Counted from the stretch's first letter, positions 1 through 64,000 are shown. The stretch is DNA of 64,000 bases from Planctomycetota bacterium (GCA_046290465.1 JBKAGP010000001.1:4128001-4192000); one strand, 5' to 3'. The notes: generated by a model from the letters alone, not told the origin. Program-made: numbers and translations.

Positions 1-686
1 CCGCCCGAACGCAGGCTGTAGCGGATGCTGCCGTCGCCGTTCTGGCAGCGCTTGATGTAGTCGACCGCCTTGTCGATCGTCTTCTTGTTGCAGACGATGC
101 CGGCCATGCGGCAGGCGCGCAGCGCCTGGATCTGCGTGACCGTGACGCTGCCCTCGTCGCTGTTGGAGTCGGGCGTATAGATCCAGCCGCCGGCCGACGA
201 CTGCGCCGACGCGATCAGGGCAACCGCCTTGTCGAGCACGCGCTTGAGGCGCTGCTGCTCGCGCAGGCCTTCTTCCATGCCGTAGACGCTGGCGAGGTAC
301 AGCGTGGCGAAGCCGTGGCCATACATGCTGCGGCCCTCTTCGGCCGGCACCGAGACGACGCCGGTGCCCGGGTCGGCGTGCTTGAGCAGGAACTTGGTGC
401 TCTGCCGCACCTCGCGCCAGTAGCGACCGCGCGTCGGCGTCGAACCGCTGGCGATGAACGCCATGCCGGCGAGGCCGGTCATCGCGGCCGGGTAGCTGCC
501 GTAGCCGCCAGAGTTGCGCCAGCTGCCGTCGTTGGCCTGGTTGTTGGACAGCCACTTGAGGCCGCGCTCGATCGACGCGTGCACCTCGGCGGTGACGCCG
601 GGCGGGTAGCTGTTCTCCTGGGCGGGGATCGCCAGCGCCACCAACGTGGCGGCCAGCGTCGTTCGAACCATCGTGCTTGCCATCAT
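1..686 (-). CDS. Prenyltransferase/squalene-oxidase-repeat (QW-motif) protein, exported; 3' end lies outside the window
   Basis: Manual translation MMASTMVRTTLAATLVALAIPAQENSY...GLKWLSNNQANDGSW...MYGHGFATLYLA...AQSSAGGWIY...CQNGDGSIRY shows repeated Q-x-x-D/A-G-S/G-W motifs. Start overlaps the upstream stop (ATGATG). Confidence 0.8.
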   Translation of the reverse strand, partial: MMASTMVRTTLAATLVALAIPAQENSYPPGVTAEVHASIERGLKWLSNNQANDGSWRNSGGYGSYPAAMTGLAGMAFIASGSTPTRGRYWREVRQSTKFLLKHADPGTGVVSVPAEEGRSMYGHGFATLYLASVYGMEEGLREQQRLKRVLDKAVALIASAQSSAGGWIYTPDSNSDEGSVTVTQIQALRACRMAGIVCNKKTIDKAVDYIKRCQNGDGSIRYSLRSG

Positions 687-3424
687 CCCCGTCCTTCCAT
701 GTAGTCGTACAGACGTTGCTGTTCGGATTCGTGGGCGCGCAGGTCGCCTGCCGCCTTGCAGATCTCGATGCGCGCGAGGTGCCAGTCGAGCCGCAGCTCG
801 CGGTCCTTGAGCAGGTCGCGCACCTCGTCCATCGTAGCCATCGCCGCCGCCGCGTTGCCCTCGGAGGCCGATTCCGCAGCGCGCTGACGAACCAGCGACA
901 ACAGCTGGCGGCCGGCCTTGGCGCGCCGGCGCGGGTCCTCGCTCTCGGCGACGGTCTGGCCGAGCACGCGCTCGGCGGCGAGACCATCGCCGCTCTTGGT
1001 CAGGTAGGAGGCCTTGCGCAGCGGGTCTTCGGTGACCTCGGCCAGGCCGCGCAGCGCACCCTCGGTGCTGAACACCTCGACGCCGGACGGGTAGCCGACG
1101 GCCAGCCACGGCCCTCGGACCACGACGTTGCACGAACCCTGCAGCGGCTCGCGGCTCTCGTCGAACGCCGGCAGCGCCAGGCGCCGCATCGGCTGTTCGT
1201 TGTCCGCGTCGAACAGCAACAGCTCGCGCATGTTGGGCACCACGACGGTCGAACCGACGACCGCACCGCGGCCGCGACCCGAGTACTTCGGCCCCGACCA
1301 CGACGGCAGCTTCTGCATCCAGCGCACCAGGCCGCCTTCGAGCGAGACGCAGACGAGGTGCGAACCCGACGTGACGAACAGCTTGCCGGCGGCGGCGCCT
1401 ACCACCTGCGTCAGGCGGCCGTAGGGCGCGTGGTGGGTGTTGGAATCGAGCATCCAGACCGGCTCGCCGGTCGCCGCGTCGATCGCCATCAGCACCTCAC
1501 CGTCGCACGGCGCGAGCACCAGCAGGCCGTCGTGCACGATCAGGTCCGACGGCTCGAAGCTCGTCAGCGCCAGCTGCGTGAACTGCTGCCGGTAGCCGAA
1601 GCGGTTGTTGCGGCTGGTGGTGGTCTTCTTCTTCTTGACCGTCTTGTGGATCGGGTCGATGCGCTCGTAGCGGCGCACCCACTTCAGGTCCCCCGCGAAC
1701 GCATCGACGGCCGCCAGGCAGCCGGCGTTGGTCGCGACGTAGGCGATGCCGCCCAGCACCTTCACCTGCGTGCCCGGCGCCTTGTAGAACGGCGAGCCGC
1801 CGGCGTGCAGCGGCGTGTGCCACAGCGGCCGGCCGCTGCTGCGGTCGAGGCATTCGAGCGTGTAGGCGTTGCGACGCAGCGACGGCAGCAGCAGCCGCTC
1901 GCCGAACACGGTCGGCGCCGCCAGGAACGTCACGCTGCGCAGGCCGTCCTCGCCGTCGAGCCAGTCCTTGGACGACCACGATCGCTCCCACGTCTGCTTG
2001 TCGTAGGCGATCAGCTGCGAGGCCTTGAGCGCCTCGTCGCTGGTCGTCGTGTTGGTCTCGTGGCCGATCACGATGTAGCGACGGGACTCGTCCTCGACCG
2101 GGCGCAGCAGCGCGTTGTCGATCGCCGCGATCCGCACCCGCGGGTGGTTCTCTCGCGCGGTCGGCGGCTCCTCGGCGCCGTCCCCTTCCTGCAGCAGCAG
2201 ACCCGACGCGGCGTCGGTCATGCGCAGCCGGTAGTGCTCGAGGAACAGCGCGCGCGGCTCGACGTAGTCGCCGCGGCGCTCGTTGGCGAACTCCACCCAC
2301 GTCGCCGGCCCGTAGCGGTTGGCGAACGGCATCTGCGTCGAGCGCGTGCCGCCGTCGATGAAGATGCCGCCGCGGTTGCGGTTGCTCGCCTTCGGGTCCT
2401 TGTAGGGCTCCGGGTTCTTGAAGCGGAACTGCCACAGCGGGACCAGGTCGTCGACCTCGCCGTCGAGCCAGGTCACGTCCTGGTCGAGGCCCGGCAGCGG
2501 CGCGATCGCGACGGTGTCGCGAGCGAACAGTTCGCTGGTCGGCAGGTCCTTGATCGACTCGAGCCGACCGAGGATCCGCAGCGACTTCTCCTCGTGCTCC
2601 TCGGCCAGTTCCTGCACCGCGACCTGCGCGGTGTCGGCCTCGCCGGCGAGGCGCAGGCACAGCACGATCTTGAACTCGCACCAGACGTCCTTGATGCCGA
2701 GCCTGGCGCGGTTCTGCGCCGGGTAGGTCTCGAGCAGGTCACGCAGCACCTGCACGGCGCCGCGGTAGCGGCCCTGGTGCATCAGCCGGTCGGCGAGCAG
2801 CATCATCGCGCGGCCGGCCGGAAGCGTGATGAAGTAGCGATTCGCAACCTTCTCGAGCGCGGTCGTCGAACCGTCCTCGAGGGCCTGCTGCAGCATCTCC
2901 TCCGCGGCGAACTCGTGCGCCGTGCGGTACAGCTCGATGCCGACGTCGGGCATCTCGGCCAGCAGTTCGTGGCAGAGGCGGCGGACCGGGCGGTAGATGC
3001 GGCCGTCGTGGCTGAACACCGAATTGCGGGCGCTCAGCTCGGACGGGGACGGGCCCTTCTTGTCCTGCTTCGGCTCGGGCTTCGGCTCTCCGGCCTCGGC
3101 CGGCTTGCCGTCCCCCTCGGTGGTCTCGGGGCGGATCGCGACGACCTCGACCGTCTTGCCCTCGATCACGTCCTGCAGCAGCTCGATCGCGCCGGTGTAG
3201 TCCTCGCGCTCGAGCAGCGAGCGCGCTCGACGCAAGTAGTTGTCGAGATTGGGGTTCTCGAACATCTCGACGAGCGTCCCGGGGTCGTCCCCGGGTTGGG
3301 CGACGGTCGCCGGCCCGAGCACCCCGATCTGCGCGGCGACGCGGACCTGTTGGGCGGGCAAGGCGGCGGCACATAGCGCGGCGCACGCGAGCATGCGCGT
3401 CACGGATGACGTGGGCAGCGACAC
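683..3424 (-). CDS. Exported protein with TPR-like helices and a PQQ-like (BamB-type) beta-propeller
   Basis: Signal peptide ..AALPA|QQ; repeated A/C-x-D-xxx-G-xx-W blades. Start placed at GTG 3424 after AAGGA (alternative ATG 3394). Confidence 0.7.
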   Translation of the reverse strand: MSLPTSSVTRMLACAALCAAALPAQQVRVAAQIGVLGPATVAQPGDDPGTLVEMFENPNLDNYLRRARSLLEREDYTGAIELLQDVIEGKTVEVVAIRPETTEGDGKPAEAGEPKPEPKQDKKGPSPSELSARNSVFSHDGRIYRPVRRLCHELLAEMPDVGIELYRTAHEFAAEEMLQQALEDGSTTALEKVANRYFITLPAGRAMMLLADRLMHQGRYRGAVQVLRDLLETYPAQNRARLGIKDVWCEFKIVLCLRLAGEADTAQVAVQELAEEHEEKSLRILGRLESIKDLPTSELFARDTVAIAPLPGLDQDVTWLDGEVDDLVPLWQFRFKNPEPYKDPKASNRNRGGIFIDGGTRSTQMPFANRYGPATWVEFANERRGDYVEPRALFLEHYRLRMTDAASGLLLQEGDGAEEPPTARENHPRVRIAAIDNALLRPVEDESRRYIVIGHETNTTTSDEALKASQLIAYDKQTWERSWSSKDWLDGEDGLRSVTFLAAPTVFGERLLLPSLRRNAYTLECLDRSSGRPLWHTPLHAGGSPFYKAPGTQVKVLGGIAYVATNAGCLAAVDAFAGDLKWVRRYERIDPIHKTVKKKKTTTSRNNRFGYRQQFTQLALTSFEPSDLIVHDGLLVLAPCDGEVLMAIDAATGEPVWMLDSNTHHAPYGRLTQVVGAAAGKLFVTSGSHLVCVSLEGGLVRWMQKLPSWSGPKYSGRGRGAVVGSTVVVPNMRELLLFDADNEQPMRRLALPAFDESREPLQGSCNVVVRGPWLAVGYPSGVEVFSTEGALRGLAEVTEDPLRKASYLTKSGDGLAAERVLGQTVAESEDPRRRAKAGRQLLSLVRQRAAESASEGNAAAAMATMDEVRDLLKDRELRLDWHLARIEICKAAGDLRAHESEQQRLYDYMEGRG

Positions 3425-3591
3425 TGGCTTCGTTCCTTGAGGGGTGCAGATCCGATCGGGGTCCGGGGGACGGGTCCGAACGGCGGCAGCGCGAGGAGGG
3501 TTCCCTCGGACTCTACGTCCTGTGGCAATCGACGGCGAGGCCCCCCAACCACTTCCCACCGCCATAACTCCGTTTGCCGGGAATCCGTCCT

Positions 3592-3638
3592 TTCTTCCTT
3601 ACGTCGAGCTGACGTTCTTCCTTACGTCGAGCTGACGT
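3592..3638. repeat. Perfect 23-bp tandem duplication (TTCTTCCTTACGTCGAGCTGACG x2) in a divergent intergenic region
   Basis: Copies at 3592-3614 and 3615-3637; each carries the dyad ACGTC-N5-GACGT. Confidence 0.9.
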
Positions 3639-3686
3639 CGTTCGCCGAACGAACCCCACGAGCCGGCCGCCGTTGCCTACACTCCG

Positions 3687-5981
3687 ATGCGCATGACCCC
3701 TCTGCCCATTTCGCGTTCCCTCACGTTCGCCGTGCTCGCGGCCGTCAGCCTGCCGGCTCAGGACTGGACCGACGAGCAGCTCGTCGCCGAGGCAAAAGGC
3801 TTCCAGTCGCCGTCGCTGACCGCGCAGCTCGAGCAGGTCGGCAGGCTGCTCGCCGCCAAGGACCAGGCGTTCACCGCGGTCGCCGCGCGGCTGCACGGCG
3901 ACTACCGCGAATACCGGCTGAAGATCGACCGCCTGCTCGACGAACTGTGCGACCCCAATTGGAAGGTCCGCGAGAACGCCGAGCGCACGCTGGTCGAGAT
4001 CGGCGGCCGCGCGATCGGCGTGATCGAGAAGCGCCGTGACGACTACGAGGTCCTGGAGCAGAACATCCGCTGCGCGCGCATCCTCGACGCGCTCGCGGCC
4101 AAGGGCACCGAGCAGGAGGACCGCGAACGGCGACTGCTGCAGGGCCTGGTGCGACTGGCCGTCTACCTCGAACAGGACCCGCGGCTGCTGCGTTCGCTGC
4201 GCAGCGCGCTCGGCCACACCGACGCGTCGATCGCCGGCGGCGCGATCCGCGCGCTCGGCAAGCACGGCGGCGACGACGAGGCCAAGGCCGTCGCGCCGAT
4301 GCTGACCTACAAGGCGGGCCTGCACCGCCCGATCGCGCTCAGCGCGCTGGCGCGCATGAAGTCCGACGTCGCGCTCGGCTTCTGTCGGACCCTGCTGCTC
4401 GGCGGCGGCAAACAAGGTCCGCTCGAAGGTGTCGACCTCAACCGCACCGAGATGATGCGCATGCTGCGCGCGCTGCGGGCGCGCGACGACGACGGCGCCA
4501 AGAAGCTCGTCGAGGACCTGAAGCAGCACCCCGACCCGGTGATCGCCAGCGGCGCGAAGGTCGCGATGCCCGCCGACGCCGCGGCGGCGCCGGTGACGCT
4601 GACGCTGCCCGACCGCGCGCAGGTGACCGGCTCGCTCGGCGACATGATCGGCGACTCGTTCCTGATCCACGACGCGTTCGTCGGGCTGAAGACCGCGGAG
4701 CTGTCGTTCAGCGACTGCGCCACGTTCGACTTCGCCGATCACGCGGTCGCGAAGTCGCAGAGCGCGATGGTGTTCCTCAACCAGGGCAGCCGCATCGCCG
4801 GCGAGGTGCTGTCGGTCGACCCCGAGGCCATCAAGATCCGTTCGGAGCTGTTCGGCGAGCTGTCGCTGGCGCGCGGCGACGTGCAGGGCATGGCGTTCGA
4901 TCCCGGCCTCGATCGCCTGGTCGGTGCGTCGGTCGACCACGACCGCGTCCGGCTGCGCTCGGGCGAGATCCTCGACGGCAAGATCGTGCGGCTCGACGCC
5001 GGCCGCGTCGTCGTCGAGCCCAAGGCCGGCGCCGCCAAGGAGCTGAAGGTCGCCGACATCGCCGGCGTGCTGTTCACGCGGCCGCGCATCACCGAGCCCG
5101 ATCCGACCAGCTACGCGCGCCTGGACCTGACCAGCGGCGAACGCCTGATCGGCTTCATCGCCGAGATGTCGGACAGCAACGTCGCGACCACCGTGCCGCT
5201 GTGCGGCGCCGCGGCGATGCCGTGGACCAAGGTCCGCCACGTCGAACTCGGCGTCGGCGGCGGCGCGATGTGGGGCTTCACGCTGATCGCCGACTACAGC
5301 GACAACCGCATCGTCGAGGTCGACGACCAGGGCCGCACGGTGTTCGTGCTCGACGAGATCTTCGGCGCGTGGGACGCCGAGTGCCTCGACAACGACAACC
5401 TGCTGATCACCGAGTTCTCGGTCAGCCGCGTGCAGGAGGTCAATCGCAAGGGCGAGACCGTGTGGCAGTTCGAGGACCTCAAGAACCCCTACGACGCCGA
5501 CCGCCTGCCCAACGGCAACACGCTGATCGCCGACACGTTCGCGAGCCGCGTCATCGAGATCGACAAGGCCGGCAAGATCGTCTGGTCGTACTCGACCGAC
5601 ATCCGCCCGTTCGACGTCGACCGACTCGCCAACGGCAACACGCTGATCGCCGACGTGCTGAAGGACCGCGTGCTCGAGGTCAGCCCCGAGGGCGAGGTCG
5701 TATGGGAGGGCAAGGGCCTGCCCAACGCGCACGACGCCGACCGCTTGCCCAACGGCAACACGCTGGTCACGCTGCGCAACAAGGGCGCGGTGATGGAGAT
5801 CGACCGCGACGGCAAGATCGTCTTCGAGCTGTCCAACCTCAGCTCGCCGTCGGACGCCGACCGCCTGCCCAACGGCAACACGATCGTCGCCGAGAACACG
5901 CGCGTGCGCGAGTTCGACCGCCACGGCAACGAGATCTGGCGCAAGGAGATGACCTGGGCGGTCGAGGTCAACCGCTACTGA
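3687..5981 (+). CDS. Exported multidomain protein: HEAT-like N-terminus, repeated small beta modules, C-terminal beta-propeller
   Basis: Signal peptide SLPA|QD; DADRLPNGNTL repeats with an exact 40-aa (120-bp) period at about 5370-5890. Confidence 0.75.
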   Translation: MRMTPLPISRSLTFAVLAAVSLPAQDWTDEQLVAEAKGFQSPSLTAQLEQVGRLLAAKDQAFTAVAARLHGDYREYRLKIDRLLDELCDPNWKVRENAERTLVEIGGRAIGVIEKRRDDYEVLEQNIRCARILDALAAKGTEQEDRERRLLQGLVRLAVYLEQDPRLLRSLRSALGHTDASIAGGAIRALGKHGGDDEAKAVAPMLTYKAGLHRPIALSALARMKSDVALGFCRTLLLGGGKQGPLEGVDLNRTEMMRMLRALRARDDDGAKKLVEDLKQHPDPVIASGAKVAMPADAAAAPVTLTLPDRAQVTGSLGDMIGDSFLIHDAFVGLKTAELSFSDCATFDFADHAVAKSQSAMVFLNQGSRIAGEVLSVDPEAIKIRSELFGELSLARGDVQGMAFDPGLDRLVGASVDHDRVRLRSGEILDGKIVRLDAGRVVVEPKAGAAKELKVADIAGVLFTRPRITEPDPTSYARLDLTSGERLIGFIAEMSDSNVATTVPLCGAAAMPWTKVRHVELGVGGGAMWGFTLIADYSDNRIVEVDDQGRTVFVLDEIFGAWDAECLDNDNLLITEFSVSRVQEVNRKGETVWQFEDLKNPYDADRLPNGNTLIADTFASRVIEIDKAGKIVWSYSTDIRPFDVDRLANGNTLIADVLKDRVLEVSPEGEVVWEGKGLPNAHDADRLPNGNTLVTLRNKGAVMEIDRDGKIVFELSNLSSPSDADRLPNGNTIVAENTRVREFDRHGNEIWRKEMTWAVEVNRY

Positions 5982-7771
5982 TAGCCGCGGAACACGCGCA
6001 TCAGCTGCGGCGGCGGCCCGCGCTGCAGCACGATGCGACCGAGGCGCAGCATGCGATCGGGGTCCTTGTCCGCCGCGGCCGCGCAATACTCGTAGACCGC
6101 GTGCTGGGTGGTCGACACCGACGGCATCGCGGTGATCGCCAGGGACAGCCACGGATGGGCGGCGGCGGGCCCTTCGCGCAGCAGCACCTGCTCGCCGCGC
6201 TGCCAGGCGGCCGGCACCAGGGCCCGTTCGACGCTCGGCCAGTCACGCAGACCCGGCTGCAGTTCGTCGGCGCGATCCAGCTGCGCCTCGATGCGGGCCA
6301 TCGCGTCGCTCCAGCGCGGCGGCACGTCTTCGAGCTGCGCCAGGGACGCACGCGCGCCGACGAAGTCACCGGTGTGGAACTGCACGACGACCTTCTCGCG
6401 CGGCCAGTCGACCGACCAGAACCAGACGCCGACGCCGACCGCGAACAGCAGCACGACCGCCACGGCGCGACGCAGGCGAACGGTCTGGCGGTCGAAGCGC
6501 TGCCGGAAGCCAGGTTCGATCTCGTAGCGACGCATCGTCTCGAGCCGCAGCTGCTCGTCGGGGTGCAGGCTCATCAGGCGACCCCGCAGTGAGTTGTTGG
6601 CCGGCAGCGTCGAGCGCGACACGGTCAACAGCGCGCGGCTGCACGGCTCGGCCCCCAGCACCTGCACCGAGGAGATGTCGGCCTCGTGTTCGAAGCGACG
6701 CGCGAGCGTTCGCAGCGCCAGCCAGACGAGCAGCGCACCGCCCAACATCACGACGGACAGCAGCACGACGTCGCCCTGCTCGGGGTCGAGCAACCGCAGC
6801 GGCGACATCAGCATCACCGGCACGACGAAGCCGAGCAGCGTCAGCAAACCCGGGTGGCCCATGCGCGCGTGGCCGACCTCGTGCGCGAGCACGCCGGCGA
6901 GCGAGCGCGGATCGAGCGTCTTGAGCAGGCCGTCGGTGAAGCACAGCAGGCGGCCGACCGGCAGCGGACCGACCATCATCGCGTTGACCGCGCGCATGCC
7001 CGTGGGCAGCACGAACAGGCGTCGCGGCGAGAACCCGAGCCGCAGGGCGGTCTCCCGCAGCACGCTGCCGAACGGCTCGGGGATGCCGTTCTGCACGCCG
7101 AAGGCGATGCGGAACCAGAATGGCAGCAGCGCGGCCGCGACCAGCAGGTAGCCCATCGCCGCCAGCGAGGTGCCGGCCGCCGTCGCCAGCACGACCACGT
7201 AACCCCAGCGCCACAGTTCGAGCAGGTCCATGCCGACGCCATAGAGCAGCGCCGGCATCACGGCGAGCAACGGCCAGCCGAAGCGCAACCGCACCGACGG
7301 CCAGATCTCGCTCCAGCTCGGCAGGAACATCGGCGAGACCGGTCGCGACGCGCGCGCATCGAAGCCCGACTCGACCAGCGCCTCGGCCATCGTCGCCATG
7401 ACGATGCGCGGCAGTTCGGCGACGTAGAGCGGCAGCAGCGTGAGCACGACGCGCAGGATGTGGCTGTCTGGCGCGAGGCGGTCGATCCAGTCGCCGTAGA
7501 GGCCGAGTTCGAACAGCGCGTGCAGCACCAGCGGCGTCGCCAGGCTGGACAGGCGCAGCAGCGCGCGCGGCGGCACCGCCGAGCGCCTGCCGGTCACCAG
7601 CGACTGCAGCGCCGTCGCGCGCGCAAGGACGGCGAGCAGCCACGGCGTCACCAGCAGCGCGGCGGTCCAGACCAGATCGTCGACGCGGCCCTCGCCGGGC
7701 AGCGCGCCGCCGAGTTCGCGGTGGGCCACCACCACGAACAGACCGACCAGGAACGAGAACGGCAGCGACAA
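5975..7771 (-). CDS. M48-family (HtpX/Ste24-like) membrane zinc metalloprotease
   Basis: Multiple TM segments; NAM..G, GVLAHEVGH, RRFEHEAD and downstream HP motifs. Confidence 0.85.
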   Translation of the reverse strand: MSLPFSFLVGLFVVVAHRELGGALPGEGRVDDLVWTAALLVTPWLLAVLARATALQSLVTGRRSAVPPRALLRLSSLATPLVLHALFELGLYGDWIDRLAPDSHILRVVLTLLPLYVAELPRIVMATMAEALVESGFDARASRPVSPMFLPSWSEIWPSVRLRFGWPLLAVMPALLYGVGMDLLELWRWGYVVVLATAAGTSLAAMGYLLVAAALLPFWFRIAFGVQNGIPEPFGSVLRETALRLGFSPRRLFVLPTGMRAVNAMMVGPLPVGRLLCFTDGLLKTLDPRSLAGVLAHEVGHARMGHPGLLTLLGFVVPVMLMSPLRLLDPEQGDVVLLSVVMLGGALLVWLALRTLARRFEHEADISSVQVLGAEPCSRALLTVSRSTLPANNSLRGRLMSLHPDEQLRLETMRRYEIEPGFRQRFDRQTVRLRRAVAVVLLFAVGVGVWFWSVDWPREKVVVQFHTGDFVGARASLAQLEDVPPRWSDAMARIEAQLDRADELQPGLRDWPSVERALVPAAWQRGEQVLLREGPAAAHPWLSLAITAMPSVSTTQHAVYEYCAAAADKDPDRMLRLGRIVLQRGPPPQLMRVFRGYQ

Positions 7772-7786
7772 GCGATCAGGCTCCGG

Positions 7787-8857
7787 TCAGCGGCCGTTGT
7801 CGTCCTTCTCGGGTTCGCCCTGCTTCTGCTCGCCCTTCTTGCGCTCGCCCTTCTTCTGCTCGCCCTCGTCGGCGGGCTCGTCGCCGAACGCGAGACGGAG
7901 CAGCCCGGCAAACCGTTGGTCGGCTCGCAGCAGCGCGATCTCCGGGTCCTTCTCGAACAGCGAACGTTCCAGCCGCAGCGAACGGTCCAGGTCGGGCGAT
8001 GCGTGCATGCGAGCGCAGCGCTCGAGCGCCTTCATGCCGAGCTCCTTCTGGCCGGCGAGCGCGTGCACGCAGGCGGCGCTGTACCACGCCACCGGCCGCA
8101 GCTGGTAGTCGGCGCCGCGCGCCAGGGCCTGCGCGGCGCGGTGCGCCCCGGCCGCGCGCGGGTAGTCGCGCAGCAGGTTGTAGTAGTCGGCCAGCTGCAG
8201 CGTCGCGTTGACGCGGTCCTCGCCGTCGCCTTCGGTCGTGGCCCGCTGCAGGTCTCGAACGAACGCCTCGGCCGGCTTCTTCTTGCCCCACTGCCACAGC
8301 ATCGCGGCCAGCGCCTGGCGCAGGTCGGTCGGCTCGCGCTCGTCCTCGACCATCGCCAGCACCGCCGCGACGCGCTCCGCGTCCGGCAGCGTGCGTTGCA
8401 GGTCACGGATCGCCGGCACCAGCCGCACGCGGAACGTGAACGGATACCACTCCGGCGTGTCGAGCAGCAGCTCGAACAAGAACGGATCGACCCACGGCTG
8501 CAGCGCCTGCAGTCCGTCGTACTGGCCGACGAACACCATCCCGCTCTTGTAGGTGCGGCGCAGGTGTTCGAGCGTGACCTGCACCAGCAGGCTGCGCAGC
8601 CCCTTGCTGCGCGGTGCGTCCGGCTTCGCGGCGAGCCTCGGCTGCAGCGCGCCGAGCACGGCCAGCCCGTTCTCGGCGTCACAGACCGCTTCGACGGTCT
8701 GCCTCATCAGCTCGTCGGACGTGTGCTCCGACGCCAGCCACTTCTCGATGGCCACCGACGGATCACCCTTCTCCTGCGCGGCGAGCGGTGCAAGCACGGC
8801 CAGACAGACCACCGTGCCCAACCGGCCCCTACGCGCGGCTTCCGCAATGCGCAACAT
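7787..8857 (-). CDS. Exported TPR-containing protein
   Basis: Signal peptide ..PLAA|QE; AWYSAACVHALAG..ALE and DPEIALLRAD (TPR end-of-group-like). ATG at 8857. Confidence 0.65.
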   Translation of the reverse strand: MLRIAEAARRGRLGTVVCLAVLAPLAAQEKGDPSVAIEKWLASEHTSDELMRQTVEAVCDAENGLAVLGALQPRLAAKPDAPRSKGLRSLLVQVTLEHLRRTYKSGMVFVGQYDGLQALQPWVDPFLFELLLDTPEWYPFTFRVRLVPAIRDLQRTLPDAERVAAVLAMVEDEREPTDLRQALAAMLWQWGKKKPAEAFVRDLQRATTEGDGEDRVNATLQLADYYNLLRDYPRAAGAHRAAQALARGADYQLRPVAWYSAACVHALAGQKELGMKALERCARMHASPDLDRSLRLERSLFEKDPEIALLRADQRFAGLLRLAFGDEPADEGEQKKGERKKGEQKQGEPEKDDNGR

Positions 8858-8900
8858 GTGCCCCGCTTGTAGCCCCCCCAGCCCCCCGACAACACCCCCC

Positions 8901-9125
8901 AAGGTTGCCGTACGGTACGCGGTTCATCCTCCAACTTTCGGCGGGCACCCCGAGCGCTCCACGTTCGCGACCATCCGAACGTACCGTTCGGGCCGGGGCA
9001 GGTAGGCCGCGGGCGGTCGCGAACGTTGGAGGACGAACCGCGTACCGTACGGCAACCTTCGCGAGGTCGGGTTGGCGGCCGGCGGTCGTGAGAGTTGGAG
9101 GATGAACCGCGTACCGTACGGCTAC
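8901..9125. repeat. REP-like repeat cluster 1: three copies of a 32-bp core (forward, reverse, reverse)
   Basis: GT(T/A)GCCGTACGGTACGCGGTTC(A/G)TCCTCCAAC at 8904-8935 (+), 9025-9056 (-) and 9094-9125 (-). Confidence 0.9.
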
Positions 9126-9703
9126 TTTTGGAGCCAGGGGGTTGGGGTGTCGGTGGTGGCGGGGACGTGGGTGAAGTGGAGGTCGAGGTCGGTGCCGGCG
9201 AAGTCGGCGCGCAGGGAGGTGGCGAACGCGTCGATCGCGGCCAGGGAGGCGCGGCAGGTCGCGGAGAGGTGGTGCGCGGATTCGGGCAGCGACGCGAACG
9301 CCAGGCGACCGCTGCGGCGGCGGCGCAGCGAGGGCAGCAGGGCGCGCGCGACGGTCGTGTTGGCGTGCAGGTTGGCGTCGAGCAGTTCGCCGAGGTCGCC
9401 GGCGGGCTCGCGGCCGGCGACGCGGTCGCGCAGCAGGATCGAGGCGGCGACCAGATCGGTGATCGGCCCGAGCGCGTCGTTGGCGCCCTTGACGAAGCCG
9501 GCGGCGGCCTCGGCGTCGCCCGGCATCACGACCCCGACCAGCAGATCGGCCGACGGCAGCTGCTCACGCAGCCGGTCGACCTGCCAGGGGCGCGAGACGG
9601 TCGCGGCGACCCTGCCGCCGGTGTCGAGCACGGCGCGCGCGATCGCGACGCCCAGCGGTTCGGTCGCGCCCGTCAGCAGCACGACCCGCGAAGCATCCGG
9701 CAT
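9122..9703 (-). CDS. Short SDR-fold (Rossmann) protein, probably catalytically atypical
   Basis: VVLLTGATEPLG and LLDANL motifs; the YxxxK position reads CRASL. Confidence 0.65.
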   Translation of the reverse strand: MPDASRVVLLTGATEPLGVAIARAVLDTGGRVAATVSRPWQVDRLREQLPSADLLVGVVMPGDAEAAAGFVKGANDALGPITDLVAASILLRDRVAGREPAGDLGELLDANLHANTTVARALLPSLRRRRSGRLAFASLPESAHHLSATCRASLAAIDAFATSLRADFAGTDLDLHFTHVPATTDTPTPWLQK

Positions 9704-10272
9704 CAGAACGAGACCTTGACCGCCTTGCGCTCTTCCTGCGACTCGACCTCAAAGAACTCACCCTGCTTGAAGTTGAACATGCCCGCGATGATGTTCGCCG
9801 GGAACTGCTCGATGCCGTTGTTCATCTTCATCACGGCGTCGTTGTAGGCCTGGCGCGCGAAGCCGATCCGGTTCTCGGTCGAGGTCAGCTCCTCCTGCAG
9901 GCTCAACATGTTCTGGTTGGCCTTCAGGTCCGGGTAGCCCTCGGCGACGGCGAACAGGCGACCCAGCGACTGGGTCAGCGCGCCGTCGGCCTTCATCAGT
10001 TCGCCGATGTTGCCCGCATTGCGGAAGTCGACCGCCTGCTGACGCGCCTTGATGACGTTCTCGAGGGTCTCCTTCTCGTGCTTCATGTAGCCCTTGACCG
10101 TCTCGACCAGGTTCGGGATCAGGTCGTAGCGACGCTTGAGCTGCACGTCGATCTGGCTCCACGAGTTCTTGGCCTCGTTGCGCCGGCTGACGAGCCCGTT
10201 GTAGACGCCCATGGCCCACATGCCGAGGATGAGGACGAGCGCGAGAGGGATGATCCAGACCAGGTGTTCCAA
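9703..10272 (-). CDS. lemA: LemA family protein
   Basis: YNGLV..WSQIDVQLKRRYDLIPNLVETVKGY..HE, YPDLKANQN, TENRIGFARQAYN, FPANIIA. TTG start after GAGG. Confidence 0.95.
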   Translation of the reverse strand: MEHLVWIIPLALVLILGMWAMGVYNGLVSRRNEAKNSWSQIDVQLKRRYDLIPNLVETVKGYMKHEKETLENVIKARQQAVDFRNAGNIGELMKADGALTQSLGRLFAVAEGYPDLKANQNMLSLQEELTSTENRIGFARQAYNDAVMKMNNGIEQFPANIIAGMFNFKQGEFFEVESQEERKAVKVSF

Positions 10273-10297
10273 GGCAGAACCTCGATAGTTGGGTTGT

Positions 10298-11110
10298 TCA
10301 GGCGTGCCCCGCCGCATTCGGCAGGTCGATCTCGCCCGAGAAGACGGTACGGGCCGGACCCTCGATCGCAAGGGAAGGTCCTTCTCCGATGACGGCCAGC
10401 GTGCCGCCGAGGAGCTGCACCTGCGCGACCGGTCCGTGGATATTCCCGGCGCGCCGCGTGGCCAGGGCCACGACCGCCGCACCCGTTCCACAGGCGAACG
10501 TCTCGCCGCTGCCGCGCTCGAACGTGCGTTGACGGACCCGGTTGCCGCCGAGAACCTGCACGAACTCGACGTTGACGCCGCCGGCGAAGTCCGGGTGTTG
10601 CTGCATCGCCGCGCCGACGACGTGCACCGGCGCCGCGTCGACGTCGGGCACGAACGTCACCGCGTGCGGGTTGCCCGCGTCCCCCGGCACGAACGTCCAG
10701 GTGTCACCGGCGACCTCGACCGACCGCGGCTCGCCGACGGTGACCGCCCCCATGTCGGTCCGGACCAGGCCACCGTCGAGCAGCTCCACCGCGCGCGGCC
10801 CCGCGTCCGTCCGGACCTCGAACGCCCCGCCCGGCGCGTGACCGCAGGCCTCGGCGAACCGCGCCAGGCAGCGCAGGCCGTTGCCGCACATCGCCCCGCG
10901 CGAACCGTCGGCGTTCCACATCAGCATGCGCAGCGCGCCGTCGTCGTCGCGCGCCAGCACGATCAGCCCATCGGCCCCGATGCCGAAGTGCCGGTCCGAC
11001 CAACGCGCCGCCAGCTCGCCGGCGCGTTCGATCGGAAACGCGTGCGCGACGCCATCGACGTAGACGTAGTCGTTGCCGCAGCCCTCCATCTTGGTGAACG
11101 GCAGCTTCAT
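10298..11110 (-). CDS. dapF: Diaminopimelate epimerase
   Basis: FTKMEGCGNDY, GIGADG, NADGS..MCGNGLRC, GNPHAV, ERGSGETFACGTG. Confidence 0.97.
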   Translation of the reverse strand: MKLPFTKMEGCGNDYVYVDGVAHAFPIERAGELAARWSDRHFGIGADGLIVLARDDDGALRMLMWNADGSRGAMCGNGLRCLARFAEACGHAPGGAFEVRTDAGPRAVELLDGGLVRTDMGAVTVGEPRSVEVAGDTWTFVPGDAGNPHAVTFVPDVDAAPVHVVGAAMQQHPDFAGGVNVEFVQVLGGNRVRQRTFERGSGETFACGTGAAVVALATRRAGNIHGPVAQVQLLGGTLAVIGEGPSLAIEGPARTVFSGEIDLPNAAGHA

Positions 11111-12489
11111 CGCAGCTCGTGACGTTCGAACTTGCTCGGCACGTGCACCTCGCCGAAGCCGGCGTTGCGCAGCCGGGTCGCGTAGGCCTCGGCCGGATCG
11201 TCCTCGCCATGCACCACGAATACCTGCTTGCAGCGCTCCTGCAGCGGCCGCGTCGCCGCCATCAGGTCGCGCCAGTCCGCGTGCGCCGAGAAGCCGTGCA
11301 TCGAACGCACCTTGCACTTCACGTCGTAGTGTTCGCCGAAGATCCGCACCGGCGACTGGCCGTCGAGCAGCCGCCGGCCGAGCGTGCCGTGCGCCTGGTA
11401 GCCGACGATCAGCAGACAGTCCTGCTTGCGGCCGATGGTGTGCTTGAGGTGGTGCAGGATGCGGCCCGACTCGACCATGCCCGACGCGCTGATGATGACG
11501 CCTTCCTTCACCTGGTTGAGCGACTTGCTCTGCTCGACGCTGTCGACGTAGGTCACGCCCTCGAAAAACAGCGGGTTGTGCCCTTCCTTCATCAGCTGGC
11601 AGGTCTCCGCGTCGTAGAGATCGGGGTGCTTGCCCATGATCCGCGTCGCGCGGCGGCTCATCGGTGAGTCGACGTAGATCGGCAGCTTCTGCAGCAGGCC
11701 GTCGCGCATCAGCTGGCCGAGGAACAGCACCACCGACTGCGTGCGGCCGACCGAGAACGCCGGGATCAACACGCGACCGCCGTCGTGCTGTTCTTCGGTG
11801 ATGATGCGGCCGAGCTCCGCCATCATGTCGGGTCGCATCTCGTGGATGCGGTCGCCGTAGGTCGACTCGGTGATCAGCGCGTCGCACTCCGGCAGCGGCT
11901 CGGGGTCGCGCAGGATCGGCAGGTTCTTGCGGCCGTGGTCGCCGGTGAACACGACGCGCCGCTGCTGGTGGCCGCTGTCGATGTCCATCACGACGATCGC
12001 CGCGCCGAGGATGTGGCCGGCATCGAGGAACTCGACCCGCATCTCCGGGATCACCTCGAACTGCTGGTGGTATGGCCTGGGCTGAACCAGCCGCAGCGTC
12101 TTCTCGACGTCCTGCTGATCGTAGAGCGGCTCGACGTCGTGGCCGCGCTTGCGTAGGTGCCGCGCGTCCTGCGCCTGGATGTGCGCCGAGTCGAGCAGCA
12201 TCATCTCGAGCATGTCGGCGGTCGCCTCGGTGCAGAAGATCGGCCCGCCGTAGCCGTCCTTGACCAGGCGCGGCAGCGCACCGCAGTGGTCTATGTGCGC
12301 GTGCGACAGCACCAGCGCGTCGACCTCGCCGCCGCCGATCGGCAGGTTGCGGTTGGCCTTGTCGGCAACCTTGCGCGGCCCCTGCACGAGGCCACAGTCG
12401 AGCAGCACCTTCTTGCCGTTGACCTCGACCAGGTGCTTGGACCCGGTCACGTGGCGCGCGGCGCCGAGGAACTGCAGCGCGATGCCCAT
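11107..12489 (-). CDS. MBL-fold beta-CASP ribonuclease (RNA-specificity domain)
   Basis: GAARHVTGS, SHAHIDHCG, AGHILG, ESTYGDR, PAFSVGR, SASGM, FSAHAD, VHGE. Confidence 0.93.
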   Translation of the reverse strand: MGIALQFLGAARHVTGSKHLVEVNGKKVLLDCGLVQGPRKVADKANRNLPIGGGEVDALVLSHAHIDHCGALPRLVKDGYGGPIFCTEATADMLEMMLLDSAHIQAQDARHLRKRGHDVEPLYDQQDVEKTLRLVQPRPYHQQFEVIPEMRVEFLDAGHILGAAIVVMDIDSGHQQRRVVFTGDHGRKNLPILRDPEPLPECDALITESTYGDRIHEMRPDMMAELGRIITEEQHDGGRVLIPAFSVGRTQSVVLFLGQLMRDGLLQKLPIYVDSPMSRRATRIMGKHPDLYDAETCQLMKEGHNPLFFEGVTYVDSVEQSKSLNQVKEGVIISASGMVESGRILHHLKHTIGRKQDCLLIVGYQAHGTLGRRLLDGQSPVRIFGEHYDVKCKVRSMHGFSAHADWRDLMAATRPLQERCKQVFVVHGEDDPAEAYATRLRNAGFGEVHVPSKFERHELR

Positions 12490-12491
12490 CG

Positions 12492-12788
12492 CTACGTGCG
12501 CACCGTGACGGTGCGGGACGTCATGGTCAGCGGCAGCAGCAGCGGCTGCAGCAGCATGTCGAAGAACCCGTACTCGGTCTCGACCGTGTAGCTGGTCAGG
12601 CCGTCGGCCATGCGCTGTGCGCTGACGTCGTTGGTCGCGATCAACCCGAACAGCATGTAGTACTGGCGTGCGTGCTGGACCTCGGTGCCGGTCGCGCCGA
12701 GGCCGACGGAGTGTCGGTGATGGACGCAACCGGTGGCGAACAACAGCATCAGACAGGCGGCGGCGCAGAGACGCGCCCGCATCGGCAT
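12492..12788 (-). CDS. Bor/Iss-like small lipoprotein
   Basis: Lipobox FATGC; YMLFGL and C-terminal SRTVTV pattern. Confidence 0.6.
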   Translation of the reverse strand: MPMRARLCAAACLMLLFATGCVHHRHSVGLGATGTEVQHARQYYMLFGLIATNDVSAQRMADGLTSYTVETEYGFFDMLLQPLLLPLTMTSRTVTVRT

Positions 12789-12810
12789 GGGCTTGAGCAC
12801 GCCCCGACTT

Positions 12811-13836
12811 TTACCCCGAAGGCTGCTCGTCTTCCTCGATCAACAGGCCCAGACGACGCTGTTCTTCGGCGAGGCGCTGCCGTTCGGCCTCGCGCGCCTC
12901 GGCGGCGCGACGATCCGCCTCGGCGCGCTGCGCCAACCTCCTGCCGGCCCGTTCTTCCGACTGCAGCCGCCGGATCAGCGCCAGCACCAGCACCGGCAGC
13001 ACGAAGATCATCAGCAGGCTGAACCAGTTGGTGAAGATCGAACGCCACGCCGCGCCCGAGCCGTGCACCACATACCTGCGCCAGGCCTCGTCGAGCTGCA
13101 GCGTCGACCGCCCGGTCTGCGCGACCAGCGCCCGCGCGAACGAGGTGGTCTCGTCGGTGTAGCGCGCGACGCGCATCAGCGCGGGCAGGCCGTATTCGCG
13201 CGTCAGCCACGCGACGTAGGAGTAGCTGTGGCCGTATGCCGTGCGCAGCTGCACGGTCGTCGTCGGGAAGTGGTCCGCCAGCGTGTCGATCGCACGCAGG
13301 CTGCCGCCGGTCACCCGCCAGACCAGGTCCTCCTCGCTCGCACCGAGGTAGGTGTCGCCAGCCAGCATCTGCGCGAGGCCCTCGTGGAACCAGCGCGGCA
13401 CGTGGCGGCCGTTTTCGCCGCAGTACTGGTCGAGCAGCTCGTGCACGAGTTCGTGGCGCACGACGCCGACCATCGACGTGTTGGTGCGCGCGATCGCGTC
13501 GAGCACCAGGTGGATCTGGTGGCGACCCAGCACCGCGAAGCCCGGCGCGTCCTCGTGCACGCCGGCGACCAGCGCCGCCGGCATCGAACTTCGGCTCTGG
13601 TGCACGTGCACGAAGAACCGCTGCACCTCGCGGTCGTCGAACGTCGGCAGCAGCGAAGCCAGCTCGGAGGCGACGTGGTCGCGCACCCGCTGCACCGTGG
13701 CTTCGTCGACATCCCCGGTGCCGGCGACGACTTGCGCGACATCGACCCGAGCCCGCTGCGGCTGCTGCGGTCCCCCGCACCCGGTCCACAACAGGGCGAG
13801 AATCAGCAGCAGCAGCGAGAACCGGGGCAGGAACAC
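12811..13836 (-). CDS. Peptidase MA-like zinc metallohydrolase, lipoprotein signal with C-terminal TM helix
   Basis: LWTGC lipobox; VRHELVH, PRWFHEGLA, AYGHS. Confidence 0.8.
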   Translation of the reverse strand: MFLPRFSLLLLILALLWTGCGGPQQPQRARVDVAQVVAGTGDVDEATVQRVRDHVASELASLLPTFDDREVQRFFVHVHQSRSSMPAALVAGVHEDAPGFAVLGRHQIHLVLDAIARTNTSMVGVVRHELVHELLDQYCGENGRHVPRWFHEGLAQMLAGDTYLGASEEDLVWRVTGGSLRAIDTLADHFPTTTVQLRTAYGHSYSYVAWLTREYGLPALMRVARYTDETTSFARALVAQTGRSTLQLDEAWRRYVVHGSGAAWRSIFTNWFSLLMIFVLPVLVLALIRRLQSEERAGRRLAQRAEADRRAAEAREAERQRLAEEQRRLGLLIEEDEQPSG

Positions 13837-13902
13837 GACGGTCGCGCGTCATAGTCTGTCGCGGACCATCCGCAAAGACCTCACCTACCGTTGGAGAACC
13901 CC

Positions 13903-14268
13903 GTGAAAGCGTCCCTGATGCTCCTCTCGCTGCCGGTCGCAGCCGCCCTCGCGTTCGCTCCGTCGCATTCGACGCCCCAGGATCCGCAGGAGCCGAAGCC
14001 CGAGAACATCTCGGTGATCCCGATCTCGACGCTGCAGTACGTCGACATGCAGGGCAAGCTCACGGCGGTGCCGGCGACCAACGTCGTCGAGATCCGCATG
14101 TTCGACGACCAGTCGGAGAGCGTGCGCCTGGAGCTGCTCTACGAGAACGGCGACTACTCGCTGATCGACGCGCAGGCGATGCACATCCTGCGCAAGAACG
14201 GCGCGACCCGTGACGTGCGGCTGGTCCGCACGCAGCGCTCGACGATGCGGTTCCCGCGGCTGCCGTAG
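13903..14268 (+). CDS. Small exported hypothetical protein
   Basis: GGAG before GTG; signal-peptide-like N-terminus; GC3-biased codons. Confidence 0.65.
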   Translation: MKASLMLLSLPVAAALAFAPSHSTPQDPQEPKPENISVIPISTLQYVDMQGKLTAVPATNVVEIRMFDDQSESVRLELLYENGDYSLIDAQAMHILRKNGATRDVRLVRTQRSTMRFPRLP

Positions 14269-14389
14269 GCGGGATCGCGAGCTGAGACCGATGGCACCGA
14301 CGTGATGGCGCCATCGCCCCGGGGCCTTCACCGATCTCGGCCGTGGTGCCGAAAAACCGAAGGCAGGGATCGAGTCGGCATGCACCCGC

Positions 14390-16039
14390 ATGAACCGACC
14401 GCACCACATCCACAGCCTTCCGAGCACCCACGCGGAATGCGGCGCACTCGCCGTTGCCGCGGAGGACGTGCTGCCGGAGTACGCGCTGTTGCGCCTGCTG
14501 CACGAGTGGCACGTGCGTGGTGAAGACGTCGATCCGGACATCGAGTTCGCGCTGCAGCTGTCGTCGGCGATCGCCGCGAGGCAGTCGCTGGAACCGCCGT
14601 CCGCCGCCGAGCCAACCCCAGAGGACGCAACCGACATGACCGACGAAGTGGACACGAGTCCCGTCGACGAGCCCGAGGTCCGAGCCGACACGATCGACGC
14701 CGACGCGGCCGTGGATCTACCGGACATCGAACTGGACGGAGGGGAACTGGACGGGGGGGAACTGGACGGGGGGGAACTCGACGGGGGGCCCACGGAGACG
14801 AGCCGCGGCGGGCCGGATCTGGGGGTCGAGGAACTGGCCGAACTGCTGGCGGACACGGCGCTGCAGGAGGACGCGGCGGGCGAGTCGGGCGAGACGTTCG
14901 GCGAGGCGGTGACGTTCTCGGATGGCGAGACCGAGTCGGTGGTCGCGGAGGCGTTGGCGGATCCGCCAGAACCGACGGACGAGGTAGCCGAGCACGGCCG
15001 AGCCCAAGACGCCGACGACCAGGACCCGGCATCCGCCGAAACGCCGGCAGAGGCACCGCAGGAAGCCGAAGCGAACGCCGCGGCAGCACTCGCGGACGAA
15101 CCGCAGCAGGATGCCGTGGCGGTCGCCGATCGCGACGAGCCGACCACGACGGACGCATCGCCGACGACCAACGCCGGGGCTGCCGAGCTCGACCCGGAGC
15201 CGGCGCCGCTCGTCGGGGACGACGCAGCCGCGCCCGACGCCGAACCGACGAGCGCCACCGCGGCGGCCGCGGATCCGGTCGAGGTCGCCGACGACGACCC
15301 GGCACCCGTTCTGGAACCCGTCATCGAGGAACTCGGTGCCGAACCGACGTTCGAGCAGGACGCCGCCGAACCGATGGTCGATGCGGAGCCGCAGACGGAG
15401 ATTCCGGCGGCGGGCACGGCCACGACCGAGCCCATTGCGACCGGACCCGGCGCGACCCGGCCCGGCCTGACCCAGCCCGGCCTGACCGACAGCGTCGAGC
15501 ACGTAGACGCAGCGCAGGCTGCGCAGGGCGAGGAGTTCGCGCTGACCAACGGCCAGCTCGATCGCGTGCAGGACTTCCTCGGCGAGCTGAAGGGCGCGCT
15601 GATCGAGATGGCGCAGCGCCCGCAGCCGGCGCCCGCGCCGCAGTCCGACAGCGACATCAAGCCGCTGGTCGAAGCGCTGCAGCAGGGCTTCGACCGTTCG
15701 GCCGAGCAGGCGTCGCAGACCACGGTCGCGCTCGCGTCGCTGACCGAGCACGTCACGCAACTCGGCCAGCACGTCGAGGGCGGCGTCAGCAAGACCCTCG
15801 ACAAGGCGTTCGAACGTGCAGCTGCCCAGCCGGCGACGGCGTTGCCGGCGGCGCCGTCGTTCGTCGATTCGCGCAGCAACCGCCAGACCGTCGTGCTCGG
15901 CGCGGTCGCGATGGTCATCCTCGGCTGGTCGATCCTGTTCTGGATCAAGACCGGTTCGCCGCGGCTCGCGCTCGGCACGTTGGTCGGCGCCAACGCCGTC
16001 GCGTGCTGCATGCTGCTGGCGCGGCGCTGCAGCTCGTAG
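14390..16039 (+). CDS. Acidic low-complexity protein with a coiled-coil and two C-terminal TM helices
   Basis: About 300 aa rich in D/E/A/P/T; TM segments at the C-terminus. Start uncertain (14390 or 14636). Confidence 0.65.
   Translation: MNRPHHIHSLPSTHAECGALAVAAEDVLPEYALLRLLHEWHVRGEDVDPDIEFALQLSSAIAARQSLEPPSAAEPTPEDATDMTDEVDTSPVDEPEVRADTIDADAAVDLPDIELDGGELDGGELDGGELDGGPTETSRGGPDLGVEELAELLADTALQEDAAGESGETFGEAVTFSDGETESVVAEALADPPEPTDEVAEHGRAQDADDQDPASAETPAEAPQEAEANAAAALADEPQQDAVAVADRDEPTTTDASPTTNAGAAELDPEPAPLVGDDAAAPDAEPTSATAAAADPVEVADDDPAPVLEPVIEELGAEPTFEQDAAEPMVDAEPQTEIPAAGTATTEPIATGPGATRPGLTQPGLTDSVEHVDAAQAAQGEEFALTNGQLDRVQDFLGELKGALIEMAQRPQPAPAPQSDSDIKPLVEALQQGFDRSAEQASQTTVALASLTEHVTQLGQHVEGGVSKTLDKAFERAAAQPATALPAAPSFVDSRSNRQTVVLGAVAMVILGWSILFWIKTGSPRLALGTLVGANAVACCMLLARRCSS
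14729..14788 (+). repeat. Coding 15-bp tandem repeat x4 (ELDGG)4
   Basis: GAACT(G/C)GACGG(A/G)GGG x4. Confidence 0.9.
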
Positions 16040-16075
16040 CCGCCCGTTGCGAGGCCCGAACCGGGGGCCTGACGG

Positions 16076-18463
16076 CTACTCGCCGGGACTCGGCGTCAGC
16101 AGGTTGACGAGCATGCGCACCGCTCCGGGATGCAGCTTCTTGAGTTGCCGCCAGAGCGCCAGCGCGCAGTAGACGTATTCGCCGTCGCCGGTGCGCGCAT
16201 AGAGCAGCGCGCCGCGTTCGGTCGGCTGGCCCGGATCGCCGAGCTCGAGCACTTCCTGGTAGTCGCCGGCGTAGACCTCCGGCAGGTAGAGCGCGCGCTC
16301 CTGCGCCCAACCGTCCCAGTCGCTCGGCCGGATCACGTTGGGGTGACGCAACAGGACGTGGTCGGGCAGCAGCACGCGGACCGGCGCGTCGGCACGCGTG
16401 ACGCGACTCTTGCCGACCTCGAACGGCTCGAACGGCGCGCCCTTGAACTGCTCGCCGCTCGGATGGAACTCGACGTCCTTCTGGTAGAAGAGCACCAGCC
16501 GGTGGCCCTCGGTGCGCGCGAAGTCGAGCAGCCGGCCGAAGCCGTAGCGCGCCTCCGGTCGGCCGCGCAGCGCGCGGATGTCGACGACGATCGTGTCGAA
16601 CACCGACAGGTCGGCCGCGGCGATGTCGGCGTCGACCAGCTCGGCCCACTCGATGCCGAGACCGCCGACCCCGAGCACGTTGGGCAGCGTGTTGTCGCGG
16701 CTGCGCAGCACGCCGACCCGCAGCCGTTCGGGCACCTGCACGTCGACCTTGTGCACCGGCAGGTCGACCTTGGTGTCGCCGAGGCGGATGCGCAGCAGGT
16801 CGACGCCGGTGCGGCGTTCGCTCGGCGCCTCGACCACGAACCCGATCAGGTCGCTGCGCTGGTCGCGCAGCACCACGTCGTGCCGGTCGTCGTCGATCGC
16901 GTAGCCGGCCGGCGCGCGCACCTCGAGCTGGCCCTCGACCGGGAACTGCGAGTTGCGCTGCACGCCGACGCTGAACTGCACCGACTTGCGCGCCGACGGC
17001 AGCAGCAGCACGCGCGGCACGACCGACAGCTGCACCGGTGCCAGCTGCTGGACCGGCACGGTGACCTCGACCGGGATCTCGAGGTCGCCGAGCGCCACGA
17101 AGAACCGGATGCGCACCGGCGGCACGAAGCGGTCGGCGTGGAACCGGGCCGTCATCGGGTCCTCGGCGCTGCGCGCGCTCAGCGGGATGCGCACGCGCGC
17201 CACCGCGACCGCGCTGCTCGCCGGCTGCTCGGACTCACCGAGCCGGGTCAGCTCGACGCCGACACCGTCGAGGCCCTCGGCGCGGATCTCGGGCGCGGCG
17301 CCGCGGCCGGTCAGGATGCGGACCGGGCACGAGAACTCCTCGCCCTCGATCGCGACCGTGCCGGGTGGCACCTCGACCTCGATCTGCACGCGCGCCAGCG
17401 TCAGCGCCAGCCGTTCGAGCGCCTCGATGCGCCGCTGCAGGCGGCTGACGACGTCGAGGCCGAGGCCTTCGCGGCGGCGCAGTTCGCGCAGTTCGCGCAG
17501 CACGTGGATCACCTCGTCGACCGGCGGGTCGGCCGAGTGCAGCAGGCGTGGCAGGCGCTCGCTGAAGAAGCGCTCGAGTTCGACGGCCCGCTGGGGGTCG
17601 CCGGGCCAGCGATCGGGATCGAGGACCGACGGCAGGCCCAGCGGCCGCGCGCCGTCGACGGAGACACGCTCAGGCTGCTGCGGCTCGAACCGCAGCACCG
17701 CGCCGAAGACGTCGTCGAGGTGTTGCGGCGGGCCGGGACTGACGTGGGCGCCGCGCAGGATATCGTAGGCGATGCGGCGCAGCGCCTTGCCGCGGTCGCG
17801 GTCGAGGTGGTCGGCGTCGACCAGCAGCGCGTCGGGGCTCACCGTGCTGCCGGCCCCCATCAAGAACACCGGGATCCGGTGCGGTTCGCCGGGCGCGTCG
17901 AACGACGGATCCGCCGCGAGGCGAACCGCCTCCGGCAGCAGTTCGACCAGCGCCAGGTCGTGGCCGTGGCCTTCCTCGGAATGGTGCGTCGTCAACACCG
18001 CGTCGGGCCGGATCGTGCGCAACAGCCGCACGAAGTTGCGCAGCGTCTCGTCGCGACCCCACTCCGCGAACGTCTCGTCGGCCGAGCGGCGGTAGCCGCC
18101 GTCCGGGCAATTGAGGTACCACGCCTCGGCACCGGCGAGCGCACAGCCTGCTTCGGTCTCGAGCGTGCGGATCCGTTCGAACGCGTCGCCGGTCTCGGGA
18201 CCGAGCGTGTTCTGGCCGCCACCACCGCGGGTCGCGAGCAGCGCGGCGACGCGCAGGCCGAACTTCGAGCGCAGCCAGACCGCAGGCAGGATGTAGCGGT
18301 CGTCGGGGTGCGACGCCGCGACCAGCACGAGCGAATCCGCGGCGGCGTCGCGCGCGGCCTGGCGCATCGCGAGCATGCCTGCCGGCGTGCGGCCGCAGGT
18401 GTCCTGCCAGCGTTGGGCCGTCGCCAGCGACGCCAGGCAGAGCCATGCGAACAGCCAGCGCAT
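16076..18463 (-). CDS. PIG-L/LmbE family deacetylase with Ig-like and C-terminal GATase-like domains
   Basis: SHPDD, TRGGGGQN..G, RTLET, IRPD, GHGH, WDGWAQERALY. Signal peptide ATA|QR. Confidence 0.85.
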   Translation of the reverse strand: MRWLFAWLCLASLATAQRWQDTCGRTPAGMLAMRQAARDAAADSLVLVAASHPDDRYILPAVWLRSKFGLRVAALLATRGGGGQNTLGPETGDAFERIRTLETEAGCALAGAEAWYLNCPDGGYRRSADETFAEWGRDETLRNFVRLLRTIRPDAVLTTHHSEEGHGHDLALVELLPEAVRLAADPSFDAPGEPHRIPVFLMGAGSTVSPDALLVDADHLDRDRGKALRRIAYDILRGAHVSPGPPQHLDDVFGAVLRFEPQQPERVSVDGARPLGLPSVLDPDRWPGDPQRAVELERFFSERLPRLLHSADPPVDEVIHVLRELRELRRREGLGLDVVSRLQRRIEALERLALTLARVQIEVEVPPGTVAIEGEEFSCPVRILTGRGAAPEIRAEGLDGVGVELTRLGESEQPASSAVAVARVRIPLSARSAEDPMTARFHADRFVPPVRIRFFVALGDLEIPVEVTVPVQQLAPVQLSVVPRVLLLPSARKSVQFSVGVQRNSQFPVEGQLEVRAPAGYAIDDDRHDVVLRDQRSDLIGFVVEAPSERRTGVDLLRIRLGDTKVDLPVHKVDVQVPERLRVGVLRSRDNTLPNVLGVGGLGIEWAELVDADIAAADLSVFDTIVVDIRALRGRPEARYGFGRLLDFARTEGHRLVLFYQKDVEFHPSGEQFKGAPFEPFEVGKSRVTRADAPVRVLLPDHVLLRHPNVIRPSDWDGWAQERALYLPEVYAGDYQEVLELGDPGQPTERGALLYARTGDGEYVYCALALWRQLKKLHPGAVRMLVNLLTPSPGE

Positions 18464-18470
18464 CGCGCGG

Positions 18471-19211
18471 TCAGACTCCGAGTGAGAGGCGGTTGGCGAG
18501 GACCTCGGGGAGCCCGGCGTCGCGGATCTTCTTCTGCACGTTGTCGATGTCGTAGTGCACGCGACGGATGCTGGCGATCTCGAGGTCGGTGTCGACGAGG
18601 CCATAGGCCGCGCGCGGATCCTCGTCACGCGGCTGGCCGACACTGCCGACGTTCATCAACACACGCTCGAAGCCGCGGTAGCTGATCTCGGCTTCGGAGT
18701 GTGGCACGACGTGGATGTCCCGCGGGTTCTCGTCGCGTCGCAGGTAGATCGCCGGCACGTGCGAGTGGCCGACGAAGCACAGGCGCGTCTTCTGGTGCTC
18801 GAGCGACTCGAGCGCTTCGACGACGCTGATCACGTAGCCGAACTGTTCGGGCATGTGCAGCGTGCCGTGCACGACCGTGAACTCCTCCTTCTCGACGACG
18901 AGCTCGAGCGCGTTGAGGAACTCGTAGTCCGAGGGTCGCAGCTGCGGCGCCGTCCAGTGGATCGCGGCTCGGGCGAAGTTGTTGAAGTACGACGTGTCGA
19001 GTCGTCCAAGCACCGCAGCGTCGTGGTTGCCCAGGCAGGTCACGCAGCCCAGTTCGCGCACCAGGTCGATGCAGGCCGACGGCTCGGGCCCGTAGCCGAC
19101 GATGTCGCCGACCTGCACCCACACGTCGACGTTCTCCCGCTTGAGGGCCTCGACGACCGCGTTCAGCGCATCCAGATTCCCGTGGATGTCGCCAAGAATA
19201 CCTATCTTCAT
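18471..19211 (-). CDS. Metallophosphoesterase (calcineurin-like)
   Basis: GDIHGN, GDIVGYG, GNHD, VHG, GHSH, NVGSVGQPRD. Confidence 0.93.
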   Translation of the reverse strand: MKIGILGDIHGNLDALNAVVEALKRENVDVWVQVGDIVGYGPEPSACIDLVRELGCVTCLGNHDAAVLGRLDTSYFNNFARAAIHWTAPQLRPSDYEFLNALELVVEKEEFTVVHGTLHMPEQFGYVISVVEALESLEHQKTRLCFVGHSHVPAIYLRRDENPRDIHVVPHSEAEISYRGFERVLMNVGSVGQPRDEDPRAAYGLVDTDLEIASIRRVHYDIDNVQKKIRDAGLPEVLANRLSLGV

Positions 19212-19214
19212 TAT

Positions 19215-19799
19215 TTACAGATACTTAGGTTGATCCTCACGACGGCTGACCCAACTCGCGGCAGCGAGCAGGGAGAGGCCAGCCGCCCCCCAGGCGAGCG
19301 CCGTGGCTTCCGAACGGAACGCAGTAGCCAGCATGCTACCCGTCAACAGCGACACAAGCACCACCGAGACCGAAAGCAGACGGCGGGGGAACGAGTCTCC
19401 GAAGCCAACCGCAAGGCAGATCGCCAGCGGGGAATAGGCCGCGAAGAAGTGTGTGGCGTCGAGCAGCCGGCGGCCGATCCCGACCGACCAGGCACCCTGG
19501 TCGAGCAACCAGCAGGAGACCATCAACAGGATCGAGAGGCCGGCGAGCATCGCGAGATTGGTGGCCGCGCCTGCGCGCCGAGGCAGGCGGCGCTCGGCAA
19601 GCAGCAGCACGGCGAGCACCAACAACCCACCCGCCCACACGGCATCATCCAGGATGTGGATGCCAAAGCGCCGCAGCATGCGCGGCTCCTGGGCGCGTGC
19701 CGCCGCCAGCCATCCGAGCATCAGCAGCCACGGGGCCCAGCCAGCCGAACGGATGCGAGCGATCGCGAGGAGCCGGATGATGCGAAGCTGGCACTGCAT
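19215..19799 (-). CDS. Hypothetical integral membrane protein
   Basis: 5-6 hydrophobic segments; stop lies 3 nt before the next start. Confidence 0.55.
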   Translation of the reverse strand: MQCQLRIIRLLAIARIRSAGWAPWLLMLGWLAAARAQEPRMLRRFGIHILDDAVWAGGLLVLAVLLLAERRLPRRAGAATNLAMLAGLSILLMVSCWLLDQGAWSVGIGRRLLDATHFFAAYSPLAICLAVGFGDSFPRRLLSVSVVLVSLLTGSMLATAFRSEATALAWGAAGLSLLAAASWVSRREDQPKYL

Positions 19800-19920
19800 G
19801 CGGTCAAGAACCGGTTATCCTGCGCCGCAAGCTGCAGGACAAGGCCTGGATTCAGAATGGCCGACGCAGCACAATCCGCATCGCAGCTGGGGGTCACCCA
19901 CCTGCTAGGTTAGGGAACTC

Positions 19921-20637
19921 GTGCGCTCGATCGTCTTGGCGAACCAGAAGGGCGGAGTCGGCAAGACGACGACCGCCATCCACCTGGCACACGGCTTCGC
20001 GTTGGCGGGTCGGAAGGTGCTGCTGATGGATCTGGACCCGCAGGGCAATGCCACGGTCGCGGTCCAGGGAATGCGGACCGATTCCGAGCAGAAGGCGCCA
20101 CAGGAGTGGATGACCCCCGTCGCCGAACGCTTCTGGCTGGTGCCCTCCGCCGGCGGGGAAGCCGTCGCTTCTGGCGAAGCCACCCTGGACACCGAACGGC
20201 TGAAGGCCGTGGTCGGCGAGCTGGAAGGCGAGATCGACGTCCTGGTCGTCGACTGCCCTCCGCGCATGGACGAGTGGGGCTGGGCGGGCGTGCAGCTGTG
20301 CGAAGAGGTCATCGTGCCCGTGCAGGCCGAGTTCTTCTCGATGCACGGCCTCTCACAGATGATGGCCTCGCTCGAGGAGGCTGCCAGGCGCTACCCGGGC
20401 AAGGGCAAGCTCAGAGGGGTGCTCCCGACCATGGTCGACACCAAGGAGGAGATCGCCACCGAAGTCCTCGAGGACCTGCGGTCCAATCTGGGCGAGCTGC
20501 TGCTCGACTCCGTCATCTTCCGTGACTCGAGCCTCGTCGAGGCCGCGAGCCACGGGCAATCCGTCTTCGTACACAGTCCCTGGTCCAAAGGAGCTCTTTG
20601 CTACACCGAGCTCGTGCAGGAGATCATGAATGGTTGA
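19921..20637 (+). CDS. parA: Chromosome partitioning ATPase ParA/Soj
   Basis: ANQKGGVGKTTT, DLDPQGNAT, VDCPP, VPVQAEF. Confidence 0.93.
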   Translation: MRSIVLANQKGGVGKTTTAIHLAHGFALAGRKVLLMDLDPQGNATVAVQGMRTDSEQKAPQEWMTPVAERFWLVPSAGGEAVASGEATLDTERLKAVVGELEGEIDVLVVDCPPRMDEWGWAGVQLCEEVIVPVQAEFFSMHGLSQMMASLEEAARRYPGKGKLRGVLPTMVDTKEEIATEVLEDLRSNLGELLLDSVIFRDSSLVEAASHGQSVFVHSPWSKGALCYTELVQEIMNG

Positions 20638-21592
20638 TCGTCGTCTAGGCAGAGGTCTCGACTTCTTCTTGTCCGGCTCGCGCAAGCCCGCGGCCGATTC
20701 CGAGGCCCCCAAGACCGAGGAGCGCACCCCCGCCCCCAAGCCCGCACCGGCGGAAGCCCCGGCAGTCGCCCCGGAGGATGCCGTCCAGAAGGTCCCGGTC
20801 GGCTCGATCGAGCCCAACCCTTACCAGCCGCGCAAGGAGATGGACGAGGCCGAGCTGAAGACGCTCTCCGAGTCGATCCGTGAGAGCGGCATCCTGCAGC
20901 CGATCCTCACGCGCAAGGTGGGGGATCGCTACCAGATCGTCGCCGGCGAACGCCGATGGCGCGCCGCCCAGCTTGCTGGTCTGAAGGAAGTGCCCGTGCT
21001 CTGCCGTGAGTTGTCGGACAACGACAGCGCGGTCTTCGCCCTGGTGGAGAACCTCCAGCGGGAGGATCTGAACGCCATCGAGAAGGCGCAGGGCATCAAG
21101 CTGCTGATGGACCAGATGAAGTCCACCCAGGCGCAGGTCGCCAAGCAGGTCGGTTTCGAGCGTTCTACGGTCGCCAATTTCCTCCGCCTGCTGGACCTGC
21201 CCCAGGGTGTGCAGGCACATGTTTCACGTGGAACACTCACGATGGGCCATGCTCGGTGCCTGCTCGCGCTGCCCGACCACGAGACGATGGAGATCACGGC
21301 GGAAGCGGCGATCAAGCAGAGCCTGTCCGTGCGCGCGCTGGAATCGCTGGTCAAGGACATGCTCGAGGGCTCGACCGGCAAGAAGCCGGACAACGACGAA
21401 CCCGCGTCACCGAAGGCAAAGAAGACCCGCCCGGTCTGGCTCAACGAACTCGAGGAGGGCCTCGTCGAAGCCCTCAGCACGACGGTCACGATCAAGTACA
21501 GCCGCAAGCGCAGCCAGATCGTGATCGAGTGTGCGAACGACAGCGAGCTCGACCGCGTCTCTTCGCGCATCAAGAACTCGAGCCCGCAGTAG
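20630..21592 (+). CDS. parB: Chromosome partitioning protein ParB/Spo0J
   Basis: RRLGRGL, PNPYQPR, GILQPI, AGERRWRAA, ENLQREDLN, HTH with RSTVANFLRLL, GHAR. Confidence 0.97.
   Translation: MVDRRLGRGLDFFLSGSRKPAADSEAPKTEERTPAPKPAPAEAPAVAPEDAVQKVPVGSIEPNPYQPRKEMDEAELKTLSESIRESGILQPILTRKVGDRYQIVAGERRWRAAQLAGLKEVPVLCRELSDNDSAVFALVENLQREDLNAIEKAQGIKLLMDQMKSTQAQVAKQVGFERSTVANFLRLLDLPQGVQAHVSRGTLTMGHARCLLALPDHETMEITAEAAIKQSLSVRALESLVKDMLEGSTGKKPDNDEPASPKAKKTRPVWLNELEEGLVEALSTTVTIKYSRKRSQIVIECANDSELDRVSSRIKNSSPQ
21220..21235. promoter_or_regulatory. parS: parS centromere-like site inside parB
   Basis: TGTTTCACGTGGAACA matches the canonical parS palindrome. The six overlapping codons (CAT GTT TCA CGT GGA ACA) all end in A/T in a GC3-rich gene. 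Confidence 0.9.
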
Positions 21593-21792
21593 CTCGCTGT
21601 GGGGGCTGCCAGGGGGGCAGCTCGACCCGGAGCCTCTCCGGCAGCCGAGTCTTTGGCGGCCGGGCCCGGGGCGGATCAAAGGGGCCGGGGGCGGCCAGGT
21701 CAGCCAAGGTCAGCCTGGGCGGCCAGGGCGGCGCGATCGATCGCAGCAACGCCCGGCCAGCGGCAGGTTCAGCGACCTGCCCAGCGGGAGGA

Positions 21793-22929
21793 TCAGAGGA
21801 CCTCGACCGCGGTGATGCGGATGTTCTCGGTCGGGCGACCGACCCCGCGATCCTCTTCTTCGGCCGACATGCCGGCCTCGCAGATCTCGCGCAGCGCCTC
21901 CATGCCCTCGACCACGAAGCCGAACACGACGCGGTTGCCATCCAGGTTGGCCTGGTCGTCGAGGTGGACCCAGATCCGGTCCGCGCACGACTTGCCGTCC
22001 GCCTCGGGGCGGGCCGCGATCGCGCCATCGAAGTGGCTGAGTCCCGTGTTCTCCCACTCGAGCTGGTGCTCGCTCGGCTCGGTGGTCGTCCACTTGGTGC
22101 GGTCATCCTCCTTCGTCGAAGCGAAGCCGAAGTGCATCGCGTACGGGCGCTCGAAGTTCTCGGTGCCGCGCTGGATCTCGTCGACCGCCAGCCCGGTCCA
22201 GAAGGCGCCGCCTTCCAGCTTGGCCAGCTCGAGGAACTTCTTGGTGTGCTCCAGGCCGGCCTTGAGGGCGAACGTCGCCGAGCCGTAGTCCCCGAACGTG
22301 AACTTGACCCGCGGCCAGTCGGCCGGGATCTCCGGCTTCTTGAAGCGGGCCGGCAGCTCGAAGCCCTTGGCATGCTCGATCTGGCTGCGCATCAGCGAGA
22401 TGACGCTGCCTTCGGTCGCCGCCTCGAACTTCGGGCCATCCGGCTCGACCCCTTCTTCCGGCTCCTTCTGGTCGCGGCTCTGCACGGGAGCCTTCGACTT
22501 GATGACTAGCGGGTGCTTCGGATACTTGCTCTCGATCTCGGCGAGCGACGACTCGGCCTTGGCCCAGTCCTTGTCCAGCATCGCCTTGCGCGCGATCGCC
22601 AGCAGGTAATAGGGGCGCTGGCCTTCGTCCGCGTTGGCCAGCCCGGACTCGAGCGTCGACATCTCGATGTCCTCGAGCGCCGTCGTCACCGGCTCGTAGG
22701 CCTTGGCGAAATCGATGTAATTGTCGTCCATGCCCATACTTGCAGCAAAGGCGGACCACTTTTCGTCGATCGCCTGCTGGTCGAGCGTCTTCCAGGCATA
22801 ATTGCCGACCAAGGCCAGCAGGATGGCGCCAATGATCACCATCACGAGCGACTTGTAGCGCTCCCAGAGGACTTCGAACGGGCTGGGGGCCTGGGTACCT
22901 TCCAGGGTCGAGGGAGGAGTGGCGGACAT
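21793..22929 (-). CDS. Membrane-anchored protein: YfgM-like TM/TPR N-terminus plus a divergent cyclophilin-type PPIase domain
   Basis: N-terminal TM helix; C-terminal LDGNRVVFGFVVEGME, H.DGAIA and GRPTENIRITAVEV. Confidence 0.7.
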   Translation of the reverse strand: MSATPPSTLEGTQAPSPFEVLWERYKSLVMVIIGAILLALVGNYAWKTLDQQAIDEKWSAFAASMGMDDNYIDFAKAYEPVTTALEDIEMSTLESGLANADEGQRPYYLLAIARKAMLDKDWAKAESSLAEIESKYPKHPLVIKSKAPVQSRDQKEPEEGVEPDGPKFEAATEGSVISLMRSQIEHAKGFELPARFKKPEIPADWPRVKFTFGDYGSATFALKAGLEHTKKFLELAKLEGGAFWTGLAVDEIQRGTENFERPYAMHFGFASTKEDDRTKWTTTEPSEHQLEWENTGLSHFDGAIAARPEADGKSCADRIWVHLDDQANLDGNRVVFGFVVEGMEALREICEAGMSAEEEDRGVGRPTENIRITAVEVL

Positions 22930-22991
22930 GATTCGATTCGGAAACTGAGTATCGGTCGCTGCCCGACGCCTGCTGCATCAGGCCCGGGCGA

Positions 22992-23411
22992 TCACAGGCG
23001 GGTGTAGTCGGTCGTGTAGTCGACGGTCATCTGCGTGACGCCGTCCTTGCGCTGAAACAGGTACTCGGCGGAGTAGATGCCGCGCTCGAACTGGAGCCGC
23101 TTGCTGGTCTCGTCGACGTCGTCGGCGCCGATCAGGCTCCAGCTGTGCCGGCCCATGTTGGCCTGCACGTACGAAACGGCCGCCGCGAGATCGTCACTGC
23201 CCGAGTAGATGTAGTGACCGTGGCGCCACGACGCGATCTCCTTCGAGAAGCTCTCGTGGCGTCGATCCTTGAGGCGGAAACCCGACGGAACGACGTAGTC
23301 CTGGAACTGCCGCGAATCGACCGCTGGGGCCTCATTCGGGCCCGTCTGGCACGATTGCGAAAGCACGCCACACAGCGCGAGCATGGCGATCAGACTCGTC
23401 TTGTTGGTCAT
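22992..23411 (-). CDS. Hypothetical lipoprotein
   Basis: Lipobox-like SQSC; GC3 bias. Confidence 0.65.
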   Translation of the reverse strand: MTNKTSLIAMLALCGVLSQSCQTGPNEAPAVDSRQFQDYVVPSGFRLKDRRHESFSKEIASWRHGHYIYSGSDDLAAAVSYVQANMGRHSWSLIGADDVDETSKRLQFERGIYSAEYLFQRKDGVTQMTVDYTTDYTRL

Positions 23412-23630
23412 CGGGAATCCCTCGGTTGTCGGTCTGGACGAACCGCGAAACGCGGCTCGCCACGGTTTGGAGGGCCGAACAGTCTATCGACGCCCGCGGA
23501 GGCAGGCAACGGCGGCGAACGCCCGGTTCGCCGCGGATCGGCCCACCGCGCACGATACCGCCGACGGCGAGGGTTTCGCGACCCAACGCGTCGACATACA
23601 CTCCCAACGCCCGTCGGAGCGTGGTCTCCG

Positions 23631-23651
23631 GCGTGCAGGAGTCCTGCATGC
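23631..23651 (+). promoter_or_regulatory. Hairpin/dyad occluding the RBS and start codon of the HNH gene
   Basis: GCGTGCAGGA-G-TCCTGCATGC contains AGGAG and the ATG. Confidence 0.5.
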
Positions 23652-24265
23652 AAGCCTCCGAGACAGTCCGACGAGCAGACCTGCTGGAGCGAGCCACCCT
23701 GGTGCTCAACCGCTCCTGGCGGCCCGTGCACGTGACCACGGTGCGCCGCGCCCTGTGCATGGTGTTTCGCGACGCTGCGCGGATCGTCTGCCCCGAGACC
23801 CTGGCCGTCTACGAGTTCGTGGACTGGATCGACCAACCGATCCCGGCGCAGGCCCCGACCATCCGTTCGCCGAGCGTGCGCATCCTCGCCCCCGAGGTGA
23901 TCCTGCTGTCCCGCTACAACCGGGTGCCGTGCCACGAGGCGCCGTTCACGCGGCGCAACCTGTTCTTGCGCGACGACTACACCTGCCAGTACTGCGGCAA
24001 GCGATCGGGCAGCAACCTGCTCAGCGTCGACCACGTGCACCCGCGCTCGCGGGGCGGGTCGACGACCTGGGAGAACTGCGTGCTCGCCTGTGTCGGCTGC
24101 AACGCGCGCAAGGCCGACCAGACCCCGAAGGAGGCCGGCCTGCGCCTGCTGCGCAAGCCCGAACGCCCGCGTTGGACTCCGTACCTCAATCTGCGGCCGA
24201 GCCAGCGTATGGACTCGTGGGCGAAGTTCACGCCCGAGTCCCGCCGCCGCAACCGCAACAACTGA
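23648..24265 (+). CDS. HNH endonuclease (McrA/HNH_5-like)
   Basis: LVLNRSWRP, RDDYTCQYCG, SVDHVHPRSRGG..WENCVLACVGCNARK. Confidence 0.93.
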   Translation: MQASETVRRADLLERATLVLNRSWRPVHVTTVRRALCMVFRDAARIVCPETLAVYEFVDWIDQPIPAQAPTIRSPSVRILAPEVILLSRYNRVPCHEAPFTRRNLFLRDDYTCQYCGKRSGSNLLSVDHVHPRSRGGSTTWENCVLACVGCNARKADQTPKEAGLRLLRKPERPRWTPYLNLRPSQRMDSWAKFTPESRRRNRNN

Positions 24266-24316
24266 GGCCCGCCCGGAGCCGTTCTTCGCGCGCCGGGGCC
24301 TCCCATCGATCCCACC

Positions 24317-25678
24317 ATGAAACTGTCGACCAGCATCCCCGTCCTCCTCGCCCTCCTCGCAGCGCCCGCCGTGGCGCAGAGCCCCACCAAGCTCAAGAAG
24401 GAGCTCAAGAAGATGGAGCGGGAGGCGAAGAAGGACGTCGAGAAGCTCTTCGCGGCGGGCAAGTGGGCCCGCGAGAAGGAACTCGCCAAGGACGCCAAGC
24501 GCATCTTCCAGAAGGTCCTCAAGCTCGACAAGGAGCACGAGGGCGCCAACCTCGCACTCGGCAACGAGAAGGTCGACGGCGTCTGGATGCCCGAGAAGCA
24601 GGCGAAGAAGCTACGCGAGAAGGCGCTCGAGGCCGAGTACGGCGCCAAGGGCTACAAGAAGATCGAAGGCATCTGGGTCGAGCCGGAGAAGGTCGACGAC
24701 GCGCGCAAGGGCATCTTCTGGCACGAGGGCGAGAAGGTGACCATCGAGCAGAAGACCGCCTACCAGAACGGCATGGTGCGCCATCCGCGCACCGGCCGGT
24801 TCATCAAGCAGGAAGACCTCAAGAAGGCCGAGGACGGCTACTTCCCGGTCGGCGACGGCAAGTGGGGCGACCTGGCTGAGGCCGACACCTTCCACGGCGA
24901 GCTCGGGCGGCCGTGGATCATCCGCTCCAACTACGCCACGCTGATCAGCACGCTGCCCCTCGAGAAGCTCGAGGAGTTGAAGCGGTTCGCGGACCAGGGG
25001 CAGGAGACCGTGATGCCGCTGTTCCGCGGTCGCGAACTGCCGCCGGCCCTGCGCCCGGTGATCCTGATCGCCAAGACCAAGGCCGAGTACGTGCAGTACG
25101 GCACCAGCTTCGGCGACGGCACCGACGTCGTCGGCGCGTTCCTGATGCGCGACGACGCCGAGTTCCGCATCGGCGGCCAGGGCGTCGTGCGCCCGGCGAT
25201 CTGCAACAACGACAAGGACTGGGGCACGCGCTACCTGCGCCACGCCGCGGCGATCGCCTACGTCAACGCGGTGGCCTCGGAGGCCGGCGCCGACCTGCCG
25301 CTGTGGTTCGTGCACGGCTGCGGCACGCTGACGTCGCGCTTCGAGAACGACCGCGACGCCGGTTGGTTCGGCAAGCAACACGTCGCCAAGGGCGGCGTCG
25401 GCCCGATCAAGTCGTGGTTCAGCAACTTCGACCTCAGCGCCGACCTCGAGACCAAGGACATCGACTTCAACCTGTTCCAGGCCGGCCTGATGCTGGCCTA
25501 CGGGATGCGCGGCGGCGACCAGGAGGCGACCGACGCGCTGATGAACGTCACCAACGCTTTGTCCGGCAAAGGCAAGGGCAGCGCGGGCAAGGCGCTGACG
25601 GCGTTCGAGAAGCTGCTCGACAGCAAGAAGGACAAGATCGTCGCCTACCTCAACACCCTGATCGCGAAGGCGCCGTAG
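24317..25678 (+). CDS. Exported hypothetical protein with a degenerate zincin-like C-terminal domain
   Basis: Signal peptide AVA|QS; YLRHAAAI..LPLWFVHG. Confidence 0.6.
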   Translation: MKLSTSIPVLLALLAAPAVAQSPTKLKKELKKMEREAKKDVEKLFAAGKWAREKELAKDAKRIFQKVLKLDKEHEGANLALGNEKVDGVWMPEKQAKKLREKALEAEYGAKGYKKIEGIWVEPEKVDDARKGIFWHEGEKVTIEQKTAYQNGMVRHPRTGRFIKQEDLKKAEDGYFPVGDGKWGDLAEADTFHGELGRPWIIRSNYATLISTLPLEKLEELKRFADQGQETVMPLFRGRELPPALRPVILIAKTKAEYVQYGTSFGDGTDVVGAFLMRDDAEFRIGGQGVVRPAICNNDKDWGTRYLRHAAAIAYVNAVASEAGADLPLWFVHGCGTLTSRFENDRDAGWFGKQHVAKGGVGPIKSWFSNFDLSADLETKDIDFNLFQAGLMLAYGMRGGDQEATDALMNVTNALSGKGKGSAGKALTAFEKLLDSKKDKIVAYLNTLIAKAP

Positions 25679-25841
25679 CCGATCGACCGCCTCCGGGGGA
25701 GGGTGCCTCCCCCGTGCACCGTGACCGCGCCCGACCGGATTTGGCGGTCGCGACAGGAATCGGACAATGGTCGTCCACTAGGTGCGCCAGCACCGGCGGT
25801 CTGCGCCGCCTTCCTGCCAACCAAATAGCAGAATCCAACCC

Positions 25842-27716
25842 ATGAAGCTGTTCTCCCTGCGTTCTCTGACCGCGCTTGCCGTGCTGGCCGCCCCGATGGC
25901 CGCCCAAGGCATGCTGCCGTATCTGCCCAAGAAGACGATGATGGCCATCTCGGCTCCGGACCTCTCGGTCTCGATGGCCGAGTTCCGCAAGATGCCGCTG
26001 GCCAAGATGTGGGCCGAAGACGAGGTCCAGACCTTCTTCGCCGACGTCCTCGAGATGGCGAAGGAGCAGATGGACGAGGGCCTCGCCCGCGCCAAGGAGA
26101 TGCACGCGCAGGGCGCCCTGCCGATCGACCCGGAGCAGCTGATGAAGCTGCGCCTCAACGGCGGCACCTTCGCGATCACCGACATGGAGATGGCGATGGG
26201 CGACTTCGGCCCGATGCCGAAGTTCGGCGTGCTGATCCACCTCGACTTCGGTGAGTCGGCCGCGACCTGGAACCAGCTGATCCAGATGGGCCTCGGCATG
26301 CTGAAGCAGCAGGCCGGTGACGACGCGACGATGACCGAGTGGAACATCGGCGACGTCAAGGCGATGACGATGGCGCCGAACGGCGGCCCCGAAGGCCTCG
26401 AGATGTCGCTGAACGTCGCGATGGTCCCGAACGGCATCGTGATCGGCACGCTGACCGACGACGTCAAGAGCGTCGTCACCAACTGGGTCAACAAGACCCC
26501 GGTCCTGAGCCAGACGTCGGGCTTCGCCGCCGCGACCAAGCGCCTGGACACCGCCGGCGCCGAAGCACAGATGTTCATGTCGCCGGACCCGATGGTCGAC
26601 TTCGGCATGAACGTGCTGAAGATGGCGATCGAGAACGAGCGCGACCTCGAGATGGTCGACTACGACGGCGTCGAGCGCGCGCTGCAGGCGATGGGCATGC
26701 GCAACCTCGGCTCGGTGGCCATGTCGACCAGCTACGTCGACGGCAAGTGCGTCACCAAGTCCTACCACGCCAGCGCCGAAGGCGCGCAGACTGCGGCCGC
26801 CGGCACCAAGGTCGACACCAAGTTCCTCAAGTGGGTCCCGAAGGACGCGGTCTCGTTCAGCGCCGGCGCGATGAACGTCTCGTCGATCTACGACACGCTG
26901 CTCAAGGGCCTGCAGGCCTACGACCCGAACTTCGCCCAGCAGATGCTCGGCCAGCTGGCCGAGATCGAGAAGCAGCTCGGCTTCTCGATCCGCCAGGACC
27001 TGTTCGGCTCGCTCGGTGACCACTACATCACCTGGTCGATGCCGATGGGCACGATCTCGTCGGCGCCGGAGATGGCGTTCCTGATGAAGGTCAACAACCA
27101 GGAGAAGCTGGTCGGCGCGCTGAAGAACATCGCCGCGCTGACGCAGGGCAACGTCGAGATCGAAGAAGGCACCAAGCGTGGTCTGAAGAGCTACCAGGTG
27201 CAGATCAACTTCGACCCGATGGACGGCATGGGCATGAACCCGTTCGACATGTTCCAGCCGACGTTCGCGTTCAAGGACGGCTACATGGTCGTCGGCTTCT
27301 CGGCGAGCGACGTCAAGCGCGTCTTCAAGCGCATGGACCGCGAGGACAACCCGAAGGGTGACATCCGCTCCAACAAGGAGTTCATGGCGATCGCCGGCCA
27401 GATCCCGGAAGGCGTCGACAGCCTGACATTCACCGACTGGAAGGCCAACTTCGAGAGCATGTATCAGCTGCTGACCGGCGTGCTCGCGTTCGTGCCGATG
27501 CCGGAGGACGTCCCGATCGACATGTCGCTGCTGCCCGACTCGGAGACGCTGACGCAGCACCTCTACGCGTCGCTCAGCTACACCAAGTCGACGGCCGGCG
27601 GCACCGAGACGGTCGACGTCAGCCCGTTCGGTCCGGAGACCTGGCTCGCCATCGGTGCGCTGGTCGGTGGCGCCGCCGGTGCCGCCGCGGTGATGGAAGG
27701 GCGCGGCGGCTTCTAG
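25842..27716 (+). CDS. Exported Met-rich protein, DUF3352-like
   Basis: Signal peptide MAA|QG; LPYLP and LKWVPKDAVSF duplicated-lobe pattern; C-terminal hydrophobic tail. Family call tentative. Confidence 0.55.
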   Translation: MKLFSLRSLTALAVLAAPMAAQGMLPYLPKKTMMAISAPDLSVSMAEFRKMPLAKMWAEDEVQTFFADVLEMAKEQMDEGLARAKEMHAQGALPIDPEQLMKLRLNGGTFAITDMEMAMGDFGPMPKFGVLIHLDFGESAATWNQLIQMGLGMLKQQAGDDATMTEWNIGDVKAMTMAPNGGPEGLEMSLNVAMVPNGIVIGTLTDDVKSVVTNWVNKTPVLSQTSGFAAATKRLDTAGAEAQMFMSPDPMVDFGMNVLKMAIENERDLEMVDYDGVERALQAMGMRNLGSVAMSTSYVDGKCVTKSYHASAEGAQTAAAGTKVDTKFLKWVPKDAVSFSAGAMNVSSIYDTLLKGLQAYDPNFAQQMLGQLAEIEKQLGFSIRQDLFGSLGDHYITWSMPMGTISSAPEMAFLMKVNNQEKLVGALKNIAALTQGNVEIEEGTKRGLKSYQVQINFDPMDGMGMNPFDMFQPTFAFKDGYMVVGFSASDVKRVFKRMDREDNPKGDIRSNKEFMAIAGQIPEGVDSLTFTDWKANFESMYQLLTGVLAFVPMPEDVPIDMSLLPDSETLTQHLYASLSYTKSTAGGTETVDVSPFGPETWLAIGALVGGAAGAAAVMEGRGGF

Positions 27717-27780
27717 GCCACGCCGCACTGGACCACCCCGGACAGACACTCCGGACAACACTCCGGACAGCCAAGCCCGA

Positions 27781-27814
27781 CAGCCGACCCTTCGCGGTCG
27801 GCTGGTTCGGTTTT
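27781..27814 (+). terminator. Probable intrinsic terminator between convergent genes
   Basis: CAGCCGACC-CTTCGC-GGTCGGCTG followed by GTTCGGTTTT. Confidence 0.55.
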
Positions 27815-27861
27815 GGGGGGCCGATCCACCCCGGAGCGTGCATCGACGCGCGCTCCGGCGC

Positions 27862-29001
27862 CTAGAGCGCCGCTTCGAGGTAGTCGCCGCCGACCTGGTC
27901 GGCGAGCAGCAGACCCTCGCCGACCAGACGGAGACGCGCGCCGTCGTATTCGACCAGCTGCGCGGCCTGCTGCCGCTCGAAGATCGCCGCGAACCGCGCG
28001 CGCACGTCGAGGCCGATCCTCGCCTCCACGTCGGCGACGTCGACGCCATCCGTTCGCCGCACGCCGAGCCACAGCGCCTCGGCCGCGCGCTGCAGCGGTC
28101 GCAGCGTCTCGGCGCTCGCCGCGCACGTGACGCCAGCCAGCGCCGCGTCCGCCCAGGCCTCGAGCGGCTTGAGGTTGCTGACGCGCACGCCGCCGCGGTG
28201 GCTGCTCGCCCCCGGACCGACCCCGACGTAGTCCCCCTGCAGCCAGTAGTGGTCGTTGTGCCGACACGGCCCGCCGCGCCCCGCGAAGTTGCTGACCTCG
28301 TAGGCGACGAACCCCGCTTCCCGCAGCCGCACGCGCGTGTGCTCGAACATCGCGCGGTCGAGTTCTTGTTCGTTGGGTCCGATGCGTCCCTGCTGGCGGT
28401 CCCGCTCGAAGCGCGTGCCCGGTTCGAACGTCAGGTTGTAGCAGGACACATGATCGGTCCCGAGTCGCAGCGCGTGCTCGAGGTCGCTCTGCCACTCGTC
28501 GAACGTCTCGCCCGGGATCCCGAACATCAGGTCGATGCTGACGTTCTCGAAGCCGGCCTCGCGCGCCGCCGCGAACGCCCGCTCGACCCCCTCGGCGTCG
28601 TGCGCGCGGTCGAGCTTCTGCAGGTGGTGCGCGTGGAACGTCTGCGCGCCGATGCTCAACCGCCGCACGCCGCCATCCCACGCGGCGCGCGCCTTGTCGA
28701 CCGTGAAGCTCTCGGGGTTGGCCTCCATCGAGACCTCGGCGCACGCGGCGAGGTCGACGCGCTCGTTGACGATCGCGAACAGCCGCTGCAGCCGTTCGAC
28801 CGACAGCAGGCTCGGCGTGCCGCCGCCGAAGAACACCGACACCGGCTGCGCACCGACCGGCCAGCGGCGCGCAAGCTCCGCGGCCAGCGCGTCGAGGAAG
28901 CGGTCGTGCGCCTGCTCGTCCTCGACGACGTACGAGTTGAAGTCGCAGTAGCCGCACTTCACCACGCAGAACGGCACGTGCACGTAGAGCGACGAAGACA
29001 T
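27862..29001 (-). CDS. hemW: Radical SAM heme chaperone HemW (HemN-like)
   Basis: YVHVPFCVVKCGYCDF, GGGTPS, EANP, YEVSNF, HN..YW, GVGPGA. Confidence 0.92.
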   Translation of the reverse strand: MSSSLYVHVPFCVVKCGYCDFNSYVVEDEQAHDRFLDALAAELARRWPVGAQPVSVFFGGGTPSLLSVERLQRLFAIVNERVDLAACAEVSMEANPESFTVDKARAAWDGGVRRLSIGAQTFHAHHLQKLDRAHDAEGVERAFAAAREAGFENVSIDLMFGIPGETFDEWQSDLEHALRLGTDHVSCYNLTFEPGTRFERDRQQGRIGPNEQELDRAMFEHTRVRLREAGFVAYEVSNFAGRGGPCRHNDHYWLQGDYVGVGPGASSHRGGVRVSNLKPLEAWADAALAGVTCAASAETLRPLQRAAEALWLGVRRTDGVDVADVEARIGLDVRARFAAIFERQQAAQLVEYDGARLRLVGEGLLLADQVGGDYLEAAL

Positions 29002-29032
29002 CGCCGCCAGCCTACGCGACGCGGCGCGCGGA

Positions 29033-29887
29033 TCAGCGGGCGGTCTTCTTGCGGGTGCGCGGCTGCGGCCGCTCCTCGCCGAACTCGCGCGACATGATCT
29101 CGCCCAGCTTCTCGAGCGCCTGCTGCTCCATCTGGCGGACGCGTTCCCGCGTCAGGCCGAAGCGCTTGCCGATCGCCTTCAGCGTCATCGGCTCGTTGTT
29201 GCCGAGGCCGAACCGCAGCCGCAGGATTCGCGCCTCGCGCGTGTCCAGCTTCTCGAGCAGCTCGTGCATGCGGCCGATCTCCATCGCCGCGAGGATCTCC
29301 TCCTCCGGCGACCGGCCGCGCGTGTCCTCGATCACGTCCGCGAACGCCGCGCCGCCGTCGTCGTTCATCGAGTGCACCGGCTGCGAGTTCGACTGCACGG
29401 TATCGCGCACGACGTCCCAGTTGTTCTCCGGCAGCTCGAGCTCCTCGGCGATCTCGCCGGTGGTCGCCTGGCGACCGAGTCGGTAGCTCAGCTCCATCGC
29501 CGTCGCCTTCCAGCGCGAGACGATCTCCGACATGTAGCTCGGCACGCGCACGGTCTTGACCGTGTTGACCAGCGAGCGGCGGATGCCCTGCTTGATCCAC
29601 CAGGTCGCGTAGGTCGAGAAGCGGCAGCCGGCCTTGTGGTCGAACTTCTCGACCGCCTTCATCAGGCCGATGTTGCCCTCCTCGATCAGGTCCATGAAGG
29701 ACAGGCCGCGGTTGACGTAGTTCTTGGCGATCGAGACGACCAGGCGCAGGTTGGCGCGGATCATGTGCTCGCGCGCAGCCAGGTCGCCGCGCTGCACGCG
29801 CTTCGACAGGTCGATTTCTTCTTGGGCCGTCAGCAACGGAACTTCGTTGATGTCGGCCAGGTAGGTGTCGAGACCGTGGTCCCGCAT
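29033..29887 (-). CDS. RNA polymerase sigma-70 factor, RpoD/SigA family without region 1.1 (group-2-like)
   Basis: [66 protein letters not shown]. Confidence 0.93.
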
Positions 29888-29982
29888 GGCAGTCCTCCTC
29901 GTGGTGGTGACCTTGGAGGTATCGGAAGGACCGCAGCGATCCTGCGCCGCTGCGACCGACACCGTCGCAATGCGGGACGCGC

Positions 29983-31041
29983 TCAGCGCGCGATCACGAG
30001 CCGTAGCCGTTCGCCGTCCGCGTCGACGTCGGTCGAGGTCGCGATCGCCCCACCGTGCTCCGGATGCGACACCCGGACCACGAACGGATCGCCCGCCGGC
30101 ACCCGCACCAGCCGTTCGCCGTTCGCCCCGGTCCTGGCGACGAACATCGACGAGGCGCGGTCGGCCGCGAGCTGCCGCCAATCGGTCACGGCCAGCGTGT
30201 CGGCCGAGCACGCGAGACCGGGCGGCAGCGCGAGCACTTCGACCTCGGCCGAGGTGACGGGCGTTCCCTCGACGTCCACCACCGCGACCGCGAGTTCGCG
30301 CCAAGGTCGCAGCTCGCAACGGACCACCTGCGGACGGGTCGCGTCGAGCCGGACCAGCTGCAGCGGCGACGGCGCGTAGCGGTCGTCGTCGGCGACGACA
30401 CGCAGCAGGGCGGGGTCCTCGATCGCCACGCGCGCCTCGGCCAGCGCGCCCGGATGGGGACCGTGGATCTGCACCGGATCGGCGCGCAACGACGGATCGG
30501 CTGCACCGACGAGCTGCACGGTGAAGCCCTCGATCGGCTCGCGCGAGGCGGCGTCGACCACCTGCACCGCGACCAACCCGGCGACCGACAACGTCACCCG
30601 ATGGCCCGCGGTGCCCCATGCGGCGCGGGTCCGCGCCGGCGACCGCCCTGCCGCGGTGACCAGCAACCGGGCCTCCGCGATGCGGCGATCCCGCTGTTCG
30701 AGCACGAATCCTCCGTCGGCGTCCGTGCGCGTGCGGCCGCCGTCCGCGCAGCGCACCACCGCGCCGCGCACCGGCTGGCCGCGCTCGTCCTCGACGAACC
30801 CGCGCACGAACTGGGGCGGCGCGATCGGCTCCTCCCGTTCGTTCCCCGGCGACCGCGATCCGACCTCGGCGTCGCCTTCGTCCGCTTGCGCGACATCAAG
30901 TGGCGCAACCTGAACCGGGTTCGGTATGCGGCACTTGTCGGCGGGGTCGGGGAGCTGGGTCGTTGCCGATCGGGACAGCAGCCAGATGGCCGCGACGATC
31001 GCGGCCGCGACTCCGAGCAGCGCGAGCAGGCTGCGCGGCAC
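29983..31041 (-). CDS. Membrane-anchored carboxypeptidase-regulatory-like (beta-sandwich) repeat protein
   Basis: N-terminal [34 protein letters not shown]. Confidence 0.7.
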
Positions 31042-31046
31042 GCCGA

Positions 31047-31262
31047 CTAGAACAGCGTGTAGATGAACGGCGCCACGCCGGTCGCGCCGAGCACGAGCAG
31101 CACGCCGAGCAGGCCGAACACGACCAGGATCGGCGTCAGCCACCACATCTTGTTCTCGGCCATGAACATCACGAACTCGCTGACCAGGCCGCGCTCCTCC
31201 TCCTGAGCCGCCTGCAGGAAGTCGTCGTTCTTGTGGTTCTCTTCGTTCGCGTGCTCGGTCAT
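31047..31262 (-). CDS. DUF5989 / SxtK-like small membrane protein
   Basis: ENKMWWLTPILVV..APFIYTLF; GAGGA RBS. Confidence 0.88.
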   Translation of the reverse strand: MTEHANEENHKNDDFLQAAQEEERGLVSEFVMFMAENKMWWLTPILVVFGLLGVLLVLGATGVAPFIYTLF

Positions 31263-31294
31263 GTCAGCAGGTCCTCAGGTGTCGCGGGCTGAGC

Positions 31295-31300
31295 AGTATA
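31295..31300 (-). promoter_or_regulatory. Possible -10 element (TATACT) for the DUF5989 gene
   Basis: GGCTATACT about 33 nt upstream of the ATG; no clear -35. Confidence 0.3.
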
Positions 31301-31684
31301 GCCGTCGGATCCGACGCCACGGGATGAGAAGCCCGCATCGGGACCTCGCCGGCAGCGGTCCGTCGGGCCGAGAGCGCCAGGCCGCGATGCGACGGACGAT
31401 CCATGGGCGAGCAACCTCGCGCCCGATCCCGTCGCGTGGTTTCGTCCATGCGCAATCTCCGTCGATTGCTGGCCACCCGCGCATCAGGGAGACCACCTGG
31501 ATTTCCTGTGTAGGGGTTGCCGGGCTCGGTAGACAGTACGAGCAAAAGGCGTAATGCCTTGGCGGACACCCCCTTGCGGATAAAACATCCGGTGTAGGAT
31601 GATGAAACAGGCCTGTGCGTCCCGCCTAGTGCCGACGCAGAGTCATTATCCCTGCAGTTACTCCTCCTCTTAATTAGAGAATCC

Positions 31685-33250
31685 ATGCGCAATCCTAGTC
31701 TGTTTGCGATGGCCGCCCTGGCCATCAGTGCGACGGCGTTCGCCCAGTCGCCGCTCACCACCACGTTCGCGGCCGGGAACGGCCAGAACGGCAACATGTT
31801 CGACATCGTTGCCCTCAACCCGTCGGGCGTGACGATCGACTACTTCGACGTGCACGTCGGCACCGGCACCTTCGACTTCGAGGTCTACAAGCTGACCACG
31901 CCGGGTCCGTACCTGCCGTCGGTCAGCACGGCTGCCGACTGGACCCTAGTCGGCTCGGTCACGGGCGTCGAAGGTCAGGGCAACGGCAACCCGACCCAGC
32001 TGCCGATCCCGGTCTGTGAGTTCATCCCTGCCGGCGCGACGCAGTCGTTCTACGTCACCACGACGAACGGCGGCATCATGAACTACACCAACGGCTCGAC
32101 CACGGGCGTGGTGTTCGCCTCCAACGCCGACCTCGAGTTCCTCGAGGGCGCTGGCGTCGCCTACCCGTTCGCGTCGAACTTCAACCCGCGCGTCTTCAAC
32201 GGCAACATCTACTACAACGTCGGCAACGACCCGGCGGCCTGCACCAACGCGTTCCCGAGCAAGGAACTGTTCGGCACCGGCTGCTACGAGTCGGCCGCCT
32301 CGTTCTACGAGGTCATGGACGCGGCCAGCATGGACCTGGGCGGCGTCGCCGTCATCGGCACCAACAACGGCAACGGCTACGACATCACGACGGCTCCGTC
32401 GTCGATCGCGGCGCTCGGCCCGGGCGCGGTCAACACCAACCTCGGTGACGACGCGTCGGTCGACACCGCCACCATCGGCGGCACGCTCGGCATCCACGTC
32501 GGCTCGAACGGCTGGGTCGCCCTCGGCGGCGGCAACAGCACCGGCTTCGCGCCGGACGTCGCCACGATGCTCAGCAACCCGGCCACCGGCCTCTACGCCT
32601 GGACCGACATGCAGCCGCTGAGCGGCGGCGGCACCAACGGCGACATCTGGTACGAGGAGAGCGGCTCGGTCGCGACGATCACGTTCGACAACGTCGACGG
32701 CTGGAACACCGGCCTCCCGAACACCATCCAGTTCACCTGGGACACGGCCACGGGCGACTTCGTGATCGCGTTCGGCGTGGTCAGCACCGGCAACCCGGAA
32801 GACTGGCTGATCGGCTACTCGCAGGGTGGCGCCAGCGTCGACGGCGGCCCGACCGACCTCTCGGCCGGCCCGTTCTCGGTCGCCGCGACCGATGGCCCGG
32901 CGCTCGCGCTGGACAGCTCGGTCCCGATCCTGGGCTCGATCTGGAGCCTGCAGCTCGACAACATCGACCCGGCCTCGCCGTTCGCCGTCTTCGGCTTCGG
33001 TGACGCGGCGATCGATCCGGGCTTCGACCTGACGCCGCTGGGCGGCCCGGGCTGCTTCCTCTACATGAACGGCAACCTCGGCTTCTTCATCCAGCCGCAG
33101 ATGGCCGGCTCGAGCTCGATCAACGTGCTCCTGCCGAACATCTCGTCGCTGCTGGGCGCGTTCGCCGCGGCCCAGGGCGCCGGCTTCACGTCGCAGAACG
33201 CCCTGACGTTCGCGACGTCGAACGGCCTGCGCGTCACGGTCGGCAACTAA
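31685..33250 (+). CDS. Secreted G/N/T-rich beta protein (nidogen-like middle part) with a shared C-terminal domain
   Basis: Signal peptide AFA|QS; SNGWV, WTDM, NTIQ motifs; C-terminal PGC..LPN..Q..SNG. Confidence 0.7.
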   Translation: MRNPSLFAMAALAISATAFAQSPLTTTFAAGNGQNGNMFDIVALNPSGVTIDYFDVHVGTGTFDFEVYKLTTPGPYLPSVSTAADWTLVGSVTGVEGQGNGNPTQLPIPVCEFIPAGATQSFYVTTTNGGIMNYTNGSTTGVVFASNADLEFLEGAGVAYPFASNFNPRVFNGNIYYNVGNDPAACTNAFPSKELFGTGCYESAASFYEVMDAASMDLGGVAVIGTNNGNGYDITTAPSSIAALGPGAVNTNLGDDASVDTATIGGTLGIHVGSNGWVALGGGNSTGFAPDVATMLSNPATGLYAWTDMQPLSGGGTNGDIWYEESGSVATITFDNVDGWNTGLPNTIQFTWDTATGDFVIAFGVVSTGNPEDWLIGYSQGGASVDGGPTDLSAGPFSVAATDGPALALDSSVPILGSIWSLQLDNIDPASPFAVFGFGDAAIDPGFDLTPLGGPGCFLYMNGNLGFFIQPQMAGSSSINVLLPNISSLLGAFAAAQGAGFTSQNALTFATSNGLRVTVGN

Positions 33251-33294
33251 GCTGCTCGTGACCGAGCTCCGGCATCCCGCCGGAGGCCTCTGCG

Positions 33295-33335
33295 AAACGG
33301 CGCCGCTCCTTCGGGGCGGCGCCGTTTTGCGTTTT
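33295..33335 (+). terminator. Intrinsic terminator
   Basis: AAACGGCGCCGCTCC-TTCG-GGGCGGCGCCGTTT followed by TGCGTTTT. Confidence 0.85.
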
Positions 33336-33437
33336 GCGGCCGCGACCCGCCAGAAAACCATGTCGCAAGCCTGGGCCATCTGACGGATGTGCGTGCACCT
33401 CGTCGAGCCATCCTTCGACGGGTCCAACACGAACATC

Positions 33438-34493
33438 ATGGTCATCCGGTCCGTTCTCGCGCGCGCGCTCCCGTCGGCGCTTCTCGTCACCTCCTCCCTC
33501 TGCGCGCAGTGCCCTCCGATGTGGCAACCGCTCGGCAGCGGCCTCGACGGCAACGCCATCGGGCTCACCGTCGCAGGCGCCGACGTCATCGCCGCAGGCT
33601 CGTTCTCGTTCGCGGGTGGCAACCCCGCCAACCGCGTCGCGAGCTGGGGCGGCACGACCTGGCAGCCGCTCGGCTCGGGAACCAACGGCAACGTCTACGA
33701 AGCCGCGACGACGGCGACCGGCGACCCCGTGATCGCGGGCGGTTTCACGACGGCCGGAAGCAACACCGTCAACCACATCGCACGCTGGGACGGCAGCAGC
33801 TGGCACCCGCTCGGAGCCGGCGTCGACGGCAACGTCGAGAGCCTCACCCAGCTCGCCAACGGCGACCTGATCGTCGGCGGCACGCTCGCCAATGCCGGCG
33901 GCATCCCGTCACCCAACGTGGCTCGCTGGAACGGCTCCAAATGGTCGGCCGTCGGCGACGGCGTCGACGACGCGGTCATGACGCTGGCCTCCCGCTACGA
34001 CGGCACGATCGTGATCGGCGGCAACTTCACGGCGTCCGGCGACGTCGCGGCGCCCTACATCGCCAGCCTCGAGCCCGGTTGCCCCCCTACCAGCACCGTG
34101 CTGCCGACGAGCTGCATCGGCCCCAACGGTCCGATGACCATGACCGCGACGGCGGCCTGGGCCGGCTCGACCTACCGCGCCACCTGCACCGGCTACGGCG
34201 CGTCCTCGATCGCGGTCTCGGCGATCGGCTTCGGCCCGGCGTCGATGCCGCTGCCGCTGGGCCTCGTGTTCCCCACGGCGCTGCCCGGCTGCAGCCTGCT
34301 GGCCCCGACTCAGGTGATCGACGTCAGCCTGCCCGTCGCCGGCATCGCGAGCTACGCGCTGCCGCTGCCCAACGTGCCGACGCTCACCGGCGCACAGCTG
34401 ACGCAGCAGTTCACGCAACTGGAGCTGGGGGCATCCGGGTTCGCCTCGGTCAGCGTCTCGAACGGCATCACGTTCTCGATCGGCAGCTACTGA
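33438..34493 (+). CDS. Secreted beta-propeller-like repeat protein (WxPLGxG / ARWDG repeats) with the same C-terminal domain
   Basis: Signal peptide LCA|QC; four repeats of W.PLG.G.dG.V....GG.F; C-terminal PGC..LPN..QQ..SNG. Confidence 0.75.
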   Translation: MVIRSVLARALPSALLVTSSLCAQCPPMWQPLGSGLDGNAIGLTVAGADVIAAGSFSFAGGNPANRVASWGGTTWQPLGSGTNGNVYEAATTATGDPVIAGGFTTAGSNTVNHIARWDGSSWHPLGAGVDGNVESLTQLANGDLIVGGTLANAGGIPSPNVARWNGSKWSAVGDGVDDAVMTLASRYDGTIVIGGNFTASGDVAAPYIASLEPGCPPTSTVLPTSCIGPNGPMTMTATAAWAGSTYRATCTGYGASSIAVSAIGFGPASMPLPLGLVFPTALPGCSLLAPTQVIDVSLPVAGIASYALPLPNVPTLTGAQLTQQFTQLELGASGFASVSVSNGITFSIGSY

Positions 34494-34575
34494 CGGCCCG
34501 GGCGGGCAGAGCCGCCAGGCGGCAGAGCGAGCAGGGCGGCCGGCATCGGCCGGGCGCCCCTGCTCGACGCACGCT

Positions 34576-35001
34576 TCAGTAGAGCTTGAAGTAGCTCGAC
34601 GCCGGCCGATCGCCGCTGCGCTCGTGCCAGTAGCTCTTCGTGTTCGGGTCGAGCTTCTTGCCGATCACGTCGCGGCCCATCAGCCGGAAGACCAGCGCGA
34701 TCGGCGTCAACACCAGGTAGTAGACCAGCGCGATCAGCACGTGCGAGATCACGAAGCCGATCGGCACGAACAGGATCGACAGGCCGAGGAACAGCGCGCG
34801 CGACAGCACGCGCACGCCGATCAGGTAGAGGCCGAGCTGCGACACGCCGACGGCGGCCGCGGCGAGGAACACCGGGTGCGCCCACTCGAACGTCGTCACC
34901 AGCCGCAGCACGAACCACGCCAGCAGCGGCAGGCCGAGCACGGCGAAGAACGCGAACTGCCGGACGATGCGCTCTTCGGGCTTGAGGTCGAGCTTGATCA
35001 T
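34576..35001 (-). CDS. SxtJ-family membrane protein
   Basis: RQF, two to three TMs, PIG..IS..L...YY..LTPI...RL.GRD, SYW; directly downstream of the carbamoyltransferase. Confidence 0.85.
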   Translation of the reverse strand: MIKLDLKPEERIVRQFAFFAVLGLPLLAWFVLRLVTTFEWAHPVFLAAAAVGVSQLGLYLIGVRVLSRALFLGLSILFVPIGFVISHVLIALVYYLVLTPIALVFRLMGRDVIGKKLDPNTKSYWHERSGDRPASSYFKLY

Positions 35002-35011
35002 GGTCGTGCGG

Positions 35012-36841
35012 CTAGTCGAGGGCGAAGGCGGACAGGTACTTCTCGCGGTCGACCTCGGGCATGTCCTTCTGGTCGACGCGGCGGATGACGAAGTTCTCGA
35101 GCACGAGCACGTCCATCTCGGTGCCCATGAAGCAGCGCAGCGCGTCCTCGGGCGTGCAGACGATCGGCTCGCCACGCACGTTGAAGCTGGTGTTGATCAG
35201 CACCGGGCTGCCGGTGCGCGCGTGGAACGCGCGCATCATCGAGGCGAGGCGCGGATTGCGTTCACCGTCGACGGTCTGCAGGCGCGCCGAGTAGTCGACG
35301 TGCGTGACCGCCGGAATCACCGAACGGTTCTGCTTGAGCTTGTCGAGGCCGAACAGGCCCTGGTCGACGTCCTTGCGCTTGTCCTGCTTGACCGGCGCGA
35401 CGATCAGCATGTAGGGGCTGTCGTGGCGCTCCTCGATGTCGAAGTACTCGGACGCGTGTTCGCGCAGCACGATCGGCGCGAACGGCCGGAACGACTCGCG
35501 GAACTTGATCTTCAGGTTCATCACCGACTGCATCTTCGGCGAGCGTGCGTCGCCGATGATGCTGCGCGAACCGAGCGCGCGCGGGCCGAACTCCATCGGG
35601 CCCTGGAACCAACCGATCACGTTCTCCTGCTCGATCAATTCGGCGACGCGGTCCGACAGGCCCTGCTCGTCGTGCCGCTCGTAGACGACGTTCTGCGCGT
35701 CGAGGAACGACTGGATGTCCTCGGACTCGTACTTCGGCCCCAGCAAGCTGCCGCGCTGCGAGTCCGCCGGCATCACCGTGCGCGGCTCGCCGAGCAGGTT
35801 GTGCCAGACGAACTGCGCGGCGCCGAGCGCGCCGCCCGCGTCGCCGGCGGCCGGCTGGATCCAGATCTTGTCGAACGGTCCCTCGCGCAGGATCACGCCG
35901 TTGCCGACGCAGTTGAGCGCGACGCCGCCGGCCAGGCACAGGTTGTCCTTGCCGGTCACTTCCTTGGCGTAGCGCGCGGTCTTGAGCATGACCTCCTCGG
36001 TCACCTGCTGGATCGACGCGGCGACGTCCATCTGGAACTGCGTCAGGTCGGTCTCCGGCGACCGCACCGGCTGCCCGAACAGCGACGCGAACCGGTCGTT
36101 CGTCATCGTCAGCCCCTGGCAGTAGTTGAAGTAGCTGAGGTCGAGGCGGTAGCTGCCGTCCTCGCGCAGGTCGATCAGGTGCTTGCGGATGAGGTCCGCG
36201 TACTTCGGCTCGCCATAGGGCGCCAGGCCCATCAGCTTGTACTCGCCGCTGTTGACCTTGAAGCCGCAGTAGTAGGTGAACGCCGAGTAGAGCAGGCCGA
36301 GCGAGTGCGGGAAGCGGATCTCGCGGATCAGCTTGACCTTGTTGCCCTCGCCGACGCCGATCGACGTCGTCGCCCACTCGCCGACGCCGTCCATCGTGAC
36401 GATCGCCGCCTCCTCGAACGGCGACGGATAGAACGCCGACGCCGCGTGGCTCTCGTGGTGCTCGGGGAAGACGTAGCGGTTCTTCGGCTTGCAGCCGAGC
36501 GCGCGCGTCATCTTGCCCTTCATGTGCAGCTTCTCGCCGAGCCACGTCGGGATCGCCTTGCGGAACGACTGCAGGCCGACCGGCGCGAACGCGAGGTAGG
36601 TCTCGAGCAGCCGGTGGAACTTGAGGATCGGCTTGTCATAGAACGCGACGAAGTCGACGTCCTCGGCCGTGATGCCGGCCTGCGCGAAGCAGAACTCGAC
36701 CGCCTTCTTGGGGAAGTCCGGGTCGTGCTTCCTGCGCGTGAAGCGCTCCTCCTGGGCGGCTGCGACGATCTCGCCGTCGCGCAGCAGCGCCGCGGCCGAG
36801 TCGTGGTAGAAGGCGGAGATCCCGAGGATGTACTTCGGCAT
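35012..36841 (-). CDS. O-carbamoyltransferase (CmcH/NodU/TobZ family, SxtI-like)
   Basis: ILGISAFYHDSAA, QEERFTRRKH, HHESHAAS, DGVGE, GEYKLMGLAPYG, AGGVALNC, EFGPRALG.RS, KFRESFRPFAP, NTSFNVRGEP. Confidence 0.96.
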   Translation of the reverse strand: MPKYILGISAFYHDSAAALLRDGEIVAAAQEERFTRRKHDPDFPKKAVEFCFAQAGITAEDVDFVAFYDKPILKFHRLLETYLAFAPVGLQSFRKAIPTWLGEKLHMKGKMTRALGCKPKNRYVFPEHHESHAASAFYPSPFEEAAIVTMDGVGEWATTSIGVGEGNKVKLIREIRFPHSLGLLYSAFTYYCGFKVNSGEYKLMGLAPYGEPKYADLIRKHLIDLREDGSYRLDLSYFNYCQGLTMTNDRFASLFGQPVRSPETDLTQFQMDVAASIQQVTEEVMLKTARYAKEVTGKDNLCLAGGVALNCVGNGVILREGPFDKIWIQPAAGDAGGALGAAQFVWHNLLGEPRTVMPADSQRGSLLGPKYESEDIQSFLDAQNVVYERHDEQGLSDRVAELIEQENVIGWFQGPMEFGPRALGSRSIIGDARSPKMQSVMNLKIKFRESFRPFAPIVLREHASEYFDIEERHDSPYMLIVAPVKQDKRKDVDQGLFGLDKLKQNRSVIPAVTHVDYSARLQTVDGERNPRLASMMRAFHARTGSPVLINTSFNVRGEPIVCTPEDALRCFMGTEMDVLVLENFVIRRVDQKDMPEVDREKYLSAFALD

Positions 36842-36945
36842 GGCAGAAGGGCAGGCGAGCGCCGGCGTGTCCATGCTGCCGGATCGCCAGAAGGGTACCA
36901 CGTGAAAATCGCCCCCAGGTGAGAACGAGCCGGTACGCTTCGGCC

Positions 36946-38115
36946 ATGGCTTCGAACGCCCGCAAGCCCCGTGCTCTGGTGCTGCTGCTCGCAGCGGGCA
37001 TCGCCACGCTGGTCGCGCTCGGTCTGGCCGAGCTCACCGTGCGCATGTTCGCGTCGAAGCCGCGCGTGCTCGGTGCCATCGCGTTCCAGACCGAGGACGG
37101 CACGCCGGTGGCGGACCTCGCCGAGGCCGCCGCCAAGGGCCTGGTCGTGCAGGTGCCGGGCAAGGTCCCGGAGCAGAAGCCGCGCCGGCGGTACATGTTC
37201 AAGCCGGGCACGAGCTTCTACATCACCTACGCCGACCAGGAGGTGCTGCAGCGCGACTGGCTCGACGACCAGGGCCGCGTGCTCAACCGGATCAACTCTC
37301 TCGGCGTGCGCGAACGGGAGGAGCTGGTCGCTGACAAGCCCGAGGGCCAGCGACGGCTGGTCTGCATCGGCGACTCGTTCACGTTCGGCTGGGGCATCCC
37401 CGAGGAGCAGAACTGGGTCCGTCTGCTCGAGCGCGAACTGCGCGCGGGCGGCGACGACATCCGCACCGTCAACTGCGGTGCGTCGGGCACGGTCGTCATC
37501 GACGAGTACGTCAACGGCCTGCAGCGACGCTTCCACCGCTTCGACCCCGACGCCGTGGTGCTGACCATCTGCCTCAACGATCTGGTCGGCAGCGATGGCC
37601 TGATGGTGTTCGGTCCGCCGATCGACACCGGCTCCGCGCTGCTGGACCTGTGCGTGGGGGCGATCGGGCACAGCCCGCTCGACCTGTCTCCCGACCGGGA
37701 CTGGATCGCCGACCTGCTCGCGATGCCGCAGGTCTACCCGGACGGCACCCCCAACCCGCGCTTCGGACCGGACAAGCCGTACGACGCGATGTGGGCACAA
37801 GGCACCCCGCAGAAAGCACTTCGGCAGGGAAAGGCGTGGTGCGACGAGCGTGGCATCCCGTTCCTGGTGGTGATCTGGCCGTTCTTGCAGGGGCTTGGCG
37901 AGGGCCGCCACTACCCGTTCCAGAAGCTGCACGACCTGGTCGCGGCGGACCTGGAGGAAGCGGGCATCCCGCTGCTCGACGTGACCCCGCAGCTGCGCGG
38001 CACCAACCACGAGGACCTGTGGGTCACGCCGGCCGACACGCACCCCAATCCGAAGGCCCAGCAGCTGGTGCTCCCCGCGATCACTGCGTTTGTGCGCGCG
38101 CAGACCGGCTGGTAG
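36946..38115 (+). CDS. Membrane-anchored SGNH/GDSL hydrolase-fold protein
   Basis: N-terminal TM; INSLGVR, GDSFTFG, NCGASG, CLND, DTHPN. Confidence 0.9.
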   Translation: MASNARKPRALVLLLAAGIATLVALGLAELTVRMFASKPRVLGAIAFQTEDGTPVADLAEAAAKGLVVQVPGKVPEQKPRRRYMFKPGTSFYITYADQEVLQRDWLDDQGRVLNRINSLGVREREELVADKPEGQRRLVCIGDSFTFGWGIPEEQNWVRLLERELRAGGDDIRTVNCGASGTVVIDEYVNGLQRRFHRFDPDAVVLTICLNDLVGSDGLMVFGPPIDTGSALLDLCVGAIGHSPLDLSPDRDWIADLLAMPQVYPDGTPNPRFGPDKPYDAMWAQGTPQKALRQGKAWCDERGIPFLVVIWPFLQGLGEGRHYPFQKLHDLVAADLEEAGIPLLDVTPQLRGTNHEDLWVTPADTHPNPKAQQLVLPAITAFVRAQTGW

Positions 38116-38402
38116 ACCCGCCGGATCGCCCTAAACCGCTGTACGTCGTTTGCGTCCGGCGTGTTAGCACCCTTCAAGGGGAATCTGCGAAGTCTGAAAT
38201 TGACCCCGCCGGAGCGATCTTTTACAGGGGTTGGCCTTTCGGGCTGACTGCACGTGCCCCTGTGCTCCCCCGCTGCGCGACCAACCGGTTAACGGTCGCT
38301 CGGTGACCGATCGCAGGGCGGCCCCACGTGCGCCCACCAGGGCGTTCGCGCGCCTGACTTTCCTGCGACCGCAATTCTGTCCCCACCGCGGAGGGGATTA
38401 CC

Positions 38403-39077
38403 TTGACCGTACTGTTCCCCAAGTGGACCAACAAAGTCCCGGCCATGCTGGCGCTCGGCGCTGCCATGACCGGACTCGTCGTGGTCCTCGTCGTTTCCTT
38501 CTGGTTCTCGCCGAAGCACACGGACGTCGGGTATCAGCCCTACCAGCCGATCCCGTACAGCCACAAGCTGCACGCCGGCTCGTTCGGCATGGACTGCCGC
38601 TACTGCCACCGCACCGTCGAGGAGAGCGCGACCGCCTCGATCCCGGACGCGGACACCTGCTACGGCTGCCACAAGCACGTCAAGAAGGACAGCGTCAAGC
38701 TGCAGCCGCTGCGCGACGCGTTCAGCGATGAGAAGCAGAACACGCCGATCGAGTGGGTGAAGGTCCACCTGCTGCCGGAGTACGCGTACTTCAACCACGC
38801 GGTCCACATGCGCGCCAACGTCGGCTGCAAGAGCTGCCACGGCCGCGTCGACCAGATGGAGGTCGTGCGCCAGGCCGAACCGCTGAGCATGGGCTGGTGC
38901 CTCGAGTGCCACCGCGACGCCTCGTCGCACATCCGCCCGGCCGACGTCAAGGTCACCGACATGGAGTGGGAGCCGACCGAAGCGTCGATCGCCTCCGCCA
39001 AGAAGCTGCTCGAGTGGAACGGCAACACCCCGCCGAGCCTCAACCCGCCGACCCACTGCTCCGCGTGCCACCGATGA
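38403..39077 (+). CDS. actA: Alternative complex III pentaheme cytochrome c
   Basis: Five CxxCH motifs; QPIPYSHKLHAG; TTG start after GGAGG. Confidence 0.93.
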   Translation: MTVLFPKWTNKVPAMLALGAAMTGLVVVLVVSFWFSPKHTDVGYQPYQPIPYSHKLHAGSFGMDCRYCHRTVEESATASIPDADTCYGCHKHVKKDSVKLQPLRDAFSDEKQNTPIEWVKVHLLPEYAYFNHAVHMRANVGCKSCHGRVDQMEVVRQAEPLSMGWCLECHRDASSHIRPADVKVTDMEWEPTEASIASAKKLLEWNGNTPPSLNPPTHCSACHR

Positions 39078-42000
39078 GCAACACTGAGATGACGCACACC
39101 CAGAATCAGCAAGTCGGGAACCAGCAATCCGGCAACGAGGCCGGCACCTACTGGCGCAGCCTCGGCCAGTTGGAGAACTCGCAGGAGTTCCAGGAGATCC
39201 TGGCGCGCGAGTTCCCGGAAGGCATCACCGAAGCCCCCGACGCGGTCTCGCGTCGCGGCTTCCTCGGCGCCGTCGCCGCGTCGGTCGCGCTCGCAGGCAT
39301 GGCCGGCTGCCGCAAGCCGGAGACCAAGATCCTGCCGTTCACCAAGCGTCCGGAGGGCTTCAAGCCGGGCATCGCGCAGCAGTACGCGACGACGCTGACG
39401 CGCAACGGCTACGGCCTCGGCGTGCTCGTCAAGAGCAACGACGGCCGCCCGACCAAGATCGACGGCAACCCGGGCCACCCGAGCATGGGCGACGGCGGTT
39501 CGGACATGCAGCTGCAGGCCGAGCTGCTGCAGATGTACGACCCCAACCGCAGCCGCGAGGCCCGCAACCCGCACTCGGCGTCGCACGCCGAAGAAGAAGG
39601 GCACGGCGGTCACGGCGACGGGCACGGTGGCCACGAGGCGCACGAGGTCAACGTCTGGCAGGAGATGGCCGACTGGCTCGACGGCGACCAGGGTGCCGAC
39701 CTGCTCAACAAGCAGGGTCAGGGCATGCACGTCGTGATGCCGCCGAGCAGCTCGCCGACGCTGCTGGCCGCGGTCGCCCGCATGAAGAGCGGCAGCTTCC
39801 CGAAGGCCCGGTTCCACACCTGGAGCGCGCTCAACCAGGACCACGCGCTGCAGGGCGCGCAGATGGCCTTCGGCAAGCCGATGGCCGCCCACTACGACTA
39901 CGGCACGGCCGACGTCATCGTCTCGCTCGACTGCGACTTCCTCGCGACCGAGGGCGACAACGTCAAGAGCGCCAGCCAGTGGGGCAAGCGCCGCGCGCAG
40001 GCGCAGAACCCCAACCGCCTCTACGCCGTCGAGTCGCTCTACACGACCACCGGCACCGCGGCGGACCACCGCTTCCGCACCAAGAGCGGCGAGATCGCCG
40101 GCGTCGCGTTCGCGCTCGCCAGGCAGCTCGGCGTCGGCGCGGGCAGCGACCTGCAGGCCGCGCTCAACGGCCACTCGGCCGCCGCGTTCGAGAAGAACGG
40201 CAAGAAGTGGGTCGAGGAGATCGCCAAGGACCTGCAGTCGGCCAACGGCAAGAGCATCGTCGTCGCCGGCGCCACCCAGCCGCCGGTCGTGCACGCGATC
40301 GCGCACGCGATCAACGCCAAGCTCGGCAACCTCGGCAAGACCGTCACGATGACGGCCGTCGCCGACGGCATCGCCAGCAACTGCACCGCGCAGCTGCAGG
40401 AGCTCGCCGCCGCGCTCGCCGCCGGCACCTGTGAGACGCTGATCTTCCTCGGCACCAACCCGGTGCTCGACGGCCCGGCCGACCTCAAGCTCGGCCAGCT
40501 GCTCAAGGACAAGAAGCCGAAGACGACCATCCACGTCGGCCTCTACGACGACGAGACCGCGCACCTGTGCGACTGGCACTTCCCGATGACGCACGACCTC
40601 GAGGCGTGGGGCGATGCCCGCGCGCACGACGGCACGGTGTCGATGCAGCAGCCGCTGGTCGCGCCGCTGTTCGGCGGCGTCTCGGCGCTCGAGTTCCTGG
40701 CGTTCTTCAACCAGGACAGCGCCGGCAACGCGAGCTGGGACCTGCTCCCCGAAGGCCGTGACACGACCTTCGGCTACGAACTGGTCAAGCAGCACTGGCA
40801 GCAGCAGAGCGGCGCCCCGGACTTCGAGTCCAACTGGTGGCCCAACGCGCTGCACGCCGGCATGGTCGACGGCACCGGCCTCGCGGCCGAGACCGCGACG
40901 GTCAACGGCGGCGTGATCGCCACGGCGGTCACCGCCTGGCAGAAGCCGACCGGCATGGAAGTCGTCCTGCGCGGTTGCCCGAAGATGGCCGACGGCCGCT
41001 TCGCCAACAACTCGTGGATGGCGGAGATCCCGGACCCGATGACCAAGCTCAGCTGGGACAACGCCGCGATGCTGAGCATGGCGACCGCCCGTCAGCTCAA
41101 CGTCCAGAACGGCGACATGCTGACGATCAGCGCCAACGACGCGACGCTGCAGATCCCGGCGTGGATCCTGCCGGGTCACGCCGACGACAGCATCTCGATC
41201 TTCCTGGGCTGGGGCCGCAAGCTCGAGCACTGCAAGGTCGCCGCCGGCGCCGGCTTCAACGCCTACCCGCTGCGCACGAGCGCGCAGTCGTCGATCCTGA
41301 GCGGCGCCAGCGTCGGTCGGGGCAGCGGCTCGCACACGCTGGTCTGCACCCAGGAGCACGGCACGATGGCCGGCCGCGCGCTGGTGCGCGAGGCCGACGT
41401 CGCGACCAACAAGAAGGACCCGCGCTGGGCGCCGAAGATGTCGCCGCTCGACCAGGCCGCGCGCCTGCACGATCCGAAACACGGCACCGAGAAGGACCTC
41501 AACAAGTCCCTCTGGGAGGAGCGTGGCTACGACAAGGGCACCGCGTCCAAGGACGACGACGTGCGCAAGTCGCCCTACCAGTGGGGCATGGTGTTCGACC
41601 TCAACGCGTGCACCGGCTGCAGCGCCTGCATGACGGCGTGCGTCGCGGAGAACAACATCCCGATGGTCGGCAAGATCCAGGTCGCGCGGAACCGCGAGAT
41701 GTTCTGGATCCGCTGTGACCGCTACTTCAGCTCGACGGGCGAGGACGCGCTGTCGATGGCCGAGGACCCGCAGGTCGCGAGCATGCCGGTGCCGTGCATG
41801 CAGTGCGAGAACGCGCCGTGCGAGTCGGTGTGCCCGGTGGCGGCGACGATGCACAGCCCCGACGGCCTCAACGACATGGTCTACAACCGCTGCATCGGCA
41901 CCCGCTACTGCAGCAACAACTGCCCCTACAAGGTCCGCCGCTACAACTACCTCGACTACATCGGCAACGTGCCCGACACGAAGCAGATGGCGTTCAACCC

Positions 42001-42316
42001 CGACGTCACCGTTCGCAGCCGCGGCGTGATGGAGAAGTGCACCTACTGCGTGCAGCGCATCAACGGGGGCCGCATCGAGGCGAAGCTGAACGGCAAGAAG
42101 GTCGGCGACGGGGAGAACGACATCCGCGTCACCACGGCGTGCGCGCAGGCGTGCCCGACCCAGGCCATCACGTTCGGCAACATCATCGAGACGACCAGCA
42201 AGGTCGCCAAGCTCCGCGGCAGCGACCTCAACTACGGCCTGCTCTCCGAACTGAACACGAAGCCGCGCACCACCTACCTGGGCCGCGTGCGCAACCCGAA
42301 CCCCGCTCTCTCCTAA
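39074..42316 (+). CDS. actB: ACIII molybdopterin-oxidoreductase-like plus Fe-S subunit
   Basis: YWRSL, Tat motif SRRGFL, lipobox [48 protein letters not shown]. Confidence 0.95.
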
Positions 42317-42329
42317 CGGGCCACTATCG

Positions 42330-43754
<1,425 letters not shown>

Positions 43755-43765
43755 GGACCCTACTG

Positions 43766-44302
43766 ATGACGACTAGCAACAAGTGGGGCGTGGTCGCCGA
43801 GTTCGACTCGGCGCAATCCATCTACCACGCCGCCGAGAAGCTCACGGCCGAGGGCTACACGCGCACCGACGCGCACACGCCCTTCCCGGTGCACGGCATC
43901 GACAAGAAGCTCAACCACCGCGAGAGCCCGCTCGGTTGGATCGTCGTGTGCTGCGGCTTCACCGGCATCTGCCTGGCGCAGCTGATGATGTATTGGATGA
44001 ACGCGGTCGACTACCCGTTCTGGGTCTCCGGCAAGGAGCCCTACGCGTGGCCGGCCACGATCCCGATCACGTTCGAGCTGATGGTCCTGCTCTCGGGTCT
44101 CGGCGCGGTCTTCGGCATGTTCGGCCTGAACAAGCTGCCGCGTCTGCACCACCCGATCTTCAACCACAGCACGATCCACCGTGTGACCGACGACCGCTTC
44201 TTCCTCTCGGTGGAAGCGACCGACCCCAAGTTCGACAGCCAGAAGACCGTGCAGTTCCTGCAGTCGATCGGTGGCACGAACGTCGAGATCATCGAGGACT
44301 GA
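43766..44302 (+). CDS. actD: ACIII subunit D (DUF3341)
   Basis: HTPFPVHGID, GK....P..PITFELMVL, TDDRF. Confidence 0.92.
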   Translation: MTTSNKWGVVAEFDSAQSIYHAAEKLTAEGYTRTDAHTPFPVHGIDKKLNHRESPLGWIVVCCGFTGICLAQLMMYWMNAVDYPFWVSGKEPYAWPATIPITFELMVLLSGLGAVFGMFGLNKLPRLHHPIFNHSTIHRVTDDRFFLSVEATDPKFDSQKTVQFLQSIGGTNVEIIED

Positions 44303-44310
44303 TACCAACC

Positions 44311-44973
44311 ATGTTCTCCAAGAAGACTGTGACCCTGCTCCCGCTCCTGGCCGTGACGCTGTCGCTCGCCAGCTGTGAGGACTTCCGTGGCTTCCCCTCG
44401 GAGAAGCCGCCGATCCACCCGGTCCTCGACATGGACTTCCAGCCGAAGCTGCGCTCCCAGTCGGAGCACGAGTTCGAAGGCTGGAAGGACCACCGCGGCG
44501 CGCGTCGCCCGGTGTCGGACTCGTTCGGCAACACGCTCGTCGTCGCCCGCGGCAGCCTGCCCGACGCGAAGTACGCGCACCGCGACGGCAACGGCCAATA
44601 CGTGACCAGCAACCCCCTGCCGCTGACGCACAAGTTCATGGTCCGCGGCAAGGAGATGTCGACCATCGACCGCGGCCAGGAGCGCTTCGAGATCTTCTGC
44701 TCGATGTGCCACGGCCAGACGGGCCTGGGCGGCAACGGCCCGACGGGCCACGGTCCGGTCGGTCGTCGCTGGCCGGTCGCCGTGCCGAACTTCCACGTCA
44801 ACAAGGCCGACGGCGCCGACAACCGCGTCGCCAACCTGCCCGACGGCGAGATCTTCGAGACCATCACGACCGGTAAGGGCACCACGATGCCCGGCTACGG
44901 TGCCCGCCTCAGCGTCGAAGACCGCTGGGCGATCGTCCACTACGTCCGCGCCCTCCAGTCCCTGAGCAACTAA
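44311..44973 (+). CDS. actE: ACIII monoheme cytochrome c lipoprotein
   Basis: Lipobox LASC; CSMCHG; MPGY; DRWAIVHYVRALQ. Confidence 0.92.
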   Translation: MFSKKTVTLLPLLAVTLSLASCEDFRGFPSEKPPIHPVLDMDFQPKLRSQSEHEFEGWKDHRGARRPVSDSFGNTLVVARGSLPDAKYAHRDGNGQYVTSNPLPLTHKFMVRGKEMSTIDRGQERFEIFCSMCHGQTGLGGNGPTGHGPVGRRWPVAVPNFHVNKADGADNRVANLPDGEIFETITTGKGTTMPGYGARLSVEDRWAIVHYVRALQSLSN

Positions 44974-46316
44974 TGACCTCCACTGCAACTCCCGCGACGG
45001 CTGCGAGCCTGCAGCAGCTCGCGCCCGACATCACGCCGAAGGTCAAGGAAGGCGACCTGAAGACGGCCCAGACGGGCCTGCTGGTCGCCGGTGTCGTGCT
45101 CACGGCACTCGGCTACTTCCTGGGCCACCACGCGGTCTCGTACCTCGTCGGGTACATGGGCGTCATCGGCATCTGCCTCGGCGCGCTGTTCTTCACGATG
45201 ATCCAGCACATCACCCGTGCTGGCTGGAGCGTCTCCGTGCGCCGCGTGACCGAGAACATCGCCGGCACGCTGCCGTTCATGCTGGTGCTGTTCATCCCGA
45301 TCGTCGTCGGGTTCGACGAGATCTACCACCACTGGACGGCGGACACGGTCAACATCACCGACAAGGACGCCGCCAACTACGACGCGGTGCTCGCCGGCAA
45401 GTCGGGCTTCCTGAACTCGACGTTCTTCTTCGTCCGCGTCGCGATCTACTTCGCGATCTGGATCGGCCTGGCCCTCTACTTCCGCGGCCAGTCGATCAAG
45501 CAGGACGAGACCGGGGATCCCGCACTCAGCATGCGCATGTCGCAGGTGGCCGCCCCCGGCCTGCTGCTGTTCGCGCTGTCGCTGACGTTCGCCTCGTTCG
45601 ACTGGGTCATGTCGATCGACCCGCACTGGTTCTCGACGATCTTCGGCGTCGCGTTCTTCGCCGGCGCCGTGATGGCGTCGCTCGGCTTCACGATCGTGCT
45701 GATCATGTGGCTGCAGAAGAAGGGCTACTACACCACCGCGATCACGAAGGAGCACTTCCACGATCTCGGCAAGCTGATGTGGGCGTTCATGCTGTTCTGG
45801 ACGTACACCAACTTCAGCCAGTACATGCTGATCTGGTACGCGAACCTGCCGGAAGAGACCGCCTGGTACGACCTCCGCACGCACGGCGGTTGGGGCGCGG
45901 TCGGCCCGATCCTGATCGTCGGCCACTTCCTGTTCCCGTTCGTGTTCCTGATGTCGCGCAACATGAAGCGCCACCGCGTCGCGCTGCCGGCCGGTGCCAT
46001 CTTCCTGATGGTCATCCACTGCATCGACATGCAGTACCTGATCCTGCCGTCGGCCCTGTCGGGCCACGAGCACGGTGACCACGGCGGCGACGGTGGCGTC
46101 ATCGGTGCCGCCGCCGAAACCGCCGGCGAGCACGCCGACGGCTTCGGCGCGCAGCTCGGCCAGTACTTCAGCACGATCGAGTTCGGCGACTTCGGCTGCT
46201 TCTTCGGTCTGCTGTTCGTCGTCGCCGGCCTGACGATCATGAACGTGCGCCGCACGAACCTGATCCCGCTGCGCGATCCGCGCCTCCGCGAGTCCCTCAA
46301 CTTCCACAACTTCTAA
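44973..46316 (+). CDS. actF: ACIII membrane subunit F
   Basis: DWVMSIDPHWFSTIFG, HDLGKL, FSQYMLIWYANLPEE. Confidence 0.93.
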   Translation: MTSTATPATAASLQQLAPDITPKVKEGDLKTAQTGLLVAGVVLTALGYFLGHHAVSYLVGYMGVIGICLGALFFTMIQHITRAGWSVSVRRVTENIAGTLPFMLVLFIPIVVGFDEIYHHWTADTVNITDKDAANYDAVLAGKSGFLNSTFFFVRVAIYFAIWIGLALYFRGQSIKQDETGDPALSMRMSQVAAPGLLLFALSLTFASFDWVMSIDPHWFSTIFGVAFFAGAVMASLGFTIVLIMWLQKKGYYTTAITKEHFHDLGKLMWAFMLFWTYTNFSQYMLIWYANLPEETAWYDLRTHGGWGAVGPILIVGHFLFPFVFLMSRNMKRHRVALPAGAIFLMVIHCIDMQYLILPSALSGHEHGDHGGDGGVIGAAAETAGEHADGFGAQLGQYFSTIEFGDFGCFFGLLFVVAGLTIMNVRRTNLIPLRDPRLRESLNFHNF

Positions 46317-46320
46317 AGCC

Positions 46321-46614
46321 ATGGATCACGCTCCCGGAGCTACCCACGAAGCGGTCCCGCTCGATCCCGAGAACGACATCGACGCCAAGTCGGCGACCCG
46401 CTGGGTCATCGGCGGCTCGATCGTGCTGTTCCTCTCGCTGTGGGTGATGGTGCCGATCTTCGTGCAGGTGCAGGACTACGAGCACCGCCGCAAGGTCGAC
46501 CAGGCCCCCAACACCGAGCTCGACAAGATCCTCGAGACCGAGCGTTCGTTCCTGTCGGGTGGCAACCCCAACAAGAAGAACATCGACGACGTCGTCGACG
46601 GCCTTCGCCGCTGA
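46321..46614 (+). CDS. Small single-TM protein within the ACIII/oxidase operon (possible ActG-like accessory subunit)
   Basis: One TM helix; sits between actF and the SCO gene. Confidence 0.55.
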   Translation: MDHAPGATHEAVPLDPENDIDAKSATRWVIGGSIVLFLSLWVMVPIFVQVQDYEHRRKVDQAPNTELDKILETERSFLSGGNPNKKNIDDVVDGLRR

Positions 46615-46627
46615 GCGCCACGTCCTA

Positions 46628-47521
46628 ATGGACCGCATGAGATCCCCGCTGCACATCCTCCTGACCGCCGCCCTGCTGAGCCCGCTCGCGCCGGCCCAGG
46701 GTCCGGGCCACTCGCCGACCAAGGATCTCGAGGTCGTCGACGAGGGGGCGCAGCAGCTGGACAGCATCGGTCGCATGGTCGATCGCAACCTGCAGTTCAC
46801 CGACGAGCGCGGCTACCCGTTCTCGCTCAAGCAGGTGTTCCCGGGCGAGCAGCCGGTCGTGCTGATGCTCGGCTACTACAGCTGCCCGGCGATGTGCGGC
46901 CAGGTGCTCGAGGCGGCGTTCTGGTCGCTGAGCCAGGTCGACCTCGAGCCCGGCATCGACTACCGCATCCTCAACGTCTCGATCGATCCGAAGGAAGACG
47001 TCGGGGTCGCCAAGAACCGCAAGACCGCGTTCCTGGACCGGCTCAACAAGGCCGGCCGCGACGAGGCCTGGCGGGTGCTGGTCGGCGACGAGGCCAACTC
47101 GTCGGCGCTCGCCGAGCAGGTCGGCTTCCAGTACTACTGGTCGGAGGCGACCAGGCAGTTCGCGCACCCGCCGTCGGTGATCTTCCTGACCCCCGAGGGC
47201 AAGGTCAGCCGCGTCATCGTCAACACCTACTTCGAACCCGAAGACATGCGCCTCGCTCTGGTCGAAGCCAGCGAAGGCACCCTCGGGACGTTCTGGGACC
47301 AGGTGAAGCTCAACTGCCTCACCTTCGATCCCCGGACCAACACCTACTCCATGGCCGCCATGACGCTGATGCGCATCGGCGGCGCCGTGACGGTCGTCGT
47401 GCTGGCCGCGATGATCTGGATCATGCTGCGTCGCGAGCGGCGCAAGGCACGGTCCGAAGCTTCAGATACCTCAACCCCTGGCAACTCCGAACCAGCCACC
47501 TCCCCCGCTGGCCAGGCCTAG
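46628..47521 (+). CDS. SCO family copper chaperone
   Basis: YYSCPAMC, SIDP, FAHP, C-terminal TM; directly upstream of coxB. Confidence 0.9.
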   Translation: MDRMRSPLHILLTAALLSPLAPAQGPGHSPTKDLEVVDEGAQQLDSIGRMVDRNLQFTDERGYPFSLKQVFPGEQPVVLMLGYYSCPAMCGQVLEAAFWSLSQVDLEPGIDYRILNVSIDPKEDVGVAKNRKTAFLDRLNKAGRDEAWRVLVGDEANSSALAEQVGFQYYWSEATRQFAHPPSVIFLTPEGKVSRVIVNTYFEPEDMRLALVEASEGTLGTFWDQVKLNCLTFDPRTNTYSMAAMTLMRIGGAVTVVVLAAMIWIMLRRERRKARSEASDTSTPGNSEPATSPAGQA

Positions 47522-47539
47522 CCAATACCGAGTGCAGCC

Positions 47540-48619
47540 GTGATCAACCATCTGATCCAAGACCCGCAAGACCCGCCGAAGACCCCTTGGGACGGCATGA
47601 CGCCGCCCACGGTCGACGAGTACGGCCAGCTCACCGAGCTGGCCAGCACGTTCGACCACGTCGACGGCCTGTTCTACTTCACCTACGCCGTCTGCATCTT
47701 CTTCTTCGTGCTGATCACCGGCGTGCTGCTCTACTCGGCCGTCGCGCACCGGCGGAAGACGTGGGACCAGAAGCCGATCTCGAACTTCACGCACAACACG
47801 CCGCTCGAGGTCATCTGGACGATCATCCCGCTGATCATCGTGATGGTGATGTTCGCGTGGGGCTTCAAGGGCTCGCTCGACATGACCACGGTGCCGCACG
47901 AGGCGCAGCAGAACACCTACAAGGCCACCGCCAAGCAGTGGAACTGGTCGTTCACCTACCCGAACGGCACGCAGAGCTTCAGCGAGGTCTGGGTCGAGGT
48001 CGACAAGCCGGTGCAGTTCATCATCGAATCGACCGACGTGCTGCACGCGTTCTACCTGCCGTCGATGCGCGTCAAGCGCGACGTCATCCCGGGCCGCTAC
48101 CAGTCGGTCTGGTTCCACCCGACCAAGCAGGGCGACTTCCACCTGTTCTGCGCCGAGTACTGCGGCGACGACCACTCCCGCATGTATGCGAAGCTGCACG
48201 TCGTCGACGCCGAGACCTACGCGAAGGAGCCGTGGAACGTGGTCCCCGACCTCGACGCGCCGATCGCGGACAAGGTCGAGTACGGCAAGACGCTGGCCGG
48301 CCAGCTCTGCTCCAGCTGCCACTCGTTCAACGGCTCGAAGGGCGTCGGCCCGAGCTGGAAGGCGGGCGGCGACGAGCCCGGCCTGTTCAAGAAGGACGGC
48401 GACAACTACGTCGGCACGACCCGCGACGTGATCGAGAACGGTGAGACCAAGTCGATCACCGTCGACGAGGAGTACATCAAGGAGTCGATCGCGATGCCCT
48501 CGCAGAAGATCGTCGCGCGCGACCCCTACAACAAGGGCGGCATGTCTGCCTTCGACAACCTCGACGAGAAGCGCGTGGCCTGCCTGATCGCGTTCATGAA
48601 GTCGCTGGCCGACAACTAG
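47540..48619 (+). CDS. coxB: Cytochrome c oxidase subunit II with fused cytochrome c (caa3 type)
   Basis: [24 protein letters not shown] (CuA), CSSCH. Confidence 0.95.
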
Positions 48620-48630
48620 AGGAACCAACC

Positions 48631-50289
48631 ATGACGACCAACACCCCTCCCGTTGACGTTTCGGTTGCCACGCCGGCCCCGCCGCGCGAGGACTACCTGA
48701 ACTGCTCCAAGGGCATCATGTCCTGGCTCGGTACGCTCGATCACAAGCGGATCGGCATCATGTACCTGATCGGCGTAGGCATCGCCTTCCTGTCGGGCGG
48801 CCTGTTCGCCCTGCTGGTCCGCCTGCACCTCTGGGAGCCCGAAGGTCTGCTGTTCACCAACCAGACCTACAACCAGATCTTCACCCTGCACGGCGCCTTC
48901 ATGGTGTTCCTGTTCGTGATCCCGGCGATCCCGGGATCGATCGGGAACATGGTGCTGCCGCTGATGGTGGGGGCCAAGGACGTGGCGCTGCCGCGCCTCA
49001 ACCTGCTGTCGTTCTACCTGTGGCTGACCGGCGCCGTGCTCGCGGCGCTCGCGATCATCATGGGCGGCTTCGATACCGGCTGGACGTTCTACGCGCCGTA
49101 CTCGATCTACACCGACCAGGCGGTCGTGACGATCGGCCTGGCGATCTTCATCCTCGGCTTCAGCTCGATCTTCACCGGCCTGAACTTCATCGTCACGGTG
49201 CACAAGCTGCGCGCGCCGGGCATGACGTGGTTCCGCCTGCCGCTGTTCGTCTGGGCCCTCTACGCCACCTCGCTGCTGCAGGTGCTGGCCACGCCGGTGC
49301 TCGGCATCACGGTGCTGCTGGTCGCGTTCGAACGCCTCTACCACATCGGCATCTTCGACCCGCGCCTCGGCGGCGACCCGGTGCTGTTCGAGCACTTCTT
49401 CTGGTTCTACAGCCACCCGGCCGTCTACATCATGGTGCTGCCGGCCTTCGGCATCATCAGCGAGCTGGTCACGGTCCACAGCCGCAAGCCGCTGTTCGGC
49501 TACAAGCTGATCGCGTTCAGCTCGCTGGCGATCGCCATCATCAGCTTCCTGGTGTGGGGCCACCACATGTTCACGTCGGGTCAGTCGACCTACGCGATGT
49601 TCGCGTTCTCCTTCCTGACCTTCTTCGTGGCCATCCCGACGGCCATCAAGGAGTTCAGCTGGGTGGCGACGGTCTGGCGCGGCTCGGTCGCGCTCAACTC
49701 GCCGATGCTCTACACGCTGGCCTTCCTGATCATCTTCGCGATCGGCGGCCTGACCGGCGTGATCCTCGGCGCGCTCAACGTCGACCTGCACCTGCACGAC
49801 ACCTACTTCGTCGTGGCCCACTTCCACTACGTGATGATGGGCTCGATCGCGCTGGCGTTCTTCGCCGGCCTGCACCACTGGTGGCCGAAGATGTTCGGCA
49901 AGATGTACAACGAGACGCTGGCCAAGCTGGCGTGCGGCATAATCTTCGTCGGCTTCAACCTGACGTTCCTGCCGCAGTTCATCATGGGCAGCCGCGGCAT
50001 GCCGCGTCGCTACGCCACCTACGTGCCGGAATACGCCGACTTCCACCAGTGGTCGACGATCGGCGCGATGATCCTCGGCGCGGGCGTCGCGCTGATGGTC
50101 TTCTACCTGGTCGCCTCGCTGCTGACCGGCAAGAAGGCGAAGGAGAACCAGTGGGGCGGTGTCACGCTCGACTGGAGGTGCCCGACGCCGCCGCCGCACC
50201 TCAACTTCGACGACGAGCCGAAGGTCGTCCACGAGGTCTACGACTACTCGACGCTCGACTACGAGTCGATGCAGCGTGACGCGACCTAG
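48631..50289 (+). CDS. coxA: Cytochrome c oxidase subunit I, type A2
   Basis: [34 protein letters not shown]. Confidence 0.97.
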
Positions 50290-50351
50290 TCGCGTCCCCG
50301 CTCCAGCCACGCACACGCACTGTTCGCTACAGCCAACATTCAGGATCGTTC

Positions 50352-51086
50352 ATGAGTCACGATGATCACCACGCGGTAACGATCCCGGCCCCGGGGCCGG
50401 AGTTCGTCCCGCACGAGGTGGCGCACCACTTCAACACGCCGGTTCAGGAGTTCCAGGCGGGCAAGCTCGGCTTCTGGCTGTTCCTCGCCACGGAAATCCT
50501 GCTCTTCGGCGGACTGTTCGCTGCCTACTTCTACTACCACGAGATGTACCCCGAGACGTTCGTGCTCGGCGGCAAGCAGCTCGACTGGCAGCTCGGCGCC
50601 CTCAACACGTCGGTGCTGCTGCTGAGCTCGTGGACGATGGCGATGGGCGTGCGTTCGGCGCAGACCAGCCAGAAGAAGAAGACGCTGATGTTCCTGGGGC
50701 TCACCGTGCTCGGCGCGGCGATCTTCATGGTCATCAAGTTCTTCGAGTACAAGGCGAAGAACGAGCACGGCCTGATCGAGTTCGCGCACCTGTTCGAGCC
50801 CTACAACGACGCGACCGGGCAGCTGCCGTGGTTCACCGACCACGACAACGTCATGGCCGGCGTGCCGCACGGCCACATGTTCTTCGCGATCTACCTGACG
50901 ATGACCGCGATCCACGGCCTGCACGTCGTCATCGGCGCCGGCCTGATCATCTGGGTCATGGTCGGCACCGCGAAGGGTCGCTTCCACGCCGGCTACTACA
51001 TGCCCGTCGACCTGGTCGGCCTCTACTGGCACCTCGTCGACCTGATCTGGATCTTCCTGTTCCCGCTGCTCTACCTGGTCCCCTGA
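50352..51086 (+). CDS. coxC: Cytochrome c oxidase subunit III
   Basis: GFWLFLATE, NTSVLLLSS, HGLHV, YWHLVD. Confidence 0.95.
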   Translation: MSHDDHHAVTIPAPGPEFVPHEVAHHFNTPVQEFQAGKLGFWLFLATEILLFGGLFAAYFYYHEMYPETFVLGGKQLDWQLGALNTSVLLLSSWTMAMGVRSAQTSQKKKTLMFLGLTVLGAAIFMVIKFFEYKAKNEHGLIEFAHLFEPYNDATGQLPWFTDHDNVMAGVPHGHMFFAIYLTMTAIHGLHVVIGAGLIIWVMVGTAKGRFHAGYYMPVDLVGLYWHLVDLIWIFLFPLLYLVP

Positions 51087-51502
51087 TGTCCGACGCACAC
51101 GACACCCACGCCGATGGCCACGGCCACGGCGAACTGGACATGGGTCACCACCATGTCTCCAGCTCGGCGATGTTCTTCAGCGTCCTGGTGGCGCTGCTGT
51201 TCCTGACCTTCATCACGGTCGCCGTCGCGCAGTTCGACTTCGGCTCGGCCAACATGCTGATCGCGATGGGCATCGCCGCCGTCAAGGCGTCGCTGGTCAT
51301 CGCCTTCTTCATGCACGTGAAGTGGGACACCGCGATCAACAAGATCGTGTTCCTGAGCTCGTTCCTGTTCTTGTCCCTGCTGTTCGTGTTCACCCTGGCC
51401 GACCTGTTCACGCGTCGCCTGGACCACGAACTGCACACGACCAAGTCGCCGGTCGACAAGCAGTGGACGCACCCGAGCAACCTCCCGGACGGCGGTCACT
51501 AA
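51086..51502 (+). CDS. coxD: Cytochrome c oxidase subunit IV family protein
   Basis: LLFLTFITV, IAAVKASLV..FFMHVK; TGATG overlap with coxC. Confidence 0.88.
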   Translation: MSDAHDTHADGHGHGELDMGHHHVSSSAMFFSVLVALLFLTFITVAVAQFDFGSANMLIAMGIAAVKASLVIAFFMHVKWDTAINKIVFLSSFLFLSLLFVFTLADLFTRRLDHELHTTKSPVDKQWTHPSNLPDGGH

Positions 51503-51503
51503 A

Positions 51504-54362
51504 CTGCACGCCGCCTACCTGCACACTCGCCAGCCCGCCGAAGCGCGGATCGCACTGTGGTCCGACGACGGCGTCGAGGCCCTGCGGTCGACGCTGCCCG
51601 CAGAGGTCCTGGCCAACGCGACGCCCGTCGACGCGCAGCTGCTGCTGCCGTCCGAGGAAGCGACGCTGCGGCCGCTGACGGCGATCCCCGACACGGAGAA
51701 CGACGAGGAGCGCAGCCAGTCGCGGATCGCGCCGGCGCTGTGGACGATCCCGGCGCTCGGCGTGCCGCTGGCCGACGCGGTCCCGTGGCTGGCGTCGCTG
51801 GATCCGGCGACCCAGCCGCCCGCGATGCGGCTGTTCGCGGCCGCCAGCCAGCTGGTCGACAAGATGGTGCGCCGCGGCGACTTCGCGCCCGCCCCCGAAG
51901 GCGTGCTCGCGTTCGTGCCGTTCTGGAAGCCGGAGACCCAATGGCTGGTCGCGGCGCTCGCCGACCTGGTGCCGGGCAACCTGTGCACCGCGCGCGTCGC
52001 CGTGCCGGACGACCCGGTCTACGCGGTGACCCAGCGCAACCTGATCGTCAGCTTCATCGGCCACGCGCTCGATCGGCACGCGACCACGCTCGATGCCGCA
52101 GCCGGCCACGAGACCGCCGACCGTCTGCCGCGCGAGTTCTGGCAGACGCCGATGACGCCGGTGCTCGAGATCCTGGTGCCCGACCAGCCGCTCGAAGAAG
52201 GCGCGCCGTGGGGCCTGTCGATCCTGGTCCGCCCGGTGCCGGGCATCGCCTACACCGAGACCATCGAGAGCCTGCACCAGCGCCTGCAGGCGTCGCCGTT
52301 CCGCAACGAGATCGCCGGCGAGAGCGTGCACAAGGTCGAGGACATCCTCGACCGCGTCGCCGACAAGCTGCCCGCCCTGCGCCGCGCGCGCAACCTCAGC
52401 GACGGTCGCGCCAGCCTGACCCGTCAGGAGCTCGACCAGATCCTCGACCACATCCCGCTGCTGGAGACCGAGGGTTTCGAGATCACCCTGCCGGGCATCG
52501 AGTCGATGCAGCGCCTCAGTGCGCGCGTCGCGATCGTCGAGGGCAAGGGCCAGGACAACGACCCGCGGCCGTGGTTCGAGTTCAAGTGGAGCCTCGCGCT
52601 CGGCGACCAGGAGCTCGACCAGTCGCAGTTCGAGCAGCTGGTCGACGCCAAGACGCCGCTGGTGTTCATCGACCGCCGGCCGGTGCTGCTGTCGCCCAAG
52701 GACCGCGAAGCGCTCAAGGACTTCAAGAAGCGCATGCTCGACGGCGGCGAGCGCATCAGCTTCTTCGAAGCGCTGCGTCTGCGCCTCGGCGGTGCCTCGC
52801 ACCTGCACGGCCTGGCGATGGAGTCGATCGCCAGCACGCCGAGACTCGAGCACCTGCTGCAGAACCTCGAACGGGCCCGCGCCGTCGAGGACCGCGTGGT
52901 GCCGGTCGAGTTCCACGGCGAACTGCGTCCCTACCAGGGCCGCGGCCACGCGTGGATGCACTTCCTCGTCGACCAGGGCTTCGGCGCGTGCCTCGCCGAC
53001 GACATGGGTCTCGGCAAGACGATCCAGGCGATCACGGTGATGCTGGACTGGCGCAAGCAGCGCAACAGCAAGACCGCGATCCTGATCGTCTGCCCGGTCT
53101 CGGTGCTCGGCAACTGGCGTCGCGAGCTGCTCAAGTTCGCGCCGTCGCTGCGGGTCTCGCTGCACCACGGCAAGGGCCGCGCCAACACGCCCGAGTCGTT
53201 CACCGCAGTCGTCACCGAGCACGACATCGTGCTGACCAGCTACAACCTGCTGCAGCGCGACGAGGAGCTGATGCAGGAGGTCACGTTCGACGGCGTGGTG
53301 CTCGACGAGGCGCAGAACATCAAGAACCCGACCACGCGGCAGTCGCGCGTCGCGCGCACGCTCAAGGGTCACTTCCGGCTGGCGCTTACCGGCACGCCGC
53401 TCGAGAACCGGCCGCTCGACCTGTGGTCGATCATGGACTTCCTCAACGAGGGCCTGCTCGGTTCGCGCACGCAGTTCACGCAGACGCTCGAGCACCCGAT
53501 CGTCAAGCAGCGCCGCCAGGGGTCGATGTCGGCGCTGGCGCGGCTGGTGCGGCCGTTCGTGCTTCGCCGCCTCAAGACCGACCCGGAGATCGTCGCCGAC
53601 CTGCCGGAGAAGACCGAGCAGATCGTCACCGCGACGCTCAGCCGCGAGCAGGCGATCCTCTACGAGTCCGTCGTGCGCAAGGGCCTGCAGGAGGTCGAGA
53701 AGGCCGGCGAAGGCATCCAGCGCCGCGGCGCGATCCTGACCACGCTGCTGCGCCTCAAGCAGGTCTGCAACCACCCGGCGCACTACCTGATGGACGGCAG
53801 CTCGCTGCCGAGCCGTTCGGGCAAGCTCGACTACCTGTCGCAGATGATCGAGGAGGCCGTCGAAGAGGGCGACCGTTCGCTGATCTTCACGCAGTTCAAG
53901 GAGATGGGGTCGATCCTCAAGACCCACTTCGAGAACCTCTACGGCCAGACGGTCCTGTTCCTGCACGGCGGCATCCCGCAGAAGGAGCGCGACAAGATGG
54001 TGACCGACTTCCAGGAGGCGCGTCCGGAAGGTCCGAAGCTGTTCGTGCTGTCGCTCAAGGCGGGCGGCACCGGCCTCAACCTGACCGCGGCCAACCGCGT
54101 GTTCCACTTCGACCGCTGGTGGAACCCGGCGGTCGAGGACCAGGCGACCGACCGTGCGTTCCGCATCGGCCAGCAGCGCAACGTGTTCGTGCACAAGTTC
54201 GTCTGCAGCGGCACGCTCGAGGAGCGCATCCAGCAGATGCTCGATCGCAAGCGCGAGGTCGCCGACGGCCTGCTCGCCGCCGGCGAGAACTGGATCACCG
54301 AGCTCAGCAACGACGACCTCAAGCGTCTGCTGACGCTCGATCGCAAGGAGGCCCTGGCGTGA
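51504..54362 (+). CDS. SNF2-family helicase/ATPase with a DUF3670-like N-terminal region; start uncertain
   Basis: LRPYQ, LADDMGLGKT, DEAQ, LTGTP.EN, SGK, SLKAGGTGLNL, WWNPAVE.QATDRAFRIGQ. Coding-like frame extends to about 51504 (CTG); first canonical start is GTG 51762. Confidence 0.9.
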   Translation: MHAAYLHTRQPAEARIALWSDDGVEALRSTLPAEVLANATPVDAQLLLPSEEATLRPLTAIPDTENDEERSQSRIAPALWTIPALGVPLADAVPWLASLDPATQPPAMRLFAAASQLVDKMVRRGDFAPAPEGVLAFVPFWKPETQWLVAALADLVPGNLCTARVAVPDDPVYAVTQRNLIVSFIGHALDRHATTLDAAAGHETADRLPREFWQTPMTPVLEILVPDQPLEEGAPWGLSILVRPVPGIAYTETIESLHQRLQASPFRNEIAGESVHKVEDILDRVADKLPALRRARNLSDGRASLTRQELDQILDHIPLLETEGFEITLPGIESMQRLSARVAIVEGKGQDNDPRPWFEFKWSLALGDQELDQSQFEQLVDAKTPLVFIDRRPVLLSPKDREALKDFKKRMLDGGERISFFEALRLRLGGASHLHGLAMESIASTPRLEHLLQNLERARAVEDRVVPVEFHGELRPYQGRGHAWMHFLVDQGFGACLADDMGLGKTIQAITVMLDWRKQRNSKTAILIVCPVSVLGNWRRELLKFAPSLRVSLHHGKGRANTPESFTAVVTEHDIVLTSYNLLQRDEELMQEVTFDGVVLDEAQNIKNPTTRQSRVARTLKGHFRLALTGTPLENRPLDLWSIMDFLNEGLLGSRTQFTQTLEHPIVKQRRQGSMSALARLVRPFVLRRLKTDPEIVADLPEKTEQIVTATLSREQAILYESVVRKGLQEVEKAGEGIQRRGAILTTLLRLKQVCNHPAHYLMDGSSLPSRSGKLDYLSQMIEEAVEEGDRSLIFTQFKEMGSILKTHFENLYGQTVLFLHGGIPQKERDKMVTDFQEARPEGPKLFVLSLKAGGTGLNLTAANRVFHFDRWWNPAVEDQATDRAFRIGQQRNVFVHKFVCSGTLEERIQQMLDRKREVADGLLAAGENWITELSNDDLKRLLTLDRKEALA

Positions 54363-55069
54363 GCAGCACCGGCGAACGCAAGTCCGTCTCGCTCGGCGAG
54401 CGCTGGCGCCGCGAGGCGACCCGCGACATCGACGACCAGCGGCTGGCCGCGGCGCTCGAGGCGCTGCCGAGCATCCGCAAGCCGATGGTCCGGATCCGCG
54501 CCGGCGGCATCAACGCCGAGATGGAAGGCGCGATGGGCTCGATCCACGAGGTCAGCCTGCAGATCCGCACGCTGCCGATGAAGGACTGGCCGACGCTGAT
54601 CCGCGTGCTGCGTCGCAGCAAGTCGATCATCGAGGCGCTCAGCCAGGCGCGCGTGCCGCGTTCGTTCGACCGCCTGGTCGCGCGCATCATCGGCGAGCCG
54701 CTGTTCCCGGACGCGCGTAGCGTCACCTACGGGTGTTCGTGCGACCTCCAGGAGGAGCCGTGCCGCCACGTGCTCGCGCTGCACGAGCTGTTCGCGCGGC
54801 GTCTCGACGAGAAGCCGTGGGAGCTGTTGATGCTGCGCGGCGTCGACCTCCACGACACCCTGACCAAGGTCAAGCAGACCGAGCCCGACGCCGACCTGCC
54901 GCCGCTCGCCTACGGTGTTCCCGAGGAGCCGGTGCTCTACCCGGACGCCGAGGACGCCGACCTCGACCAGAGCCTCGGCATGCCGGCCCTGCGCTGGCTC
55001 ATCGGCGACGTCTCCCCCCGAGCCGTCGACGCCGCCCTCCAAGCCCTCGCCGCCCTCCCCGAAAAGTAG
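54359..55069 (+). CDS. SWIM zinc-finger protein, partner of the SNF2 ATPase
   Basis: LFP....CSCD....CRH..A......LDEKPW.L..LRG; GTGA overlap. Confidence 0.85.
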   Translation: MSSTGERKSVSLGERWRREATRDIDDQRLAAALEALPSIRKPMVRIRAGGINAEMEGAMGSIHEVSLQIRTLPMKDWPTLIRVLRRSKSIIEALSQARVPRSFDRLVARIIGEPLFPDARSVTYGCSCDLQEEPCRHVLALHELFARRLDEKPWELLMLRGVDLHDTLTKVKQTEPDADLPPLAYGVPEEPVLYPDAEDADLDQSLGMPALRWLIGDVSPRAVDAALQALAALPEK

Positions 55070-55379
55070 CCGTACGGTACGCGGTTCATCCTCCAACTTT
55101 CGAAGCGGAGGAGGGACCCGACGAAGCGACCCGACGCCACCGCGCGTCTCCGCTCCCGCCTTCGGCTGCTCCTCCCGGGAACGCGCGAACCGTCGCGTTC
55201 CGCGGCTCGATGCCAGCCGCCCGAGGCCCGCCGCCCGCGGCTCCAGGTCCGCCGCTCAAGGCCCGAGGCCCACGAAGGTTGCAGGATGAACCGCGTACCG
55301 TACGGCAACTCACGGCGTAGCGCGTCGTTCGCGGGTGCCCTCCGAAAGTTGGAGGTCGAACCGCGTACCGTACGGCAAA
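55062..55379. repeat. REP-like repeat cluster 2: three copies (forward, reverse, reverse)
   Basis: Same 32-bp core at 55066-55097 (+), 55278-55309 (-) and 55348-55379 (-). Confidence 0.9.
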
Positions 55380-55505
55380 TCAGTCGGTGAGGATGGTGAG
55401 GAGGACCTCGAGGACGTCGGGGTGGAGCGTCGTGGCCGGGCGCGCGAACGGGTCGATCGCGCCCCAGGGGTCGATCTCACAGTCGGCGTCGGGGAGCAGG
55501 AGCAT
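55380..55505 (-). CDS. Small protein (41 aa) MLLLPDADCEIDPWGAIDPFARPATTLHPDVLEVLLTILTD
   Basis: 40 of 41 codons end in G/C; lies in otherwise intergenic space; no clear RBS. Confidence 0.55.
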   Translation of the reverse strand: MLLLPDADCEIDPWGAIDPFARPATTLHPDVLEVLLTILTD

Positions 55506-55711
55506 GGCGGGGGCTTGGAGCAATCGTCGTGCCACCGGGATTCGCCACGATCCGCCCGGGGGATCCCCGGAGAACGGTCGGCGGGTGACACCATCCCGAC
55601 AAGGCGCTGTCGGGGCACCGGCGTCACGAGCTTTTTCTCGCCACGGATCTGGCGGATCGGGCCGCGGCTTCCCCTCAGGGGGACGTGATCCCAAACTGTC
55701 AGACCTGTGCC

Positions 55712-56320
55712 GTGAGCGAGCCGACCGAAAGCCCCACGCTGGCGCGACTTCGCGCCGCCAAGTCCGGTGATCTGGACGCCTACGACGAGCTGTTCGCCAA
55801 CACCGTCGACCGGCTGCAGCTGTTCTTGCGGGTGCGGCTCGGCCAGGGTCTGCGCCTCGCCGAGGAGTCGGCCGACCTGCTGCAGGAGACCTACCTCGCC
55901 GCGCACCAGGCGTTCGCCAACTTCGAGATCCCGGCGACCGGCGACCCAGAACGCGCGTTCTTCGGCTGGCTCTGCACCATCGCCGAGAACTGCATCCGCC
56001 GCCGCGCCGACCACCACGGCGCGCAGAAGCGTCGCCCCAAGGGCAAGCTGCAGCGCATCAGCCGGATCATGGAGGGCGTCTCGGCGGGCTCGCTCGGCCC
56101 CGCCACCCGCGCCGAACGCCTCGACCAACGCCATCGCCTCGCGCAGGCGATGCTGCAGCTCGAAGACGGTCCGCGCCAGCTACTCGTGCTGCACCACTTC
56201 GAGAACCTGAGCGGCGCCGAGATCGCGCGCCGCACCCAGCGCAGCGAGAGCTCGGTGCGCCGCGACCTCGCCGCAGCCGTCCGCCAGCTCGGCGCCGCGC
56301 TGAAGGAGGTCGACGCGTGA
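55712..56320 (+). CDS. ECF sigma factor (kinase-associated, planctomycete-type)
   Basis: GDLDAYDELF, DLLQET, FFGWLCTIAEN, LS..EIARR; GTGA overlap with the kinase. Alternative start 55685. Confidence 0.9.
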   Translation: MSEPTESPTLARLRAAKSGDLDAYDELFANTVDRLQLFLRVRLGQGLRLAEESADLLQETYLAAHQAFANFEIPATGDPERAFFGWLCTIAENCIRRRADHHGAQKRRPKGKLQRISRIMEGVSAGSLGPATRAERLDQRHRLAQAMLQLEDGPRQLLVLHHFENLSGAEIARRTQRSESSVRRDLAAAVRQLGAALKEVDA

Positions 56321-58677
56321 GCACTCCGATCGAAGACGTCGTCGACGCGATCCGGGGGCAGCTGCTGCCCGAGCCCCCCGGCCCCGACGACTCGAAGCAC
56401 CTCGCCGCCCGCCTCGACGCCGACCCCGCCGTCGTCGCCGACTGCGTGCGCGGCCTGCGCGCGCTGCAGTTCGCGCTCGACGAGGACGAACAGCGCGCCG
56501 GCGCCGACGACCTCGCGCCGCCAAAGCTGCCCGACGACTACGAGGTGCGCGACGAACTCGGCCGCGGCGGCATGGGCGTCGTCTACCGCGCCTGGCAGAC
56601 GTCGCTGCAGCGCGAACTGGCCGTCAAGGTCCTGCGACCCGGCGAGCTGGTGTTCGGCGCCGCGATGAACCGCTTCCGTCGCGAGGCGCAGCGGCTCGCC
56701 AACCTGCGCCACCCGCACATCGTCTCGGTGCACGAGGTCGGCGAGGCCGACGGCCACGTCTACTTCACGATGGACCTCGTCGACGGCGGCACCATGCGCG
56801 AACTGCTGCAGCGCCGCCGCATGAACGTCACCCAGTCCGTGCGCCTGATGCTGCAGGTCTGCGAGGCGATCTCGTACGCACACGGCCAGGGCGTCGTGCA
56901 CCGCGACCTCAAGCCGGCCAACATCCTGATCGCCGAGAAGGAGGCCGGCCAGCTCGACGCGTTCGTGGTCGACTTCGGCCTGGCGCGCGACCTCAACACC
57001 GCCGGCGGCTACACGCTGACCGGCCAGGTGATCGGTACACCCGGCTACATGAGCCCCGAACAGGCGCTCGGCCAGACCGACCGCATCGGCGAACGCAGCG
57101 ACGTCTACGCGCTCGGCGTGATGCTCTACGAGTGCCTGACGCGCAAGGCGCCGTTCGCCGACCGCGCGCTGGTGCACACGCTGCAGGCCATCGTCGACGA
57201 ACAGCCGCAGCCCGCGCACGAGGCCAACCGCAACGTCCCGATCGAGCTCAGCGTCATCTGCCAGAAGGCGATGGCCAAGAAGCCGACGCAGCGGTTCGCG
57301 ACCGTGCAGGCGATGATCGAAGAACTGCGCCGCTTCACGTCGGGCGAGCCGATCCGGACGCCGCGGCCGACCGCGCTCGGCAACGCCGGCCAGTTCGTGC
57401 GACGCCACGCGCGCAAGGTGCTGTGGACCGTGCCGCTGCTGCTCGTGTGGGCGTGGCTGCAGAGCAACCACCACGCCGAACGCAACGCGCTGATCGCGCA
57501 GGGCAATGCGCTGTTCGAGCAGGGCAACTACACCGGCGCCGCGGCGTGCTTCGACAAGGGCACGTCGTTCGGCCACGAACTTCCCGACGACCCGCTGACC
57601 TGCATCCGCTACGCGTCGTCGCTGACCCAGGTCGCCGGCCAGCGCTACACCCGCCGGTTCGACATCAACGACGGCTACGACCAGATGCTGCACGCGAGCC
57701 TGCGGGCCGCGCGCGTCGTGCAACGATGGGCGGCGCCGTTCGTCGACGGCGATCGGGTCGACACCGTCATCCCCGCCGAACCGTCGCTGGAGCAACGCGC
57801 GCTGATCGAATGGGTGCGTGCCAAGGCGTGGACCAGCTCGGTCGTGCTCACCCAACCCCAACACAGCGACGCCTGGCTGTGGCCCGATCCGCAGGGCGTG
57901 CGCCACGCGAGCTGGCCGCTGCTGTTCCGACAGCACGCGATGAACCCGGTGCTGCACCAGAACCCCGAACTGGCGCGCGGCCTGGTGCTCGAAGCGTTTG
58001 CCAAGGCCGAGTGGGGCAACGATGCGTATCAAGACCTCGAGAAGCGCGCGCGGTGGCCGGTGCCGATGTTCTCGACCACCGATCGCGCGTTCGAACAGCA
58101 GCTCGTCGACTACGTGCGCACCGAGTCGCCGCTCGGCCGCACTGCGTCGCTGCTGCTGCAGCGTGCTTCGTGCGTGCCGCTGGTCGGCCTCGAGGTCCGC
58201 CGCGACTTCAAGAACATGCGCCGCTGGCTCGACGCCCACGCCGACCGCTGGGAACGCCTCGATCGCATGGACCCGCTCGAGCGCCGGGTCGCGCTCGTGC
58301 AGTTGCTCGCCGACTACCAGGAGGCGCCGCCGCGCGGCTCGCCATACCTGAGCAACCGCCTGAAGCGGTTCTTCCACGACGCGACCGGCAAGGAGCTGGT
58401 CCCGCGCGTCGGTGGTCCGGATCCGATGCCCGCGGGCGACGACCCGCGCGTCTGGATCCTCGACGCCGTCGGCTGGCAGGTGCATCCGGACTCGCTCGAC
58501 CCCCGCCAGACGCTGCGCCAGTGGCGGCGCGAGCGCGAACGGATCGCCGCCGGTCAGCAGGACCGCGGCCGCGACGGCCACTACGCGTCGCTGCTCGACC
58601 TGCTGGTGCCGCGCGACGTCACCCGGCCGCTCGCCGCCGACATCGACGCGTGGGCCGCGGTGATCGCGTCGCTGTAG
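56317..58677 (+). CDS. Hanks-type Ser/Thr protein kinase with TM segment and C-terminal sensor-like region
   Basis: LGRGGMGVVY, AVK, HRDLKPANIL, DFG, GTPGYMSPEQ, SDVYALG. Confidence 0.95.
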   Translation: MSTPIEDVVDAIRGQLLPEPPGPDDSKHLAARLDADPAVVADCVRGLRALQFALDEDEQRAGADDLAPPKLPDDYEVRDELGRGGMGVVYRAWQTSLQRELAVKVLRPGELVFGAAMNRFRREAQRLANLRHPHIVSVHEVGEADGHVYFTMDLVDGGTMRELLQRRRMNVTQSVRLMLQVCEAISYAHGQGVVHRDLKPANILIAEKEAGQLDAFVVDFGLARDLNTAGGYTLTGQVIGTPGYMSPEQALGQTDRIGERSDVYALGVMLYECLTRKAPFADRALVHTLQAIVDEQPQPAHEANRNVPIELSVICQKAMAKKPTQRFATVQAMIEELRRFTSGEPIRTPRPTALGNAGQFVRRHARKVLWTVPLLLVWAWLQSNHHAERNALIAQGNALFEQGNYTGAAACFDKGTSFGHELPDDPLTCIRYASSLTQVAGQRYTRRFDINDGYDQMLHASLRAARVVQRWAAPFVDGDRVDTVIPAEPSLEQRALIEWVRAKAWTSSVVLTQPQHSDAWLWPDPQGVRHASWPLLFRQHAMNPVLHQNPELARGLVLEAFAKAEWGNDAYQDLEKRARWPVPMFSTTDRAFEQQLVDYVRTESPLGRTASLLLQRASCVPLVGLEVRRDFKNMRRWLDAHADRWERLDRMDPLERRVALVQLLADYQEAPPRGSPYLSNRLKRFFHDATGKELVPRVGGPDPMPAGDDPRVWILDAVGWQVHPDSLDPRQTLRQWRRERERIAAGQQDRGRDGHYASLLDLLVPRDVTRPLAADIDAWAAVIASL

Positions 58678-58816
58678 GCCGGCCCCGCGAATCGGACCGA
58701 GCACGTGGTCCGTACAGAGAACGAGAAGGCTGCGCCCGGCGGTCGTTCCAAAGAGGTCGAGAAGGTGTTCCGGCGCAGCCTTCTCACCTCCAACTACGCC
58801 GGCAGGTCGTCGATGT

Positions 58817-58852
58817 TGCGAAACGGCGCGAAGTTTTCGCAGCCGTTTCGCA
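58817..58852. terminator. Hairpin between convergent kinase and rtcB genes
   Basis: TGCGAAACGGC...GCCGTTTCGCA with inner GCGAA/TTCGC; no clear U-tract. Confidence 0.4.
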
Positions 58853-58940
58853 GCCGTTTCCCAGGTGTTCCATGGGGGCCGAACCCGACGGCCCGACGCG
58901 CGGTCAGGCCCCGCGAACGAAGCGCCGGTTCCGCGCGTGT

Positions 58941-60026
58941 TCAGCCGCCCTTGTAAGACAGCACCGGTGCCAGGGTGCGCACGATGCGCACCAGCTCCCG
59001 CTGCGCACGCATCACCTTGCCGATGTCCCGGTAGGCCCGAGGCGCCTCGTCGCAGAGCCTGCGCGCCAGCGATCGGTCGAAGGCGACGCCGTGCAGCTGC
59101 CGTTCGAGCTGCTGCGGCGAGATCCGGCGCATCGCCTCCCCACGCGGCAGGCGACGCCCCGCCCCGTGCGAGCTGGACCGCAACGCCGCCGCGCAGCCGC
59201 GACCTTCGACGTGGAACGTCGCGGTGCCCATCGAACCCGGGATGATGCCGCGCTCGCCTGCGTCGGCCGAGCATGCGCCCTTGCGATGGACCATCAGGGA
59301 CTCCCCGTCGTGCACTTCGTGACGCACGAAGTTGTGGGTCACGTCGAACCAGGTCGACCAGTAGAGCTCGACGCCGAACCGCTCGCGCAACCGCTGCTCG
59401 ACGGCCACCGCCATCGCCCGCCGGCTCGCCTGCGCAAATCCGACCGCGAGGTCGTGGTCGCGCAGGTAGCCTGCGGCCTCGCCACCGCGCAGGTCGACCA
59501 GCCCGCGCCGGCCGCGCAGATGGTGGTCCCGGATCGCCGGCCCCAGCGCTCGCGAACCGCTGTGCACCGCCAGCCACAGCTCGCCGCATTCGTCGGCCTG
59601 CAGCTCGACGAAGTGGTTGCCACGCCCGAGCGTCGCAAACTGCACCCGCGCATCGCGCACGACCCGGCGCCGCAAGCCGGCGTCGAGCCGTTCTACGTCC
59701 GGCGCATCGCGCGCCCGGGCATGGCGCACGATCGGCACGGCGTGCTTCAGGTCTCCGAGTACCGCCTCGGCAGCCGGAGCGTCCAGCAGGCCGACGTCCG
59801 CACCGATGCGGGCCGTCGCCATGCCGCAGCCGATGTCGCCACCGACCGCCTGCGGGTAGACGATGGCATCGGTCGCGAGCACGGTGCCGACGCAGACGTC
59901 GCGCGACAGGTGCACGTCGGGCATGACCGCAACGCGCCGCACGCCCGGCGCCTCGGCCAGACGTTGCAGCGCGCGCTCGACCTGACGATCGAGCGGCTCG
60001 CTGAGCCAGCTGCGGATCTCGGTCAT
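58941..60026 (-). CDS. rtcB: RtcB-family RNA 2',3'-cyclic-phosphate/5'-OH ligase (compact, 361 aa)
   Basis: MPDVH, GGDIGCG, LGRGNHF.E, HSGSR, THN, HRKGA, PGSMG, SHGAGR, DEAP.AY; strong GGAGGTG RBS. Confidence 0.95.
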   Translation of the reverse strand: MTEIRSWLSEPLDRQVERALQRLAEAPGVRRVAVMPDVHLSRDVCVGTVLATDAIVYPQAVGGDIGCGMATARIGADVGLLDAPAAEAVLGDLKHAVPIVRHARARDAPDVERLDAGLRRRVVRDARVQFATLGRGNHFVELQADECGELWLAVHSGSRALGPAIRDHHLRGRRGLVDLRGGEAAGYLRDHDLAVGFAQASRRAMAVAVEQRLRERFGVELYWSTWFDVTHNFVRHEVHDGESLMVHRKGACSADAGERGIIPGSMGTATFHVEGRGCAAALRSSSHGAGRRLPRGEAMRRISPQQLERQLHGVAFDRSLARRLCDEAPRAYRDIGKVMRAQRELVRIVRTLAPVLSYKGG

Positions 60027-60367
60027 GCGTCACCTCCCTCGGGAACGATCGTGAACGACAGTTGCGGCGCCTTGCCGCGGTGGATCTCCGCGGCGACGGC
60101 ACTTCGCAAGAACCCACGGGCCCGGTCGAGCGCGTCGAGCGCAGCGACCAGTCCGTGACGACAAGGGTCGACGAATCCGACCAGCAGGTGGCGATCGCCA
60201 CCGATGGCCTCGACGAACTCGACCCGCAGGTCGAGCAGCAACGGATCCGACGTCTCGCCCAGCGCGAACGCCAACGCGTCCTTCACCTGGGCACACAGTT
60301 GGAGGGTCTTCTGTACGGACCGCCCCCCGCGGTCATGAGCATCTGGCATCTGCAAGTCGGGACGCAC
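60023..60367 (-). CDS. RbfA-like (ribosome-binding factor A paralog) protein
   Basis: KTLQLCAQV..AL, DP.L.DLRV..V, L.RARGFLRSAVA..IHR.KAPQLSF (cf. RbfA GFLR...R..PEL.F); ATGA overlap with rtcB. Start uncertain. Confidence 0.75.
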   Translation of the reverse strand: MRPDLQMPDAHDRGGRSVQKTLQLCAQVKDALAFALGETSDPLLLDLRVEFVEAIGGDRHLLVGFVDPCRHGLVAALDALDRARGFLRSAVAAEIHRGKAPQLSFTIVPEGGDA

Positions 60368-60414
60368 CGGTAGCGCGTCGAACAGGGTCCGGGATAGCGA
60401 ACGGGTCGACTTCA

Positions 60415-60500
60415 GCCCCGGCAGGCGCGCGGACTCAGATCAGTCCAGCGCAGACCGGGGCGCGTACACAGCTGTGCAGATGCTTCGCATGGTTGGCTCC
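60415..60500 (-). promoter_or_regulatory. Putative leader peptide (MRSICTAVYAPRSALD*, 60490-60440) and overlapping hairpin
   Basis: GGAG RBS before ATG 60490; stem GCCCCGG/CCGGGGC, GCGC/GCGC, GGACU/AGUCC with the UGA at the loop. Confidence 0.5.
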
Positions 60501-60561
60501 AGTGGGGTGGGGACGGTAGCCCGCCTTTTCCGATGCGCAACCCCCTCGCTACGATGGCCGC

Positions 60562-62280
60562 ATGCAGGGAACCACCAGGAGAGCGATCGTGTCCGCCTGC
60601 GCGTGGGCCGCCCTCGCGACGTCCGCGACGGCGCAGGAAGCCACGCGATGGCTGCGGGACGTCGGCGCTGCCGACCTGCGCGTCAGCGAGGCCGCCGAAC
60701 GCAAGCTCGTCGCGATGGGCGCCAAGGCGGTGCCGTTCGTCGAACGCGCGATGGACGAGTGGGACGACCAGAAGGGCGAGGGCTACAACCGCTGCGCGGC
60801 GCTGCTCCGCGTGATCCGGCTGCTCGGCCCGGACGCGGCAGGGCTGTCGTCACGGCTGAGGCAGGTCGGGGCCGACTCGGGCAACCTCGGTCCCGAGATC
60901 TACCACGTGCTGGCCGGGCTCGAGCCGTTTGCCGGGGACAAGAACTGGCACGAGATGATGCACTTCCTGCATCACCAGGACCCGGAGCGGGTCAAGCAAG
61001 GCTTCGTCGGCTACATCCGCATGTATGCGCGCGTGCACTGCGGCGACGTCACCGACGCCGACCGGATGATCCAGGTGCTGCGCGAGGACAAGTCCGGCGC
61101 GCGCGAAGCGGCGGCCGAGGCGCTCGGACGGCTGCGCCATCCGCGCACGGTCGAACTGCTGCACGCGCGCCTGCGGCAGCGCACGCCGGCGGTCGACGCC
61201 GACCAGTTGACGCACAACGGCTTTCCGGTGCCGTTCGACGACGAGTTCGCGTTCCGCGCCAGCGAGGTGATGATCCAGCTCGCGCCCAACGACGAGCGGT
61301 GCGTGATCGCCTACGCCAACCGCGCGCTGCACCATCCGCACGCGACGGCGCGCCGGGAGGCGCTCAACCGGCTGGCGGCGTTCGGGCCGATGGCGGCGGA
61401 GGCGACGCCGGAGCTGATGCGGATCGCCGAGGGCGACGACGATGCCCTCGCGATCGAGGCGCTCAAGGTGCTCGGCATGGCCGGCAAGGCGGTCGCTCCG
61501 TTCGCCGTGCGGGTGCAGGCGATGACCCGCAGCGAGACCAAGGTCCGCGCCCGGCTCGCGGACGGCCTGATCGCGCGGCTGCGGGCGATGGGGGTCGAGG
61601 TCGCGGACGCCGTCGACGACGGCCCCGACGAGGGTCTCGCCGCGCTGCGCAAGACGATCGAGGCGCTCGACGACGACGCGACACCGGCGATTCGCAAGGA
61701 GGTGCTCGCGGACCAACGCAGCTGGGCGCTGCTGGTCGATCGCTACCGACGCAAGCGCCACGACGCGCCCGACGTCGTGTTCGAACTGCTGATGGACCTG
61801 GCCTGGCAACAGCCGAAGGAGCAGCGCGACCTGGTCCGCCATGCCGTCGCGACCCTCGGCGGCGACCACTGGAGCGCGTCGGTGATGTCGAGCACGTCGC
61901 ACGGCAACCAGAAGACGCGCGCGATCCACCGACGCACCTACGCGCACCTGTCGGTCGACCCCGAGGCCGACCTCGGTGCGCTCGTCGGTCTGCTCGACGC
62001 CAAGAACGCGCCGGTGCGGCTACGCGCCGTCGAACTGCTGTCGGCGCGGCGCGCCGAGTGGGCGGTCGGCAAGCCCGAGCACGAACGCGTGCAGACGGCC
62101 CTGCGGGCAGCCACGCTGGCCAAGGCACCCAAGCAGAGCGTGTACGAGCTGTCGGCCAACCACAACACCTCGCTCGACGGAACCGACCTGACCGACGAGA
62201 TCCAGGCGGCCGCCAAGGCGGCACTGGCGCCGGCGGACGACGGAAGCATCGACAAACGAAAGCCGCGAGGACCGACCTAG
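60562..62280 (+). CDS. Exported HEAT-repeat protein
   Basis: Signal peptide ATA|QE; AREAAAEALGRL, ARREAL..L...GP.A..A.P.L repeats. Confidence 0.75.
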   Translation: MQGTTRRAIVSACAWAALATSATAQEATRWLRDVGAADLRVSEAAERKLVAMGAKAVPFVERAMDEWDDQKGEGYNRCAALLRVIRLLGPDAAGLSSRLRQVGADSGNLGPEIYHVLAGLEPFAGDKNWHEMMHFLHHQDPERVKQGFVGYIRMYARVHCGDVTDADRMIQVLREDKSGAREAAAEALGRLRHPRTVELLHARLRQRTPAVDADQLTHNGFPVPFDDEFAFRASEVMIQLAPNDERCVIAYANRALHHPHATARREALNRLAAFGPMAAEATPELMRIAEGDDDALAIEALKVLGMAGKAVAPFAVRVQAMTRSETKVRARLADGLIARLRAMGVEVADAVDDGPDEGLAALRKTIEALDDDATPAIRKEVLADQRSWALLVDRYRRKRHDAPDVVFELLMDLAWQQPKEQRDLVRHAVATLGGDHWSASVMSSTSHGNQKTRAIHRRTYAHLSVDPEADLGALVGLLDAKNAPVRLRAVELLSARRAEWAVGKPEHERVQTALRAATLAKAPKQSVYELSANHNTSLDGTDLTDEIQAAAKAALAPADDGSIDKRKPRGPT

Positions 62281-62435
62281 ATCCCGACGCGCACCAGAAC
62301 CGCGCAGCGAAGCGGAGCTCATGGTTGGGGCTGTTCTCGGTGGGAGGGCTGGCGACCGCTCGGCGCGGATGCTACCACCAGGACGCCCGCTCGGGCAGGC
62401 CCGCCGCGTCGCTGCGCGGCGGGGCGCTCCGCCGG

Positions 62436-63842
<1,407 letters not shown>

Positions 63843-63843
63843 G

Positions 63844-64000
63844 TTACTTCTTCTCCTTCTTCTTGAACGAGCCGAGCATGCGGTCCGTGACCATGTAGCC
63901 GCCGATCACGTTGACCATCGCGAGCGTGATCGCGAGGAACGCGACCGCCTGCACCAGGAAGCCCTCACCGCGCGACGCGTAGATCGCGCCGACGATGGTG
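63844..64000 (-). CDS. pntA: NAD(P) transhydrogenase alpha, membrane part (3' end only)
   Basis: Manual translation ..AMVNVIGGYMVTDRMLGSFKKKEKK*. Confidence 0.9.
   Translation of the reverse strand, partial: TIVGAIYASRGEGFLVQAVAFLAITLAMVNVIGGYMVTDRMLGSFKKKEKK

Follow-up and report, generated by a model that had tools for sequence, protein, structure and literature searches.

A conserved carbamoyltransferase, SxtJ, and DUF5989 gene trio as a candidate MBOAT-free relay to SGNH proteins

Results

Module genes and an insert at the locus

The window, i.e., the whole 64,000-nucleotide stretch of Planctomycetota DNA that we analysed, encodes a DUF5989 peptide, an SxtJ-family protein, a NodU/CmcH-type carbamoyltransferase, and a membrane-anchored SGNH protein (Table 1). 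A sequence-only reading of this DNA had proposed these four proteins as one module with a peptide ending in F-I-Y-T-L-F and a stop codon, and Pfam matches and translation confirmed that all four are present and that the peptide ends in this way. The SxtJ and peptide genes are separated here by two unrelated plus-strand genes whose products both have signal-peptide-like N-termini. This insert is absent from close relatives (loci L022, L024, and L025), where the SGNH gene is followed divergently by genes for the carbamoyltransferase, SxtJ, and DUF5989, and comparison of the loci showed that the first inserted gene is not part of the module in relatives and that the second has no homologue at the same place.

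Contigs from three seawater RNA libraries of one study, and from one run of guessed kind, cover mainly the first inserted gene; they give next to no cover of the module genes, which is uninformative either way. A promoter scan of positions 30900 to 38300 returned a single weak sigma-70-like match compared with a mean of 0.4 in shuffles. The genome holds one DUF5989 gene, one SxtJ gene, and one carbamoyltransferase gene of the trio type, while MBOAT genes are absent from the window and both MBOAT genes of the genome lie more than 1 Mb from the module.

Table 1. Features of the module and its insert (positions counted from the first letter of the window)
Feature	Position	Strand	Basis or remark
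DUF5989 (SxtK-type) microprotein, 71 aa, Tyr68	31047..31262	-	Pfam PF19451
F-I-Y-T-L-F codons and stop, candidate shuttle motif	31047..31067	-	Translation
Sigma-70-like promoter match	31645..31673	-	About 380 bases upstream of the separated peptide gene; weak
Inserted gene, 521-aa secreted protein, no Pfam family	31685..33250	+	Translation, Pfam, locus comparison
Inserted gene, 368-aa secreted beta-propeller-like protein	33387..34493	+	DUF5122 / Rax2 matches
SxtJ-family small membrane protein, 141 aa	34576..35001	-	Pfam PF19588
NodU/CmcH-type O-carbamoyltransferase, about 609 aa	35012..36841	-	Carbam_trans_N and Carbam_trans_C; open frame to 36901
Membrane-anchored SGNH protein, 398 aa, divergently transcribed	36919..38115	+	Lipase_GDSL_2 PF13472; Ser153, Asp373, His375

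Enzyme, SxtJ, and peptide form the conserved core

Related loci were gathered with a 14-row DUF5989 alignment; two of them, L077 (Singulisphaera sp.) and L100 (Aquisphaera insulae), belong to isolates. The trio of carbamoyltransferase, SxtJ, and peptide genes occurs as one same-strand unit in 73 of 80 loci, which span many phyla, and is the conserved core of the module. SxtJ follows the enzyme in 63 of these 73 trios, while two loci (L041 and L049) have a solo DUF5989 gene and lack the enzyme within 10 kb. No MBOAT gene lies within 10 kb in 78 of the 80 loci; in locus L074, an MBOAT gene comes directly after an SGNH gene that follows the trio, and in L101 one lies 4.5 kb away. Carbamoyl-phosphate synthase genes sit beside the enzyme in locus L034.

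The carbamoyltransferase matches Carbam_trans_N (E 8e-102) and Carbam_trans_C (E 8e-72) in one chain, with a likely start at 36841. Scoring 142 bits against the cut-off of 1000 for the NCBIfam NodU equivalog, it is not NodU itself. Three histidines (His128, His129, and His132) are invariant among trio-linked carbamoyltransferases, and we take them to be the metal ligands of a Kae1-like site. The enzyme of the window shares 59-73% identity with its trio-linked counterparts in other phyla but is only 29-32% identical to carbamoyltransferases of relatives without DUF5989, so that by sequence comparison the trio-linked enzymes form a distinct group. Such strong conservation across phyla would fit a fixed protein substrate.

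SxtJ was recognized in an open reading frame from 34576 to 35175 (PF19588, E 9.8e-7; 29.9 bits, cut-off 24.4), and its likely start is an ATG located 10 bases after the carbamoyltransferase stop codon. We found no invariant histidine that could play an MBOAT-like role, nor any other obvious catalytic residue, in the SxtJ family.

The DUF5989 peptide ends in an invariant acyl-shuttle-like tail

The peptide matches PF19451 from model position 2 to the last, 49 (E 7e-18; 64.9 bits, cut-off 27), and consists of an acidic N-terminal region, NK-WW, one hydrophobic helix, a linker of small residues (GATGVAP), and the terminal FIYTLF. The DUF5989 consensus has K/R before the helix and no charge after it, and the predicted orientation is N-in, C-out. 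All of the best 150 among 1944 representative clusters of the family retain the tyrosine, at position -4 in 149 of them and shifted by an extra residue in one, and it is likewise retained in 100 of 100 DUF5989 copies from 91 loci, which bears out the invariance that the sequence-only reading had asked about. Among the same best 150, proline occupies position -7 in 148 and the exact FIYTLF is present in 98, with the protein ending directly after the motif. This tail is far from chance.

According to PMC12148441, DltX and PatA carry an FXYXXF motif with an invariant acylated tyrosine, and in two systems experiments have shown such a tail to carry acyl groups. FIYTLF fits this published acyl-shuttle pattern, and the suspected likeness is strengthened by the two MBOATs of the genome itself, which end in PFIYFQF and PFIYFRF. 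A profile comparison matched the helix and tail of DUF5989, over their whole length, to the final helix and tail in three MBOATs (probability 49%, E 1.7e-4). DUF5989 also has the shape of DltX, i.e., it is small, with one hydrophobic helix, FxYxxF at the extreme C-terminus, and an invariant tyrosine. At the family level, searches gave no DltX match: in Pfam, PF19451 alone came up at E up to 0.01, and PDB sequences searched with the DUF5989 profile at E up to 10 gave weak DsbB and other chance helix matches without DltX. An ESM Atlas search that left out DUF5989 clusters gave no usable match. A further search, for longer proteins with a DUF5989 part, yielded only two single-member clusters (P0285 and P0166), which look like read-through between SxtJ and the peptide, may be sequencing errors, and were set aside.

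SGNH proteins are variably linked to the trio and naturally fused to DUF5989

The SGNH protein of the window matches Lipase_GDSL_2 with E 9e-15 and has an N-terminal hydrophobic anchor after R/K residues. Its SGNH blocks comprise G151-D152-S153 and D373-T374-H375, with Ser153 and His375 invariant in 31 family members, so that the block I serine, the block V Asp-x-His, and the anchor are all kept. It gave no ALGX match in Pfam at E up to 0.01, although several relatives do match ALGX. When a fusion relative (see below) was used as the Foldseek query, the PDB matches listed (38 of the top 50) were ordinary SGNH esterases and CgnD, and PatB, AlgX, and DltD were absent among them.

In 22 of the 80 loci the trio has an SGNH gene as its neighbour, and in 58 it has none (38 of the 56 loci with full flanks). 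The Pfam scan of neighbours covered 96 of 295 selected ORFs, from 27 of the loci, and all SGNH genes that it found had already been caught by our local SGNH profile. In five of five tested genomes whose trio has no SGNH neighbour, the family is present elsewhere in the genome. The comparison of its distribution covered 41 relatives and 5 distant genomes. The family is found in 33 of 33 relatives with DUF5989; among the 8 relatives without it, 4 gave no match, 1 gave a single weak match (2.3e-14), and 3 gave strong matches. In one relative without DUF5989 (G029), a family member follows an MBOAT ending in FLYFQF. Since the family is multi-copy, with 14 matches in the genome studied here, and also occurs without DUF5989, its presence elsewhere in a genome lends weak support to a link with the trio.

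A more direct connection comes from natural gene fusions, in which an anchor, an SGNH domain, three helices, and a DUF5989 module form one chain. We found this arrangement at six loci by translation and, judging from frame sizes and matches, in eight of the 41 related genomes, and 14 protein clusters called by others carry a PF19451 and PF13472 fusion. With three helices between the outer SGNH domain and the peptide module, the tail would come to lie on the SGNH side. As read from their sequences, the fusions thus tie the peptide to the SGNH protein and would set its tail on the same side of the membrane. Serine replaces the tyrosine in one of the 14 fusion clusters. The co-occurrence of SGNH proteins with the module that had been suggested is seen in the fusions and in the five tested genomes, but as gene adjacency only in a minority of loci. 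In the fusion clade, the small ORF that precedes the enzyme gene matches no more of the SxtJ model than positions of about 67-132; the idea that the three helices of the fusion proteins are homologous to the N-terminal half of SxtJ was dropped after hhalign gave it a probability of 0.7%.

Predicted complex of enzyme, SxtJ, and peptide

Folding the enzyme, SxtJ, and the peptide together gave a score of 0.73, while the best of 3 controls reached 0.00; of 157 solved complexes, 116 had attained the score mark used, as had 2 of 215 mismatched pairs. Between runs, at least 95% of the contacts were the same, and partner pLDDT values were 76 or higher. The predicted fold supports binding among the three chains and, alongside the shared gene order, the proposed link between peptide, carbamoyltransferase, and SxtJ. 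SxtJ is predicted to touch the peptide along its TM1, its long conserved helix, and its own C-terminal tail, while the N-terminal region and helix of the peptide would bind an insertion of the enzyme (residues 64-124). The predicted enzyme contacts (64-124 and 349-351) exclude the three invariant histidines, and the tail, whose pairing was read from residue lists, most likely lies against SxtJ and outside the enzyme active site. In the predicted fold of a fusion protein, the tail has pLDDT below 50 and is undocked, a confidence too low for any reading of its placement.

Discussion

Our tentative reading, to which we give not quite an even chance, is that the four genes encode an MBOAT-free group-transfer relay that moves a carbamoyl group via the peptide's tyrosine to the SGNH protein and on to an outer acceptor. 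SxtJ and the DUF5989 peptide would keep the carbamoyltransferase at the membrane, and the enzyme would load a carbamoyl group on the invariant C-terminal tyrosine, from which the membrane-anchored SGNH protein would pass it to an acceptor outside the cytoplasmic membrane. We infer the nature of the group on the tyrosine, its loading by the carbamoyltransferase itself, the role of the SGNH protein as transferase, and the identity of the acceptor, probably an envelope glycan, though perhaps not the same acceptor for every SGNH paralogue. The sequence-only proposal finds support in part; the surface glycan that it named was a guess, and no glycan genes lie beside the module in the window. Among the points against the relay are the cytoplasmic location of the enzyme, with the tail predicted to lie outside, and the lack of a neighbouring SGNH gene at most loci.

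It is unlikely, though well worth considering, that SxtJ and the peptide are only membrane anchors or regulators of an enzyme that modifies a lipid-linked sugar or small molecule at the cytoplasmic face. In this view, the tail would serve structure or assembly, and the SGNH proteins would act on their own, e.g., as esterases or decarbamoylases. Such roles would suit a conserved core composed of the trio alone, the 58 loci without an adjacent SGNH gene, the esterases nearest in structure among the Foldseek matches listed, and a predicted complex that puts the peptide's N-terminal region and helix on the enzyme without naming the tail against catalytic residues. However, they leave unexplained a Pro-Phe-Ile-Tyr-x-x-Phe-COOH type of ending in 150/150 best representatives that is the same as the proven acyl-carrying tail, the SGNH fusion in eight genomes, and an SGNH family that also partners MBOATs.

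We regard it as improbable that the peptide is a true tyrosine shuttle for SGNH transferases whose cargo comes from another donor, e.g., an MBOAT elsewhere, or that the enzyme modifies the peptide for regulation. While the SGNH family is also found beside MBOATs, locus L074 has an MBOAT directly after its SGNH gene, L101 has one nearby, and the solo DUF5989 genes lack a neighbouring enzyme, the MBOATs of this and related genomes have a tail of their own and would therefore not need a separate peptide. Moreover, the peptide gene shares one same-strand unit with those of the enzyme and SxtJ in 73 of 80 cases, binding among the three chains is predicted, and genomes without DUF5989 hold only distant carbamoyltransferases. 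More improbable still is a convergent FXYXXF resemblance with a role unrelated to group transfer, e.g., as a membrane-insertion, sorting, or oligomerisation signal common to several inner-membrane proteins, because the tail, despite undetected family-level homology to DltX, an only moderate profile match to MBOAT ends, and one fusion protein with serine for tyrosine, is the same as that of the two experimental acyl carriers (PMC12148441) and again occurs together with, and also fused to, the SGNH fold to which those systems pass the acyl group.

The proposed relay can be compared with several known systems. DltB-DltX-DltD, the system of teichoic-acid D-alanylation, likewise combines a one-helix microprotein ending in F-x-Y-x-x-F, with an invariant tyrosine, and a membrane-anchored outer SGNH-type partner (PMC12148441). 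Unlike that system, the module studied here has no MBOAT or carrier protein, its donor would be an ATP-dependent cytoplasmic carbamoyltransferase with SxtJ, its proposed cargo is carbamoyl instead of aminoacyl, its peptide has no sequence-family match to DltX, and its host is a Planctomycetota bacterium and not Gram-positive. MBOAT-SGNH O-acetylation of the PatA-PatB or AlgI type shares the tail with the module, including the preceding proline in the case of this genome's own MBOATs, and the family of the SGNH protein has members directly after an MBOAT. However, the tail of those systems is fused to the MBOAT and loaded via a trans-membrane tunnel, whereas here it is free or fused to the SGNH protein, and the SGNH protein has the canonical order, serine before Asp-x-His, while the MBOAT neighbours of the genome have Asp/Gly-x-His before the serine. 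NodU, CmcH, and TobZ have both Pfam domains and the invariant histidines in common with the enzyme but act directly on soluble substrates and without small membrane partners; by comparison, the trio-linked group is far more conserved, and the peptide helix is predicted to bind to it at residues 64-124.

A further parallel is sxtI-sxtJ-sxtK-sxtL of cyanobacterial saxitoxin clusters: PF19588 is named after SxtJ in Pfam, and SxtK is presumably a DUF5989 member ending in the tail motif. There, the presumed acceptor is a small alkaloid and papers guess that SxtL removes carbamoyl groups, while sxtJ and sxtK are still listed as being of unknown function in the saxitoxin literature. Our literature search returned no mention of DUF5989, no paper linking DltX with the module, and none on the proposed relay; the available text of a paper on O-carbamoyl polysaccharide and tailocins (PMC8319346) has no bearing on the module.

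The SGNH-DUF5989 fusion genes in eight related genomes are new here and offer a natural single-chain handle for structural and biochemical work. Possible but on balance doubtful is the broader view that DUF5989/SxtK carries O-carbamoyl-tyrosine in a widespread MBOAT-independent trans-membrane relay, in which one conserved trio feeds several SGNH transferases with different acceptors. If true, DUF5989 (1944 representative clusters) and SxtJ, both very common families whose role is unknown, would be assigned a function, and the principle of the tyrosine acyl shuttle would no longer be confined to MBOATs but would also cover an ATP-dependent donor and a group other than acyl. There would also be an explanation for how carbamoyl groups could come to be placed on molecules outside the cytoplasm, and the GDSL protein of the saxitoxin cluster would then add a carbamoyl group, not remove it.

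The window module and its flanks

All genes named by the sequence-only reading were confirmed when we listed the open reading frames of the window and scanned them against Pfam and NCBIfam. The carbamoyltransferase scores far under the NodU equivalog cut-off of NCBIfam and is therefore not NodU itself. The genome (6.59 Mb, a single contig), whose closest protein relatives carry the label Planctomycetota, has a single gene each for a DUF5989 peptide, an SxtJ and a carbamoyltransferase of this type, together with two MBOAT genes that both lie more than a megabase from the module.

Features of the carbamoyltransferase module and its flanks in the window
Feature	Position	Strand	Remarks
Sigma-70 family gene (regions 1.2 to 4) and CarboxypepD_reg membrane protein	29033-31050	-	downstream of the peptide gene
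DUF5989 peptide, 71 aa	31047-31262	-	PF19451, E 7e-18; C-terminal end FIYTLF-stop
Secreted protein, 521 aa, without Pfam family	31685-33250	+	between SxtJ and peptide gene
Secreted protein	33387-34493	+	between SxtJ and peptide gene
SxtJ-family membrane protein	34576-35001	-	PF19588, 29.9 bits vs cut-off 24.4
NodU/CmcH-type carbamoyltransferase, two domains	35012-36841	-	Pfam 8e-102 and 8e-72
GDSL/SGNH protein	36919-38115	+	positively charged N-terminus, one hydrophobic anchor, G151-D152-S153, D373-T374-H375
Multi-haem CxxCH genes, large Fe-S/molybdopterin-like protein, polytopic membrane protein	38403-44300	+	after the SGNH gene

The gene content stands, with one correction: the two secreted-protein genes separate SxtJ from the peptide gene. 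In three close relatives an SGNH gene is followed, in divergent orientation, by the genes for the carbamoyltransferase, SxtJ and a DUF5989 peptide (in one or two copies) without this insert, and the window layout is therefore a local insertion or rearrangement. The insert is confined to the genome of the window. A single, weak promoter-like site lies upstream of the now-detached peptide gene. A near relative's copy of the first insert gene (31685-33250) is represented in RNA libraries: contigs ~98% identical to it come from three seawater libraries, all of a single study, and from a further run whose kind is a guess. As for the flanks, the run after the SGNH gene resembles an alternative complex III operon, and the first 34 codons of the long CarboxypepD_reg reading frame are merely an alternative frame of the conserved peptide gene.

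A trio of genes conserved across phyla

Using an alignment of 14 representatives, we gathered 80 loci that come from Planctomycetota, Myxococcota, Acidobacteriota, Verrucomicrobiota, Proteobacteria, Chloroflexota, Bacteroidota, Nitrospirota, Omnitrophota, Gemmatimonadota and other phyla, and scanned them with local profiles iterated from the window proteins. Carbamoyltransferase, SxtJ and DUF5989 genes occur together, always on the same strand, in 73 of these loci, and in this order in 63 of the 73. Among the seven exceptions, three break off where the carbamoyltransferase gene is expected, their contigs ending less than 1.6 kb upstream of SxtJ and the peptide gene; one has no carbamoyltransferase within 4.9 kb (L042), one has no detectable SxtJ (L102), and two are solo DUF5989 genes with 10 kb on both sides free of either partner (L041 and L049). 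The solo gene of L049 retains a rhomboid-gene context in which another locus, L046, has the full trio.

Across phyla, trio-linked enzymes share 59-73% identity with the window enzyme (from an alignment of 43 of the 75 full-length hits), compared to 29-32% for the carbamoyltransferases of four related genomes without DUF5989, near which no SxtJ was found. Conservation this high would fit an enzyme with an invariant substrate. In one locus, genes for the large and small subunits of carbamoyl-phosphate synthase lie directly upstream of the trio (L034:3304-7618), a plausible local donor supply. Several relatives carry DUF5989 in tandem, with two to three copies (L018, L020, L021, L022, L025, L026 and L027), and whole-genome searches of relatives found up to four copies per genome.

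An invariant tyrosine in the peptide tail

A DUF5989 search of 1.84 billion representative proteins (E up to 0.001) returned 1944 clusters. In the best 150 of these, the proteins stop directly after the tail motif, with Tyr at position -4 in 149, Pro at -7 in 148 and FIYTLF in 98; the remaining cluster has one extra residue past the motif. The expected invariance of the Tyr was thus borne out in 150/150 best clusters and in all 100 DUF5989 matches from 91 gathered loci, tandem paralogues counted.

According to passages in one report, an acyl-shuttle motif, FXYXXF, forms the extracellular C-terminus of DltX and also the end of PatA, its Tyr carries the acyl group in both proteins, and PatB receives acetyl from the PatA peptide FIYANF (PMC12148441). 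The two MBOATs of the window's genome end in PFIYFQF and PFIYFRF, and one relative's MBOAT in FLYFQF. In a profile comparison, DUF5989 matches the C-terminal helix and tail of these three proteins over the whole length of its own helix and tail (probability 49%, E 1.7e-4), which lends moderate support to a likeness of the tails. Neither a Pfam scan nor a comparison of the DUF5989 profile with PDB sequences found a family-level DltX match. Each of the two MBOAT loci of the genome (L005 at ~2.68 Mb, L006 at ~1.11 Mb) encodes a neighbour protein with Asp/Gly-x-His-Trp and a later GTSF, presumably AlgJ-like.

SGNH proteins beside and fused to the peptide

Co-occurrence with SGNH proteins, as the sequence-only reading had anticipated, is recurrent, but adjacency is missing in many loci. 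In 22/80 loci, a gene of one particular SGNH family (local profile E 1e-25 to 1e-110) is no more than 1.5 kb away from the trio; among loci whose flanks both extend for at least 2 kb, the figure is 18 of 56. When the two open reading frames closest to the trio on either side were scanned with Pfam in 27 of the 80 loci, neither an MBOAT nor an SGNH protein missed by the local profile came up; sugar-related neighbours occurred in ~10 of the 27 and carbamoyl-phosphate synthase genes in one. The SGNH family is therefore the commonest recurring neighbour of the trio, yet not an obligatory one. Five genomes with a trio that lacks an SGNH neighbour were checked, and each of them encodes the family elsewhere.

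Among 41 relatives, all 33 with DUF5989 encode the SGNH family; of the 8 without it, four gave no match, one a single weak match and three strong matches, two of the latter being same-genus assemblies that are fragmented or 71% complete. This points to a link, suggestive only because the relatives share their ancestry and because the family occurs in multiple copies (14 matches in the window's genome). In one DUF5989-less relative (G029), a family member follows the MBOAT ending in FLYFQF, one gene apart, and both MBOATs of the window's genome have neighbours matching the C-terminal, His-bearing part of the SGNH profile. In a Sandaracinaceae locus (L074:5778-7288), the trio is followed by an SGNH gene and then directly by an MBOAT gene truncated by the contig end, so that either donor is possible there.

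The strongest new evidence comes from fusions. Six loci from other families of the same taxonomic order as the window's genome translate SGNH and DUF5989 as a single open frame: an N-terminal anchor, the SGNH domain, three hydrophobic helices, a DUF5989-like N-terminal segment, the DUF5989 helix and APFIYTLF-stop. Independent gene calls agree in that 14/14 clusters found from one fusion protein carry PF19451 and PF13472, several also ALGX, and frame lengths and matches indicate eight fusion genomes among the 41 relatives. These proteins argue that the SGNH domain and the tail would act together. Three helices separate the SGNH domain, which would lie outside, from the peptide module, and the tail would accordingly exit on the SGNH side; K/R residues ahead of the helix in free DUF5989 peptides agree with this orientation. 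In one of the 14 clusters (P0284, 521 aa, single-member) Ser replaces the tail Tyr (APFISTLF); it is the only such module seen and may reflect either an error or a genuine exchange of one hydroxyl residue for another. Some tandem DUF5989 copies come after a fusion protein that already bears the module.

An AlphaFold2 model of one fusion protein (mean pLDDT 84.3, pTM 0.76) has a low-confidence tail that is uninformative on docking. Among the Foldseek top 50 against the PDB, the matches listed are ordinary SGNH esterases and CgnD, with none of the known transferases; this is countered by members of the same SGNH family standing beside MBOATs.

A predicted complex of enzyme, SxtJ and peptide

Binding of the peptide to the carbamoyltransferase, which the sequence-only reading had suggested modelling, is backed by a three-chain prediction that included SxtJ, with an own alignment for each chain and the peptide as scored partner. 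The complex scored 0.73, versus 0.00 for the best of three controls, a mark reached by 116/157 solved complexes and 2/215 mismatched pairs, which is a rough guide for three chains with own alignments. Runs share at least 95% of contacts, and the partner pLDDT is at least 76. The model thus supports that the three proteins would bind one another.

In the model, the N-terminal region and first helix half of the peptide are contacted by the enzyme (residues 64-124 and 349-351) and by the SxtJ C-terminal tail. The peptide helix runs antiparallel to the long conserved helix of SxtJ, and peptide residues 60-66 and 68-69 belong to the interface. Judging by how the listed residues are distributed, the peptide tail would lie along SxtJ residues 68-79. 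SxtJ proteins themselves have a conserved aromatic C-terminal tail (RYFRQF as the consensus of the SxtJ alignment A4, SYFKLY in the window), which touches the N-terminal region of the peptide in the predicted complex.

His128, His129 and His132, all invariant in the enzyme, are absent from the named contacts, and the SxtJ alignment contains no invariant His and thus no counterpart of the MBOAT catalytic His; the model therefore shows no route from enzyme to Tyr. A candidate solution is a tail that swings or is re-entrant, which the linker of small residues ahead of the invariant Pro would permit. Alternatively, SxtJ and the peptide might merely anchor or regulate an enzyme that modifies its final substrate directly at the cytoplasmic face; the contacts in the predicted complex speak for such a purely anchoring role and the invariant tail and the SGNH fusions against it, and overall we consider it rather unlikely.

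Relation to known systems

By analogy, the module may work like the MBOAT-tail-SGNH relays of the Dlt, PatAB and AlgI type. Unlike these, it lacks an MBOAT and would rely on another donor chemistry; DltX homology was not detected either, and by these tests it is no member of the DltX family. The literature searched yielded no mention of DUF5989, and nothing on the relay idea that joins DltX, acyl shuttle, SGNH and carbamoyl. The closest described gene set, likened by its published description, is sxtI-sxtJ-sxtK-sxtL of saxitoxin clusters, for which passages in two reports give sxtJ and sxtK as unknown and guess that the GDSL protein SxtL removes carbamoyl groups (PMC2679770, PMC2885083).

The sequence-only reading had proposed a relay in which a carbamoyl group is loaded on the peptide Tyr and passed via the SGNH protein to an outside acceptor, and the evidence bears this out in part. 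Carbamoyl-tyrosine chemistry, loading route and acceptor are what we infer, and we hold this relay as a whole only tentatively, as a possibility of nearly even standing. What the comparative evidence makes well founded is its central element, a putative tyrosine-tailed carrier tied to the carbamoyltransferase and to SGNH proteins.
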